DNA from: Bigelowiella natans CCMP2755
Lineage: Eukaryota > Protista > Cercozoa
Length of the DNA: 64,000 nucleotides
Direction of reading: 5' to 3'
NCBI GenBank assembly: GCA_000320545.1
Contig: ADNK01000053.1
Location: forward strand, 77,942-141,941
Shown: piece after piece, positions 1-64,000 of the stretch
Layout of the letters: each line of letters opens with the position of its first letter
How positions within the stretch are numbered: position 1 is the first letter of the stretch
Notes under the pieces: model-generated
What the model saw: the letters and a program-made list of their open reading frames with translations, nothing else
Databases searched by the model: none
What the model was told of the DNA's origin: nothing
Translations under genes and position numbers: made by a program

Positions 1-199
1 GGTGTTGTTGTTGTTGTTATTGTTGTTGTTCCTAAAGCGTGCTTTCGCTGGAATTGGCGGAATGGATTTGATAACAGTCGTGGTACCCTGGAGGTGCAGC
101 TGCACAATGGCATAGAAATCGAGATTTGGTTGAATTTCTGGCGCGCAGTCTACCGATCTTAGTGATGAGCGATGACGTCCATAACGACCATAGAGCCAT
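1..199 (-). CDS. Possible 5' first exon of a gene running off the left edge (basic, Ser/Arg-rich N-terminus)
   Basis: ATG at 199 reads MALWSLWTSSLITKIGRLRARNSTKSRFLCHCAAAPPG, followed by a possible GT donor and an intron-like (AAC)n tract. No recognisable domain. Confidence 0.25.
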
Positions 200-1119
200 C
201 TTTCCTTTTATTCTTCTTTCTCTTTACCAATTAGAAGAGCAACTGTCGAGGAATAAGAAAAGATATATCTTTTAGATTTGAGTGAATAAAAAGAATTTAC
301 GAAGCAAAATTTAGTGCCTGTCGTATAGCATTAGAGAATTTTAATGAGTCATTCTATTCCATGTCGGATTTTCACTGTGTACGTACGCATGTACAATATG
401 TAGTTTACATCTCTGAAGGAATAGATTTCGTATCGTGAGTTGCATGCATAACTGCATCTAGGCATACTGGCATAGCAATTATGTGCAATCATATGTATCG
501 TACGGTGCATAAACGTAACACTCTGTGAGTGCTGCTGCTCGGATGAATCGATCATAGTACCAAGCTAGCTGGCGTTACTCTCTTATCACTCATGAAATGC
601 GTGCAACCTTCAATGTTTATCAGTAGTCATTATATTTGTTGCTGCTTTTACCCTAGCAGCTAGCGCTGGTGGACTGTCAATAATTAGATCCAATTATTGC
701 CATTTCTGGATCAGTCATATTGTATGAGCCATTATAACCAAAGCTAGAAAGGCTTCCAAATTCTAACTCCCGTGTCCAATTTGCATGCACACAGCACGCA
801 TATAGCTAAATAGGCGTCTATGCATGCTAGCCGGCGGACATCTAGACGTGGGTGGTTGCAATACCTACACAGATCTAGACAACATCTAGAGATACACTTT
901 GTCGTGTTATATATTAACAGTGATGCTAGGATGCTATTTGTAGCGATATGTAGCGATCTGTATGTGTACGTATGTTAGAGCTAGCAATCGATTGCAGTGT
1001 AGAGCTATATCATGCTGCGCTAATGTATCGATCAATCAATTTCTCATGCACACTCTGCCGCTGCTGCTTTAGTTGCGTATAGGGTAGTACTCAATAGTAG
1101 AGAACCCTAGCTAGTCTAT

Positions 1120-2253
1120 CTAGTGTTGACCCGACTTCTTCCACCCTAAATTGCTCATTGCCTCACCAACAGCTGCAGACAAACGACGACCGAGTTCGCT
1201 CTGAATATTTGTCACAGGATATTTATTCGTTGCCATGAGTGTACTGCCTTTAAGCGATAGAACACAACCCAAAAATAATTCACAGCATCTTGGACATATC
1301 TAGATATGTAGGCGTCAATGTACATTTTTTTAATATAACTATATATATGCATGTCGTAGTAAAATGTGTATGCGTGTGTGCGCGCGTAGCAGACATCTGC
1401 ATACCACTTCCTCCTCCTGAATGTCATATGTAGGTGTGACCATCACTCCCATATCGACAAAATAAGGCCATATCCTGATAATGCCCACAAAATCTCAATC
1501 GCAAAAACTAATAACACAACTGCGCTTGATGATATCGAATCTTTGAATTAGGAAAGACGGCCATTAAATTTAGACGCTATTCCTTTTTCCTTATACGTGA
1601 GTTTGTGTGAGTGTGTATGTGTGAACCTGTGCGCTTTACAGGCGTTTTTAAGGGCTGCATTTGCCTGTTTGTGTTTCAGTATAAATTCTTGTTATTATCT
1701 CGCTGATTGAATGCTTTTCCCCCCTCTCTAGAGAATTCTGAGCAGCGTGGAAGAATTTATGACGACGACTACGAAAAAGACTGTATACTTCCTCTCCGGT
1801 GAAATAAGAAACAGAAGGAAGGAATACTGCCCGTGCACATAAAAAGCACATACACGCACACGTATAGGCATGCGCACGTGAAGTGCCCCTTTCTCAGTGT
1901 CGCTCTCTACGTTTGAGAGGGCCGAAAACCTTTTTTCGCATTTTGCGATCCAGCGCACAGCTTCCCCGCGACCATGCCAGCCCCCACATTAGCCTAAATG
2001 GCAACCGTTAAAATAACAACATAGACGAATAAAATACTGCAAGATAAAGCACATATGCTCGTGAGTGAATATATGCATGATCTGCAAACTCATGGATGTG
2101 TCCAAGGAACATGGCCATCGTGTATTTGACATATTGCGCGCCAACTGATCCACTATTTTCGCATGTTGGTTTCCAACCCCATTCCATGGGACACTAGATT
2201 TCCATTGCTTGCTGCTTCAGCCTCTTGCATGGCACTCTCAAGACCCTTCAACA

Positions 2254-2300
<47 letters not shown>

Positions 2301-3730
2301 ACTATATATAAATATGTAATATTACAATATTTACTTATTTATATGAGAGGCCTTGGGAGAGATGTGCAAAATATACTAATGATACAGGGCTAAACAAAAT
2401 CACATATCTAAGCTGAGAAGGAGAGGGGGAAGGGGGGCGAGAATGCGGCGGAAGAGAGAGAGAGAGAGAGAGAGAGGAATGGTTCCAATGAATAATTAAC
2501 ACTTTGCACAAAGTAGCAGCAGCACGACCAATGTAATAGTTCTTGCAGCACGAGGGAACATAGACACCACCATAGTTGTCGTTGGAGAAGAGGAGGAGGA
2601 GTAGGGAAGGGGGGGGAAGGTTGAACCTTGCTCATCTTCTGGATGTGGCTTCCATATTCCTTTGTCTTCTTTAGCACCTGTTAAGTAGAAACGACAGAGA
2701 GAGAAAGAGAGAGAGAGAGAGAGTATAGACGAAGGGCTTAGACGAAATAATATAGACAGAATATCTCGAGATGCCGATTGTTATTTCTATTCGCTCATCT
2801 CTCGCATCGACATCTTCATCACGGTCAACATGTCACGGAATGCTGCCTTATATTTTTTGAAAGCACCATCATGTGTACTACGTTCCCGACCTCGCGCGCC
2901 GTGATGAGGGCTCGAATGTTGCTGCCTTTGCAATGGTGAGAGAAAGGGATTATAAGCCCAGGGATATACTACTACTGTCACTGCCATCTTCCACTGATGT
3001 ATTATTACCAGCATAAGTGTGACTTTGAAGCACGGTACGACCTTCCTCTAAATGGCCAACAGGATGCAGATATTACCAACTACTTACATGCATACACACA
3101 TACTGATGTTCGGTGCTGAGAAAAGAATCACCTCGCAGCCTCCCCCCCCCCTCAAACACGAGGCATCCAGCGAGTGGGAAAACGCCACCGGCCACCTGGA
3201 AATCAGAGAGACATTACATAAGTCTTCATATCATCCTTCAAATGGATCAGGAGGAGGAGGACGTGGAGGCCGAGGAAGAAGAGGAAGAGAGAATGGGTAA
3301 AATGATTGAACCGAAAATCATCTATACATCTACATAGTAGTAATAATAAAACTGAAAAGATCACAGGGCTACTAGCTCCCAACCGCCTTGCCGAATGTCA
3401 CTGCATCAGGCCTTAAATCCCAGCTGTATAGAAGCGAGCGACCCATCAGATCATCACAGCAAAGAGGGGAAATGATACGTAGGAAGGGAGGGAGGGAGAG
3501 GTGGTAGGAGGAGGAGGAGGGAGGACAAGAAGAGAGATATCAGATTAGCTCTGATGGAGAGACTATAGATAGGAATGGGAATGAAGAATGAAAATAATAT
3601 ACCTTTTCGATAAGAACAAATCGCCCTCGCCATGTCGTGCTAACGATGTTAAATATTGCAACACATTCAACATACATGTTTTTATAGATTAGCTCTATTT
3701 CTTTCTCTCCCTTACACACACACGCGCGCG

Positions 3731-3786
<56 letters not shown>

Positions 3787-4682
3787 AGGAAAGAAACCTG
3801 TATATGCATACATAATTTGCAATATTGATGTGCTGAGAAAATGCTTATGACGTAGAAGATAAGAAAATATAACAATGGTAAACTCTATTTTATCATCACC
3901 TAATCCACACATAACTTCATCTGCCAACACCTGATAGATCATGCAGCAGGAGCAGGGCGAGGAAGGAAAAATAGGAGAAGAAGGGGAGGAGGAAGAGGGG
4001 GGTGAAGGAGCAGACGTTCTTTATAGTCATTGCCATATACACAGGCGTCAATTATCCTTGAAGCGAAAAGTGGTATTATTCTGTTGTTGCTGATCTTGCA
4101 TAAGTCCGCACAGATAGTATATATATATCTAGGGTGCCGCCATACCTTGATGCCTCTCTCCTTAGCAAGCCGAACATACTCTTTCAGCATCTCTTTGTCC
4201 CACGGCTGTGCTGCCTATTACGCGTGAAGAATCACCGAGAACGATGAATTATGAGAAAAAAAGTGAGGCGACATTGAACACGATTTGCTCCTTCATACAC
4301 AGCACGCATGTGTCCCTGAAAGGGGGGAGGGGGGGAGGGGATTATATGTAAAAGAGACACGGATCATGCAAAACAACCAAGGAAGATCCCGACTGCGGCT
4401 CGAACAAAATAACACCTGAAACAACAAAAAGGCATTGACAAGAAGGTGATGATTTTCGGCGTACTGAAAGCGTTGACCCGCCGTCTCATATATTCTCGTT
4501 GAATTATAACGTATATTGTAGCTCACACCCACCCAGCTCATCGGCTTCTCGGTTGAGAAAGTCGACGTATTCCTGCCTATAGAAGGGGAAGAAGAAGAAC
4601 ATGCTGAGGGAGAATGCAATGATGATGATGATGATGATCATGATGATGATCATGATCATGATCATGATGAAAGCAATCATAA

Positions 4683-4723
<41 letters not shown>

Positions 4724-6039
4724 TATAAGATTACTATCCCACAAATTCCATACGATTTACCTCATTCTTTGATGGAATTCATCGAGGGACTCTCCAGCTT
4801 CAATTCTTCGCTTATGATAGCTACGATATGACGACGAGGAGGGCAAAAGAGGACAGGGAGGAAGAAGGCTCAGTAAGCGATGCTGATGGTGACGATGCGT
4901 ACTGGAAATGGTGATGATGATTATCATGTGTTTGTGTTAGGGTCATAATGATGACGTGAAAGAGGCTGTTGTTGGTGATGAAGATGATGTGCTGGTATTA
5001 CGCTGGCATTGGATATGTTCGTTGCATCGGCTTTGCTCCGAGGGGCGACGCTACGTGCGACATAGCAATCAATCACAAATATAACGATTCATTGCACTCC
5101 ACACCCTAGTATATTTACCAGTTGTTGTGCAGATGCGTCTGTATTTATATGTATTTAATTACTTTCATGCAAACATTGTGTGAATATATATGGCCATTAT
5201 TTGGTGGCTGTGTCGCTGGGATGAAACTCCCCCCCCCTCCCCCCCTCTCTCCCTCCCTTACCTGAGCCGAATGAAGAAGATCCAGGCCCATGGTATGAGA
5301 ACTCACTTACAGCAACCTAATATCGAAGATGATGATGAAGGGGTGGGGCGGAGCAGAATAAGGTCTTGATATACATTAGATTTTACACCATTGTCTTCTC
5401 GTCGTCATCATCGTCATCATCATCGTCATCATCATCATCATCATCATCATTGACGGCACCTTCGTTCGTAACGAGCTGAAAATATCCTTCTGTTTCTCGT
5501 GGGGCGTCGTGTTCTCCTCTCTGCGCACAGGAGGATGGAAACGATGGTGAGTCAAAGAAAGAACGCTTTAAATCCACACATGTACAGCAGCAGAGCAGAA
5601 ACAACTGGAGAAAGTGGGAGAAAAAGGAGATGAAGTATATATGCGGAAAGCTACTTCTTGGAAAGTATATGTGTTAGTATATGAAGCAGCACATTGGATG
5701 TTGCAGCTGGAGCAGTAAATCGATGCCAGCGAGCACCTTGTTTTCGGTAGGGAGGAAAGGAGGAGGAAGGGGGGGAGGGAGAGAAGGTTGTATTTGATGA
5801 TTCTTCACTACGTGCATTTGTTCTTGCTAAAAGCTTTGGAAAGGCAGCAAAACGTTCACTCATCGCCATCGTTGCATCATCGTTGTATACGCATGATTGC
5901 ATTCTTCTAATGTGTATGCATTTGCTGTCACCGCACCGCGGAAGTGCCCTCCACCTGGAAAGGGAATAGTTGGACAAAGAAGAATGAGGCGAAGGGGATG
6001 AGATTATATAGAAGATCTCACTATGTCACTAAATTGAAG

Positions 6040-6080
<41 letters not shown>

Positions 6081-7379
6081 TAGCGCATGAAGTCTAGTCA
6101 TCCCACCTGAAGGCTAGCAAACCACTCCTCAGAAGCAGCCGCGAGATGGGAGGGGAGGGCGCTTTCTGATCCAACAAAGAAACGAGGACGTGAGCGTGTG
6201 CCATGTAGGCGGTAGCAGTATTTTAGTGTCTAAAGGCAGTCCTCTCTCTGTTTTCCTTAGTTTGTTTTTGAAATGCCCTTCTCTGCTGCGGATAAGAGCA
6301 GTTGCGCCTTTTGCATCCCCGCATAAACGTTTCAAGTAACAGTTACTAACACCATTGGCCGATGACACGCTACCTAAGGTACGGATGAACTCTGGGAGCG
6401 CCTGAGGGACCTTGTTTGATAATAATTGGTCTTAATTAATAAATGAGTAGCTGAGCGACAACGGATTTTTACATTCTCGTTGTGGTAGATAAAAGCGAAG
6501 CAATGATAGGAAAGGAGAGGAGAAGTACCCCGGCACTTGTGTGAATGGATAACGGGGCTGCATGATTGCCTTTATTCAGATTCATAAGTGCTTCCCTTTC
6601 AGTGAATGCATCGAAAGAAGGGGCAGTGAGAATAATAATGCGGTCGCAACAGTACTAATAGATGTGACACATAGTCTCTTGTAGTAGGAGAAATAGCGCA
6701 AGCAGCATATCCCTCCTCAGGTTCGTTATTTTCATTACCACTACAACTACTACTATTAGAAGTACTACTAGGTCAACGATATATCAACATCGAGACCTTG
6801 CTCCCCATCATTACCTTTCGTAGTCGAAGCCTGGTTGCAGAATCTCTGCCAGTCGGGGGCCTGATGGGTTATGAGTAATGATGGTGATAGGAGGGAGGAA
6901 GTAAGGTGCATGCTCAATATATGCGACGACAACAACAAAGATGTTCCGATTTCGAATCTCTCCATCCCCTCTTCTTTCCTGTGTAGCGGTTTCTATGTGT
7001 GTGTGTGTGTGTTGCGCGAGCGCGAGCATGTGTGCCAAACTCCTATCCGCAACTAACCCAACGCTTACCGGAGAAGCATTCGCTACACGCAGCACCGACA
7101 ACCATCATCTCCTCGGTGTCGTTTTCTTCCTAATTAAGACCAGCGGCGGCAGCGCGGTAAGGGAGCGGAGCAGAAATAGAAGCTGCATCGTTTGAAGATG
7201 ATTGAATTATACTCACGGCGGACTAACCTGCCGTATGTGAAACGGCCCCTTCTTCGACACCGTGACGGGAATGGGTGTGCCGACAGGGACACGGCCAGCG
7301 AAATGAGAGACCTAAGGGCGCGTTGTGATGATCGAATCATGATATGCAAATGCCTGGGAACTTAATGGTGCTACGTGGA

Positions 7380-7414
<35 letters not shown>

Positions 7415-7492
7415 GACCGAAAGCATGCGCTTGGAGAAGCAGCATCTCTGGCCGAGTGTCGATGCACATGCTGATCGAACCATCGCCCTCAT
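1120..7492 (-). CDS. Class-III PLP-dependent aminotransferase with probable mitochondrial presequence (multi-exon)
   Basis: Spliced exons give VAVSEFSYHGPG (~5260-5310), ILFEPQSGSS (~4380-4415), VLADEVMCGLARHG..WDLRPDAVTFGKAVAGGVFPLAGCL (~3930-3160; PLP Lys codon 3387-3389), QSHTYAG, SHGMGLMWG and WPYFVDMGVMVTPTYDI, ending ..GWKKSGQH* at 1120. First exon MRAMVRSACASTLGQRCCFSKRMLS is Arg-rich with no acidic residues. Confidence 0.88.
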
Positions 7493-7691
7493 CTCGCTGG
7501 AGGGCGGGTTTTGAGGTCGGCTTGCGTTACTGTGGGACGGATAGCCTCAGAGCACGTAATATCAGAAGAATGCGAAAACCGACCAGAATCTTACGAAAAG
7601 ACATGCAAATAATTCCATATTTTGGAGAATCGCATGTTCCGAGACTACCATTTTTGTTTTTGTTCTTGCGACAATGACATGACATTGTCGC

Positions 7692-8117
7692 AGGATAAAA
7701 TCAGCGCTATTTGTTTCCTTGCTCCTGCCCCTCATCGTATCTCAGGTTGGGAGCACTTCCTGCACCCTTGCAATCTGTAGTGGCACTCCACCGCTTTCTC
7801 GAAGTCAATTATGGATTTGTCTGTCTACCCCCTGGTAACTGGTGTGCATGAGGGAAGGAGAAGATAGTTTGTGTATGCGTTAATGTTTCTGATTGTGCTT
7901 TCTCCCCGCTGCGTGTGGCTTGACTGCTGGCGCTACTACTACTGCGATTTAAGCTATATCACTGTGGATTCTGGGCGGGACTGTGCTTCATAGTGTCCAC
8001 AATCACGGGGAATGTGAGCCAGGTGGACAAATTATGGAGCCTTACGCCGGCTCTATATGCCTGGCAAATTGTGTTCTCATCCGACACACTTCAGATGCGG
8101 TATTAGTCACACATCAT

Positions 8118-8157
<40 letters not shown>

Positions 8158-9931
8158 ACACGCTTTCAGTGACCTTTTGGAGCCATCGAAAAAATGAGAA
8201 ATGGCTTTCCACGCGCACTTATGAGTCCTTGCCTCGTCATGGCACTCAGGATGGTGCTAATGGCGGTCTTGGCGACTATTTGGGCTGCCAGACTAACGTA
8301 CAACTTTTCTCGTCGAGGTATGGTAAATAGATCTTTTGCAGGGAGTAGTAGTGATTTGATCGGAGAAGGAACATTGATGCATACGGACATATGTAGAATG
8401 GTATATTTTCAATTCTCGCTTCCCTCTTATGCAAATTCTAGAAATCACCGTCGCTTTTGCTCCTCACCCCCAATTCGTCGTGTCACAACCAAAGGAGGAT
8501 ATACCTGGCCGCCCTGGGAGGGGGAAGAAGATTATAGATGGCCCATTCTGCGAAAAACGAAGCCACTGAACAACCCGCTCGTTTGGATGGTAATAATGGG
8601 GTGTGGCATGGTTAGATAAATTAGCCAACAGTCTATATAGCAATGCAATGTTACGATAAGCATCACACCAGATATAGCAGTTTGTACCATAACTAGTATT
8701 CATCGTAATCTATCAATAAAATCGTCATTTCATTGCGAAGCATCCACCTGCCATCTACACAGGCCTTCAACCTCGGTTTCATCTCGATTTACCAGCACTT
8801 TCTTCTTCTCCTCATCGTGCTGCCTCAATTTATTGCGGCCTCGGCGCCAGGAAAGGACATGATAACGTACATTGCACTTATAGCACCACTCATATCGCTT
8901 TTGATGGAAGAAATGCGAGTCGGAGCTATTGTGTATGAATCCTGGTTGATTCGCATGTCGTCCCCTCTCTCCCTCTCTTTGTGCGTGTGTGTGTGTTCAA
9001 ACGATACCGATGAACGGAAAGGGGGGGGGGGGGAAGAACTTTATATAGTATCCGTTAATAGATACTGTCATCACTTTTGAAGACTAGCCTACTTTTACCC
9101 GAATGAATTCGATTCCTTGTTTCTATGTTGCTGCTGTCATCATCTGAAAAAACATTGGCGTGTCATCTATCAAGCACACTGGACCTCGTTCTTGCCTTGG
9201 CCTTTCTCCTACTTGTCTTGGTGGAGTACATCGGTACAGTTTATCAAGCAGCAGCCCCAACATCAACAACATTTGTGCGTGTGTCAATACAGGTTCGGGG
9301 TGAAGGCGTGAGAAAACGTGAATTGCTCATGCCGTTTAAACCTTTTTTATTCGAATATGATTCACGACTTTCTTCAAGGCCTTCATCCTTCTTCTATCTC
9401 TTTTACGTAACTTCTTCATTGAGCCCATGCTTTCGATCTCCCCCCCCCCCCCCTTGTCCGAACAGCGGATCAGCAACAGTACGACTTTCAAACGGAGAAG
9501 TACAGGCTCAAGGGCACAGGTCTCGCTCTCTACGGGTAGTATGCGTTATGCTGGAGTCTTGTGAGAAAAGCATGATGACGGCGGCTATTTTCGCAACTTG
9601 GGCGAACGAACGTGTATGATGACGACGACAGTTTTTCAAAACTTCGGAACGATTTGTTTGTTTTTCTCCTCGTTTCCCTGAAGCTTAATATCGGCATCTT
9701 GCCGTTGTATTTCATCATTTTGAGGATTTTGATTCGTTTGGATGATCAATGCTTTCTCCATCATCTATCATCGATTCATTCCTCAACGTCCTCCTCGTAA
9801 CATCTAATGCTGACATCTGCAATCTTTATCTCCCAGCGAGTATAAAGTAGGGTATCTTCGCACGGGCTTGTGGAGCATCTCGAGGTGGTTGGTGGTGTAG
9901 TATATTCACAACACGCAAACATGCATATACG

Positions 9932-9969
<38 letters not shown>

Positions 9970-10636
9970 TCACACCCTACGCATTTATAATTGCACAGTA
10001 ATACAATATATATATAACTAAGCGGTTCGTCTACACTTACGTTTGAGCCGCTCCCTCATCCCTCTCCTGACTTCATTTCACTCCATTATTCCTCGAGCAG
10101 ACATCCAAACTATTTCGCTGAGCAGTCCATCTGGTGGGGTTCATCACCATTTCCACGATACAAATAAATACAAACAGCCTTTAGCTTTCTATAGCTCTTT
10201 GTTGCCATATAAATAAATATATGCACATATATAATATTTATATGTGCAGCAAAGTTAAAAATTCCGTTCTTGAAGGCTTTCCTTTAAAAGTGGGGTGTAT
10301 GTGTGATATGTGTCTGTGTGTGTATCTTATTTCTCTTGCCGTGCATGATTGGATGAATGCTCACGTAGGGTCGTGTATTATCTCTTCTCTGGTGCGGCGG
10401 GAGCTGGTGAGTGAATGGCGCTTGTTTTCACATCAGTACCCTGTTCGAATAGATTATGCATATAGATTCATGATGGAGGAGGAGGAGGAGGAGGAGGAGG
10501 AGGAGGAGGAGGAGGAGGAGGAGAATAACATTTAATCTGTATTGATTGTGTCGTCGTTGTTGACTATCTTCGTCACCATTTGTCAGTCTTCTGCGCACCG
10601 ATTTACTCCTTCGTTTCATTTTCCCAATTTCTCTAG

Positions 10637-10668
<32 letters not shown>

Positions 10669-11167
10669 TATCATCATTATCACCTCTCTACATGGCTGCA
10701 ACGTTGGGTTTATTGCTGTTGCTATTGTTGCGTCGTCGTGAATTTGCAGGATGGCTCAACGCGTCTGTAATCGGCCCAGTACTCCTAATCCTTCTCTTCC
10801 AAGGATCGGTGTTTATACATAACATCTGACATAATTAATGACGATAATAATAAATCATGAGGCGGCTGTAGTAAGTTTACATGTATTTCATGTTTGTTTA
10901 TTCCCTTTGCATATACATGGCATATCTAAACATTATTTTGGTCAGTCTTCCTCACCAAATATTTCTTTTCTCTCCATCCCAAACGTGCTGCGCGTATAGG
11001 TGGCCTTCTCGGAGGGCATTTCCGCCGGAAAGTACCCTGAATACATTGAATATCAGCAGAAAGTGCCGATCTTCATCCCTACAAATCCAGCTCTTTATCG
11101 CTCCTTCTGGAATCCAACAGGCGATGACTACGCAACTGCCGCTGCGGCAGCAACAGAGATGAAATAG
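7692..11167 (+). CDS. DUF1295 / steroid 5-alpha-reductase-like multi-pass membrane protein (multi-exon; start codon not fixed)
   Basis: Exons read ITGNVSQVDKLWSLTPALYAW, WAARLTYNFSRRGGYTWPPWEGEEDYRW, AFNLGFISIYQHFLLLLI, ADQQQYDFQTEKY, GYLRTGLWSISRHPNYFAEQSIW, LLILLFQGS and FSEGISAGKYPEYIEYQQKVPIFIP. Stop TAG at 11165-11167. Confidence 0.88.
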
Positions 11168-11888
11168 TATCTCACCAGTCCATCTGAATATTCTGCTCCC
11201 CGAATGTTATGATTGCGCTCATAATGTGAGCATTGCAGTGACCATGCATGCTTGCTCTGTCTAGCTGTGTACGGCTACTTTGTGTTCAATAATGACAGTA
11301 TGGAGCATTGCAACGGGTGTCAAATGCTATGTAATATTACTTGAGCGAAATTGATGATGTTACGATACATTTTTACGACTGCGAGAAATGCACACACTCT
11401 GTGACCTAGCTGGCTATGCATGAATCGTATGGCCTATTTTAGTAATGTGTAGTAGACGTGGATTTTCATTTCTTTTTGGCTATAATGTGTACAGCAGATT
11501 TCTTGTACCTGTCAGTGCATTAAATGATGCATCCTACTAGCTGACAATTTTAATCATCTATATAAATGATGTCTTAAGCTAGCTTAGCATATGGTCGCAG
11601 CTTGACAGCGACACGCTAAAAGATGCACATAGTACTGCGGCTGCACCAGGGTCAACAGGCATGATGTAGTAATAATAGTTACGCTGCATGTATGGTCCAT
11701 CGTAGCATCGAACGCCCAGCGTAAAGTTAGCTAGTATGCTGATAGATAGAGGATTCATCGCAAAGAAATGTAGGTCTACAATGTGCTTTATTTCAGTGAC
11801 CCAAATTTGTTGAAGATCAGGCAGTTGTTGGTCGCACGAGATCGAACTCAATCGTGGCCGACACCGCATGAACGTCAAGCATTTACAA

Positions 11889-13336
11889 TTAGTTGCAGTC
11901 CTCAAACGAGTAGGTTCCGTCGAGGATTGTGATTGGCAGTTTATGCGTAAGCTTTGCACCGCAACTTGTCTTTCCAAGGACCTTAGCGCATCCATCTAGT
12001 GCGAGATTTATTTCGAGATTGCTAGCATTCCCCTAGAAAAAGGAACAGCGTGAATGTTGTGTTGAGGTGCACGTTAGATCTCGCACAGCATGATCTCCAG
12101 CATAACATGTGTAGTAATCATCAATGCCCCATCTTTGGTTAGTTACATCACTTTCAATTCTAGGTCAGCGTAAATGCCGATGTTGCCGATGACGGGCACT
12201 CCAATGGTGAGCCCAGGAATCGCGAATTGCTCAACCTCGCCAGATTTCACGCCTTCCAAAAATATTTATAATTTGTCATGCATTGTTAAAAGCAAGATGA
12301 TGGCAATTGATGACGATGACGGTTCTCAGAAAGCCACAAGGCAACTAAGGTGCTACACCAGAAAAGGCTTTTCCCCGATCATATCTAAAATTCCCTATCA
12401 CGTATCATTACAATCGCACCGAATGTCGAGTCGATTCCGAGCACCGTCTCCTTGATCTCAGCTGTGAGCTCTGCAGGGTCACCGCATGGCATAATCTCTG
12501 CAATTACCTGTAATCGAAAGGAATTGGATTGTAAATATGAAGCTGTGTTGTAGGAAGCCAGAGCGACCTCTACAGTGTCTTTTCCGAGCAAGCTGATGGA
12601 GCAATTAACGACTCCGCCTTTAGTCGAACTTACGCAGTTACATTCGCTTGGGAGATGTTTCGTCAGGTCGGAGCAACTTCGTTCATCGCACAGCAAGCAA
12701 GAAATGTCGCCATATTAAGAATTATATCAGATATAACCATGCCAATGCAAACAGATGACGGAAGAAAATCGAAAATGGAAGCTAGGATTAGACTTACAAA
12801 TCGCTGGAATCGCCAACGTCTTGGCGTTGGTCAATGATTCGAACAGCGTCCATGTTCGTCATCAGGGGCACCGATACCACGTTTTCGAACCTGTGATTAT
12901 TATACGTGAATGCTGAGTACGTGTTCTGTAACACCAGACAACACTAATATTTACGGCAAGTTGTAAACCCACACCCCCCATGCCATGCTCCCTTTATCTA
13001 ACGAGAAAAACCAGCCTTACTCGCAAGAGTTGCCGGTAACATTGCAGGTGAAATGGGAAGGGCAGGAAAATCGAGCGTCCTCACACACCGCAGCCTTTGG
13101 AGCGGGCGCACAACCGTGCAAGAGACCAGCACCTGCTCATCAAGACGCCAAGTTGAACGACTATAAATGTTCAAATGTACAGGAAACTTTGGACCTTCTG
13201 CGCTAGAGACGCATGTTTGAGAGGCTAGGCAACCATTACCGTTGCCACAGTCCTTCACAGGGTTGTTAACACTGGCGACAGCATTGATGAAGAACGCCAC
13301 CAAGATACAGGGAAGTACTGCTGCTGCAGACTTCAT
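11889..13336 (-). CDS. Secreted cysteine-rich protein: signal peptide + atypical granulin-like domain + C-terminal Cys-containing domain
   Basis: MKSAAAVLPCILVAFFINAVA signal peptide. Removing intron 13133-13194 gives CGNGNGCLASQTCVSSAEGAGLLHGCAPAPKAAVCEDARFSCPSHFTCNVTGNSC. Later exons read FCSDLTKHLPSECNC..VNCSI..IMPCGDPAEL..FAIPGLTIGVPVIG..LDGCAKVLGKTSCGAKLTHKLPITILDGTYSFEDCN*. Confidence 0.75.
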
Positions 13337-13559
13337 TGGAATTTCATGTCGCGTGCTTGCACACTTTCTCACGGGGGTTTACCTACCTAGTTTGCGCTCT
13401 TCGGGATTGACGCACACTTGTAAATGCTCTTGATTTCGTCGTGCTTCTGTTATCCTCGGGAATGTTCTAGGAACTGATAATTCGGGATGAATACAGGGAA
13501 TTCTTTTACTGCGACAACAAATAATTCCAGGATGCTGGATCTCTTCCTCAAATCCCAAC

Positions 13560-13849
13560 ATGAAGAAAGCTTTCAGGGGCGTGTCTGCGGGCGCGCACGG
13601 TCGGCAACGCGGCATGAATAGACCATACTATGACAAAGGATGCACGCTTCTTGGAGGAAATAGACAGGTTATAAGATGTAAGACGTGCCTGAGGAAGGCC
13701 GGGAAGACGAAGCAAACTGTGGAATGGAATCTCAAGCACCACTCGGACGAGAAGAGGAAGAAAAAGGTTCCAACGCATTTTCATTCTCATCATATTACAA
13801 TTTTTTCCCAACAAAATATCAAACGAATAAATGTCCGCGTTTGCATGCA

Positions 13850-13917
<68 letters not shown>

Positions 13918-14385
13918 TGTGTGTGTCGTGATAAAAAGGCAATTGATAATCCGGAGGTGAATCTAGAAGACTATGACGTCTTTCGTGATTACAAGGTGTT
14001 CAAACAGCGGGCTGTAAAATTGCAGACAGTGAAAGTAAAGCAAAGAAAGCATTTAAATAGTCAGAGCGATCGTACTTTCGTGTCTAAAAGAGGAAAGTTT
14101 ATCCAAAAGCGTAACTTTTCTCATTGCGACGAAAATCAAACCCGAAGGGCAGCAGCTCAATTACGACGCGATTCCATACGCTTTTTTAGAGGGGAGCTTA
14201 AAGAGTGTGCTGAAGCTCATGGCGTGAATGCTTCGACAAATTGGAAGAAGAGCTTCCAAAAACAGAAGCAGAAATATTTCGCAGCCATTTTACACAAGCT
14301 AAATAAAAGAGATAGACTACAGAGGCGAGCAGAGAGAAACAAGGAAAATTTTTACGAAATGAATCATTTGTTCATCTTTGAATGA
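13560..14385 (+). CDS. Lys/Arg-rich hypothetical protein, two exons, with a CxxC..HH motif
   Basis: Exon 1 MKKAFRG..IRCKTCLRK..WNLKHHSDEKRKKK ends at a GT donor (~13768). The intron carries (CT)n(GT)n. Exon 2 reads AIDNPEVNLEDYD..EMNHLFIFE* in the same open frame as ORF 13831-14385. Confidence 0.55.
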
Positions 14386-15809
14386 TACTTCACCTAGATT
14401 TGATAGCTGCAACATAGAATTGGTGAGTCTTGCTGAAAACTGCTGTCTACATGTACGTGTCGCATGTGTTCAGATGTGTATAGCTAATGTCTGTTTATGA
14501 CAAACAACAATGATACACATAATTATGCATCTACATATGTACATAGATGCATAACTGTTCCGATTAGTGGAAATAACAATGACAATTGATGTGCGGTTTT
14601 GCTTCGTCGCAATTGCAGGACTTCTAGACTTGGCTACTAACTGTAGATAAAATAAGAGATTATAGCTTGCTTGCCACTATTGCATAGTATGTAGCACAGC
14701 TGGAGTGTCATCTCCATGAGCGTGTAGTACACACGTGCTGGCATAGCACTGACTATAGCTGACCACACTAGCACACTGTTCTAGTGATACCTACCCATCT
14801 ACAGCATATTAGCATGGTGGCTTGTATGGATGTAGCTGATGTGCTCAAAAAGTTACTGTTCATCGTCTGATACAAATGCTAGAATGCATCGTTGTGGAAT
14901 GTGCTTTTAGGAGAACGCAACGACCAATTTGTCCATCTAGCCATGTGAAGAAAATGGTCTATGTGTGCTAGACAATACAAAGTATGTGTAGTGTGACAAT
15001 GCTGCATGCATATTTTGCCGTGTAGAATGTTGCGTGATATCCTTCTGTTGTCCAGTCTAGCAGTGCCCTCGCACTTTGTGAGAGAAGTGGAAACGACCAT
15101 AAACTGGGCGCCGCTCGGGAGGGTTGGAGACCATGGACGTAACCCGAGATTGCAAGTTCAACACCGAAACCGCAGACTAGCAGACAACATCCAAAACCCC
15201 ACCACATCAACGAGCTTCAGGGCGACCAGCACCGTTCTCGAATGAATATTGCGTCAGAGTACGATGCTCAGCGTTGTCTCTGCACATGGAACCACTGTCT
15301 TAGGGGTTGCTATTTTATATGAGCGACAATCCAAAATCCTGCGTTTTTCCCTTGAAAATAGCCCTACATGTGCTGCTCCTCTATTTGTTTTTAAGGTGAT
15401 ATTATCTAGATCTGCGACATTCATCACTGAAACGCGTGCCCTGCATGTAGATCTAAAATAGGTTTTCAATTACCCACTTTTTTCACCAATCGGATGGTTT
15501 TGTTGGGTTTTTTTCTTAATATCTCCTTGACGCAGCATTGAAATCCCAGTGAAATCCCTTTGAAATCTGTGCAAATCCTGTCTTGTACGACTGGTTTACT
15601 CGTAGACCTACTATCTCTGGGAACTGCAGTTACTCGCACGTTACATCTAATTATAGGTCTTTTATGAGAATGGTAAAACAGAGTCTATACTCAGACCAAC
15701 TCAACTCAGACTCCTGCGAAGACGGATTTAAGGAGGAGGCGGAGGATACTGAATGTAGTAGCAGCACCTTACTGCTTCACCTTTCTTGAACAGCGGACAG
15801 TGACCGACG

Positions 15810-16019
15810 ATGTTATCTAAGGCTGCAAGGCACTATTTGTTAGTGTTGGCTTTGGCCACGCTTCAACCACTCAGTTTCGCACAAGTTTTTTCAACTCCAA
15901 GCCCTACAACGACGTTAGGCCCTACATCGAGCCCTTCAGTGCTTAACACACCTCAGAGATTCACGTCAGCAAGCTCAGAAGTGTCAACACTTGTGACAGG
16001 TGACTGATCATGATTAGGA

Positions 16020-16060
<41 letters not shown>

Positions 16061-16889
16061 ATCACTCGCATGATTGCGTTGTTGTGTAAGAAAACAACAC
16101 CAGCAGACACTGCCTCTTTCATAATCAATAATGGCTTTTCCCTGTTAATTTCTCTCGCATTTTCTTAGGACTGGGATTAGTTTCTGGAGTTGCCCTTCAC
16201 CCTTGTGAGAATTTAAAAAACAAAAAATAGATATCTTAAGAGTAGTGGAGTTCAGATCTAGATAACAAAATTCCCCCTTGATCAGTGAATTCCAAGCTCT
16301 ACACCATTAGCCCGGAGGGGGCTATCCGAGAAATTAACATCGTAACCCAGAATGTCGTAGTATTAAGGAATGGAACAGGTTGTCTCATATGAATGAGGTA
16401 GATCATTCCTGATTAATAATGGTTTTTTTCGTACGCTTATGGCAGCATCAAATACCCTCGTAACCGCTGGCTGTGCAGATGGCACTGTAGAAAACGTAAG
16501 AATATTGTGCTTTAGGAATCTGACGGTCGGGGGGAGGGAGAAAGAGAAGATGTGTTATATCTATCATTTTCTCTATTTTGTAGTACTGAATGAAGAATTG
16601 TTGCAGGCAACTTTTCAGATTCCTCAGGGAATGGCAGCTGATAAGAGATATACAGGGTAGGGGTGTAGACATATCCCCCCTCCCTCCCACACAATCACAC
16701 ATACCGCCATCACCATATACTCAAACATACAAAAACTAATTTTAAGTTGTGAACGTTTTATGTATGTATGTGTTTCCTTGCACATAGTATTGATATGTAA
16801 CTTGGATTATCAGGGATGCTGTACTCTATATCTGTGATGCTGGAGGGAATAATTTAAGAAAGGTAACCGAGATTGGGCACATAGAATGT

Positions 16890-16958
<69 letters not shown>

Positions 16959-17208
16959 CGTAGTTTACTAAGCGTTGATTTGTTCTTGTGTGCGTTCTTG
17001 TGCGTATGAATGCTGCATCAATAAATTTTATCGTAATTATTACGCACACTTGATTTTTTTTAGAAGTATGTACGCGTGAGTTCGTATGGTTTATAATTTG
17101 ACAAACACCGATACACCCATTTACCATCTACAGCTTGATTTTGGGCAAAATCAAGTGACAACACTTGACACAGGTGATACTTTCTAAAATATAAATAGAT
17201 AAATAATT

Positions 17209-17239
<31 letters not shown>

Positions 17240-17815
17240 TATATTGTGATTATTACGCATACATATTTCACACATTGTTTTCCCAATTGTCGTCATCACC
17301 ACCGTCAATGTTGTTTCCTACTACCTCAAGGCGTAAAAGCATACCGAGACGTCGACATGCAAATGGTCAACTCGCATCCGATGCTGTATGTGGCGAAGGA
17401 TAATCAGGTCCCAAATTAAGATCTCTACAAACAAAAAAATGCGTTACAACATATCAACGAAGACGAAGTATGTTGGTCTTGACACAGGAGGAGAGGATGC
17501 ACAAGGAGAGATAAATGCCCTACCTATCTAGCTACTAATGCTAAAAATACCTACTCTTCACTTAGATATTTTCCCTGAATTTGACGGATCAAGTCACGCG
17601 AGTTTTGTCAGGCAACTTAGTCACCATAGGTAGTACTCATTGCTTATCCTTGGATATCATGATACTTTCTACATGCGAAAATGCACACAACACACACAGA
17701 AAAGATATGTATTTTAAATGTTCATCACTACTTCTAGGGTCGCAAGCCGATGGACCTCTAGATATTGCACGAGTCAAAAAACCTTTTGGTACATATTATG
17801 ATAGTAATAGTAATG

Positions 17816-17848
<33 letters not shown>

Positions 17849-19134
17849 ATAGTAGTATTAGAGTGTAGCTGCTGTGACTTCGGCGATACGACCGACGAGG
17901 TATTCGCAACAAAAAATGACAAGAAACGTGCAAGAGGAAGATGTAGACAATGACAGCATACTGTGTTTCTTCTTTTTCCCGGAAAAACATATTGAAGAAT
18001 AAGATAGAGAGAGAAAAAAAGTTGTTAATGACGACACATGCTCGATCAATATTTGTACATAAATTGTGCGGAAGATCTCAATTTGACAACAAAGACGAAA
18101 AATTTGGTCATCAAAACAGACTAATTTTGTGCGTTCATACTCTTACCCTTAGGAGTACGTTATGCACAGTCGACGCAAGGTGAAGATAGACTCTCGCGAA
18201 GGAAGAAATGAATGATTAAATGACAAAATTGTGTGTGCTTTGCTCTGAGCACTATTTGCATGTCACATGAATATTCCTTTATCACATCTACATGCTCGTC
18301 TATACTTTCATTATAATCATCCTCATCTTCATGGTCATCGTTGTCCTCCTCCTCCTCCTCCTCATCATAATCCTCAATGCATAATACACCAAAAAAGGTC
18401 CCAGGGTGTATTTCACCGACACGGGTACTGTTCGTTACGTCAATGTGGAATCTCGAGTGACATATACGGTGTTTGCTCTCTCCTATCACATTAGAACCCC
18501 AATTCAATGCTGTAGTCGTATCGTCGTTACCATCATTTCTCATGCCAGAATGGCATATTTCCCCCCTCTGTGTCGTCTTTCATCATCAACCTTGTCTTCT
18601 TCCATCGGTCTCCTAACTAGATGGCTGGCGGGACGTCCCAATCCAACTTTGGGTACAGAGACGGAGCCTTCACCATTGTACGTCAAAGCTGTTTCCTTTC
18701 GCGAGTTAGATAGTTAGTTGTCTTTCTTCCAAACGTGTTTGATGACATAGAATTCTCGCATATAGTCTTGTAGACTCCAAAGAGTAAATGAAGAGCTGAG
18801 CGGAGGATTAGGAATTAGTTCTACAGGGACCAATCCTCTGTTGTACACCTTTGGCAACAAAACGAAGGTGGGTCATCATCGCCAGCAGTAGCGTCTAGTG
18901 TGTGCGTATGATTGCGTACGATTGTGTTCGTGAAGATAATGTCATGAAGATTTGCCGATTCGTTTCTTAAACTTTTAATTGCTGCAGCGGTTACGAGTGT
19001 TGGACAACGCACCGGGACAGGTGCGCACACATATATTAAGATAGAATATTGTATATATTGTGATTTTTACATGATATTACACGTAGTGCTTCACCGTCGC
19101 TGGAAAAGGGACCTCTAATTACATTGACGGAAGT

Positions 19135-19171
<37 letters not shown>

Positions 19172-19386
19172 AATACATATGCATGTATACTTGAATCTCT
19201 CTCTCTCTCTCTGTGTGTGTGTGTGATTGATACCGTAAGGTTATAATGTTAGAGCGTTGATAGATTCGTCGTAACTTGAGCGTTGATAGATTCATTCATC
19301 GTAATCTGACAGGCACAAGAGCTAGCTTTGGAAGTCCTGCTGGTAGACACATATATTCACAATAACTAATATTCGTATACAAATAT

Positions 19387-19427
<41 letters not shown>

Positions 19428-19442
19428 CATATTATGTGTGTG

Positions 19443-19484
<42 letters not shown>

Positions 19485-19718
19485 TAGCTTAGTCAGTCAT
19501 CATCCGAGCTTGTGCATAATGTTATGTCTTGGGGTCCACCTTGGTCGTCGGTCTTTGATGCATACAGGAATCGAGGTTTTTACGGCAGGATCCACTGATA
19601 TCATCTTTCTCGCCGAAAAGGTTACTACGTGCCGTAGAAAATATAGATCATCGTCGCACAACAACGAAAACCATGAATGTTGCAGGCGTTTCCACCGCCA
19701 TGTCTTTTGTAGAGCATG

Positions 19719-19776
<58 letters not shown>

Positions 19777-22700
19777 ATAGATATATAACATTATGTTCAT
19801 ATCTCCTGTGTTTGTGTAGACAACGGGGTCAATTAGAGTGATATCGGCCAGTCTGCCTTCAGCAGCTCCGTCCAACACTCCTACCTATGTACCATCAACT
19901 TCGCCATTGCCAGCGACAAATTCCCCATCCTCTGGGTCTCCTTCAACTCATCCATCAACTTCGCCATTGCCAGCGACAAATTCCCCATCCTCTGGGTCTC
20001 CTTCAACTCATCCTTCAACTTCGCCATTGCCAGCGACAAATTCCCCATCCTCTGGGTCTCCTTCAACTCATCCTTCAACTTCGCCATTGCCAGCGACAAA
20101 TTCCCCATCCTCTGGGTCTCCTTCAACTCATCCTTCAACTTCGCCATTGCCAGCGACAAATTCCCCATCCTCTGGATCTCCTTCAACTCATCCATCAACT
20201 TCGCCATTGCCTGCGACCAGTGCCCCACAAACATATTCCCCAACCTCAGCGACTCCGTTGATGACTTACTCGATTTCAACATATCAGCCAACTACGTGCA
20301 CACCCACCACAATATCACCTTCCCTGTCTCCATCTTCCTTTCGACCCACAAACTCGCCCAGTACACATCCGCACACTTTGTCACCCTCCTTCTCTCCATC
20401 ATCCTCACAACCCACAAAATCTCCACGCACGAAGTCGCCTTCCTCCTCGTCTCCATCAACTCCAGGACCGACCCACTCTCCTAGTAAACATCCGCACACT
20501 AAGTCGCCCACCCCCCTCTCCTCCACTTCTCCTTCCACTGTCGCCGCGTTGAAAACATTCAATCCCAGTGCTTCTCCCACCGCCCGGCGACCCGAGGCAA
20601 CAGGGGCAAGGCTCTCAGGCTCACTCACAAAGATCATTGTCACTTTCAGCATAGGTACCAACCAGCCTTCACGGGCCGACCTTGGCTGCAGCTACTTGCT
20701 CACCTCGAGCTCCGTCGCGCAATTCGGTGTAGATCCAGTTTGCTACTGGTCACAGCCGAGTCACCTGGTTATAAAACTCGGTAAAGACTTCACTGTGGAA
20801 GTGGATGCAGCTATCGGGCTGAAACCAGGCGTTATTCGAAACCCCTCGGCCACCTCGGCAGCTGCAGAACAAGCGCAACTTGTCGTGCGGCCTCCTCCAA
20901 ATCCTACTGTTCCCGTTGCGGTAGTGTCTGGGAAGAGTGAGTACGGAAACTGCGACAATGCTGTCGACATCAGCGCCAGCGAATCGCAAGGGAGGGGAGG
21001 CAAACCTTTTCGCTACCAATGGACCTACATGGATCAAACTGGGGGGGTGGGGAATATCCACATCCAGACGATTTTGAACCAGACGAGATCCAGGCTTGTC
21101 ATCGATACGCAAAGCTTCACCGTCGGGTCTCATATGGTTTCCCTGAGAGTGACAAATTGGATCGGGATGACATCGGCAGCCGCTAATTTTAGCTTTAGGA
21201 TTATATCTGACCGCATACCAGTCATCATCATCCCGGGCTCAATCGACATCTCTCACAGCCGCACTGAGCGCCTGATCATTCGAACCCAGATCATATCCGC
21301 TTTGAGCTGTGGGAATGATGGAGCTGCCTCTACTACTACTACTACTACTTCTGGCAGTGGTGGTAGTACTACGAATGCACTTCTTAACACAAACGGGACA
21401 AACACAGGGGTCTGGAGTCAGCTGCTACCGACGTCATCGTTTCCTCCGGAGCTCGCCTCTCGAGCGAGTACGATTACTAGTGATGTCATTACCATCCCCC
21501 GACCGATTTCGACAAAGCTGGAGATCCCACCAGACAAGTTAACGATGGGCAAAACATATGCATTCCAGCTGACTGCCACCACACGAGAGAATTCTGTGAT
21601 TGTCGGATCAGAGGCTCGACAGGTCTTCTTTGTAGAAGTTCAGGTCGAAGATGTCGTTGCCGTACTGCCCGGTGGTAACACTCGCCAGCTGCCGGTGTTG
21701 GCCACAACGCACATAGCAAGATTTGATGCTAAGGCATCGTATGACCCTGCAGGCACTTCAGTGCCTTTGGTGTATTCGTGGAGTCTGAGGGAGACGGCAA
21801 CTAACAGCACGATCACAACTCCGCCGCCCTCATCCAGCAAGCCTTGGCTTCTTGAGATTGACACACAAATACTTGTTGCGAATGGTACATATGTGCTGGA
21901 GTTAACGGTAGAAGGAAGAACCATTGGCGGTATGCGTCGTTTTGGATCGCGCAAGCAGACGATAACAACAACCGCTGTCAACATCCCGGATATCCAGGTC
22001 TCAATGCGGGTCTTTCCAGCCCCAGGAACGCGGAGGGAGCAGGCTCGATTAGCAGAGATCGAGCTGCGCGCAAATCCGGACGACAAGATTTCTTTGGTGA
22101 GCAACACGCCACGAGATGAAAGAAGATCTTACAGCTTTGCGTGGAGGTGCTTGACCAACAACTTCGACTTCAACGACAGGAGTAAGCTCAGGGCTGGCTC
22201 GCAAGGGAGCAGCCTCGTAATCTCTCCCAACAGTCTGCAAGGTGGTGTTGGCTATACTTTTGAGGCGACTATCACAGAATTAAGTACCGGCTACAGTTCT
22301 ACCAACGAGATTTCGTTCACAGTCAATGCACCCCCTAGCCTAGGTTCGTGCTACTCCTCCCCATCCTTTGGCTTGGCACTGAGCACGACGTTTGTGCTGT
22401 CATGTAGTGGGTGGGAAGATACTGACACGCCGCTGCTCTATTCGTTCTATAGCTTCAACGGACGTCAGTTCACGGCGCTCACTCGCCGTCGAATGGAGCC
22501 TTCCTTCTCCACCCTGCTGCCGCCCCCGCCCGAGTTGATCGCAGGCACAAGCAGCAACAACGCGTCTGCGCTGGTGCGGGTGTCTATCATTGATGCGCTA
22601 GGGGCAAAACAGCAATCCCGGATAACTGTGTGGATGGGTCTGCCCGACAGTGATGATGTCAGCGTCGACTCCATTTCCGAATCGATCACTGCACGCCTAG

Positions 22701-25531
22701 CGGAGGGGGATGCAGACTCCGCAGGTATCTTGATATTAAGCACAGCTTCCTACCTGCGGACTGGTTCTGAGAGCAACGTCACTGAAAGAAGACTGCAGAG
22801 AAGCAGGCTTCTCACTGACCTTGGAACGCTGGCAACGTTGGCTTCTGACACGGAGGAGGACTCGATCGAGACACCGGTCGCCATCCTGGAGGATCTCACC
22901 ATTGTGGACAACGCTGCGGATTTTCCAGTCGAGCAGCAAACGATAGCTCTTGCGCTTGTGGAAAACATAACTGATAGTGACCTCAACTCATTCTCGGACA
23001 CTGTAGTTGCGTCATCAATCGGCACGCTGAGCAATATCCTCAGCCTGGCGCAGGCTGGCAAGGCCTCTGACAGGATGAGCACCGGAAGTTCGGTACTTAA
23101 CATTTTAGAGAAGCTTTCCACCGGTTCCACGAGCGCAAATCTAGTCGAGGGGGAGGAGGCGCTGGAGTATACATCTGGTGAGATTACTCTCGCGTCGCAG
23201 CTCGTCAGTCCTACCAGCATAGGAGAAACTGGGTCAATGTTCTCCTCCTCGAATGGCTATGGACTAAGTGTTTCTGCGGGGACGTCTCTCCCCTTAAACG
23301 TGTCTGGAGGATCCTTAAACGTGATGATCAGTACCACGAGCAGTGCACCTATTTACCCTTCCAACGATTCTCGTTCTACGGCTGGCTCCGTCACTGTTGT
23401 GCTTGGGCAAGATGGCAAGGGACTCGACATAAACGGCATTGACCCTCCTCTTCAAATCACTATCCCCGCACCAACCTTGGGGAACTCTTCCTCCTCGCTG
23501 TCACCATCATCGGTGATCTCACCGAAATGCACATTTTGGAACACAACGCTGCGTGAATACTCCGATGCTGGCCTGACATTTGTCAGTAATAGTACAACAA
23601 CCAATGGTACAAGAGTCCTTGTCTGCAATACTACGCACCTCACCACATTCCACGGTGAGACTGAGACCTCCGTCAACGTTAATGAAATCTCGGAAGACGA
23701 TCTTACTGAACCAGAGGAAATATTTTCCCCGATATCAAACCCTGTATTCGCCTTCTGTTTCTCGTTGCTTCTCAGCCTCCCTCTCGCTGCCTTCGTCGCA
23801 TATCGCAACGACAGTAGGAAGCAAACCGAGGAGGCGGTCAAATATTTCTGGAAGCGCATCCGCTTCAACACAGAATCGACGGTGCGGAGGGAGCGCAGCT
23901 GGGCGCTCTTTCGCAAGCATTTCCACTGGCAAATGAAGCGCGGACACGTGTGGCTTGCGGTTTTGATCCACCCCAACGGCGATTTCCTCGATGGGATCAA
24001 GCGCACAGTGATGCTCTACACTCTGCTCTTCAACTCTTTTACGGTGTGCACTTTGCTTGTCGGCCAACGCCAGCAGGTTCCCTTTCTAAGCTCCATGCTT
24101 TCAGCTTCCCTCGTCGCCATGGTCCTGGCCTTCCCTATCCCTTATTTTACTACGATGTTCCTCAAGCGAAAGATACCCTCCACCATGGCAATAGATCTCT
24201 CCACATTGGTCGCCCGCCAGATTATCCTGGTGAAGTTCCTGCTCTTTTTGTTCACGGACATCGATTTAGGCATGCTCGGTGGGGGGGGGGACGCAGAGGC
24301 TGCGGGTGGAGAGGCGGGGGATATACGAGGAGACATGAAATTAGCCGGAGATGCTGGCGGCGGAGGTGGTCTTGCAAAGGGCTTGGATCTCGGGGATAGG
24401 GCAGATATTCGTGTCGCAGGTGACGCTGGAGGGGGCGGGGGGAGAGCGCGTGGCTTTTCCGTGGCAGCTGGGGCTGTGGTAGGATCGACGTGCTGCGGGA
24501 CGTTTGTCTGGAAAACCAAACAGGCCGATAACCTTACATACACGGTCAAAGACGTAGTGACGCTTAGTTTCTGCGTGCTCGTGATGGTTGGATGCACGTT
24601 TATCAACTCAGTGCTGGCTGCACGCCTCGGCCTCGACTCGTTCGAAGCTATTCTGGTAGCGCTGATCTCCTTCTGCGAGGACTTCTTCGTAAGGATCAAC
24701 GCCATCTTTTGGGTGCAGATGATTTTCTTCAGCCCATTGTGTGCCTTCTGCTGCTGCTGCTGCTCCTCCTGGCAAGCATCCATTAACAAGCGAGATTCTG
24801 TGGAACTACAGATGGCCAGCACTATGATCGCAGTCGGCAACAACTGGGTACCCGGCAAAGAAGTTATATTCGAGGATTATAAAAGTCCCGCTCTCGGGAT
24901 CTCATATCACAACTGCATGGTTACGGAGGTGAAGCCTGGGAGTGAAGCGGAGAGCGAAGGCGTTCAGATTGGGTGGCAGATTGGGGAGATATGCGGTCTG
25001 GAGACGCATAATGATGCCGAAATCGACAAAGAACTAAAACAGCTCGAGCGGCGTTGGAAACAGAATCGTAGTCCTTTCAGTGTGAAATTCACGCACCCTT
25101 CTGTGAAGCACTTGAACCCTGGCCCACTCTCCATGGCCTCCCGGGAGGCCCGGAACGAAATTTCACGAAGTATCCGGACCTTCTCCGATAGTAGTACTCG
25201 CAGTCTGTCTGGGGGGACTAGCAAAACATTTTCGCGTATAGGCTTCTCGAAGATGACTGCAAGCAGTATTTCAGTAGGCTCAAGTATGTCAACGCCTAGG
25301 GCAGCTTCAAGTATATCAACGCCTAGGATATCTTCAGCTATATCAACGCCTAGGGACCAACCAAAACGTCAGCATCGTAAGTTTGCCAGCGTTTTGTCAA
25401 GAATTGATGATGGCGACGAGGGGGGCACCAAAGCTGAGGACATCTCTCTTGACCCCTCCACGCCCCAAAGTGAAGCTAGTTCTGACCGAAAGTCTTTCGT
25501 GGATAGAAATGCGTCGAAACTGTCGATTTGA
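15810..25531 (+). CDS. Polycystin-1-like receptor: signal peptide, NHL-repeat propeller, P/S/T mucin stalk, PKD/REJ, GPS/GAIN, multiple TMs, cytoplasmic PDZ
   Basis: Signal peptide MLSKAARHYLLVLALATLQPLSFA. Short exons carry NHL-like motifs (ADGTVEN/ATFQIPQGMAAD, LYICDAGGNNLRK, VYFTDTGTVRYV, IDGSG/TRASFGSPAGI). The terminal exon 19820-25531 contains REJ motifs (FDAKASYDP, VNAPPSLGSC..P..G....T.F..SC.GWEDTDTPLLYSF), GPS (CTFWN..CNTTHLTTF), hydrophobic segments and PDZ-like VTEVKPGSEAESEGVQIGWQIGEICG. Confidence 0.85.
19892..20218 (+). repeat. Coding 60-bp tandem repeat, about 5.4 near-identical copies (PSTSPLPATNSPSSGSPSTH)
   Basis: The unit ccatcaacttcgccattgccagcgacaaattccccatcctctgggtctccttcaactcat recurs in register on consecutive 60-nt lines. 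Confidence 0.97.
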
Positions 25532-25602
25532 TACACATTGCCAGGAGAGTCCAGGCATGCTTATCCACGTTGATAAGCGGGTGCATCATAGACAACGCAA
25601 TG

Positions 25603-25641
<39 letters not shown>

Positions 25642-25973
25642 CTATGTCTATTATTTATCACTAAATTCTGTCTGCTGTTTGTCATTCAATTTGTAATTTT
25701 GACTACTGCATGTTTGCATACATGCATTATGATATTTATATGTATATGAGACAGAGGTAATGAATAAATTACATTCTATCAATGGTCGTCCTAGTGTAAC
25801 GGTGTGAAAGGGGATAGCTACATTGCTTAAGTTATATCGCTCTGTTTCAGCCATTACTTGTTTCATGTTCGTACGGTCCAATTTCTAGATGTGTTGTGCT
25901 GCTGCTGTATAGCACTGGAGCATGCGCGTGTAAGCGTATTACCATGCAAATATATGGCGTAGACTTTCGGTCA

Positions 25974-26031
25974 GCAAAATCGTGCTATAGTGCAATGCAT
26001 GCGCAAAATCGTGCTATAGTGCAATGCATGC
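25974..26031. repeat. Perfect 29-bp direct tandem duplication in a convergent intergenic spacer
   Basis: gcaaaatcgtgctatagtgcaatgcatgc occurs twice in tandem. Confidence 0.9.
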
Positions 26032-26325
26032 GCTTTACTTTATAATAAGCTATCGACTGCATGATGTTGACTATTTTGAGCACTTATATAATTGTTTATT
26101 GGATAGCTAGGATAGCACACCGTGTGACATGCGAATGCTTACGCAGGAGAATTCGTCGCAGCGCAATGCCAGCACCATGAAAAAATAAAAGTAAGATGCC
26201 CATGATGATGCTCATGGACAAATAATATGGCAAAATGACATGAAAAATGTCACATGCAGTATCGTAATAGAGGCCTCCTGGTAGGATTCACAAATGAGCT
26301 AATGTCTTCTTTCGCAAATGAAACC

Positions 26326-27016
26326 TTAGGTTTCAGATGTTAGTGTTCCATGAAAACTCCCCTTTCCTAATATGATGATCTTACAGCCTTACTGCATAGG
26401 TCACCACGTCAACGCACCGTGAAGCAACGGTCACAAACACGAACCTAAGTATAACGATGCGCACACTTTTATTGACCAGGAGGCCTCCATGTATATCATA
26501 TATCAACCCGTTGGTCGAGTACACAAGCAGGCGTGTGTGAATAAATGATGGACAACGATAGCAAAAATACTTTTCATCCACGAGTACCTCTTGCCTTTCG
26601 TCGATATGCTTGAGAAGCATCTTATGGGAAGAGCACTTTGCACAGCATAGGCACCTGAGGAGGAGGTCAGAGGGGCATACAAACACCAATGATCACACAC
26701 ACACAAACACACACACACATAGACAGACAGACAGAGATACAGCTTAATGATTTCATATTTAAATATGTTAAATCACATATAACCAATTATAGAGGAGGTG
26801 ATATATGCTTCCAGCTCAAATTCAAATAACAGAAAAGGGAAAGTGCTTCCTCTGCGTCTCACTATTATAACCTTTTCCATCTACCACAACTACACTACCA
26901 CACGCACCCGCACTTCCGGCAATGATGGCGACGAGTGATAAAGCTGAACCTCTGGTCACATAGCTCACATTCGTTCTTATCCTGGAATTATAACGAAACG
27001 AAGACACACACACACA

Positions 27017-27084
<68 letters not shown>

Positions 27085-28990
27085 TGTGTGTATTTCTACG
27101 GGTGACTCAAGTTTTCTCTTCCGTCGTTCACAGATTTGTTATCATCATCAAGTTGTTGATACTACTCACTTTGTCCTGGACCCACAGAGGAGCTGCCTGC
27201 TTGGTTTTGCGTCCGCCAGACTTCTCCACGCACTTCTTTATCTGACAACGAATAGGTATAAACTACACGAGATGGTGGTGGTATGTGTGTGTGTGTGTGC
27301 GTGTGCGTACACCCATATCCATCTGCGGTACGGTTAAATTGTGCTTAAAAACACGGCAACTCATGTTTCTTCACATGTTCTGCGGACGTGGAGGAAGATG
27401 AGATGTTTGGTCTCTAATGTCACTGACGAAGTGCTGGAGGTCTTTCTCCCATTCTCCCATCTCCAACTCATCGTGAGCGCATATGATAAACGACTTCTGC
27501 GGCGACATAATTTGTAGCGCGAAGCTGGCCTGATGATGGCCATTGGAGGTTGCGGTTAGTGAATCGACGAATGACAAGGCGCTGATAATAGCAGCCAGCA
27601 GGAAAGAACACATTATCTCGCCCTACCGCCTCACAGGACACAGATGAAAATTGTATTGTTTCGCTCTAATAAAACTCTAAATGATTCCCCGTCGCATAAC
27701 GAAGTCTTTGGAGCATTCTTTTTTTGTTTGGGAAAGCAGCAACAGCAGTCTCTACATACCCTATCTGTCTTCTCCACTGAGACGTCCTCCAGTGCTATGC
27801 GACGGTGCAGAACTAGTTTCCCGCTCGCCATTTCCTAAGCCGCACACGGAACGTGAGAAGACGGCGATGACGTTTGGAATGCGGGGAGATGAGGGGGGGG
27901 GATTAAGGTACTATTGGAGCCGAAGTCATTTCTAGAGAAAGAAAATGTCTTCTCGTATCGCTGTCCTTTTCGAAATGATCAGGAGGATAAACTTTCTAGG
28001 AGTCGTGGACTAATGCAACGAGGATGGCACTGTTCCGGAGCGGTTTCGCTCGTATTGATACATGTTGAATATCATGTATTGTTGCTCGCTGCTGTTTAAT
28101 ACCTTGCTGCTATATAGAAGCACGTCATTGAATAGATGGAAGTAGAACTGTTGCTTCCCTCTCCGCGTTAGGCTGTATAAGTATGGCATGTGTGTGTGTG
28201 TGTGTGTGATTATGTGTGATTGTTTGTATGTTTGTGTGTGTGTGTTATGTCAAGGATGTAAGGGATCCAATCTCTGTACAATATGTCCATATTTTGCAGC
28301 ATGCCCATCTCCCAAGACACGCCTCCCCTATAAGTCTCTCCTCTCTCGTACGTTCGGTATTTACTACTCGTAAGGGTGTTTTCCAACAAAACGAGTGACT
28401 ATGATCACTGAAATCATCCATTCTCGCAGTAGCATGCAGGATTGAATATATACATGGTAGCATTCACACCGATCTAATTTGCCTTCGCGGACAATAAAAC
28501 GTCGTCGATTGATAAGATTCAACGGCTCGTTTGTTTTGGACTTCATGGTGCTTTGCAGCTGCTGAAGGTAATCGACACGCTTGGACTCGACCTGCAGTTG
28601 ATTATTGCCTTAAATGCAAGTTTCTGACGAAAATGCAACACAGCAAATCTCCCAGACAATATGGAGGATATCATCAGTGAATTTCTGCCTATGCAGAATG
28701 CTTAAAACAAGAATCCTCTCAGCGTTTTTTCTAATTGGTTTGTTGGTTCTTGACGAGAGCAATATGCTATGCAGGGAAGAGAGCTTCCTCCTCGTTTTGG
28801 AGGGGGGGATATGAGAATGGGTCATTTAAATGCCAACTTAATATTTTTATTGCCTTTATTTGGTAGAGTTGATCCGTGTCGTGCTTCAGCCTGGAAGCAA
28901 CCTCATTTACCTATTCCAGGTTATTATATATCAGAGCCAGAAACAACATTTTTGGTCTCTCTCTCTCTCTCTCTCTCTCTCATCGCGTCG

Positions 28991-29024
<34 letters not shown>

Positions 29025-29855
29025 TTGATAGCACACCTCCTTTTTTTCCGGATTAGAATCCGCAGTGAACTTGGCAGCCTCTAAACAGGCCATGGTGCAC
29101 GTAGCCAAATGCTGCAACGGGGCTTGCAAATAATACTCGATCTACACACACAACAAAAAAGCATTGCAAAGGAAGATAAGACAAAAAGAAGTCATGAGCC
29201 GATGCTGGCGAGAGAGACTAACACCACCAACACCGACGCCCCAGAGAGTAGAGAAGACGATGGGAGGGATAAGACAAGTCTCCATCCGCTGTGTGTATAC
29301 TAGATTCATCGTGCACTATGCTTCCGTATACCGAGTGTCCTGTTTGCTGCACGGCCTCACTGAATCGCTCCACAAGCTGTGGTTGAGCGCGGAGGAGCCT
29401 CATCGCCACAGGCACCGTAGCAGCGTAGGCTTGGAATCTAGGGGAAAGGAGATATTAAGGGGGGGGGGGTGGATAGGGGGGATCATTAAAGATTACACAT
29501 CAAAATGATGCTGATAATACATAGATCTCCCGATGTCTTGCACGGTGCGCATAATGGGCGACGACTACACACCATTCATATTTATGATGCTACTTCGCGC
29601 AAGGAAAACGTAATGAGAAGCAGTTATCATCATCAACGAAAGCGTCGCTAGGGCAGCGGAATACATGCTGAGAGAGAGCGCTGAAAGACGTGATAATGGC
29701 CGAGCGATGCGTACGGCCGTACTCCAAGGCTGGCCGAGGATTCGGATCAAATCCGTGCGAATCTTGTTGGTTATTGACCGACGACAACGACGCAATAATC
29801 ACAATTATATCACAGCTTGTACGATTTCATTTGATCATTTTCTGGGCTGATGCAA

Positions 29856-29891
<36 letters not shown>

Positions 29892-30919
29892 ACTGTTGTG
29901 TCCTACCTTTCGATGCAGAGTGGATATGGGAGAGATGCTTTCAAACGCGACGCAGACCGGCACCGGAACCTCCAGTGCTCCTAAGCAGCAAGCGCATTGT
30001 TCCCCATCAAACTTGTGTCTATTTTGCGCAATGTCCATCGAATTGTAAATCGGCTGTCTGCTGTCAATTTAAACAGCAGCAGCGTGGCTCCACAGACGTG
30101 ATCATTATGGGTCACATCTTTGTCTCGATGCGTAATGTAAGGAGAGAATGCTGAAAGTGCGACAACGATGAGTACCTATGACTGCTTTTCCGCTCTCTTT
30201 CATGTGTATACGCGAGAGAAAAGGCCGAATGAGAGTGCGCTGAAACGCCTTGATGTCAGCACAAAACTGCGACTCCAGCTTGAGCAGCCGTCGAAGCGCG
30301 TCGAAGCGAGTGTAATCCGTAGAGGGAGGATCGATCTCAAACACCTTCGCCTCCTGTTGATCCTGAATAAACAGCATTGTGAGGCCTTGACATGGAAGAA
30401 CTGAGAGCTCATATGAGATAAAATGTGCTATGCGCGAGAGATGAGGGGTCAGGGCTCATAGCTATGTCAGTAAAAGACGAAGGAGACCGGCAAAGAACAA
30501 TTAGATGTAGGAATGACGCAGAAATACTTCTCTCCATCACCTTCTTCTTGTTCAAACGACCAAAGGTTATTAGGCGGAGCGGTGCTCATCATCATCATCA
30601 ACAACAACAACAACGACATCGTATTCAATAAATTGATTTCTCAGTTCAACTAGATAATACCTCGTTGTGCTCATGTGGCTGGTCTGTGGAGGGCATTGTC
30701 TCCGCAGTAATGCAAGATGCAATCGACAGGTTTGATGTGTGGTTCGTCATCGCTGTCATTACGCTAGCCTGTAATTAAGACATGCACAATTTATCTTTGG
30801 GTGTGCGTTGATGTGTGTTTTGTATATCTGTGTAATGTTAATTTTGCGTTCACACGCGCGCGTGTGAGTGTGAGTGTGAGTGTGAGTGTGAGTGTTAGTG
30901 GTGAGTGAGAGAGAAAGAG

Positions 30920-30960
<41 letters not shown>

Positions 30961-31809
30961 TATCTTAGTATGGAAACGAATATTAGTTGGCATATTGCAA
31001 TCCTCCTACAAATGTAAGTGCTGCACCTGCGAAGCCGTCGTTCTATGTTGAGGATTAGGAGGAGGAGAGGTAGATGAGCTAAGCTCCGTCAAGGCCGTCG
31101 ATGTGCCAACATTGCTGCTGCTGCTGCTGCTGCTGTTTTTATTCTCTAGTGGATTGTGAGTAGGAGGAGGCTGCTGTTCCCGCTTTTGCGTAGGTGGTTG
31201 AGGCGGTGGTAGAGCCTTCTTCTCCTCTCCTTGGCCACTGTCCTTTCCCCGGGGAGGGGGAGGGCGTGGTACTAAAGGCATCTGGCTGCTACCAGAAACG
31301 ACAGAAGCTACAGAGCTGGCCGTGTTACTACGAGCAGGGGGTGGGGGTGGCGAGGGCTCCTTCTTGACGCCAGCAGGGTCTGTCACGATTAGAGATGCTG
31401 CTGCTGCTTCGGTTGTTCTTCCTCCTGATCTAGCTGCACTCTCATCTAGCCTTAACGCAGTCGAGCCAGACTTGAGGAGAAGACTGGACCTGCAAGAGGA
31501 GGGAAGAGGGGAGGGGGGGCAAGAATATGTACCAACCTCTCGCATCTATGGGACATTGATCGATTCTTAATGCTGCAATGTGTTTATGCTTTTTTCTGTC
31601 ACTTTGCTACTTACCGGCCTCCTGGTGACCTATGGGATGAGGAGAGGCCAACGGTAGTATTGCATTCATTGCACACACGCTGCTTCTGGGACTTTGAAAT
31701 ATTGGGAAGCATTCGACGGTGTGGTGAGCACTTTGAGCATACCTTTTGTTGATATAGTTGAACCAAACAGGTTTTTAATACATTATACATCTACGAATAT
31801 AATTATACG

Positions 31810-31849
<40 letters not shown>

Positions 31850-34574
31850 ATATTTGTTTATACTCTAAGTGCCCCGAAATCGCACTTACACTCACACATA
31901 CTCTTTGCCTACTGCCTCATCCCTTATCTATCTATCATCGTCATGATTGTGACAAACCAGTCTTCCACAAACGCGACAGTGGTGTCGTCGATTGATAAAT
32001 CCAAACTTCGATGAGCATAATTGGCATGTTGCACCAGCGGTGTCTTTCACCCACACCTACAGGAACAGCATAAGAAGTGTTAAAAAGTAGTTGAAATGAT
32101 TAGAATGTGATAGACGGATATGAAAAGTAAAACACTATAAATTCTTAAGATACTCCTCCGTGTAGGGTAACCATGCAACATATAGCAAACGCAAACACTC
32201 ATTGACGCCATTTCTCTTTTCGAAAAACATGATAAACACACACACGCACATATTTAGATGTACAAAATATAATTTCGTGTTTGATATAAATGCTGGGATC
32301 ATCTTGACCGGAGCGATTGCGTGTTCTGCTGCAGTTGCTTCACTCGCCGTAAGGCTTCCTCCTTCCTTTGCCAACATCGCTTTACGCGTAGATTCGATGG
32401 ACTCCTGGATGGACTTCATCCAGTCATTCTTCTCCTTCTGGTTTTCTGCCTCCACCACAAACGATTTAACAGGCGTCTCGACCTAGACCATGAAGAGGAG
32501 AGGAGAGGAGAGGTAATTTACAAAGAGTCATAGTGCACCATTATCATCATCATAATCCTCCTCCTCCTCCTCATCATCATATTCATCATCATCATAATCA
32601 TCATCATCATGGATTGCAAGTAGCTGCTTCACATACAGCAAAAGTAAAGCCTCCGGTGGTGCCCCCTGTCGTTGCTAACGCCGTGTCGCTCACAGCACAT
32701 GCCGGGGTCAAAAAGGACCGAAAGTTGAGCTTGAAAACACTGCCGGTGACCTTCCCCATGACGCGCTTCTCGCTGTAAAGCAGCATGTCGTTAAAGAGGT
32801 GGAAGTAGCCCTTTTTGACTTTTGATCGGCGCGTCTGGCGATCTAGCGCTCCCTCCTTCACCAAATGGCGGTTCTTCGCGTCGCCTTCAAGGAGGTCGAC
32901 CTTGTCGGGGTCGTCCCATTGCTGGATGGATGATTACGAATGGTGATGAAAGGAAAGAAAAGGAAGAAGTAGAAGATGATGGTGTTAATGTTGATAGCGG
33001 TGACAATGATAACGGCAATAGCAGGTTCAGGGCTCAGACAACGACGTTAATACTCCTCACAACTACTCTCCCGCTGATGCGAATACCCTTTGTAGCGTGT
33101 GCAGCTTCTCCTGATTTTCAGCTTGACGAATCGTTTCATTAACATGAGAAGCAATCACTTTGATCACCCCTAGTGCTTGTTCGAGGACGGAGTAGGATGG
33201 AGCGATAGGAGGGGTCAACTTCACCAATTCCTGTATGAGCAGCCGGTATCGAGGTACACGCTGCACGGGTTTGATGAGGAGGAAGAATGGGGAGCCTTGG
33301 GGTACATGCTGTGCCCATCGCTTGCTTTGCTTAGGCAGATCTGCAAGCCACTCTTTCGCTGTTTGTTATTATGGTATAAAAATCATAATGTGTCGAACAC
33401 AATGCGGCGGTGAGTTGTATTTGCGCGATTTCACATTCCAATTTGAGCTACCTTCTTTCTTCTCAAATGCTTCCCGAAAGAGTGCGCTGACTCGCTCATG
33501 CGACTCCGCGTAGTGCCCATAGACTGCTAGAAGCGGGGCAAAATCGGCGAAAACCTCGCCGACACCGATACCTGTCGAGCGCACTATCATCATCATCATC
33601 ATCATCGTCATCATCATCATCATCATCACTGCATCCTTATGCCCTTGACAACCATAATTACTACACCACTTTACCGTGCTCTTTCGCGGTGTTGAGTTCG
33701 TGCAGGAACTTCCGGTTGACGTCCAGGATGCGTCGCGTGTGAGAGAAAAATACCCTAACCCTCGCGCGCTTTGACAGTTTATCGAGCTCAGGTGGTGGCT
33801 CTGCGCTCCCATTAGCTAAAGGTAGCATAAACTCGAGAAATAATACCGATAAAGAACATACATACGCCTCCTCCGTGTCTACAATCTCCTTTAACAGCTT
33901 CTTCCTCGTCTCTGCGTTTTTCTGTGCCTTGGATTTCTTCTCCCCTCCGGACGCATTCTTTGGGGCTGGCGGCTTGGCCGATTTTGGGGGGGGGTCCTTG
34001 CTGGAACCACAGACACCGCAGCGCGTCATCTTCTTGTGATTTCGGTAGTAGCAGACACGACAGTGCCAGAGCTCTATTTTTTGAGGTGGAGGGGCGCCTT
34101 TAGGGATTTTAATGCGGGGTAAGGGCAGTTGGTGAGAGAGGAAGATTGCTGTTATTTTTTGTCGCACATTCTGCTCCGTATGTTTTCCTGTCGCTGTTGT
34201 TGTGAGTCGTATCGCGTTTCAGAAAAGTGAGAAGTGTAAATCATCCTCATCTTGTTACACTTGTAATCATTTACGTCATATCATGCTACTATACGTGTGT
34301 TGCTGTGATTCTGGATATATACACGCTAGTATCAATGATGTCATACGGATTCCTGTCGCTCCAATGCCATTTGTGGCTGCACTTTGGCCGGTGGGTCTTG
34401 GTGCGAGCTTCGGAGCGGCGGAGGTTGAGTCGCCCTTAGATCACGGATGATAAAGTTGGTATTGGAAGTAAAAACGTTCAATTAAAACATGATTGGGAAA
34501 TATAATTCTCATGATTGTGATTGCGAAGATAATGTATTTCCCTTCTCTACCAAACGTGCACATGAAAATTTTCT

Positions 34575-34625
<51 letters not shown>

Positions 34626-35421
34626 ATGTATATATGTGTGTTTCATACTAATTTGCCAAGCGATTTGGGATGTTGAGTGGAGGCTTGGATCTTATTCGCA
34701 AGCTTCTTCACGTCAAACTTGGGTAGGGGTGGAGGAGGCATCCGGGGAATCGATGGTGGGGCCTTCTTCGACAATTTCTTTGTACTACTACTGCTACTAC
34801 TACTACTACTACTATTGCCACCACTACCGCCTCCCCTGTAGACGCCATTTTTACGTGCGGCGGGACAAGCTGAGGGCGTGGTAGGTCGTTTATTGGAGCG
34901 AAATGATGGGGATTTAGGGTTTTTCTTGACTGGTGAAGAGAATGTTGGAAGAAGGTTCAGACTGACTTCCATGCTTGAATCGGATGAAGTTTGCTGTGGC
35001 TGCTGTTTCTTTTGCTGCTGCTGCTGCTGCTGCTGCGGACGTGATGTTGGTGGAACTGGTGACTTCTTTGTCCAAGAAGGAGTAGGAGGCGGGGGGTTGC
35101 CGCTGGAGCCCTGCCCCCTCAATTTTGCAGGCTTTCCCTTTGCTAACTTGTTCATCCAACGTGAGGCGGGGGAATTTGTCGATTTGAGAGAAGAAGTAGT
35201 TGTTGACGTTGATGATTCCAAATCAACAGATTTGTGAGATTGCACCTTCTTCATGAGCCTTGATGGCAATGGCGCCTTCGGCAATGCAGGGGGGGGGGTT
35301 CTGAGGGTGTGTGCAATGATGGAAATGTTGGTGATAGCGATGATAACAGATATTAGGCGGAGATATTTAATACATGTATAGAATAGCTCTAGGTGCTTAT
35401 CGTCTCCTGTAACTACGCGCG

Positions 35422-35474
<53 letters not shown>

Positions 35475-35929
35475 TGTGTGTGTCCGTGTGTATGTGTTTA
35501 TGGTCTTGAAAGAGAATGGGAGGGGAGCGATTTTTGAATAGTGTGTTTGGTAGGACTTCCTCGTGATCTTAGCTCTTGGCGACAGATTTCTCTTGGTCTT
35601 GGGAACTGATACTTTGTTAAATCTATTCGTTTTAGGAGGGGATCTTTTCGGTCTCCCCGGTGAGACGTTTCTCGAGGTTTGAAACTTCGCCGAAGAATTG
35701 GACCCTGTGCTGTGTTTGCTTGCGTGCTGCTGCTTCTTTTGGCGCTGTATCTCTCCGCAACCGGGGCAAAATTTCATATCCGGTGTAACCTAAAATTCAG
35801 CTATAATTAACTATCTCTGAGCGGAAACTTCAAGTGCATATTAATTTCTGTGCCTTCGAGAGAATAGCTTACCGGGTATCCGCAGCTTTTGCAGCCTAAT
35901 TTGTGTCCACACTGATAACAGAACTTCAT
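26326..35929 (-). CDS. FGD-like RhoGEF: double zinc ribbon, Pro-rich region, RanBP2-type zinc finger, DH1-PH1-FYVE1, linker, DH2-PH2-FYVE2 (stop at 26409 or 26326)
   Basis: N-terminus MKFCYQCGHKLGCKSCGYP/MKFCPGCG, then WHCRVCYYRN..RCGVCGSSK. DH1: LLKEIVDTEEAYV..FLIKPVQRVPRYRLLIQELVKLTP..HVNE. PH1: LVKEGAL..YFHLFNDMLLYS..SFVVEAENQKEKNDW. FYVE1: WVKD..CQLC..RRHHCRVCG..RVCNEC. DH2: LRRLLKLESQF..YYLQAPLQHL. PH2: IVREGKL..FYFHLFNDVLLYS..KSFIICAHDELEMGEW. FYVE2: WVQD..CELC..RRHHCRKCG..RVCDRC. Confidence 0.88.
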
Positions 35930-36263
35930 CTTGACGCCGACCTGTATTTCACATTCGATAGAATTATTGCAGAGTTGATGGGCCGGTCGTTTGTGTTCTT
36001 CAGACCTCAGCGCCGCACTTAGCACAACTAACGGTAGTTGCCATCGTGCTCACTTCGTATCTCGTTGCGCCACCAATAGCTTCGAGTACGAACTACCAAG
36101 ACTCCCTGGCTGCGGCCAGAGGAGACCTGTGGAGGCGTTAGCAAGGGTAAAGGCTGAGAATGAGACTACTGTTAGCTCCTCATTCTTGAGATGTGGTGTG
36201 TCAACTAAAACCAAAACTTTAATCGTTGGATTACGAAAAAACTCCGAATCCCGAAGAACAATC

Positions 36264-37151
36264 ATGACTGACGCAATCTGGTCCTTTAATAATGAGGTAG
36301 CCGAAAGCGTTCACATAACGAGGTGCTCGCTCTCGCTCTTCTTTTCCAACTGGAAGACTCGTCTGCCCAAATTACCACTCCCCGCTATTATCCCAACATC
36401 AATATACCACCATATCTAGTTTCCAACCGAAATCCTGCCGAAATTGGTATCTAGTTCCGACTCACCTATTTTGTCCAAGTGAAGGAGGGGGACAACTGGA
36501 TCGATGGAAAGATATTCAGTTTTGCATACCGTCCTCTGCCATTCATCAGCACTGCAAATAACGACCCTAACCTGGCAGCGACATCAACATTGTCATGTCG
36601 CTATTAATTTTACACCAATTTGCCTGCGAGCTCAGTACCCATCCTGGACTATCGAATATAAGACAACAAAATTAGGATGTTTACGGTAAATATACTTCGA
36701 ATATACCGTTCGAAGTCTTCACTGCTTCCAGACTGAGTATTGCCAAAAGTAGCACTTATAAGTATCAGTAAAACATCTAATAATATTGGTTCTGGTGGCC
36801 GATTGATCATCCAGGAACAGTTACACACTATTTTGGAAACGGTAAGACATCATGTTGTTTATGTCTTCACACATGATCTGTAGGACAGATGGTAGTCCTC
36901 CTTGCAGGGGATACTACGTCTACGACATGAAACGTAGCCATAAAACAATCATAAATCAAAGGAGGATCGTATGCGACACAATTGAATACTTTTTTTCCTT
37001 GTGAACACCATGCATTTTGGGCTACATTTTAGGCATAATTCGCTGTGTGCTCCAGCCTAATATCCACGTGCTCTACGATGCCTCGGCACAGCAGCTCGGC
37101 ATCCAAACAAAGAGAAGAGCCGGGACATGTTCATGGATGTTTTCCCACTGA
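36264..37151 (+). CDS. Probable small spliced orphan gene (about 110-145 aa) not represented in the ORF track
   Basis: Phase-compatible exons with GT/AG ends: 36264-36296 MTDAIWSFNNE; 36420-36446 FPTEILPKL; ~36485-36574 EGDNWIDGKIFSFAYRPLPF..; 36636-36685; 36815-36841; 36884-36968 (YPSWTIEYKTTKLGCLRNSYTLFWKRTDGSPPCRGYYVYDMKRSHKTIINQRRI). The final exon stops at 37038 or 37151. The exon 3 donor is uncertain. Confidence 0.4.
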
Positions 37152-37226
37152 AATTCGGTCTGTTTTCGGTTCCGTTTTGGGAAGGAATGCAATACAGAAA
37201 AGAACGGGGCAGATACGCCAGCAATC

Positions 37227-37919
37227 ATGGGCCAGGCCCTCCCGACCCGCTCATCGGTGTGCTCTCCCCATCCCATAGGACGATCCATCGTCTCACTGGT
37301 TGCATCTGTATGGCTATTGCAGGTGATATTCATTGGAGTGCTGGGGGTAGGAGCGGCCGCTCTGGAGGGCATATTCCAGCATAACATCTTCTACGACCAT
37401 GAGTACATGTATGAGGCGTTCTTCACAGCCATAGAAAAACCTCTTTTCGTACATGACGAGGAAGAGGTCAGTTCTCCGACCCATTTCACGTGAATAGAGG
37501 TGTTGAACCACAGATTAGATCGTGACTTTATGGTTAATTTCCCATCTCTGCTGCAGTTGTTCAGAAAAAGCAGCATGAGCGCCCCGGTTTATGGAGAGAT
37601 GACTTTCGAAGGAACGAGGAAGATGCTAAGGTTTTCTGGTGCATGAGATCCAACTATCTCCCTCCAACATCTCTTATCGTGATTATGTTGATGTTGCAGT
37701 GCTGTTGAGACGAAAGGGAAAGTCTTCTACGACCTAGGAAGTGGCTATGGTAGGAAGAAGATTTATATTTCCCACTGTGTTGTCCACATGCAAATCATAG
37801 TGATGTGATTGGGATCAATATTTGCATCTCGTACATCTGAGGATACATAAGCATACCATTTACATATAGATCATGCGTGAGTGGGTTGGTTGTTGTGCGT
37901 GTGTCTGTGGGTGTCTGTT

Positions 37920-37954
<35 letters not shown>

Positions 37955-38938
37955 ATGCGAATGCGAATTGTATTCACTCAAATATAAAACTAAAAGCTGA
38001 GCATCCTTGTTTCTCTTCCGTTCTGACCTTGTAATATGATTGAGGTTCATTGATTATTACATCCACGTTATGAATAGATAAGATGAGCACAAATGATAAT
38101 AACGAAAGGTGCCCCCATTGTTGCAGCTGCTTGGCTATTTCCGGAATTGAAGAAAATGATCGGAATTGAACTCTCCCCCAGCCGCCATCGCTACGCTGTG
38201 AAGGTATCCAAAAGGATGAAACCATCTCAAGTGAACGAAGTCATGGATATCTTATATTCAATGATTTTAATTGGCTTCGTCGTATCGAAACGCAGAGCAA
38301 CAACAAAAATAATGCATTTTCAACGGATTCTGTTCTACTGCGGAACGAAAGACAATCCATTCTTTGTTTGTTTGATAAATACTTGTTCACGCCTGCACAT
38401 ACAACGCCCATGAGGTACATGACCAACGCCAATGGCATTATACTGCTATTATTGCCACTACATCGACGAAGACCAAGACGTTCTGCTACGACATTTTGTT
38501 CAGCAATGCCTCCCTTATAATCGGGTAACACGTACTCCTCCTTTCCGACACGATAGGCTAAGCGAAAGCTGTGCAGAGGCGTGCCGGATGATAAAATAGT
38601 TTTCCTGGTGAGTTGTAGAACAGGGCATAAGGCACGAGATATTACACAAAATAATTGAATTTTCTGAGCATCCAACTAAGATAGTTTCTCTCTCAAGCGC
38701 TGTGGCCAGGGCAATGTAGTAGTAGTGCTACGTTAGAATGGAACGGCAGCTCTTGCACACTATCACTGCTGTCACATTGATTCCGTCATTATTTAAGTCG
38801 GGGTCCAATCATTTCGAAAGAGATCATCTTCGCAACACCTATCTGTCGTTAGGAGCGCACTGTTCGATTCGCTTGTCTTTGTTGCTTCATGATTGCTCTT
38901 AATAAAAAGAATATCTACACACACACACACACACACAC

Positions 38939-39022
<84 letters not shown>

Positions 39023-39137
39023 AATACAGCAAAAGAGTATGCTGGAGCACCCGCTTGATGACGCTGATATTATCGTGAGAAAACAACGAGGAGGAGGAGA
39101 ATGATGTTTTTTATACCTAAATAATTACATTAACACG

Positions 39138-39191
<54 letters not shown>

Positions 39192-40140
39192 TCTATTACT
39201 ATATATGTCTTTATGTTGCGTCTAGTAGTCGATGCCAGTACTCGCTTATTGCGCTCTTAATTGCTTTTCTTATGTATTTTACCACCCTTCATCCATCATG
39301 ATCTATTGATATATACATCACCTCCTCTCGTTGGTTGCTAGTTCCTATCGAGTCTTTGCTTCTCCGATGAATTCATGCAAATTCTAGGTAGTGACAGATG
39401 ATATCGATAATGATGATAATGTCCTGTAATGGGGTATAAGGAACAATGCGGAAAAGAGAATCCTTTTTGCAACAACAGGCCATTTTCGCTACGAGACTTG
39501 ACCATTAGCTAATGACCGCAGCTAGCACGACTCTCGTCGTCGGTTGCGCTTTCCTTATTCCTGTTGTTGTTAACAATTCGCTTCCAACTCGTTCAGGTGA
39601 TTACTTGGACTCTCAGCTCAGGGCTGGCACGGTTGTGATGTCGTCGCGGGAAGTGCCGATGAAAAGATCGAAGAAAGATGGCAAGGTGTGTTGCATCGTA
39701 TGATGTGCATGTTGTAATGCAACTATGTGCGGAGCGGACTGGTGGAGGAGGAGATGTTAGAATCCCTGTGGAGTTTCAATGTCCGAAGATATTTTAGTAG
39801 GCGCATCAGTCGCCGATAATACACATGATATAAATCGTTGTTTTCAAAATGAATACTCATTTTCAAATGCTTATGTTCTTTTTGTAGATATTTACAAAAT
39901 CGTGGCTATATGTGTGTACGCTGTGCATAGCGTTTATAAATTCCGTGTCTCTTGATGGACCGGATGAAACCTCTTCTTATGGGATGGTTGATTCATGTAT
40001 TTTAGGTTAAGGTGGAAATGAGCTGGAACGACGCTCACTATCTTCACAAGTATACTATGGTCGACAACATTGACAATGACAAAAAAGAGAAAAAGAAGAA
40101 TATTTTGCTGCCAAAGGAGAATAAAATACAGGCAAAATAG
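37227..40140 (+). CDS. DOT1-like class I SAM-dependent methyltransferase with an N-terminal hydrophobic segment
   Basis: Exons read APVYGEMTFEG, GKVFYDLGSGYG-APIVAAA, MIGIELSPSRHRYA, LDDADII-FLSSLCFSDEFM, LRAGTVVMSSRE and VEMSWNDAHYLHKY..IQAK*. The N-terminus includes SIVSLVASVWLLQVIFIGVLGVGAAA. Confidence 0.78.
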
Positions 40141-40269
40141 AACGATAAATCTTTTAGTAAATTGCAACAATGTTGGCATGTTGATCATACCACCAAACGA
40201 TCGATGCGTGCTGCCGCACAAGCTAGCGCAGCATTGCTAGACTGCGCACATGGAATTTTTCAGCATATA

Positions 40270-40314
<45 letters not shown>

Positions 40315-40322
40315 CGTATAAG

Positions 40323-40910
40323 ACGGATGTAATGAAATGTTTCAATTTTTTCAATTGTCATCCTAATGTAGCTATGTAAAGCAGCGGCTACAGCGCTTAA
40401 ATTGTATCCATTTGTTTCCATTGTCACATGTTGCATGCACGCTTTCTATATGACGTATATTATGTGCTGTGTGAAACGCTAGAACGGATGTAATGAAGTG
40501 ATTAAGCATTTTCAATATTCATCCTAATGTAGCTGTGCAAAGCAGCGGCTACTACAGCGCTCATGTTGCGTCTCCATGCGTCTTTACTGTGTTTGTATCC
40601 TAGTAGCAGTGAAGCAGCTAGTAGCAGGTTGTCGCGAATTGAGAGAGCTCGACTTGCTTTCGTTAGCAAAGGCAATGCCAGCGCTGGTGGGATGCATGCT
40701 AGCATGATATACAATTAAGCGACATGAAGTTACTACTGTCAATGTGATTACCCATGACTTTGCGCACTGCTGCAGATTGCCAAATACATATCTCATTACA
40801 ATGTGTTCGCGGCGGGCTGAACGCGATGTCAACGAACAAATCACTTTCTGCCCAGTGGTCATCCTTATTATATCCTAACAATGTAGCTGTGCAATGCATG
40901 CGGCGGCTAC
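40323..40910. repeat. Degenerate dispersed direct repeat: two ~75-bp copies plus one partial
   Basis: acggatgtaatgaa..catcctaatgtagct(a/g)tg(t/c)aaagcagcggcta..cagcgct at 40323-40397 and 40484-40561. Partial copy atcctaacaatgtagctgtgcaa..gcggctac at 40872-40910. Confidence 0.75.
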
Positions 40911-41171
40911 GCATGGTATTGGTGAAATTGCGGCACTTGCATGCACCGCATGTGAATATGTGAATGTGTGCGTAGAGATGTCCATGTTCTGACATCATTC
41001 TTGCGAAATCGTCAGTCTTTTGTCGCTCACATCTTTCTCATCACGTAGAAACATTCAAATTCCAACCGTGACTAATCATTTGGTGTGATGCATGCCTGCA
41101 ATAATTAAACACCGCTTCCGCGGTCAAAACGATGTTCTAGGGCAAATTCGGAATGTGGATCCGCATTTCTA

Positions 41172-41508
41172 TCATTTCACAAGCCCTAGAAGTTCGGTTG
41201 CTACATCGTCCGCATCCATCATTGCTGGGAGAGCCTCGATGAGCTGAACATCAAATAAGAATCAATCGTTAATTCTTTGCATGAAAGGTGGTGGTGGTGG
41301 GAGTAGTAGTAACGTAGTAGTGGCAGTAGTAGCAGCGTCATCCCACTAAAAGTTGTTTCTTGCGTTTGCTCACCTGAGAAGAGTTTACGTCTTTTTGTCG
41401 TACCCCTTGAAGGGCTGCAAGGCACGTTGTGATTTCGTCTGGAGTCATTACTTCACCGTACACTTTCATGATGTTGAGGAGGTCCTCTCGTTTGATTGCC
41501 TAAGTAAA

Positions 41509-41541
<33 letters not shown>

Positions 41542-42102
41542 AAGGGATGGTAATTGAATCTTTGCCACAGTTGCTTCTTCCTCAAACGTGTACCTTCTCC
41601 TCATCGTCATGGATAAGCTTCTGTAGCGCTTCCTCAATCTCCCCACGTTTGAGGCCGAAAACAGAGCGGTGATTCACGTAGAGCCGCACTGCGTCCTTAA
41701 AGCAAACCTGAACAACGTGCAGTTGGGGTGTCTACGCCTTACTTATGCACTGCGGGGCTATTTTCGCTCTAATGTTAAATCAGATTTGAATTCGGCTGAT
41801 TTCACTGCCTCATCGTCGTCCTCCTACCCCTCCTATTTCTCATGTATGTCGGCATTGATGTTGTGTTCGCACGCTCAGCTTGCTTTCGTGCTGTCTACTG
41901 CGAACTCCATCGATCATACCTGAGGTATTCCGTCTGGACCTGTCGGGTATGCTTCCGATGCTAATTCTTGTTTCAGGTTGCAAATTTCGGATTCTGTCGG
42001 GAAGTATCCCATAGCGCGGAACAAATTCACAACCTATATAGGGGATGGGGGGGACCATCAGTATTCGCTCTCCAATCACACCGGCCGTGATATATACAAT
42101 AT

Positions 42103-42141
<39 letters not shown>

Positions 42142-42516
42142 GATACAAACGTGATAAAACCTGCTCCGGCGGGATGAGATTGGTGATTTTCCTCGCCTCC
42201 CTGGTGTCTATTCCCTGCTGCTTAAGCTGGCAGAGGTAGTAGAAATCTTTGAATTCTTTAAACGTCTCGCCCTCCTGACCGCCCTCCCCGAGCACGTTAG
42301 CAAATGCCTGGTTGGGATCCCCACCAAGGATGATGCTTGACTCTAAAGCATTCACAGACACTCTCCAAACGGTCACAACCTGAGGGATAGGTAGGAGGTA
42401 TTCGAATCGATGGCGGGATTTGTTGTTTGCTTGTTGGTGCTGTGTTTGAAAGAAAAAAGACGAAGAATTGCGACGTTTTTGGGGCAACACACACACGCAC
42501 ACACACACTCACACAC

Positions 42517-42565
<49 letters not shown>

Positions 42566-45102
42566 AAAGAGAGAGAAAAGAGAGAGAAAAGAGAGAGAAA
42601 AGGATAAAAACCTCGCTTTAATCTCAAGCAAAACTCTTTCGAAAAATGTGAACGTTAGTAGTACGTGATCGTCACTGCCTCCGGTGATTACGTAGCGTCC
42701 ATCGCACGTGCACGCGCAAGAGGATATCTCGCCGCTGTGTGCAATGAGCGCAGAGCTTTTGAAAGGGTCCCCATCCAAAGGCAGCTTCAGTAGACCAGTC
42801 ATCTTCGAATATCTGTTTAGGTGACGTTTTGTGTGTGCGTGTGTGTGTGTGGATGTGTGCGTGTATCAGTAAAAAGGATACAAAACATCGTGTAATCTCA
42901 CGGTTCTCCTCTCCTTGCTTGATTTATTCATCTTTTCTTTCTCCTTCTTACGTGGAGTAGAAGAGGTATTGGGAGTCGTGCAATGTCTTTCCATCCTTTC
43001 CAATACTTGGAATAACTATCAGCTCGCTCACAGGCCCCCCGTACGTAGGTGCCAAGGTTGTTTTCACGCAGCGTAGTGTATCTGAGGATGACGATATATG
43101 GCGGCACTTAATTTCTCTTTCATATGATACATTTATATTAATGAGGGAAAATTCACATTCATCATCGTGATCATCGGCCATATTTGATTTAAAGCGTCAT
43201 GTAAATCCTTGCTGCAATTACTACTACCCTTGGAGATGGTCTTAGATGCTTCCCCTGTGCTTTCATCATCTGCGTCCTCATCGTCGTCATCCTCATCGTT
43301 GTCATCATCGTCTTTTCCTCCCTTCTCATCTTGAGAATCGCTATTATTAGTGAACGACGGCAACTTGAGTCTGCTTTGTTCACCCCACAGCTTGATCTGG
43401 TAACCATTATTCGCACAGGCAAATCTTGGGTCAGTGCCTCCCAGCGGCAGGAGTGCTGTCGGGCTAGAACTTTCATCCGTCTTGGTTGTTGCCTTGAGGA
43501 TTAGACCGCGGTTAATGCTACTTGAGGTCACATCGAATTCGTGCAAAAGCCGATCCTCTCCCACCGAGAATAACCGTGGAGTTATGTCTGCCATGACTCT
43601 GCTCTCGTATAGCGTCCCTGTTGCTACTCCTGACGACGACGACGATGACGATGGCGAAGAGCCCCAGGTGGGGGGGAGGAACGATATGGATGCAATTGCC
43701 TTGGTATGAGCACGGTGGCGACCTAAAGGTGAGTGGGTTTAGCGTGCTTAGCATTACGGAGCCTGCGAGAGCTTTATGCGTATGTGTGCGATTCATTGTT
43801 GCTACAACATTATCTGTTGACACACGTTTGTATGTTCCTAGTTTCCCTCATACCCCCTTCTCCTCGTCGGATCATTATATATTACTACTACTACTACTAC
43901 TACTACTACTGCTGCTGCTGCTTTTGCTGCTACTACTATTTCTACTACCAATGTAGATCCATTCAATAGGTTTGTTCTTGCGCTCATCCCTGTGGTACCA
44001 TCGGAACAACGCGACGTGACGACCGAGGTCAGAAGTTGCAATGTAATTTCCACACGGCGAGAAGACAATCCGGCTGATAGGCTGGCTCAACTCACCCATC
44101 TCCCTGTCAATCACGACTTCTATTTGTCCAGCCTCTAGAGCTTCCGAGAGGGGGGGGGTGCGTGGATTATCACTATCTTCTTTCTCCTCATTTTTCTGCT
44201 GGTTTTGTGTCTTATCCTTCTTCTGGAAGTTCAGGAACACTAGGCGTCCATTGCCAACTCCTAGAACCATTGATTTCCCGTCGGGATGAAATGCCGCTGC
44301 GGTGATGCCGCCGCTGCTGTTGCTTCCATCGAAAGTGTGGACATGTACAGCCTTGCGAATCTTGAGGTTCCACAGCTTGAACACGCCAGATGTCGTCCCG
44401 GTCGCGAATAATGCGGGATCAGACGAATGGCATGCAACACACGACACCGGAGTGTCGAACCCTAGGTGGAGCGGTGTGTTATTAGCGGAGAGCGTGGTAG
44501 GTAATATTTAGTGTTTCATGTTGTGTGTGTATGTGTACGTGTGTGTGTTTGTGTGTGTGTGTGTGTGTGTCTGCACACGCAAATAGCATCTCTACTTCTT
44601 CAGTTTATTTTGTTGACTCTCTCCTCCTCCTCCTCATCCTCCCCCTCCCCCGTCCCCCCTCACCGTCAATTAGCTTGTGGCCACGTCGTTTCTCGGGATG
44701 GATTTTCTTGAACATGCTCGCCTCCATACGGACGACCTTTCCCCTCGTCGTGGAAACAAGAAAATCAGGACAAGAAAAGGCCTCCTCCTCCCCTTCCTCC
44801 CCTGCTTCAGCTCCGCTGGAGGCGTGGCCGAGATCACCGTGCGCAAACGAGATTGAGTGAATTCCACCAGCCTTAATGTCTTCAAACCAGGCGATAGCCT
44901 TGATGTGAAAGTCAAAGAAACTAACAATACCGTCGTCACCGCCCACGATGATGTGCTTCCCACAGACTGTTATAAGATTCAGCTTGCTCCCAGAGCCCAC
45001 CTTTATCGCCTTGACGGCCACACGACCCTACATAGTTTGACGTGGTTGTAGAGGAGAATTTCTTATGTCTAAGGGAGGGTTGTACATGTGTATATTGATA
45101 CG

Positions 45103-45173
<71 letters not shown>

Positions 45174-45251
45174 CATCGTTACTACATCGCTAGTCTGCTC
45201 GTCAACGTCAATGGGATTGTCCCAGAGAACGATATTGCCTGTTGAAACACA

Positions 45252-45294
<43 letters not shown>

Positions 45295-47212
45295 AAATAA
45301 ATATGTAAGATATTAAGAGATGCCGTCCAATTATTTGCTCATACTCCCCCTCCTCCTCCCGCTACAAGTTATCAACCGACCGCTGGTTGTAATTGTCGTC
45401 ACTTTTGAGCTGTTTGGTATGAAGGTAGACTGCGTCATCCATCCAACTTTGGCTTTGATACTCGAAATGCCCTTTCTTGGGATATGAGGCACAAGACGTC
45501 CGCCTTTCCAGCTCCAGAACACCATCTTTTTCTTCCCTGTGGGCGGAGCAACAAATTCATATACACATCCATTTGTGTTATTTTTGTAACACTGCATGCA
45601 AAATTTGTATTTGTTTTCATTAAATTGATGGCGACATATAAATTCAAGATCCCGTTTGAATCCAGAGTTTGGTATTTCCGGTAGAATCGATACAAAGTTT
45701 CATTGTTTCTTTATTCATTCTGATAAATGTAGATAGTGTACATGCAGAATTGTTTGTTCTTTGGCACCGTACCGTTTGTCAAAAGCTCAAGCTGATTGCT
45801 CTGGTTGAACCGAACGCAATGCTGAAATTCATGGCCCTTTTCGAATTCTATTTTTACGACTGGCTTAGATGATGTGTGCTCTCGATCCCAGATGGCAATT
45901 GCCTGAGGCAACGAAACCCATGTTATTTCACACCGAGGAAGAAGAGGAACTCGCGGAAGATATATCCACGGCCAACTACAGTGGAAATGGTCAGAGAAAG
46001 AAAAACTATAGTGACCTGTGGGTTTCGGTCTTTGCTGAGCGCTACGACAAATCTTGAGTCTGCAGACATGTCTGCGTCTATTACACCCTCTTGGAAGGGA
46101 GACATGATGGTCTGATGTAAATGTAACCAGAATCATTTTGACTATATTACAACGCTGAGGACGATAATGCATTGCAGAAGGAGGAAAGAGAGCTGAGCAA
46201 AAGTAAATCTGTTTGTGGAGCCCAAATCTGCTTTGTGATATCTTTCGATATGGAGGGAAGATGCATCGCCGCACAGTCTCTCCAACCTCCCACTCCTAAG
46301 ATAGCCTCCTCTTCACCTTTAAAGCTGTGCATGACTTTGTGTCCCAGAACACCATGATATTGTCCGGTCCAGTTTCCGCCGTAACGACGATATTTCGGTC
46401 CTAAAAGAAAGTAGAGATTGAGACCACGAGCAGCTTTTGTTTGTGTATCAATCAATACTAGAATGGAAACTTTTAATTTCATATATAAATAACTTTCCAC
46501 AAGTACGTGTGCAACACACACACACAAAGCACACCACAACACGCATGAAGAAGGCTGTCCTAGGTAATTATTTTTAATATGTTTTACTTTAGACAAGCAC
46601 ATTGCCGTAATGTCACTTGTATGCCCTCTTAAAAATTTCTGTTCCCCTGTCTTCAGGTCAGATACAACGCCTGGATTATCAGTAGCAGCAGTACGCAGCA
46701 AACAATTTTTTCAAGCGTGCCTCTCAGTTGATGAGAAGTTACTTATTTTCTTGATAACTATGGTAAACTTATGATATCGAGAATAACATACCTGTGTGGC
46801 CAACTACGTAGAAAAATCTACGCTTCCCATTAGATGTGAGGTACGCCAGAGTCCCCGGTGTATGAGGTGTCAATCCAGCCGACCAAACGGGAGATAATGT
46901 TTCCGGCTGTTTCACGAAAACGTGTATCAGAAACACAACACAATAGCTCACCAAACCGGCGCTTCAAACAGGTGTCGAATGGTTCAACACTCACTTTAAG
47001 ATCAATTTCCACTAAAATTCAAAATTGCCAAGCTACACACAGGCCTCGTGTGCACGAGAATGAGCTCAAAACCGTCAAGACGGCGAGCACGTCGAGAGGG
47101 AAAGAGAGACAAAAATGAGAAGTATTTTATGCACTACCGTATCTTCGGTGTTGCCATAGTCCACTATCTCCTTGGCGCCGGAGTGTTTCATATCAACCTT
47201 TGATTCATCCAT
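41172..47212 (-). CDS. CFAP251: Cilia- and flagella-associated protein 251 (WDR66): WD40 repeats + C-terminal EF-hand-like region
   Basis: Exons read QKFLRGHTSDITAMCLS, FQHCVRFNQSNQLELLTNG, MTQSTFIP, IVSFFDFHIKAIAWFEDIKAGGIHSISF, FSCPDFLVSTT, PIEWIYIG, PRLFSVGEDRLLHEFD, KTTLAPTYGGP, LLKLPLDGDPFKSSALIAHSGEIS..DGRYVITGG, GGQEGETFKEFKDFYYLCQLKQQGIDT and YGEVMTPDEITTCLAALQG..TELLGLVK*. Confidence 0.9.
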
Positions 47213-47938
47213 GGCGGGAATCGAGGAGGAGGGACACGCCACAGAGGACGCAGGTGGGGGAATACACGAGGAGGAAACGCTATGTCAGTTTCAAGTGGAG
47301 TATACATTCAGACATACCTCGTACATGAACAGATACATAAATTAAAAAAATGTTGGAATATTTTCATATGCGACAACATTTTGTATTTTATTTTTAATAT
47401 CTAAAATCCCTTCCATTTAAGTATCTCTGGGTGTCTCTGAGCCCAAATTCTTGGTAATCCCGAAGAAATCCAATCATATCACGGTTAGAAATCGTATTTT
47501 CCTTTCAATTATACAAATATATATGTCGTCCCTTATCTATACTTTTGATTTAGAAACATTCGATGCACAGTTCATTCGAAGATGATCTGGCTCATAGACT
47601 TCAGAGATCCCTTTTGCGGGAACAAATGTCCCAGTTAGTAACCGAGAGTGGATCCATAATGCATCTTATCAGCTATAATTTATTATTACGACATCCGTGT
47701 GAAGGTGTTAGTGTCGAATTTGCTCCAGAACAATGTGTCTGGAAGTCAGAAATGCTTGCTCTATTTCGAAAACGAAGCATGCTTATCGTGTAATACATAG
47801 AAGAGACATGAAGAATTTCATGTCGTATATTGAAAATCACAAACGTCGTCCAAGCTTTATTTAGTTGAGCTACTTCCTGTCACTTTTTAGATCTGGCACG
47901 CCCCCCCCTTCCCGTTACTTTCCACTGACTTAATCAAG

Positions 47939-48150
47939 GTAAATGTTGAGAACAATCGGTGAAAAACATGTCTAGCACTATATGGCAGCTGTCCTTTTTG
48001 TGAAATCGAAGAGGAAGCTTTATCCACTCTTCTATTTGCCTCTATCAGAAGACAAGCTTTCAATATTTCAATTCTCCCCTTCCTTTCTTGGTCTTGCCAA
48101 GCCTAATTTACAGAATTTATCATACTCTAAAATGTATCCACCGTATCTAG
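47939..48150 (+). other. Probable 5'-UTR intron of the EF-hand gene
   Basis: Strong donor AAG|gtaaat at 47939 and acceptor tctag| at 48150, just upstream of the ATG at 48159. Confidence 0.45.
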
Positions 48151-48158
48151 AAGGAAGT

Positions 48159-48910
48159 ATGGCAGAGCTGAAGGAATCAGAGTTGCTGTTAGAGGCTTTC
48201 AACCTCCAAATGCCCCAGAATACGAAAATTGATTCTTCAAAGCTAGGAGAGGCCCTCCGAAGCATTGGCAAGCGCCTTACGAACGAGAATATTGAGATGC
48301 TTAAGAAACGAGCTGATGAGGAGTGCAACGGAGGCCTTACATTTGAAGACTTCAAGAAGTATGCAGCTGAGGCTTCCAAGATTGAGAAGGTGTGGTTGTA
48401 AGAGATGGGGTGATTTTTGTTGATGATGATGGAGATAAGAACGGACCTTGTGATCATGAATTGGTCGGGAGAGGGAAGGAGAGATAACGGGAAAAAATCC
48501 TTTTCCATTTTGTTGCACTCTTGAGTACCTAATTATTGATTACGTACTGATGATAAATGATAGACTGACGAGGAGATCGAGAAGGCGTTTAAAGTGTTTG
48601 ACAATGGAGAAAAGAAGGGCCTTATAAATCTTACTACATTCAAACACTCGATCACAACGCTGGGGGACAAAATCCTTCCGGAGCAGGTGTTCTTTAACCA
48701 AACAAGCATGGAATATGATGATGAAGTCGTCATTGAGATGTCACATGGGGTGAGAGCGGAAGATCAGTCATTTCATCGGAAAGACTATATCCTCACTCTT
48801 TTCTCTTTTGCCTTTGCTTTAAGGTTGAGGCTCTCTTTAAGAGCGCTGGAGTCGATGGTACGAAGGAGTTCGTAGATTACAAAGTGTTCATGAATCTCCT
48901 TAAGGCGTGA
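48159..48910 (+). CDS. Calmodulin-superfamily EF-hand protein, myosin-light-chain-like (3 coding exons)
   Basis: MAELKESELLLEAFNL..IDSSKLGEALRSIGKRLTNENI..LTFEDFKK | TDEEIEKAFKVFDNGEKKGLINLTTFKHSITTLGDKILPEQ | VEALFKSAGVDGTKEFVDYKVFMNLLKA*. Most EF loops are non-canonical. Confidence 0.85.
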
Positions 48911-49953
48911 TGGCAAAAGAGCAAAATTTAGAAATAACGACCTAGACACACGACTGTAAAAAAACAGTGCTATCATTAATTGATGAGACAGGAATTGGGA
49001 TGAGAAATGAGCGGTCGTTTCTGCTACCTCAGAGGAAAAATTGGTAAAAAAGATAGTTTCTGATATGATTGCACGCAATTGCGTTCCGGTAGATAGAGTT
49101 ACATTGTAAGTAGTTTCTTCATTATCACGAGCTATTTGTGCATTTGCTACACACTTACTTTACGCATACATCATGCATATACGCATATCCAAATGTGCAC
49201 TCTCCTCGGCTGCTAACCTGTACGTGCCGTCGCTGCTTATCTAGTAGTTGTATAGTTGCTATAGCTAGATAGCTACGTACGCTTCCACATTGATTCGCCC
49301 AGCGGGACACATTTTTACAATAGTGTAGATCGAATATATCAAGATGTGCGTTATTACCTGGCTAGCTGGCAACGCACACATGTGAGTCATGTTTTTATAT
49401 TTGTGCCCGATCGCTGCTTAGTTGGCCTCCGAGACAATGCGTATGGCTCGTTAGCTTGTTGTCCATCTAGCCATGTACGTGCGCATGCATGCCCATAAAC
49501 ATAGCTAGATAGGCCCACACTCAACAATCTAGATAATGCGAATCACTGGCGTGTATGTGCGCGCAGCTCTGTGAAAATCATGCGGACAAAATTTTAATTG
49601 CGGTCCTTTAATTTAACACATTGCTAGATTGGCGATTTGCAGCGCAAAAATCGCACGCTTTCAAACACTCATTTCATTGATCTCCTCTCTACTACGACAC
49701 CTAATTTCTACATCGTTCGATCAGGCAATCGCTCATAACTTGCAAGATAAGAGACATATGTCTATTACACTCAGACTAGCAGACCACAAAACATAAATCA
49801 CATGCCGCCAGTTCCGTTCTCATCCACAATTTGACAGGTGGATAGATAGATAGATAGATAGATATAAATATAGCAGTCGAGCACGGCACACATAAGCAGG
49901 TATCACATACACTATCATCAACGTTGCTGATAATGGAATATCCCAACACTTTG

Positions 49954-50572
49954 TTAATGTGACCAGTGTCGTCCAATGTCGATGTTGACGAGAAGAGGGA
50001 TTCCAAGTTCCGGCATTGCACGCTCCATTTCCTGCTTTATGACAGCTTTCACCTCCTCGAGCGCCTCATCCGCCACTTCCAGGATCAGCTCGTCATGCAC
50101 CTTAACACAAGTAGAGACAAATGATAAATCGTACTGTATAACAAAAATATGTACAAATAACTGAGAGCATGAATATAGATACATGCATGTACTGTAGTTT
50201 CTAATGTGATCCTTTCGACATCTGTCAATATTGATGTCGTTGTTTTCTGCGGGGCGAATAATAATTACCTGCATCGTGAGACGTGCAGAGAGGGCGTCCT
50301 TTTGGATCCGTCGGGCAATATTCACCATGGCAATCTGGCCATTAAATATTAGCCACGCATAAATGAATCGGAAGAAAATCGAAATATTTGTCGACATTCT
50401 CCAACGCTAGTAGCATTTCCAATACTGCGCAGCATATTAAATACAACAGCATCCAGTGTACTCCTCCTACTTTTATGAGATCCACTGCAGAGCCCTGCAC
50501 CGGAGCATTAATTGCAAGTCTTTCCGCTCCCTTTCTCACATTCAGTCCTTAGGCAACACACACATATCATAT

Positions 50573-50608
<36 letters not shown>

Positions 50609-50785
50609 GCACACACATATATTACATATACCAATTTACATTAGAGCACATAAATTTCATCTTCACCAGAGGCAGACGATACAAGTAATGTGTATATGGA
50701 GTGGTACTTACGGGGTGAATTCACTCCTGGTACATGAATGCGCCGCCCTAGCAAAGTCTCGACATATCTAAGCAAAACCACGCAT

Positions 50786-50819
<34 letters not shown>

Positions 50820-51986
50820 ACACACACACACACGCACACGCACACACACACACACACCATTATACGGAATGTCACAGTCTCTACTTAAGAAGAGTTAAGA
50901 ATGCAACTGCGGCTATACCCTCGCTTCCTGGCCTCTTCCAGCGTGCGGTTCATGTAAGCTTGGACGCCCGGATATTGACGGAAGTACCGGGATATCATGC
51001 CGCGAGCCTGGTCGTAGGAATGGGAGGTGGCTCGTTAGAGAAGAAGAGAAAGAACAGAATGTTGTGCTGCTGCTGCTGCTGCTGCTGCTGTCGCTTAGAT
51101 TACATGTACGTTACATGTATGTCAAGATGTTCATTATGATGACGACGATGACTACGTACCTCAGGTTCCTTGACACCCAGTTGTGCTGCCAAGCCGAATC
51201 TACTCGCAACGACGACCCACCGACATAAGATGTCACACACATACGCACGCACGCACGCACGCACGCACGCACGTATATGCATATTTATTTATTCATTTGT
51301 TTATGTTTTCACACGAATTTCAATCTACATTCGTCTTAAAAAAATTATCGGTATGAATGTGTGTTTCATAGACATCTCGTGAGATCGATTTAATTTTGTG
51401 TTGGGAAGTGGGATCCACTTGCAACTTATTACGAGGACATTCCGTAGATCAGCCCGAAGTTTATTGTCTTCGCTCTTCGACGCATTTCCGCCGTCACAGC
51501 TGCCTCCGATACACCGAACATCTTTGAATTGCAACTTCTTTTGTGAGCGTATGTGCATGTGCATGTGTGTGTGTGTATGCGTATGTGCGTGCGTGTTATT
51601 CTCATATAAATATCCCTTCTGCTTTGTGTCTTTGGATATCACCAAATGCCACAAAATATGGGCTCTCCGAGTAAACGCGCGCGCGTGCACACACACATAC
51701 ACACACCTGTGATGCCGTCGCTTTGTGGACCTGCAATGACGTAAAGGGAAAAGGGGGGGAGGGAAAAAAAGAGCAATGACAAGAGTACAATAATGATGAG
51801 CTGTTGCTTTTCTAAACAATCTGTTGGTGTTTGGAAGAGTTTTGCGACGCACATCTTTGCCTTCACGAAACGCCTCCACGAGCGACTTGTCGCGGGAGAA
51901 ATTTGCCATTATCCTTAGCTCTATCTGTGGATCAGAGACGGGAATAGGATGAGGGAAGCACAAGTAGGAGGAGATATGATGGAAAT

Positions 51987-52024
<38 letters not shown>

Positions 52025-52514
52025 AAATATATTTAGTGCATTCATGTGTGTGTGTGTTTGTGTAAAAAAACGACGTCCACCTGTGAATAGTCGGCCGACA
52101 GCATTTTGTGGCCGTTTGGAGCAACGAAGGCCTCCCGCACTTCGCGCCCCTCCTTTGTCCTTGGTCACGGTATAAATGAATGAATGGATTCATGAATCAA
52201 CGAAATACGGACAAGCATCATCACACTCAGCGGACATTTGCCTGTGCACGTCTGTGAGTATTGTGCATGTTTGAGGGATTCCTACCGAGCCGGGATGTTT
52301 TGCAGATTCGGACTGGATGATGATAGCCTCCCGGTTGATGTGGTGGCCTAATTAAGAAGGGTTGTTGTTGTGTTGTAGATGTTGTTTTTGTTGCTTCTGT
52401 TGTTGTTGTTGTTGTTGTTATTGTTGTATTGTAGATGTTGTTATTGTTGCTTCTGTTATTGCTGCTGTTGTTGTTGTTATTGTTGTTTTTGAGCCTGTGT
52501 AGCAGTACACGCAG

Positions 52515-52586
<72 letters not shown>

Positions 52587-55500
52587 GCATAATTAATCGC
52601 ACACCTGGTTAAATGTGCATCTCACGCGAGAGTCCGTAGGATCGGTGCTACGCGGTAGACTGAAGAAGGTGATAGCGGAGAGATCGTATACAGCAGACGA
52701 GAAAGGAGGGGGGGGAGAGCGGTATCGATAATTTGTGTTTCCTAAAGAAGGGGACGACGAAGAAGAAGGTGTACCTATCTAGCCATGTTGATTTTAGCTT
52801 CGTATATCGACGATAATCAAGTACTGCAGCCTAAACCGAACGATGATAACGATATTTACATACGACGTCAAAGCTTTATCGTAGACGTCGACTGCTGTGT
52901 GTGTTTGTGTGCGCGGGATATATTCTATAAGCAATTCCACAAAACGAAGATGCCCTATGCTTCACCGTACACGACAGCACACGCACGCACGCACGCAGAT
53001 ATAACCGCGAGACTTGTCCCTTTGGCGTGTGTTCGCTTCAATTTCGCATCGTTGACGATCTTGTTCAAGACGTCCTCACTGGTGGAGGGTTGGCCTTAGC
53101 ACATGGGAAAAGGAAGAACAGTAACAATCACGAACAGTGAGGAAGAAGAAGGAGGAGGAGGAGGACGACCGTAGAAGAAGTACACTCTAATCGACGAAAT
53201 CTAACGATGATATTACAACATACTATCACAATGCTAGCGCGCATCCGTGTACACAAATGCATGCATATAAACGTATGCGTGTATTGTTGATGTGGGCGGA
53301 GAAGGAACGCACCGCTCTTGCTGCGGTCAAGCACGGGCAGGGAAAGCTTTTCGAATAGAATAGCCTAGTGATGACAGGATGAGAGCTTTCACTATCAGTG
53401 CGAACATCTTGCTCAAGAACCAAATAGAGGCGGTAATGTTAATCATGCTGGCGTGATCGAAGTCATCTAATCGTCACCATAACCTGCAGCTGCGCCGCCG
53501 AATTAATGTTGAATTGTTCCCCGACAATTGCGTACGTCTGACAACGCAACACAGCAATCATTAATAACAAGGACAAGTTCTATCGATCGCAGTCGCAACA
53601 GACAGCAGGGTCGCCATGCGCGCTAACATTGAGGTATCCTCATCTTCTTTTGCTTCGTGAACGAAGGAATATGATTCTCCACGACTACCTCTTTGGTGAG
53701 GCGATTGATGTTTTCAGCACAATTTGCAGCTAATCGTTCCAGCCTCCCCACGTCCAGTAGCACACCGGTAGATTCCATTCGGGCCAAGACCTAGGAATGG
53801 ACGCCAAGCAGAGAATTGTGCAGAGGAGGAGGACAACAACCATATATTCACGGACAACATCGATGATGAGAGGGTTAGTGCACTCTCTCCTCCTCCTCCT
53901 CTTCCTCCTCCTCCTCCCCTCTCCCCCTCTTTCCTTCGATCACCGCCACCCATTTATCTACTTTTAAGTAGCTAATAATTACCTGCATCACTGGCATCTC
54001 CACTTTACTGAAAAGATCCCAACGAGGACTGCTTAATAATTCGCTACCGCCGCTATTGCTACTCTCATTACTACTATTACTACTACTAACTGATCTTCTA
54101 TTTTTGTCGGCGTCCCCAACGCAGCCTTTCTGCCCATCTTCTCTCTCCTCCTCCTTCTTCTTGATGTCGTCGCTGGTGGATGGTGTCTCTTGAAGCTCTC
54201 TCTCAAAGAAAGCTGCTAGCTCAACAAGACCGTGCGCTACTTCACAACCATTCTAGGACACACACACACACACACACACACACAGATAAGATATATGTGT
54301 GTGGGGGGGGAGGGGGGGCGGGGGGGTCATAAAATTTACATGATTTATATGTACATGCGAAGATCCGTGTAGGTATTCTGAGCTCATCATCCCAAATGTC
54401 GTCACACAGGTCAATTGAAAGTGTGTGGAGTGGTGGGGGGAGGGGTTTGGTTGCTTGCGTACTCATATATCACAGCGGATGATAAATGTATAAACAAACT
54501 TTCATGGATTGCGTGATATCCTGCGCACACATGCCCCCCGCGCGAGTTCCTCCCTTAGTCCTCCGTCCGGCAGAGACTGTTAATTAAGTACATCAAAAAC
54601 AAGCAGGGGAGAGTAGAAATCAAACCTTCGTTCCAAGCGACGGGGGGGGGGGGGGGGCATCCTTCAAGCAAAGGAATACCGCCGTACCTTCATCAGTGTT
54701 CTTTGACAGTTGTTGGTTTAAGTGCCTTTGAAGAAGCGCCTCAATGCGGTTATTCCCTGTGCCTGAGATAAACGAGGCAGGGAAGAGGATGTGATAATAA
54801 TAATAATGATAATCATCATGATTTTCAAAAAGGCAGCGGACAAAGGATTCTACGGCCAAAACGTCATGCACTCCACGTTTTCTCCCAACAACTCCAATCT
54901 CCGCCAGCCCAAACCCCCTTCTCTCCTCCTCCTCCTCGTCCACCACCACCACCACCACACATAGAAGGTGTTGGTAGTATTACTGTTGTATATGTACGCC
55001 ATAAGCAACGTGTCGTATAAGCGAAGGGGGGGGGGTTGGTGCGCCTGCAGTGAGTGAAGAAGATGCTCGCTTTCCCCCCAAAAGACCCTAAAATAAGATG
55101 GATGCAGCACACATATATTCACGTTGAGGTTTTTCTTGCTATTATGTTAGGATATTAGCGAGGAGCCGCCGTTGTTGTTCCCACCCTGTTTCTTGATAGA
55201 TCAACCGAAGAGCTCTTTTAAGGTCATGTGAGATGAGAACAGGCGCATTCCGGCCCTTGTCTTTTCCCGTGGGGGAAAAAGAGGAGGAGGAGGATGAGGA
55301 GGAGGAGGAATGGGGGCTGGAGAAATTCAAAGCTCCTGCGAGCGTCTCAAGCACAAGCTTTGCGTTCAGCTGGGCGGGAACTCCATCATAGGTGTGCTAC
55401 AGGAGGTCAAGATATGAATGGGAGAAGGGGTGATATGATTAGAAGAGTTTTGCTAATGACTTTTACGTTCTCCGATTTTCATTCTCATTAGTCAGGCCCC

Positions 55501-55777
55501 ACAAGCCCTTCCCCTCCCCTTCCCCTCTATCTCATGTACAACAACCACGATTTATCGTATTGACCAGAGGGCAGTAGACATAAAAAGTAATCGATGGTTT
55601 GATTCACCAACCTGGAGTGGAATGTATGCAGTTTCATTGAAGGGTGATAGAGCAAGCGAGATGCCAATGATTTTGGCCTTTGGAACAGCAGTTGCAATAT
55701 CCGAATTTATGTGTAGTGCGACTCGTTGTGAGTTTCTAATTTTAGTCTCCAGTGCCACTAGCTGTTCTGCATTGTAG

Positions 55778-55841
<64 letters not shown>

Positions 55842-56229
55842 GTGTGCGTTTTACAAAGCAGCAACAGTGCTGCACGAGTCGTACCCTTGCGAAATGACCC
55901 TAATGCAGATTTTCATTCTTAACCCAATTTTCTAGCTCCTTCATTATTATCCTCATATCATCCTTTTTTTCTTCTTGGAATCTTTTACAATACCTTTAGA
56001 AGTTATAATGAGCTGCGGCCAACTGCACCGATCTTCGTATTTTCCCTTATCCGGCTGCTGTTGCTGCTTTGCATCCACCAGAGAGTTAGATCCTGCGTTA
56101 TTATTCGCATTTTATAAATGTAACTAGCCGTAGATATAGTGGGTAGCGGTCGTTCGAGCACAAAGGAGGACTTGGAGAAGAATAAGGAAAATGGCATTTT
56201 ATCATCGGGTGTGACGCAACTGTGATGAT

Positions 56230-56289
<60 letters not shown>

Positions 56290-57130
56290 ACCCATTAATT
56301 TGGGCCTCTTTGATGCGTTGCTGCTGCTGCTACTACTTTTCGGCCTCGCCCCCCCGTTGAGTCTCCTGAGTAGTTGGAGCACTGGTGGGTGATCCACAAA
56401 CTTCATCCCTCCCCTTTTACAGTTAGTGCTCATGCCAACGGGGCCGCCCCATAGCCTCGGCGGTCCTTGGTGAATCCGTTGAGGTGTAGATTGAAAAATA
56501 GTGGCGAGAAAGCGCAAGTTGAGCAGACTAAGCACGAGAATCAGCAGCCTGTAACAAAAAGTGTTCCGAGTCATTCAATCATCTCCCCCAAGCGTCGGAA
56601 CGACAGATTCATGAGCTATTCTATAAATTCGATTCGGAAAAACCAGGAATAACATGAGAGAGGAAGAGAGTGCACCAATAGCACTGTATTCTCGGTTTGG
56701 TGAGGACGAAAGAGAAGTAAAGAGAAATTAGATCCAGTCACGAGGGTTCGGTTCGCTCGTTGAGGATGCGATTCTCCCCATCCCTTCCCTTCTACCTCAA
56801 CATATATTGCTTCCTGATCATCAGGCTGGAGGGACTTGCTGCTCCGTCCTTCCACCGTGTTGTTTATTGATGATAGGGATGCGTGTGCGGCAGCATTGAT
56901 CCTGGCGATTGGATGTGAGGCTCCTGGATCTGCTTGTTTCGACGAGATAATTCAAAATAATGGCGATGATCATCTTTCAACGGTAATTAAAATATCGCCT
57001 ATTTATCCTATGCGAAGCAATATATTCCATGTCGCAGGGCAGAATTCGTCTAAATTTACCTCGCTGTCACCAGCCTGTGTGAGCATGACAGTGAGCCAAA
57101 CTTCGCCGTTATATTTCGTGCTGCGATTCA
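49954..57130 (-). CDS. Family A DNA polymerase of bacterial PolI type (Klenow-like; 5' end uncertain)
   Basis: Exons read [66 protein letters not shown], motif [19 protein letters not shown], motif [45 protein letters not shown] and motif C MQVHDEL. Exonuclease-like region: [25 protein letters not shown]. Confidence 0.92.
52361..52590. repeat. Representative compound intronic microsatellite: degenerate (GTT)n then (TA)n(TG)n
   Basis: Directly visible. Similar (CA)n, (GA)n, (TA)n, (CAT)n, (TAG)n and (GGA)n tracts occur in most introns of the window. Confidence 0.95.
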
Positions 57131-57416
57131 TCGGACATATATCTAAGATTATAAGTCCTTTCTTCGAGACTCACTTTTGGTCGTATTTTCGTGCTAAGAA
57201 CATCGTAATATTGAGAGCGGCACTCTTGAGGCCTGTGCCGTTAGCTTTTTATTGTTGTTGGATTGTAAATAATTTGTTAGATATTGTGGGCGTATTATTT
57301 TATCTGAACTATCTCGGACTAGAGTAGTTTTTCAGTTGCCACAGCCCCGCAAACCGACCCCCCCACGTATCACCTGCACCTCTTCCAAACTGGAGAACCA
57401 ACTTTGGTTGTGATAA

Positions 57417-60400
57417 ATGCCTTCCTCCTCCTCCTCCTCCCAGAATACATCGCAGTCGGGGGAGAAGGAGACGAAGGAGAAGGATCTGGGCGCCTCGAGT
57501 ACCCCCTCTGCAACTAGTAGCGATGACTCTATTGACAAGCAGGGCAGAGGCAAATTAAAAACAAAGTTTACGCGGAAAACGATTCGTAATGACGGTCAAG
57601 GTGGAAGGGGGGGCAAGCTGCTTCTGCTAGCGTTGGGTGCATTGTGCATCGTCGTCGTGTTGGCAATTCTCCTAAGCTTTGGCCGACTAACTGGAGTGAC
57701 AGCGCAGATGGGGGGCAGCAGCCGTAGTATCGACCCAAAAATAAGACAACGATTCAAGATGATGCAGGAGCAAGTCGAGCAAATGAAGTAATAGTAGTGA
57801 GAATTTTTGCTACTTTCTTTGCTCATTTTGGTCGCATTCGTCGTGTATTGACGTCCCTCTCTCTGTTTCTCCCTCGTTTCTTCCCCTCTATCTTTCCCCT
57901 CTGCCCTTCCCTTCTAACACACACATACCTTTATCATCATCTTCCCCACAGCAAACTACAAGATCAAACCGGACAGAAGAATAATCTTGCATCCCCTGAG
58001 GACTCGAACACTCGTATTGAAGAGGAGGGGGAGGAGGAGGAGGAGGAGCCCCCACCCTCCTGCTCAGGTCCTGGCATTGATGACAGCAGCGGGACATCTG
58101 CGATAGATTTCTCAAAGCCCCCTCCTTCGTGTCAAAAGGTAGGATGATGCTTTTAACACGAATAAAGGAAGAAGAAGAAAAAGAAGAAAGTGGTGGGTTG
58201 TATATAGCACAATGTGTTGTTCCTTCCTCCATGACCGTCGTTATTCCTAATGTGATGTATGTACCATCAACTCTTTCACATCGCAGCCACTAGAGATGGA
58301 TAAGGAGGTAGGAGAGGAGGAATTACTTTCAGGACAAAAGGAAGGAGGAAGTAACGGAGAAAGGGAAGAAATGGAGGACGATAAGACAGACCCCATGTAC
58401 CAGGAATATCAAAGCCCCCTTAGGTTGATATCCCTTATAAATGAGATTGCTATTTTCACTACTGCTGCTCGCAGTTGACACTGCTGGATATAATGAGAAG
58501 GGCTTTTTCATCATCATCATCATCATCATCATCATCGATTTTGGACGGCTGTTCTCGAGCGCGTCACAATCGATGATGCTGGAGGGAGAGAAGACTAGAA
58601 GCGGATAGAAACATAGTCGTTTTTCTTTGTTCAAATTATATCTCACGATGCCGTACACCATATGTTAAATCGGAAAATTTGTGTCAACAATTCGCATAAC
58701 TTTCACTGCTGTTCCTTGACGTTTGCTGCTCAATATCCTGTTTCTATCCTGTAGCACGATATTGGCAAAGTACCCGACAATCTTTGGAGAGAACACGCAG
58801 CTAAAGAAAGTCTACAGCGCCCAGTCTCATACACACCCGTATGTACGCTGATGGGAGAATGCGAGTGTCATTCGGTGTCGTTTGCTATTTTCATATCGTA
58901 GTCGTCTTTATTGATGCTCGATGCCCACACCATCGTCCGTTGCACTATTCACGTTCACTGATGTTTATGCTGCAGCCTTGAGGGCCGGCGTGGAGAGTAC
59001 GTGACATATGTGGACGCCCAGATCAAGATTGAAACAGATGTATTTGTGTGTTTGTGCAAGAGAGAAATAGGGGGGGAAGGGGGGGGGGGGGGGGGGAAGA
59101 CAGGGACTCTTTGTTCTTTGGTTGTATATCCTTGTGCTTTTCATTTCCTCCTCTAAATTAGATGCTGAATGGGTTCTAAAAAAAGAAGATAACACACTTC
59201 CACATCTTTCTTTTCCCTGATCTATTTCTGTATTTCCCTATCTGCGTCTCTCTCTCTTTCTGCACACAAACACGCACACACATACACACACACACACACA
59301 CACACTTACTCTTTAGAACAAAAGTGAGAATCACGTCGTGACGTACATCAAATGCAAGCACGATGAGGGGTAAGTAATCGTAACATATATCATATATTTA
59401 ATTACAATATTCTGTGTGTGAGTGTGTGTGTAAGTGTGTGTAGAATCAAAAATATGGTAATCATCCATAGATAAAAGAGTAGCAGCACGATTCCTGGCGA
59501 TTTGCATTGTATTTCCAAACAACGACGCTGAAAATGATGAAACACACACACGTAACATCATCCACCATTAAACATGCAGCAGTCAATCTGAATAACCTAT
59601 TTTTCATCTGCTGTTCAATTGCTGACTTCTCTCTCTTGATCTATATCTTCTCACAATTATCATCAGTGACAAATTTCTGGTGTCGCACTATGGCTATCTG
59701 CCCCCACCCCTCCCCGTTCCGAAGAAGTCCAAAAGCGGCCCAACACTGGTAACATTCTCTCCGGGGGGGGGGGAGGGAGGCGCGCTGCATATCCATTGTG
59801 TATGTGTGGTGTGTGGATGTGTGTGTGCGTGTGTGCGTGTGTGTGTGTGTGAGAAAGGATGGACATGTATTATTATTTCTTGTTTTGTCTGAGATCTCCT
59901 CCTCCTCCTCCTCCTCCTCCTCCTCCTCCTCTCGCCTTTGATCTTTGTGTCTCGAAACACTCTTCCTTTCAGCGTGTGATGAGCTTTAATATATGGAATT
60001 ACAACCTGTTCGGTCCTCGCCTGGTAACCAATGCCGTTTGTCGTTTATCTTCTCTTCTTCACAGTCGATTGCATAGATATGCGCAGCAACAAAAAAGCAT
60101 CCGCCGCACATACACATACGATTTTCTCCTCCTAATGTTACTTTCCTTCCGCAGCAAATCCTGAAGAATGCAATGTCGGGAATCGATATCATCGGGATAC
60201 AAGAGGTGGTGGAGATGGGGGGGGGGGGGGGGATCAAATCACATGAAAGCAAATGTAATATTTGAAAGGAGAGCAACGACGAAAGAGAATAGAAAGAGAA
60301 CCGTAGGGAAAATGCTGCAATAATGATAATAATAATGATAATAATAATCATAATATTGAGAACATTGACATCAATAGCACTAATAATAGTCATGAAGCAC

Positions 60401-62154
60401 AACTTCTCTTAAAGTGCAGGACGTTGAGCTTCAACGTGGGAAAGCACACTTCCCTATACTGCCCTTGGTTGTTTGTCGCAAGGGGGTTGCAAGCATAGAT
60501 GAGTGTTGCATTAGTACTCAGCATTCTCTCCTTTCAGGTTAGAAGTAAATTACGCGTAAGGCCTCGTGATAGATCATTTCCGGCGTCTGTGGATCTTAAC
60601 TACCCTGGAGCGCGAAAGTTCCAATCGCTCGCTCTCGCAGAACTTCGGTTGTTGAGTTTTCATCACTCATTATGTTGTATGGTCAAAAGCCATCTCAAGG
60701 TATTTTTTTGCTATTGTTATTAATACGCATGTATGTGTGTATGTTTACCTGGCAGAGAGGACATGGAATTTGTCTACAAGCCAGCTCAAATGTTTGAGGA
60801 GCGGGTAACAATGCACGACAACGACGACGACGTTTCTATGCTATGTATGCTATGTAATGGGGGGGAGATTCGTGGTTGTGTAGTAATAGTAGTAGTAGTA
60901 GTAGTTGTTGTTGTTGTAAGAGGAGGAGGAGGAGGAGGAGGAGGAGGAGGAAGCAGGAGGAAGAGGCTTTTAATACGAACAGACAAAATATAAAGCCCCC
61001 TTCCTTACTTCAACCATTCTCTCATCAAGAAAGAGAACAACATTATCGATCGGCTGCAGCTGATTTGTTGCGATGTTGCGGTTCCTTGCGCCAACATCAC
61101 AGCAGGGCAAACAACAACAACAACAACATCTAATCGATGTTGCTGTGCAAACTAATTTCTTGTTACCCAATCGAGTTGTGTTTCTGCTGCTGTATATTCC
61201 TTCTTCTCTCTGATGATGACGACGACGATGATGATGATGATAATATCTCGTGAATATCATCAGTCTCAAGGGCCATTTCACACCGTACACGAGGGGGTAG
61301 GCGTGATGTCGCGGTTTCGCATCGAGTCCTCCTCGGCGCTCTCCCTCTTCTTAGATCGAAGTGATCCTTCCGACTATCATCAGCGTCTCTGCCTCCACAC
61401 TACAATCCTCATCCCAACTCAACAAGAAGAAAATGATAATGATGACGATGATGACGGTGACGGCGGTGATGATGATAGTGCCTCCTCTTCGCAATCAACG
61501 ACGCCGAAAAAACTTCATTTCCTGACCACACACCTCTCGTTGAGTGAGCGTGCACGCTGGAAGACACTCCAGCAGATCGGCGAGTATATAAAGGGCTTAG
61601 AAGGACCCGTGATTCTCACCGGAGACTTCAACAACCCAATCGGCTCGAATATCCATCCATTGGACCCGACTGAAATCTTAGGAGAGGCAGGAATGCGAGA
61701 CGCCTTTCTCGAAGCAGGGTAGTGAGTAGACGCATTGTAGTAGTATGATGTTCTTCCCATCTGAAAACATCATCATTATCATCATCATCATCAATGAATC
61801 AATCAATCACAGTATTCAACTACTATCACAAAGGTATGGCGGGCCAGGGCAGCGCGGCATGACCTTCCCAAGCTGGGGTCCTACGAAACGAATCGATGCG
61901 GTGTATGTAAGAGGCGTCTCAGTGTCAGGTGAAGATCTAAGATGATGACGATGATAAGAATTATTTGATCATAAAATAAAGTCGCTGATGCGTCATCCCC
62001 CACTCAACCCATCTTGTGGTCAGATTTCGAGCTGCTCGGCAGCGGGTCAATAGAATGTCATCCGGCGCTACCATCTGCAGGGGAGTGCTGCAACCGATAT
62101 AACGGCCTCTTTGCTTCAGATCACCTTTTCCCAGTTGCACACATATCCTTTTGA
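57417..62154 (+). CDS. Type II membrane-anchored exonuclease/endonuclease/phosphatase (EEP) superfamily enzyme
   Basis: Single TM LLLLALGALCIVVVLAILLSF near the N-terminus. EEP motifs RVMSFNIW, DIIGIQEV, EGVGVMSRF, TTHL, VILTGDFN, TFPSW..RIDAVY and SDHLFPVA..*. Confidence 0.87.
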
Positions 62155-63326
62155 TTCAATGATTGTCTACATAAACGGCGCCACAAAATGCAGCAAAAAA
62201 CAAGGAACGGGCCCTGGACAGGAAAGGGATATTCTTAGCCGTTCATATACGCTGTACAAAGAATAGGGAGATGAGGAGGAGGGTTAAACATTAGTGCAGT
62301 ACTTGACTAATAATATAAGGTAGCTGTGGATGACATGCCTGCGCGCGCGTGCGTGTTGTCAACATTGCGTGTCCTGCATCGCTTACTGTCAAAAGTTTAA
62401 TGCGTGTGATTGAGCCTCTTCACTAGCTACGAGTTTGCTATGACTTGCATCTGCTGAGCTACAGCGTTGGACATGTTGCGCAACGATTAAAGTTCAAACC
62501 TATACATGTAGGATACGCATGCACTAAAATGTTACTCGCTAGTTTATCTTCAGACACGCTAATTATATATAATTCCTGACACAGCAGCGCACGGGAAAAT
62601 GAACTTGAAAAAGTAGCGTATATACTTGCAGTAATAATTGTTTTAGGTACATCTAGTCACATGATGGGTTTCCTCTTTATTCCGAAATGTGGTTTGTTGC
62701 ATGCTAGCATGTGCTATTTGTGTGAATGACATATGTGTACGTGCTTCCAAACACGTAATGATTCAGTATGAGGCTTGCGCTACTGTTGTTCAAGTTGTGA
62801 TGGCTGTACGTACAAATATAAAACGAAAATTGTGAATAAATAGTAACTTATATACTTACACATGCATGCCTACTAGCCTAACATAGCTACTAACACACGG
62901 CTGGTAGGAAGGCTGCATGTCACATGCCATGGTGCCTGTAGCTAGTTCTTTGACGAGATACGCTGCGCACATGCATAGCAAGCATTTGAGCAGCATGCAA
63001 GATGGGGTTACATAATTCAGCTCTCATATCACTTTTCACATCTTCATCATATTTTTCTAGATACGTCCACATCTAGCTAGATGTGGCTTTGCTAGGTGTA
63101 GAAATAGATCTGTACTTATAGCAACGACATGTAGGCTTTTGATAAGAAGGTCGGTTGTAGCACATTGTTGAACACATGCGTGTGACTATGCAAGAACGCG
63201 CAAGTAGATTGCCTGCTGCTAGCAAGAAAAGAGGCACAGCTTCGCTTTTCCAACGCTATGTTCAAATTTCACATACATGGAGCAACCACCACCATTCTCC
63301 ACCTCCTTTCACATGCTCAATAATAA

Positions 63327-63733
63327 TCAGTACCCTGCGGTCCCGTTGAACGTCTCTGGCATCTCTCCAAAGTCTCGAGGGTCGAAGGGCGGGTACTGGC
63401 GTTTGTAAAGGCTCATGCACACCGTGTCGTGGTTCTTTATATGGCCGTCAAATGTGCATTTCATATATCCCTTAGTTCCGTGCGCACCTTGGATATGCCC
63501 GATCAGCCCAGTTTTCGTCCACAATTCTACGGGCTGTATGTAGCAGGGGGTGGGGTGGGGAAGAGAGAAGTATAATGAGTGTGCGTTGTTGTTATCGTTG
63601 TTGTTAGTGCTATTACCTTGAACCAACGTACGTCCTCCGGACGGAAGAACATGTGCCTCACCTGTTTTTTCCAGTGTCCGCATATCAGCACGACGAAGAC
63701 GGTGACATGTCCAGAATCGATGATATAATGACC

Positions 63734-63768
<35 letters not shown>

Positions 63769-64000
63769 ATTTCTTCCAGAATGTTGTCATTTTGTCACCG
63801 ATCTTATCGCTAATCACCTCTCTCGCCATATCATTAAGTAATAGTAGTAGGAGTTATAATCACCATCATTACTACCACTGCTTGCCGTTTAGACACACTA
63901 ATCGGAGCCCCAGTGAGGATGATCCGTTTGATTAGCAGCCTGTGGTGAAGTAGGAGTACACACACACACACACATATAGAGAAGAGATAGAGGAGAGAGG
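63327..64000 (-). CDS. TSR1: Pre-rRNA-processing protein TSR1, 3' exons only (gene continues beyond the window)
   Basis: RLLIKRIILTGAPISVSKRQAV | VRHMFFRPEDVRWFK | PVELWTKTGLIGHIQGAHGTKGYMKCTFDGHIKNHDTVCMSLYKRQYP matches the TSR1 C-terminal (RIBIOP_C) pattern. Confidence 0.92.

Follow-up and report, generated by a model that had tools for sequence, protein, structure and literature searches.

An eight-cysteine granulin-type module in a predicted secreted two-domain protein of Bigelowiella natans and other protists

In the nuclear genome of Bigelowiella natans, we describe a single-copy gene of seven exons that very probably encodes a secreted protein of two domains: a true granulin homologue with eight cysteines, whose central rungs would be packed instead of bridged, followed by a C-terminal domain (hereafter, the C-domain). 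The gene lies on the minus strand of a stretch of 64,000 nucleotides from contig ADNK01000053.1, called the window here. As judged from sequence, the module is a natural stripped-down granulin variant, and it belongs to a protist family that had not been described before. Granulin modules attract study on three counts: as growth factors, in connection with frontotemporal dementia, and as peptide scaffolds for wound healing. The family bears on an open question, namely the number of disulfides, out of six, that the hairpin stack requires, as its members, spread across distant protists, would have the outer four bridges only, with each central bridge replaced by a fixed residue pair; this extends the known case of ten-cysteine modules. 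The eight-cysteine ladder may offer a ready template for simpler granulin scaffolds. In addition, clear granulin modules are now placed in Rhizaria and dinoflagellates, and a new cysteine-rich C-terminal domain without a family assignment is defined.

To begin with the homology of the module, we compared exon 2 alone (37 aa) with the Pfam Granulin profile PF00396 and found a match to profile positions 10-42 at 33.9 bits (E=3.6e-8), above the cut-off of 20.9. The same region was recovered by a six-frame PF00396 search of the 91-Mb genome (E=2.1e-5, 31.7 bits), and the match is far beyond chance. When exon 2 was compared with all PDB sequences, the best four matches were human granulin-2, granulin A and granulin 5, and zebrafish granulin AaE. 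Exon 2 and human granulin A (2jye) aligned gaplessly over 33 residues, an alignment that paired G-C-A-P with G-C-C-P, A-V-C-E-D with V-C-C-E-D, and F-S-C-P with H-C-C-P, followed by F-T-C and the final C-E. The initial annotation had proposed that granulin spacing is retained. We observed that this is so for every spacing except that between C3 and C5, which is 12 residues in the module and 9 in canonical granulin. Exon 1 alone matched nothing in Pfam or among the PDB sequences, and so the assignment of the C4 position rests on spacing and on the alignment of full-length homologues.

Read across both exons, the module is C-x5-C-x5-C-V...C-A-P-x6-V-C-x-D-x3-S-C-P-x4-C-x6-C. It has 8 cysteines instead of the 12 of the pattern C-C-CC-CC-CC-CC-C-C, with V, A, V, and S at positions C4, C6, C7, and C9, respectively; the V at C4 is read from exon 1, and the other three residues come from the 2jye alignment. 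The bridges of granulin are 1-3, 2-5, 4-7, 6-9, 8-11, and 10-12 (PMC4527844 S2 Text, citing Hrabal 1996 and Tolkatchev). Because the four substitutions fall on both partners of 4-7 and of 6-9, the missing cysteines are exactly the two central pairs, as first proposed from the window and now supported by the 2jye and family alignments together with the published connectivity. Bridges 4-7 and 6-9 are impossible, since their cysteines are absent. We infer that the remaining eight cysteines retain their canonical pairing, with 1-3 and 2-5 in the upper two hairpins, and with 8-11 and 10-12 in the lower two. The central rungs would be replaced by packing, one by a pair that is beta-branched or hydrophobic (V with I/V), the other by a small pair (A/S with S), such that the hairpin stack would persist without a covalent link between the halves. 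The second hairpin, which is longer and variable in length (12 to 19 or more residues versus 9), might then become free to vary. The picture of two independently stapled halves, put forward in the initial annotation, would follow as a logical consequence of canonical pairing.

The module spans positions 13023 to 13249 and is interrupted by intron 1 (13133-13194), a 62-nt, phase 1, GT..AG intron. The first cysteine codon lies at 13249-13247 and the last at 13025-13023, in agreement with the module boundaries proposed earlier. Translation of exon 1 (13195-13336) gave a hydrophobic N-terminus (a putative signal peptide of approximately residues 1-23) and then C-x5-C-x5-C-V-S-S-A-E, that is, C1, C2, C3, and the V at the C4 position; the start codon and this arrangement agree with the alignment of family N-termini. 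From 13132, the frame resumes with G-A-G-L-L-H-G-C-A-P ... N-S-C-E in exon 2 (13021-13132), which holds the C-terminal two-thirds of the module from C5 to C12 (C5-A-P..V-C8-E-D..S-C10-P..C11..C12). We enumerated in-frame GT..AG pairs over exons 1 and 2 by script and translated the combinations. Only the donor at 13194 with an acceptor at 13133 or 13136 retained C1-C3 with an intron of plausible size (62 or 59 nt). The tandem acceptor at 13136 lies 3 nt upstream of 13133, in frame, and its use would insert one Ala; the 62-nt form leaves a C3-C5 spacing of 12 residues, which most homologues share. In-frame introns of 23-29 nt and donors within exon 1 were ruled out, as they either broke the family spacing or deleted C2 and C3. 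The transcripts of two relatives, P0019 from Mataza sp. D1 and P0032 from Polarella glacialis, run unbroken from C3 through G-A-G to C5 with exactly 12 residues between the two cysteines. Since these spliced mRNAs cross the junction with the same spacing, we take intron 1 to be removed as originally modelled.

An in-frame TAA (13019-13017) directly follows C12-E, and the initial annotation had accordingly ended the protein there as a single domain of ~85 aa. That reading did not hold. The TAA sits within GA|GTAAGG, a good splice donor, and falls inside intron 2 (12891-13020; 130 nt), and the gene as modelled gives a product of 262 aa that includes a second, larger domain. We did consider a two-exon, ~85-aa secreted granulin-like peptide that ends at this TAA, with the downstream exons part of another gene or of a dead one, or with the short form arising as an isoform that retains intron 2. 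The position of the TAA directly behind the module is in keeping with such a peptide, and an intron-retaining isoform is conceivable, as B. natans features in the alternative-splicing literature. However, a strong GTAAGG donor overlaps the TAA, five further exons on that strand close a frame of 262 codons (equal to the 262 aa of the homologues P0023 and P0035, and near the 263 aa of P0032), and these exons have neither a start codon nor a signal peptide of their own. Furthermore, the C-domain stands behind the module in every full-length relative. We therefore regard the short peptide as very unlikely and favor the two-domain protein.

The complete gene model runs from the first in-frame ATG at 13336 to 11889 on the minus strand and comprises 7 exons, which total 789 nt and encode 262 codons plus TAA in frame. 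The five exons downstream of exon 2 were found by tblastn with relatives, including P0023. Exon 3 (12798-12890), located with P0023, encodes a linker with a (V/I)-x-P-L-M-x-N motif that is common to the family. Exon 4 (12568-12676) begins the C-domain with a helix, an L-P-S-x-C-x-C motif, and 4 conserved cysteines. Exon 5 (12420-12507) holds a conserved P-C-x-x-P-A strand region, and exon 6 (12152-12252) a conserved I-P-G-L ... I-G motif. Lastly, exon 7 (11889-12032) encodes G-N...L-D-x-C...C-G-x-K-L...L-P...F-x-x-C and the stop codon TAA (11891-11889). The six introns measure 62, 130, 121, 60, 167, and 119 nt, and all six are GT-AG. The second short one among them, intron 4 (12508-12567; 60 nt), when removed, brings back the 9-residue spacing of the family. 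The least certain junction is that between exons 5 and 6, where the donor G|GTGCGA is weak and the product is one residue short of the relatives. Exon-by-exon alignment of the model to the family holds, and the splice model is a prediction from homology and closure of the frame.

The window has a GC content of ~45% and is eukaryotic DNA. The published B. natans assembly comprises 91.4 Mbp in 3,736 contigs at 45% GC, with 7.8 introns per gene and a mean intron length of 184 bp (PMC12730881), and the intron sizes of 60-167 nt in our model are compatible with that mean. The gene is single-copy, as we found no paralogues of exon 1, exon 2, or the C-domain in the genome; a C-domain profile search of the genome returned this locus only (exon 7, E=6.6e-13; exon 4, E=7.7e-5). 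Upstream, we noted a four-codon open reading frame, ATG AAA TTC CAA TGA (13347-13333, minus strand), whose stop codon overlaps the main start codon. A long (CT)n and then (GT)n microsatellite (13840-13935) lies ~500 bp upstream of the start codon.

A HMMER search with exon 2 against 1.84 billion representatives returned canonical multi-module progranulins together with small proteins at 46-67% identity. We observed that these small relatives share the cysteine losses: cysteine was absent at C6, C7, and C9 in 16 of 16, and at C4 in all 13 that could be scored because they include the N-terminal half. The residues at these positions are also restricted, with Ser at C9 in every relative, Ala or Ser at C6, Ile or Val at C7 (once Thr and once Arg), and Val at C4 (once Ala and once Met). 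None of the canonical granulin matches had a C-terminal half of the eight-cysteine type. The relatives derive from the rhizarian Mataza sp. D1, from the dinoflagellate Polarella glacialis (both its genome and a transcript), and from environmental assemblies, Tara-type metatranscriptomes among them, and the eight-cysteine pattern that had been suggested as a query for protist sequences was recovered in transcripts of both Mataza sp. D1 and P. glacialis. The count of at least 16 relatives and their taxonomic range are lower bounds. On these alignments, the loss of four cysteines is a fixed state of the whole family and not peculiar to the B. natans gene.

The relatives resemble the B. natans protein in other respects as well. 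Full-length members are 258-263 aa long, with one of 324 aa, and all have the conserved C-domain behind the module. By inspection, residues 1-23 form a hydrophobic N-terminus in the B. natans protein, as they do in every full-length relative, and most family members have an N-x-T sequon in the C11-C12 interval. The C3-C5 hairpin has 12 residues in most relatives, 17-19 in some, and far longer in P0016. The literature on granulins with Bigelowiella or dinoflagellates yielded no description of the family.

The P. glacialis orthologue (CAJNNW010006875.1, gene 3001-14561) spans 11.5 kb; one of its introns lies within a few residues of the position of B. natans intron 1 (after C3-V-S-S), and another lies between C-A-P-A-V and N-A-T-I-C, near the intron that separates the N-half and C-half in animal granulin genes. 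P0036 (278 aa), from JGI metagenome sample 3300059473, is encoded without introns on a 2849-nt contig and is rich in Asn, Ile, and Phe; it has the same eight-cysteine module and C-domain. BFVD and a viral-contig scan gave no confirmation of a viral link for P0036.

We then turned to the predicted structure. The folded sequence was that of the homologue P0019, modelled with AlphaFold2 from a 12-sequence family alignment (pLDDT 77, pTM 0.67). Residues 16-75 of the model form successive short hairpins. Compared with 48,161 PDB representatives, P0019 matched zebrafish granulin AaE (6cku) best, with Z 5.9 and 2.1 Å over 56 of 56 residues at 30% identity, a comparison in which the model is a prediction for a homologue and AlphaFold had been trained on granulins. 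Foldseek with the full P0019 model returned nothing from the PDB at E<=0.001. The module of P0019 is predicted to retain one continuous hairpin stack, and the structural check proposed at the outset, as carried out on this homologue, points to granulin.

These results bear on whether the module might instead have a different small cysteine-rich fold (EGF-like, lustrin-type, or knottin) whose likeness to the granulin motif is accidental. EGF-like and lustrin profiles gave nothing in the window exons. Some homologues do show sub-threshold matches to EGF_Mua-3 (E ~0.01, 16 bits, cut-off 27) and Lustrin_cystein (E 0.0015-0.16), with scores in the homologues of 12.7-19.2 bits versus a cut-off of 27. 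However, all of these matches fall under the cut-off and involve the N-terminal hairpin only, whereas the Granulin profile exceeds its cut-off for the window sequence and for 8 of the 9 homologues scanned (22.4-34.5 bits; profile positions 1-42 in the full-length ones), with P0019 the member under it (18.5 bits versus 20.9). The non-cysteine landmarks G-C-x-P, A-x-C-x-D, and C-P-x4-C are kept, and the best structural match of the P0019 model is a granulin. A chance resemblance is hardly credible on this evidence. The proposed granulin homology was instead borne out by the Pfam score, by the PDB granulins as top sequence matches, and by the structural match of the homologue model.

Another possibility is that the module derives from granulin, but that its eight cysteines have re-paired, for example by newly bridging the two halves or by adopting an ICK-like pattern within one half, and that it does not consist of two independent halves. 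In granulin-like peptides, the real connectivity can differ from that of AlphaFold or otherwise predicted (PMC11035057), and conotoxins of the mini-granulin fold, for which AlphaFold gave the granulin pattern, have ICK connectivity (PMC11035057; PMC10133702). Re-pairing was also considered by Palfree et al. for other cysteine-deficient modules (PMC4527844). Against this, the losses are two complete canonical pairs, such that every remaining cysteine retains its canonical partner; the spacing around the retained cysteines is canonical; and the predicted model superposes on a 12-cysteine granulin over the whole module at 2.1 Å. Overall, we consider re-pairing unlikely and retain the canonical outer bridges as the preferred reading.

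Compared with canonical 12-cysteine granulins (PF00396; carp granulin-1, human granulin A 2JYE, and zebrafish AaE 6CKU), the module preserves the order and spacing of C1, C2, C3, C5, C8, C10, C11, and C12, the same non-cysteine landmarks, and the predicted four-hairpin stack, and with its putative signal peptide, as judged by inspection, it would likewise be secreted. It differs in its C3-C5 hairpin, which is 3 or more residues longer and variable within the family. The domain context differs too: B. natans has one module, N-terminal to an unrelated domain, whereas progranulins have tandem modules and plants have a module behind a papain-like protease.

A closer precedent is the common ten-cysteine module without C4-C7, which stands first among the full modules of GrnA-type progranulins, tetrapod granulin G being an example (PMC4527844 S2 Text). 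That module also lost a complete canonical pair (C4 and C7) while the rest of the ladder was kept, and so provides a precedent for pairwise loss. However, it keeps C6 and C9, whereas the B. natans module also lacks rung 6-9 and would have no covalent link between its halves. With C6 and C9 replaced in addition to C4 and C7, the B. natans module falls outside the ten-cysteine variant, in which only C4 and C7 are replaced. Other known variants are shark and sea-anemone modules without C-terminal cysteines, and lamprey and flatworm modules without the first CC (Palfree, Bennett, Bateman, PMC4527844); the eight-cysteine form is not in the variant table of that paper.

Smaller relatives in structure are also informative. 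Paragranulin, truncated Ov-GRN peptides, the conotoxins MiXXVIIA, Vc7.2, and TxVIIB, and the C-terminal domain of alphaD-conotoxin demonstrate that a two-hairpin sub-stack with 2-3 disulfides is able to fold alone, and each half of the eight-cysteine module would need to fold in the manner of these mini-granulin sub-stacks. The half-modules and mini-granulins are, however, single halves of ~25-30 residues, some of which have ICK connectivity and lack demonstrable sequence homology, whereas B. natans has both halves within one full-length homologous module.

The B. natans genome also holds other granulin-type exons. At least 4 loci reached the Pfam cut-off or exceeded it (21.3-28.9 bits), and a further one, L006, was just below it at 20.1. 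Along with L003 and L006, these loci include L002 (C2912:16426-16506), L004 (C3115:25726-25809), and L005 (C3123:88689-88763). Since L002, L004, and L005 show canonical CC pairs (e.g., V-C-C-P...C-C-P-S), B. natans has modules of the ordinary type too. Bikonts other than plants were stated in 2015 to be without easily identifiable granulin modules (PMC4527844), and the B. natans loci, as read from their sequences, appear at odds with that statement.

Behind the module lies the beta-rich C-domain of ~165 aa with eight conserved cysteines, all eight of which are present in the window. We found no Pfam match to it even at E<=10. Modelled on its own, the C-domain (pLDDT 86) was predicted to form one short helix followed by approximately ten long antiparallel strands, and Foldseek returned nothing from the PDB at E<=0.001. 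In a VIA-align comparison with the PDB, three actinoporins (FraC, bryoporin, and Fav) ranked first, with Z 4.5-5.2 over ~90-100 residues, barely over unrelated matches. As modelled, the C-domain resembles actinoporins in its beta-sandwich, which is similar in size, and in its short helix at the N-terminus, and differs in that its helix carries conserved cysteines. We take the actinoporin ranking as a lead and not as evidence of membership, since even the best Z scores (4.8-5.2) are not above background, the identity is 3-10%, and there was no sequence or Pfam match. Two leads from an ESM Atlas feature search, a Nucleocytoviricota cluster, which came nearest (0.94), and DUF4773 (0.81), were set aside, as neither BFVD, the viral-contig scan, nor Pfam confirmed them. 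P0038, an environmental protein of 180 aa (NCBI/ENA), consists of a signal peptide and the C-domain alone, without the granulin-type module. Because P0038 carries the C-domain by itself, we regard the C-domain as an independent module and, lacking a Pfam family, as a candidate new domain family.

By analogy with granulin modules elsewhere, the granulin-type module would most likely act as a compact extracellular binding or stabilizing head, and the C-domain would be the working part, possibly one that binds a surface or membrane. With low confidence, we thus picture a secreted protein whose four-disulfide head serves in binding or stabilization and whose C-terminal beta-sandwich is the effector. 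A bolder version is that the gene is the founding member of a group in which two mini-stacks of two disulfides, linked by nothing but backbone and side-chain packing, make up a hinged head with a free second hairpin, and that this head targets a membrane-binding or membrane-perforating, actinoporin-like C-domain, the whole being secreted by marine protists for attack, defence, or adhesion; we think this version improbable.

Elsewhere in the window, an uninterrupted 1897-aa open reading frame on the plus strand (19838-25531) carries a REJ domain (PF02010, E=2.3e-46) and is polycystin-like; the GC content of the stretch that holds it is raised (52-53% versus ~45%). On the minus strand, an open reading frame at 51325-51963 showed a sub-threshold match to DNA polymerase family A (30.2 bits versus a cut-off of 34.3) and probably represents a single exon within a larger gene.
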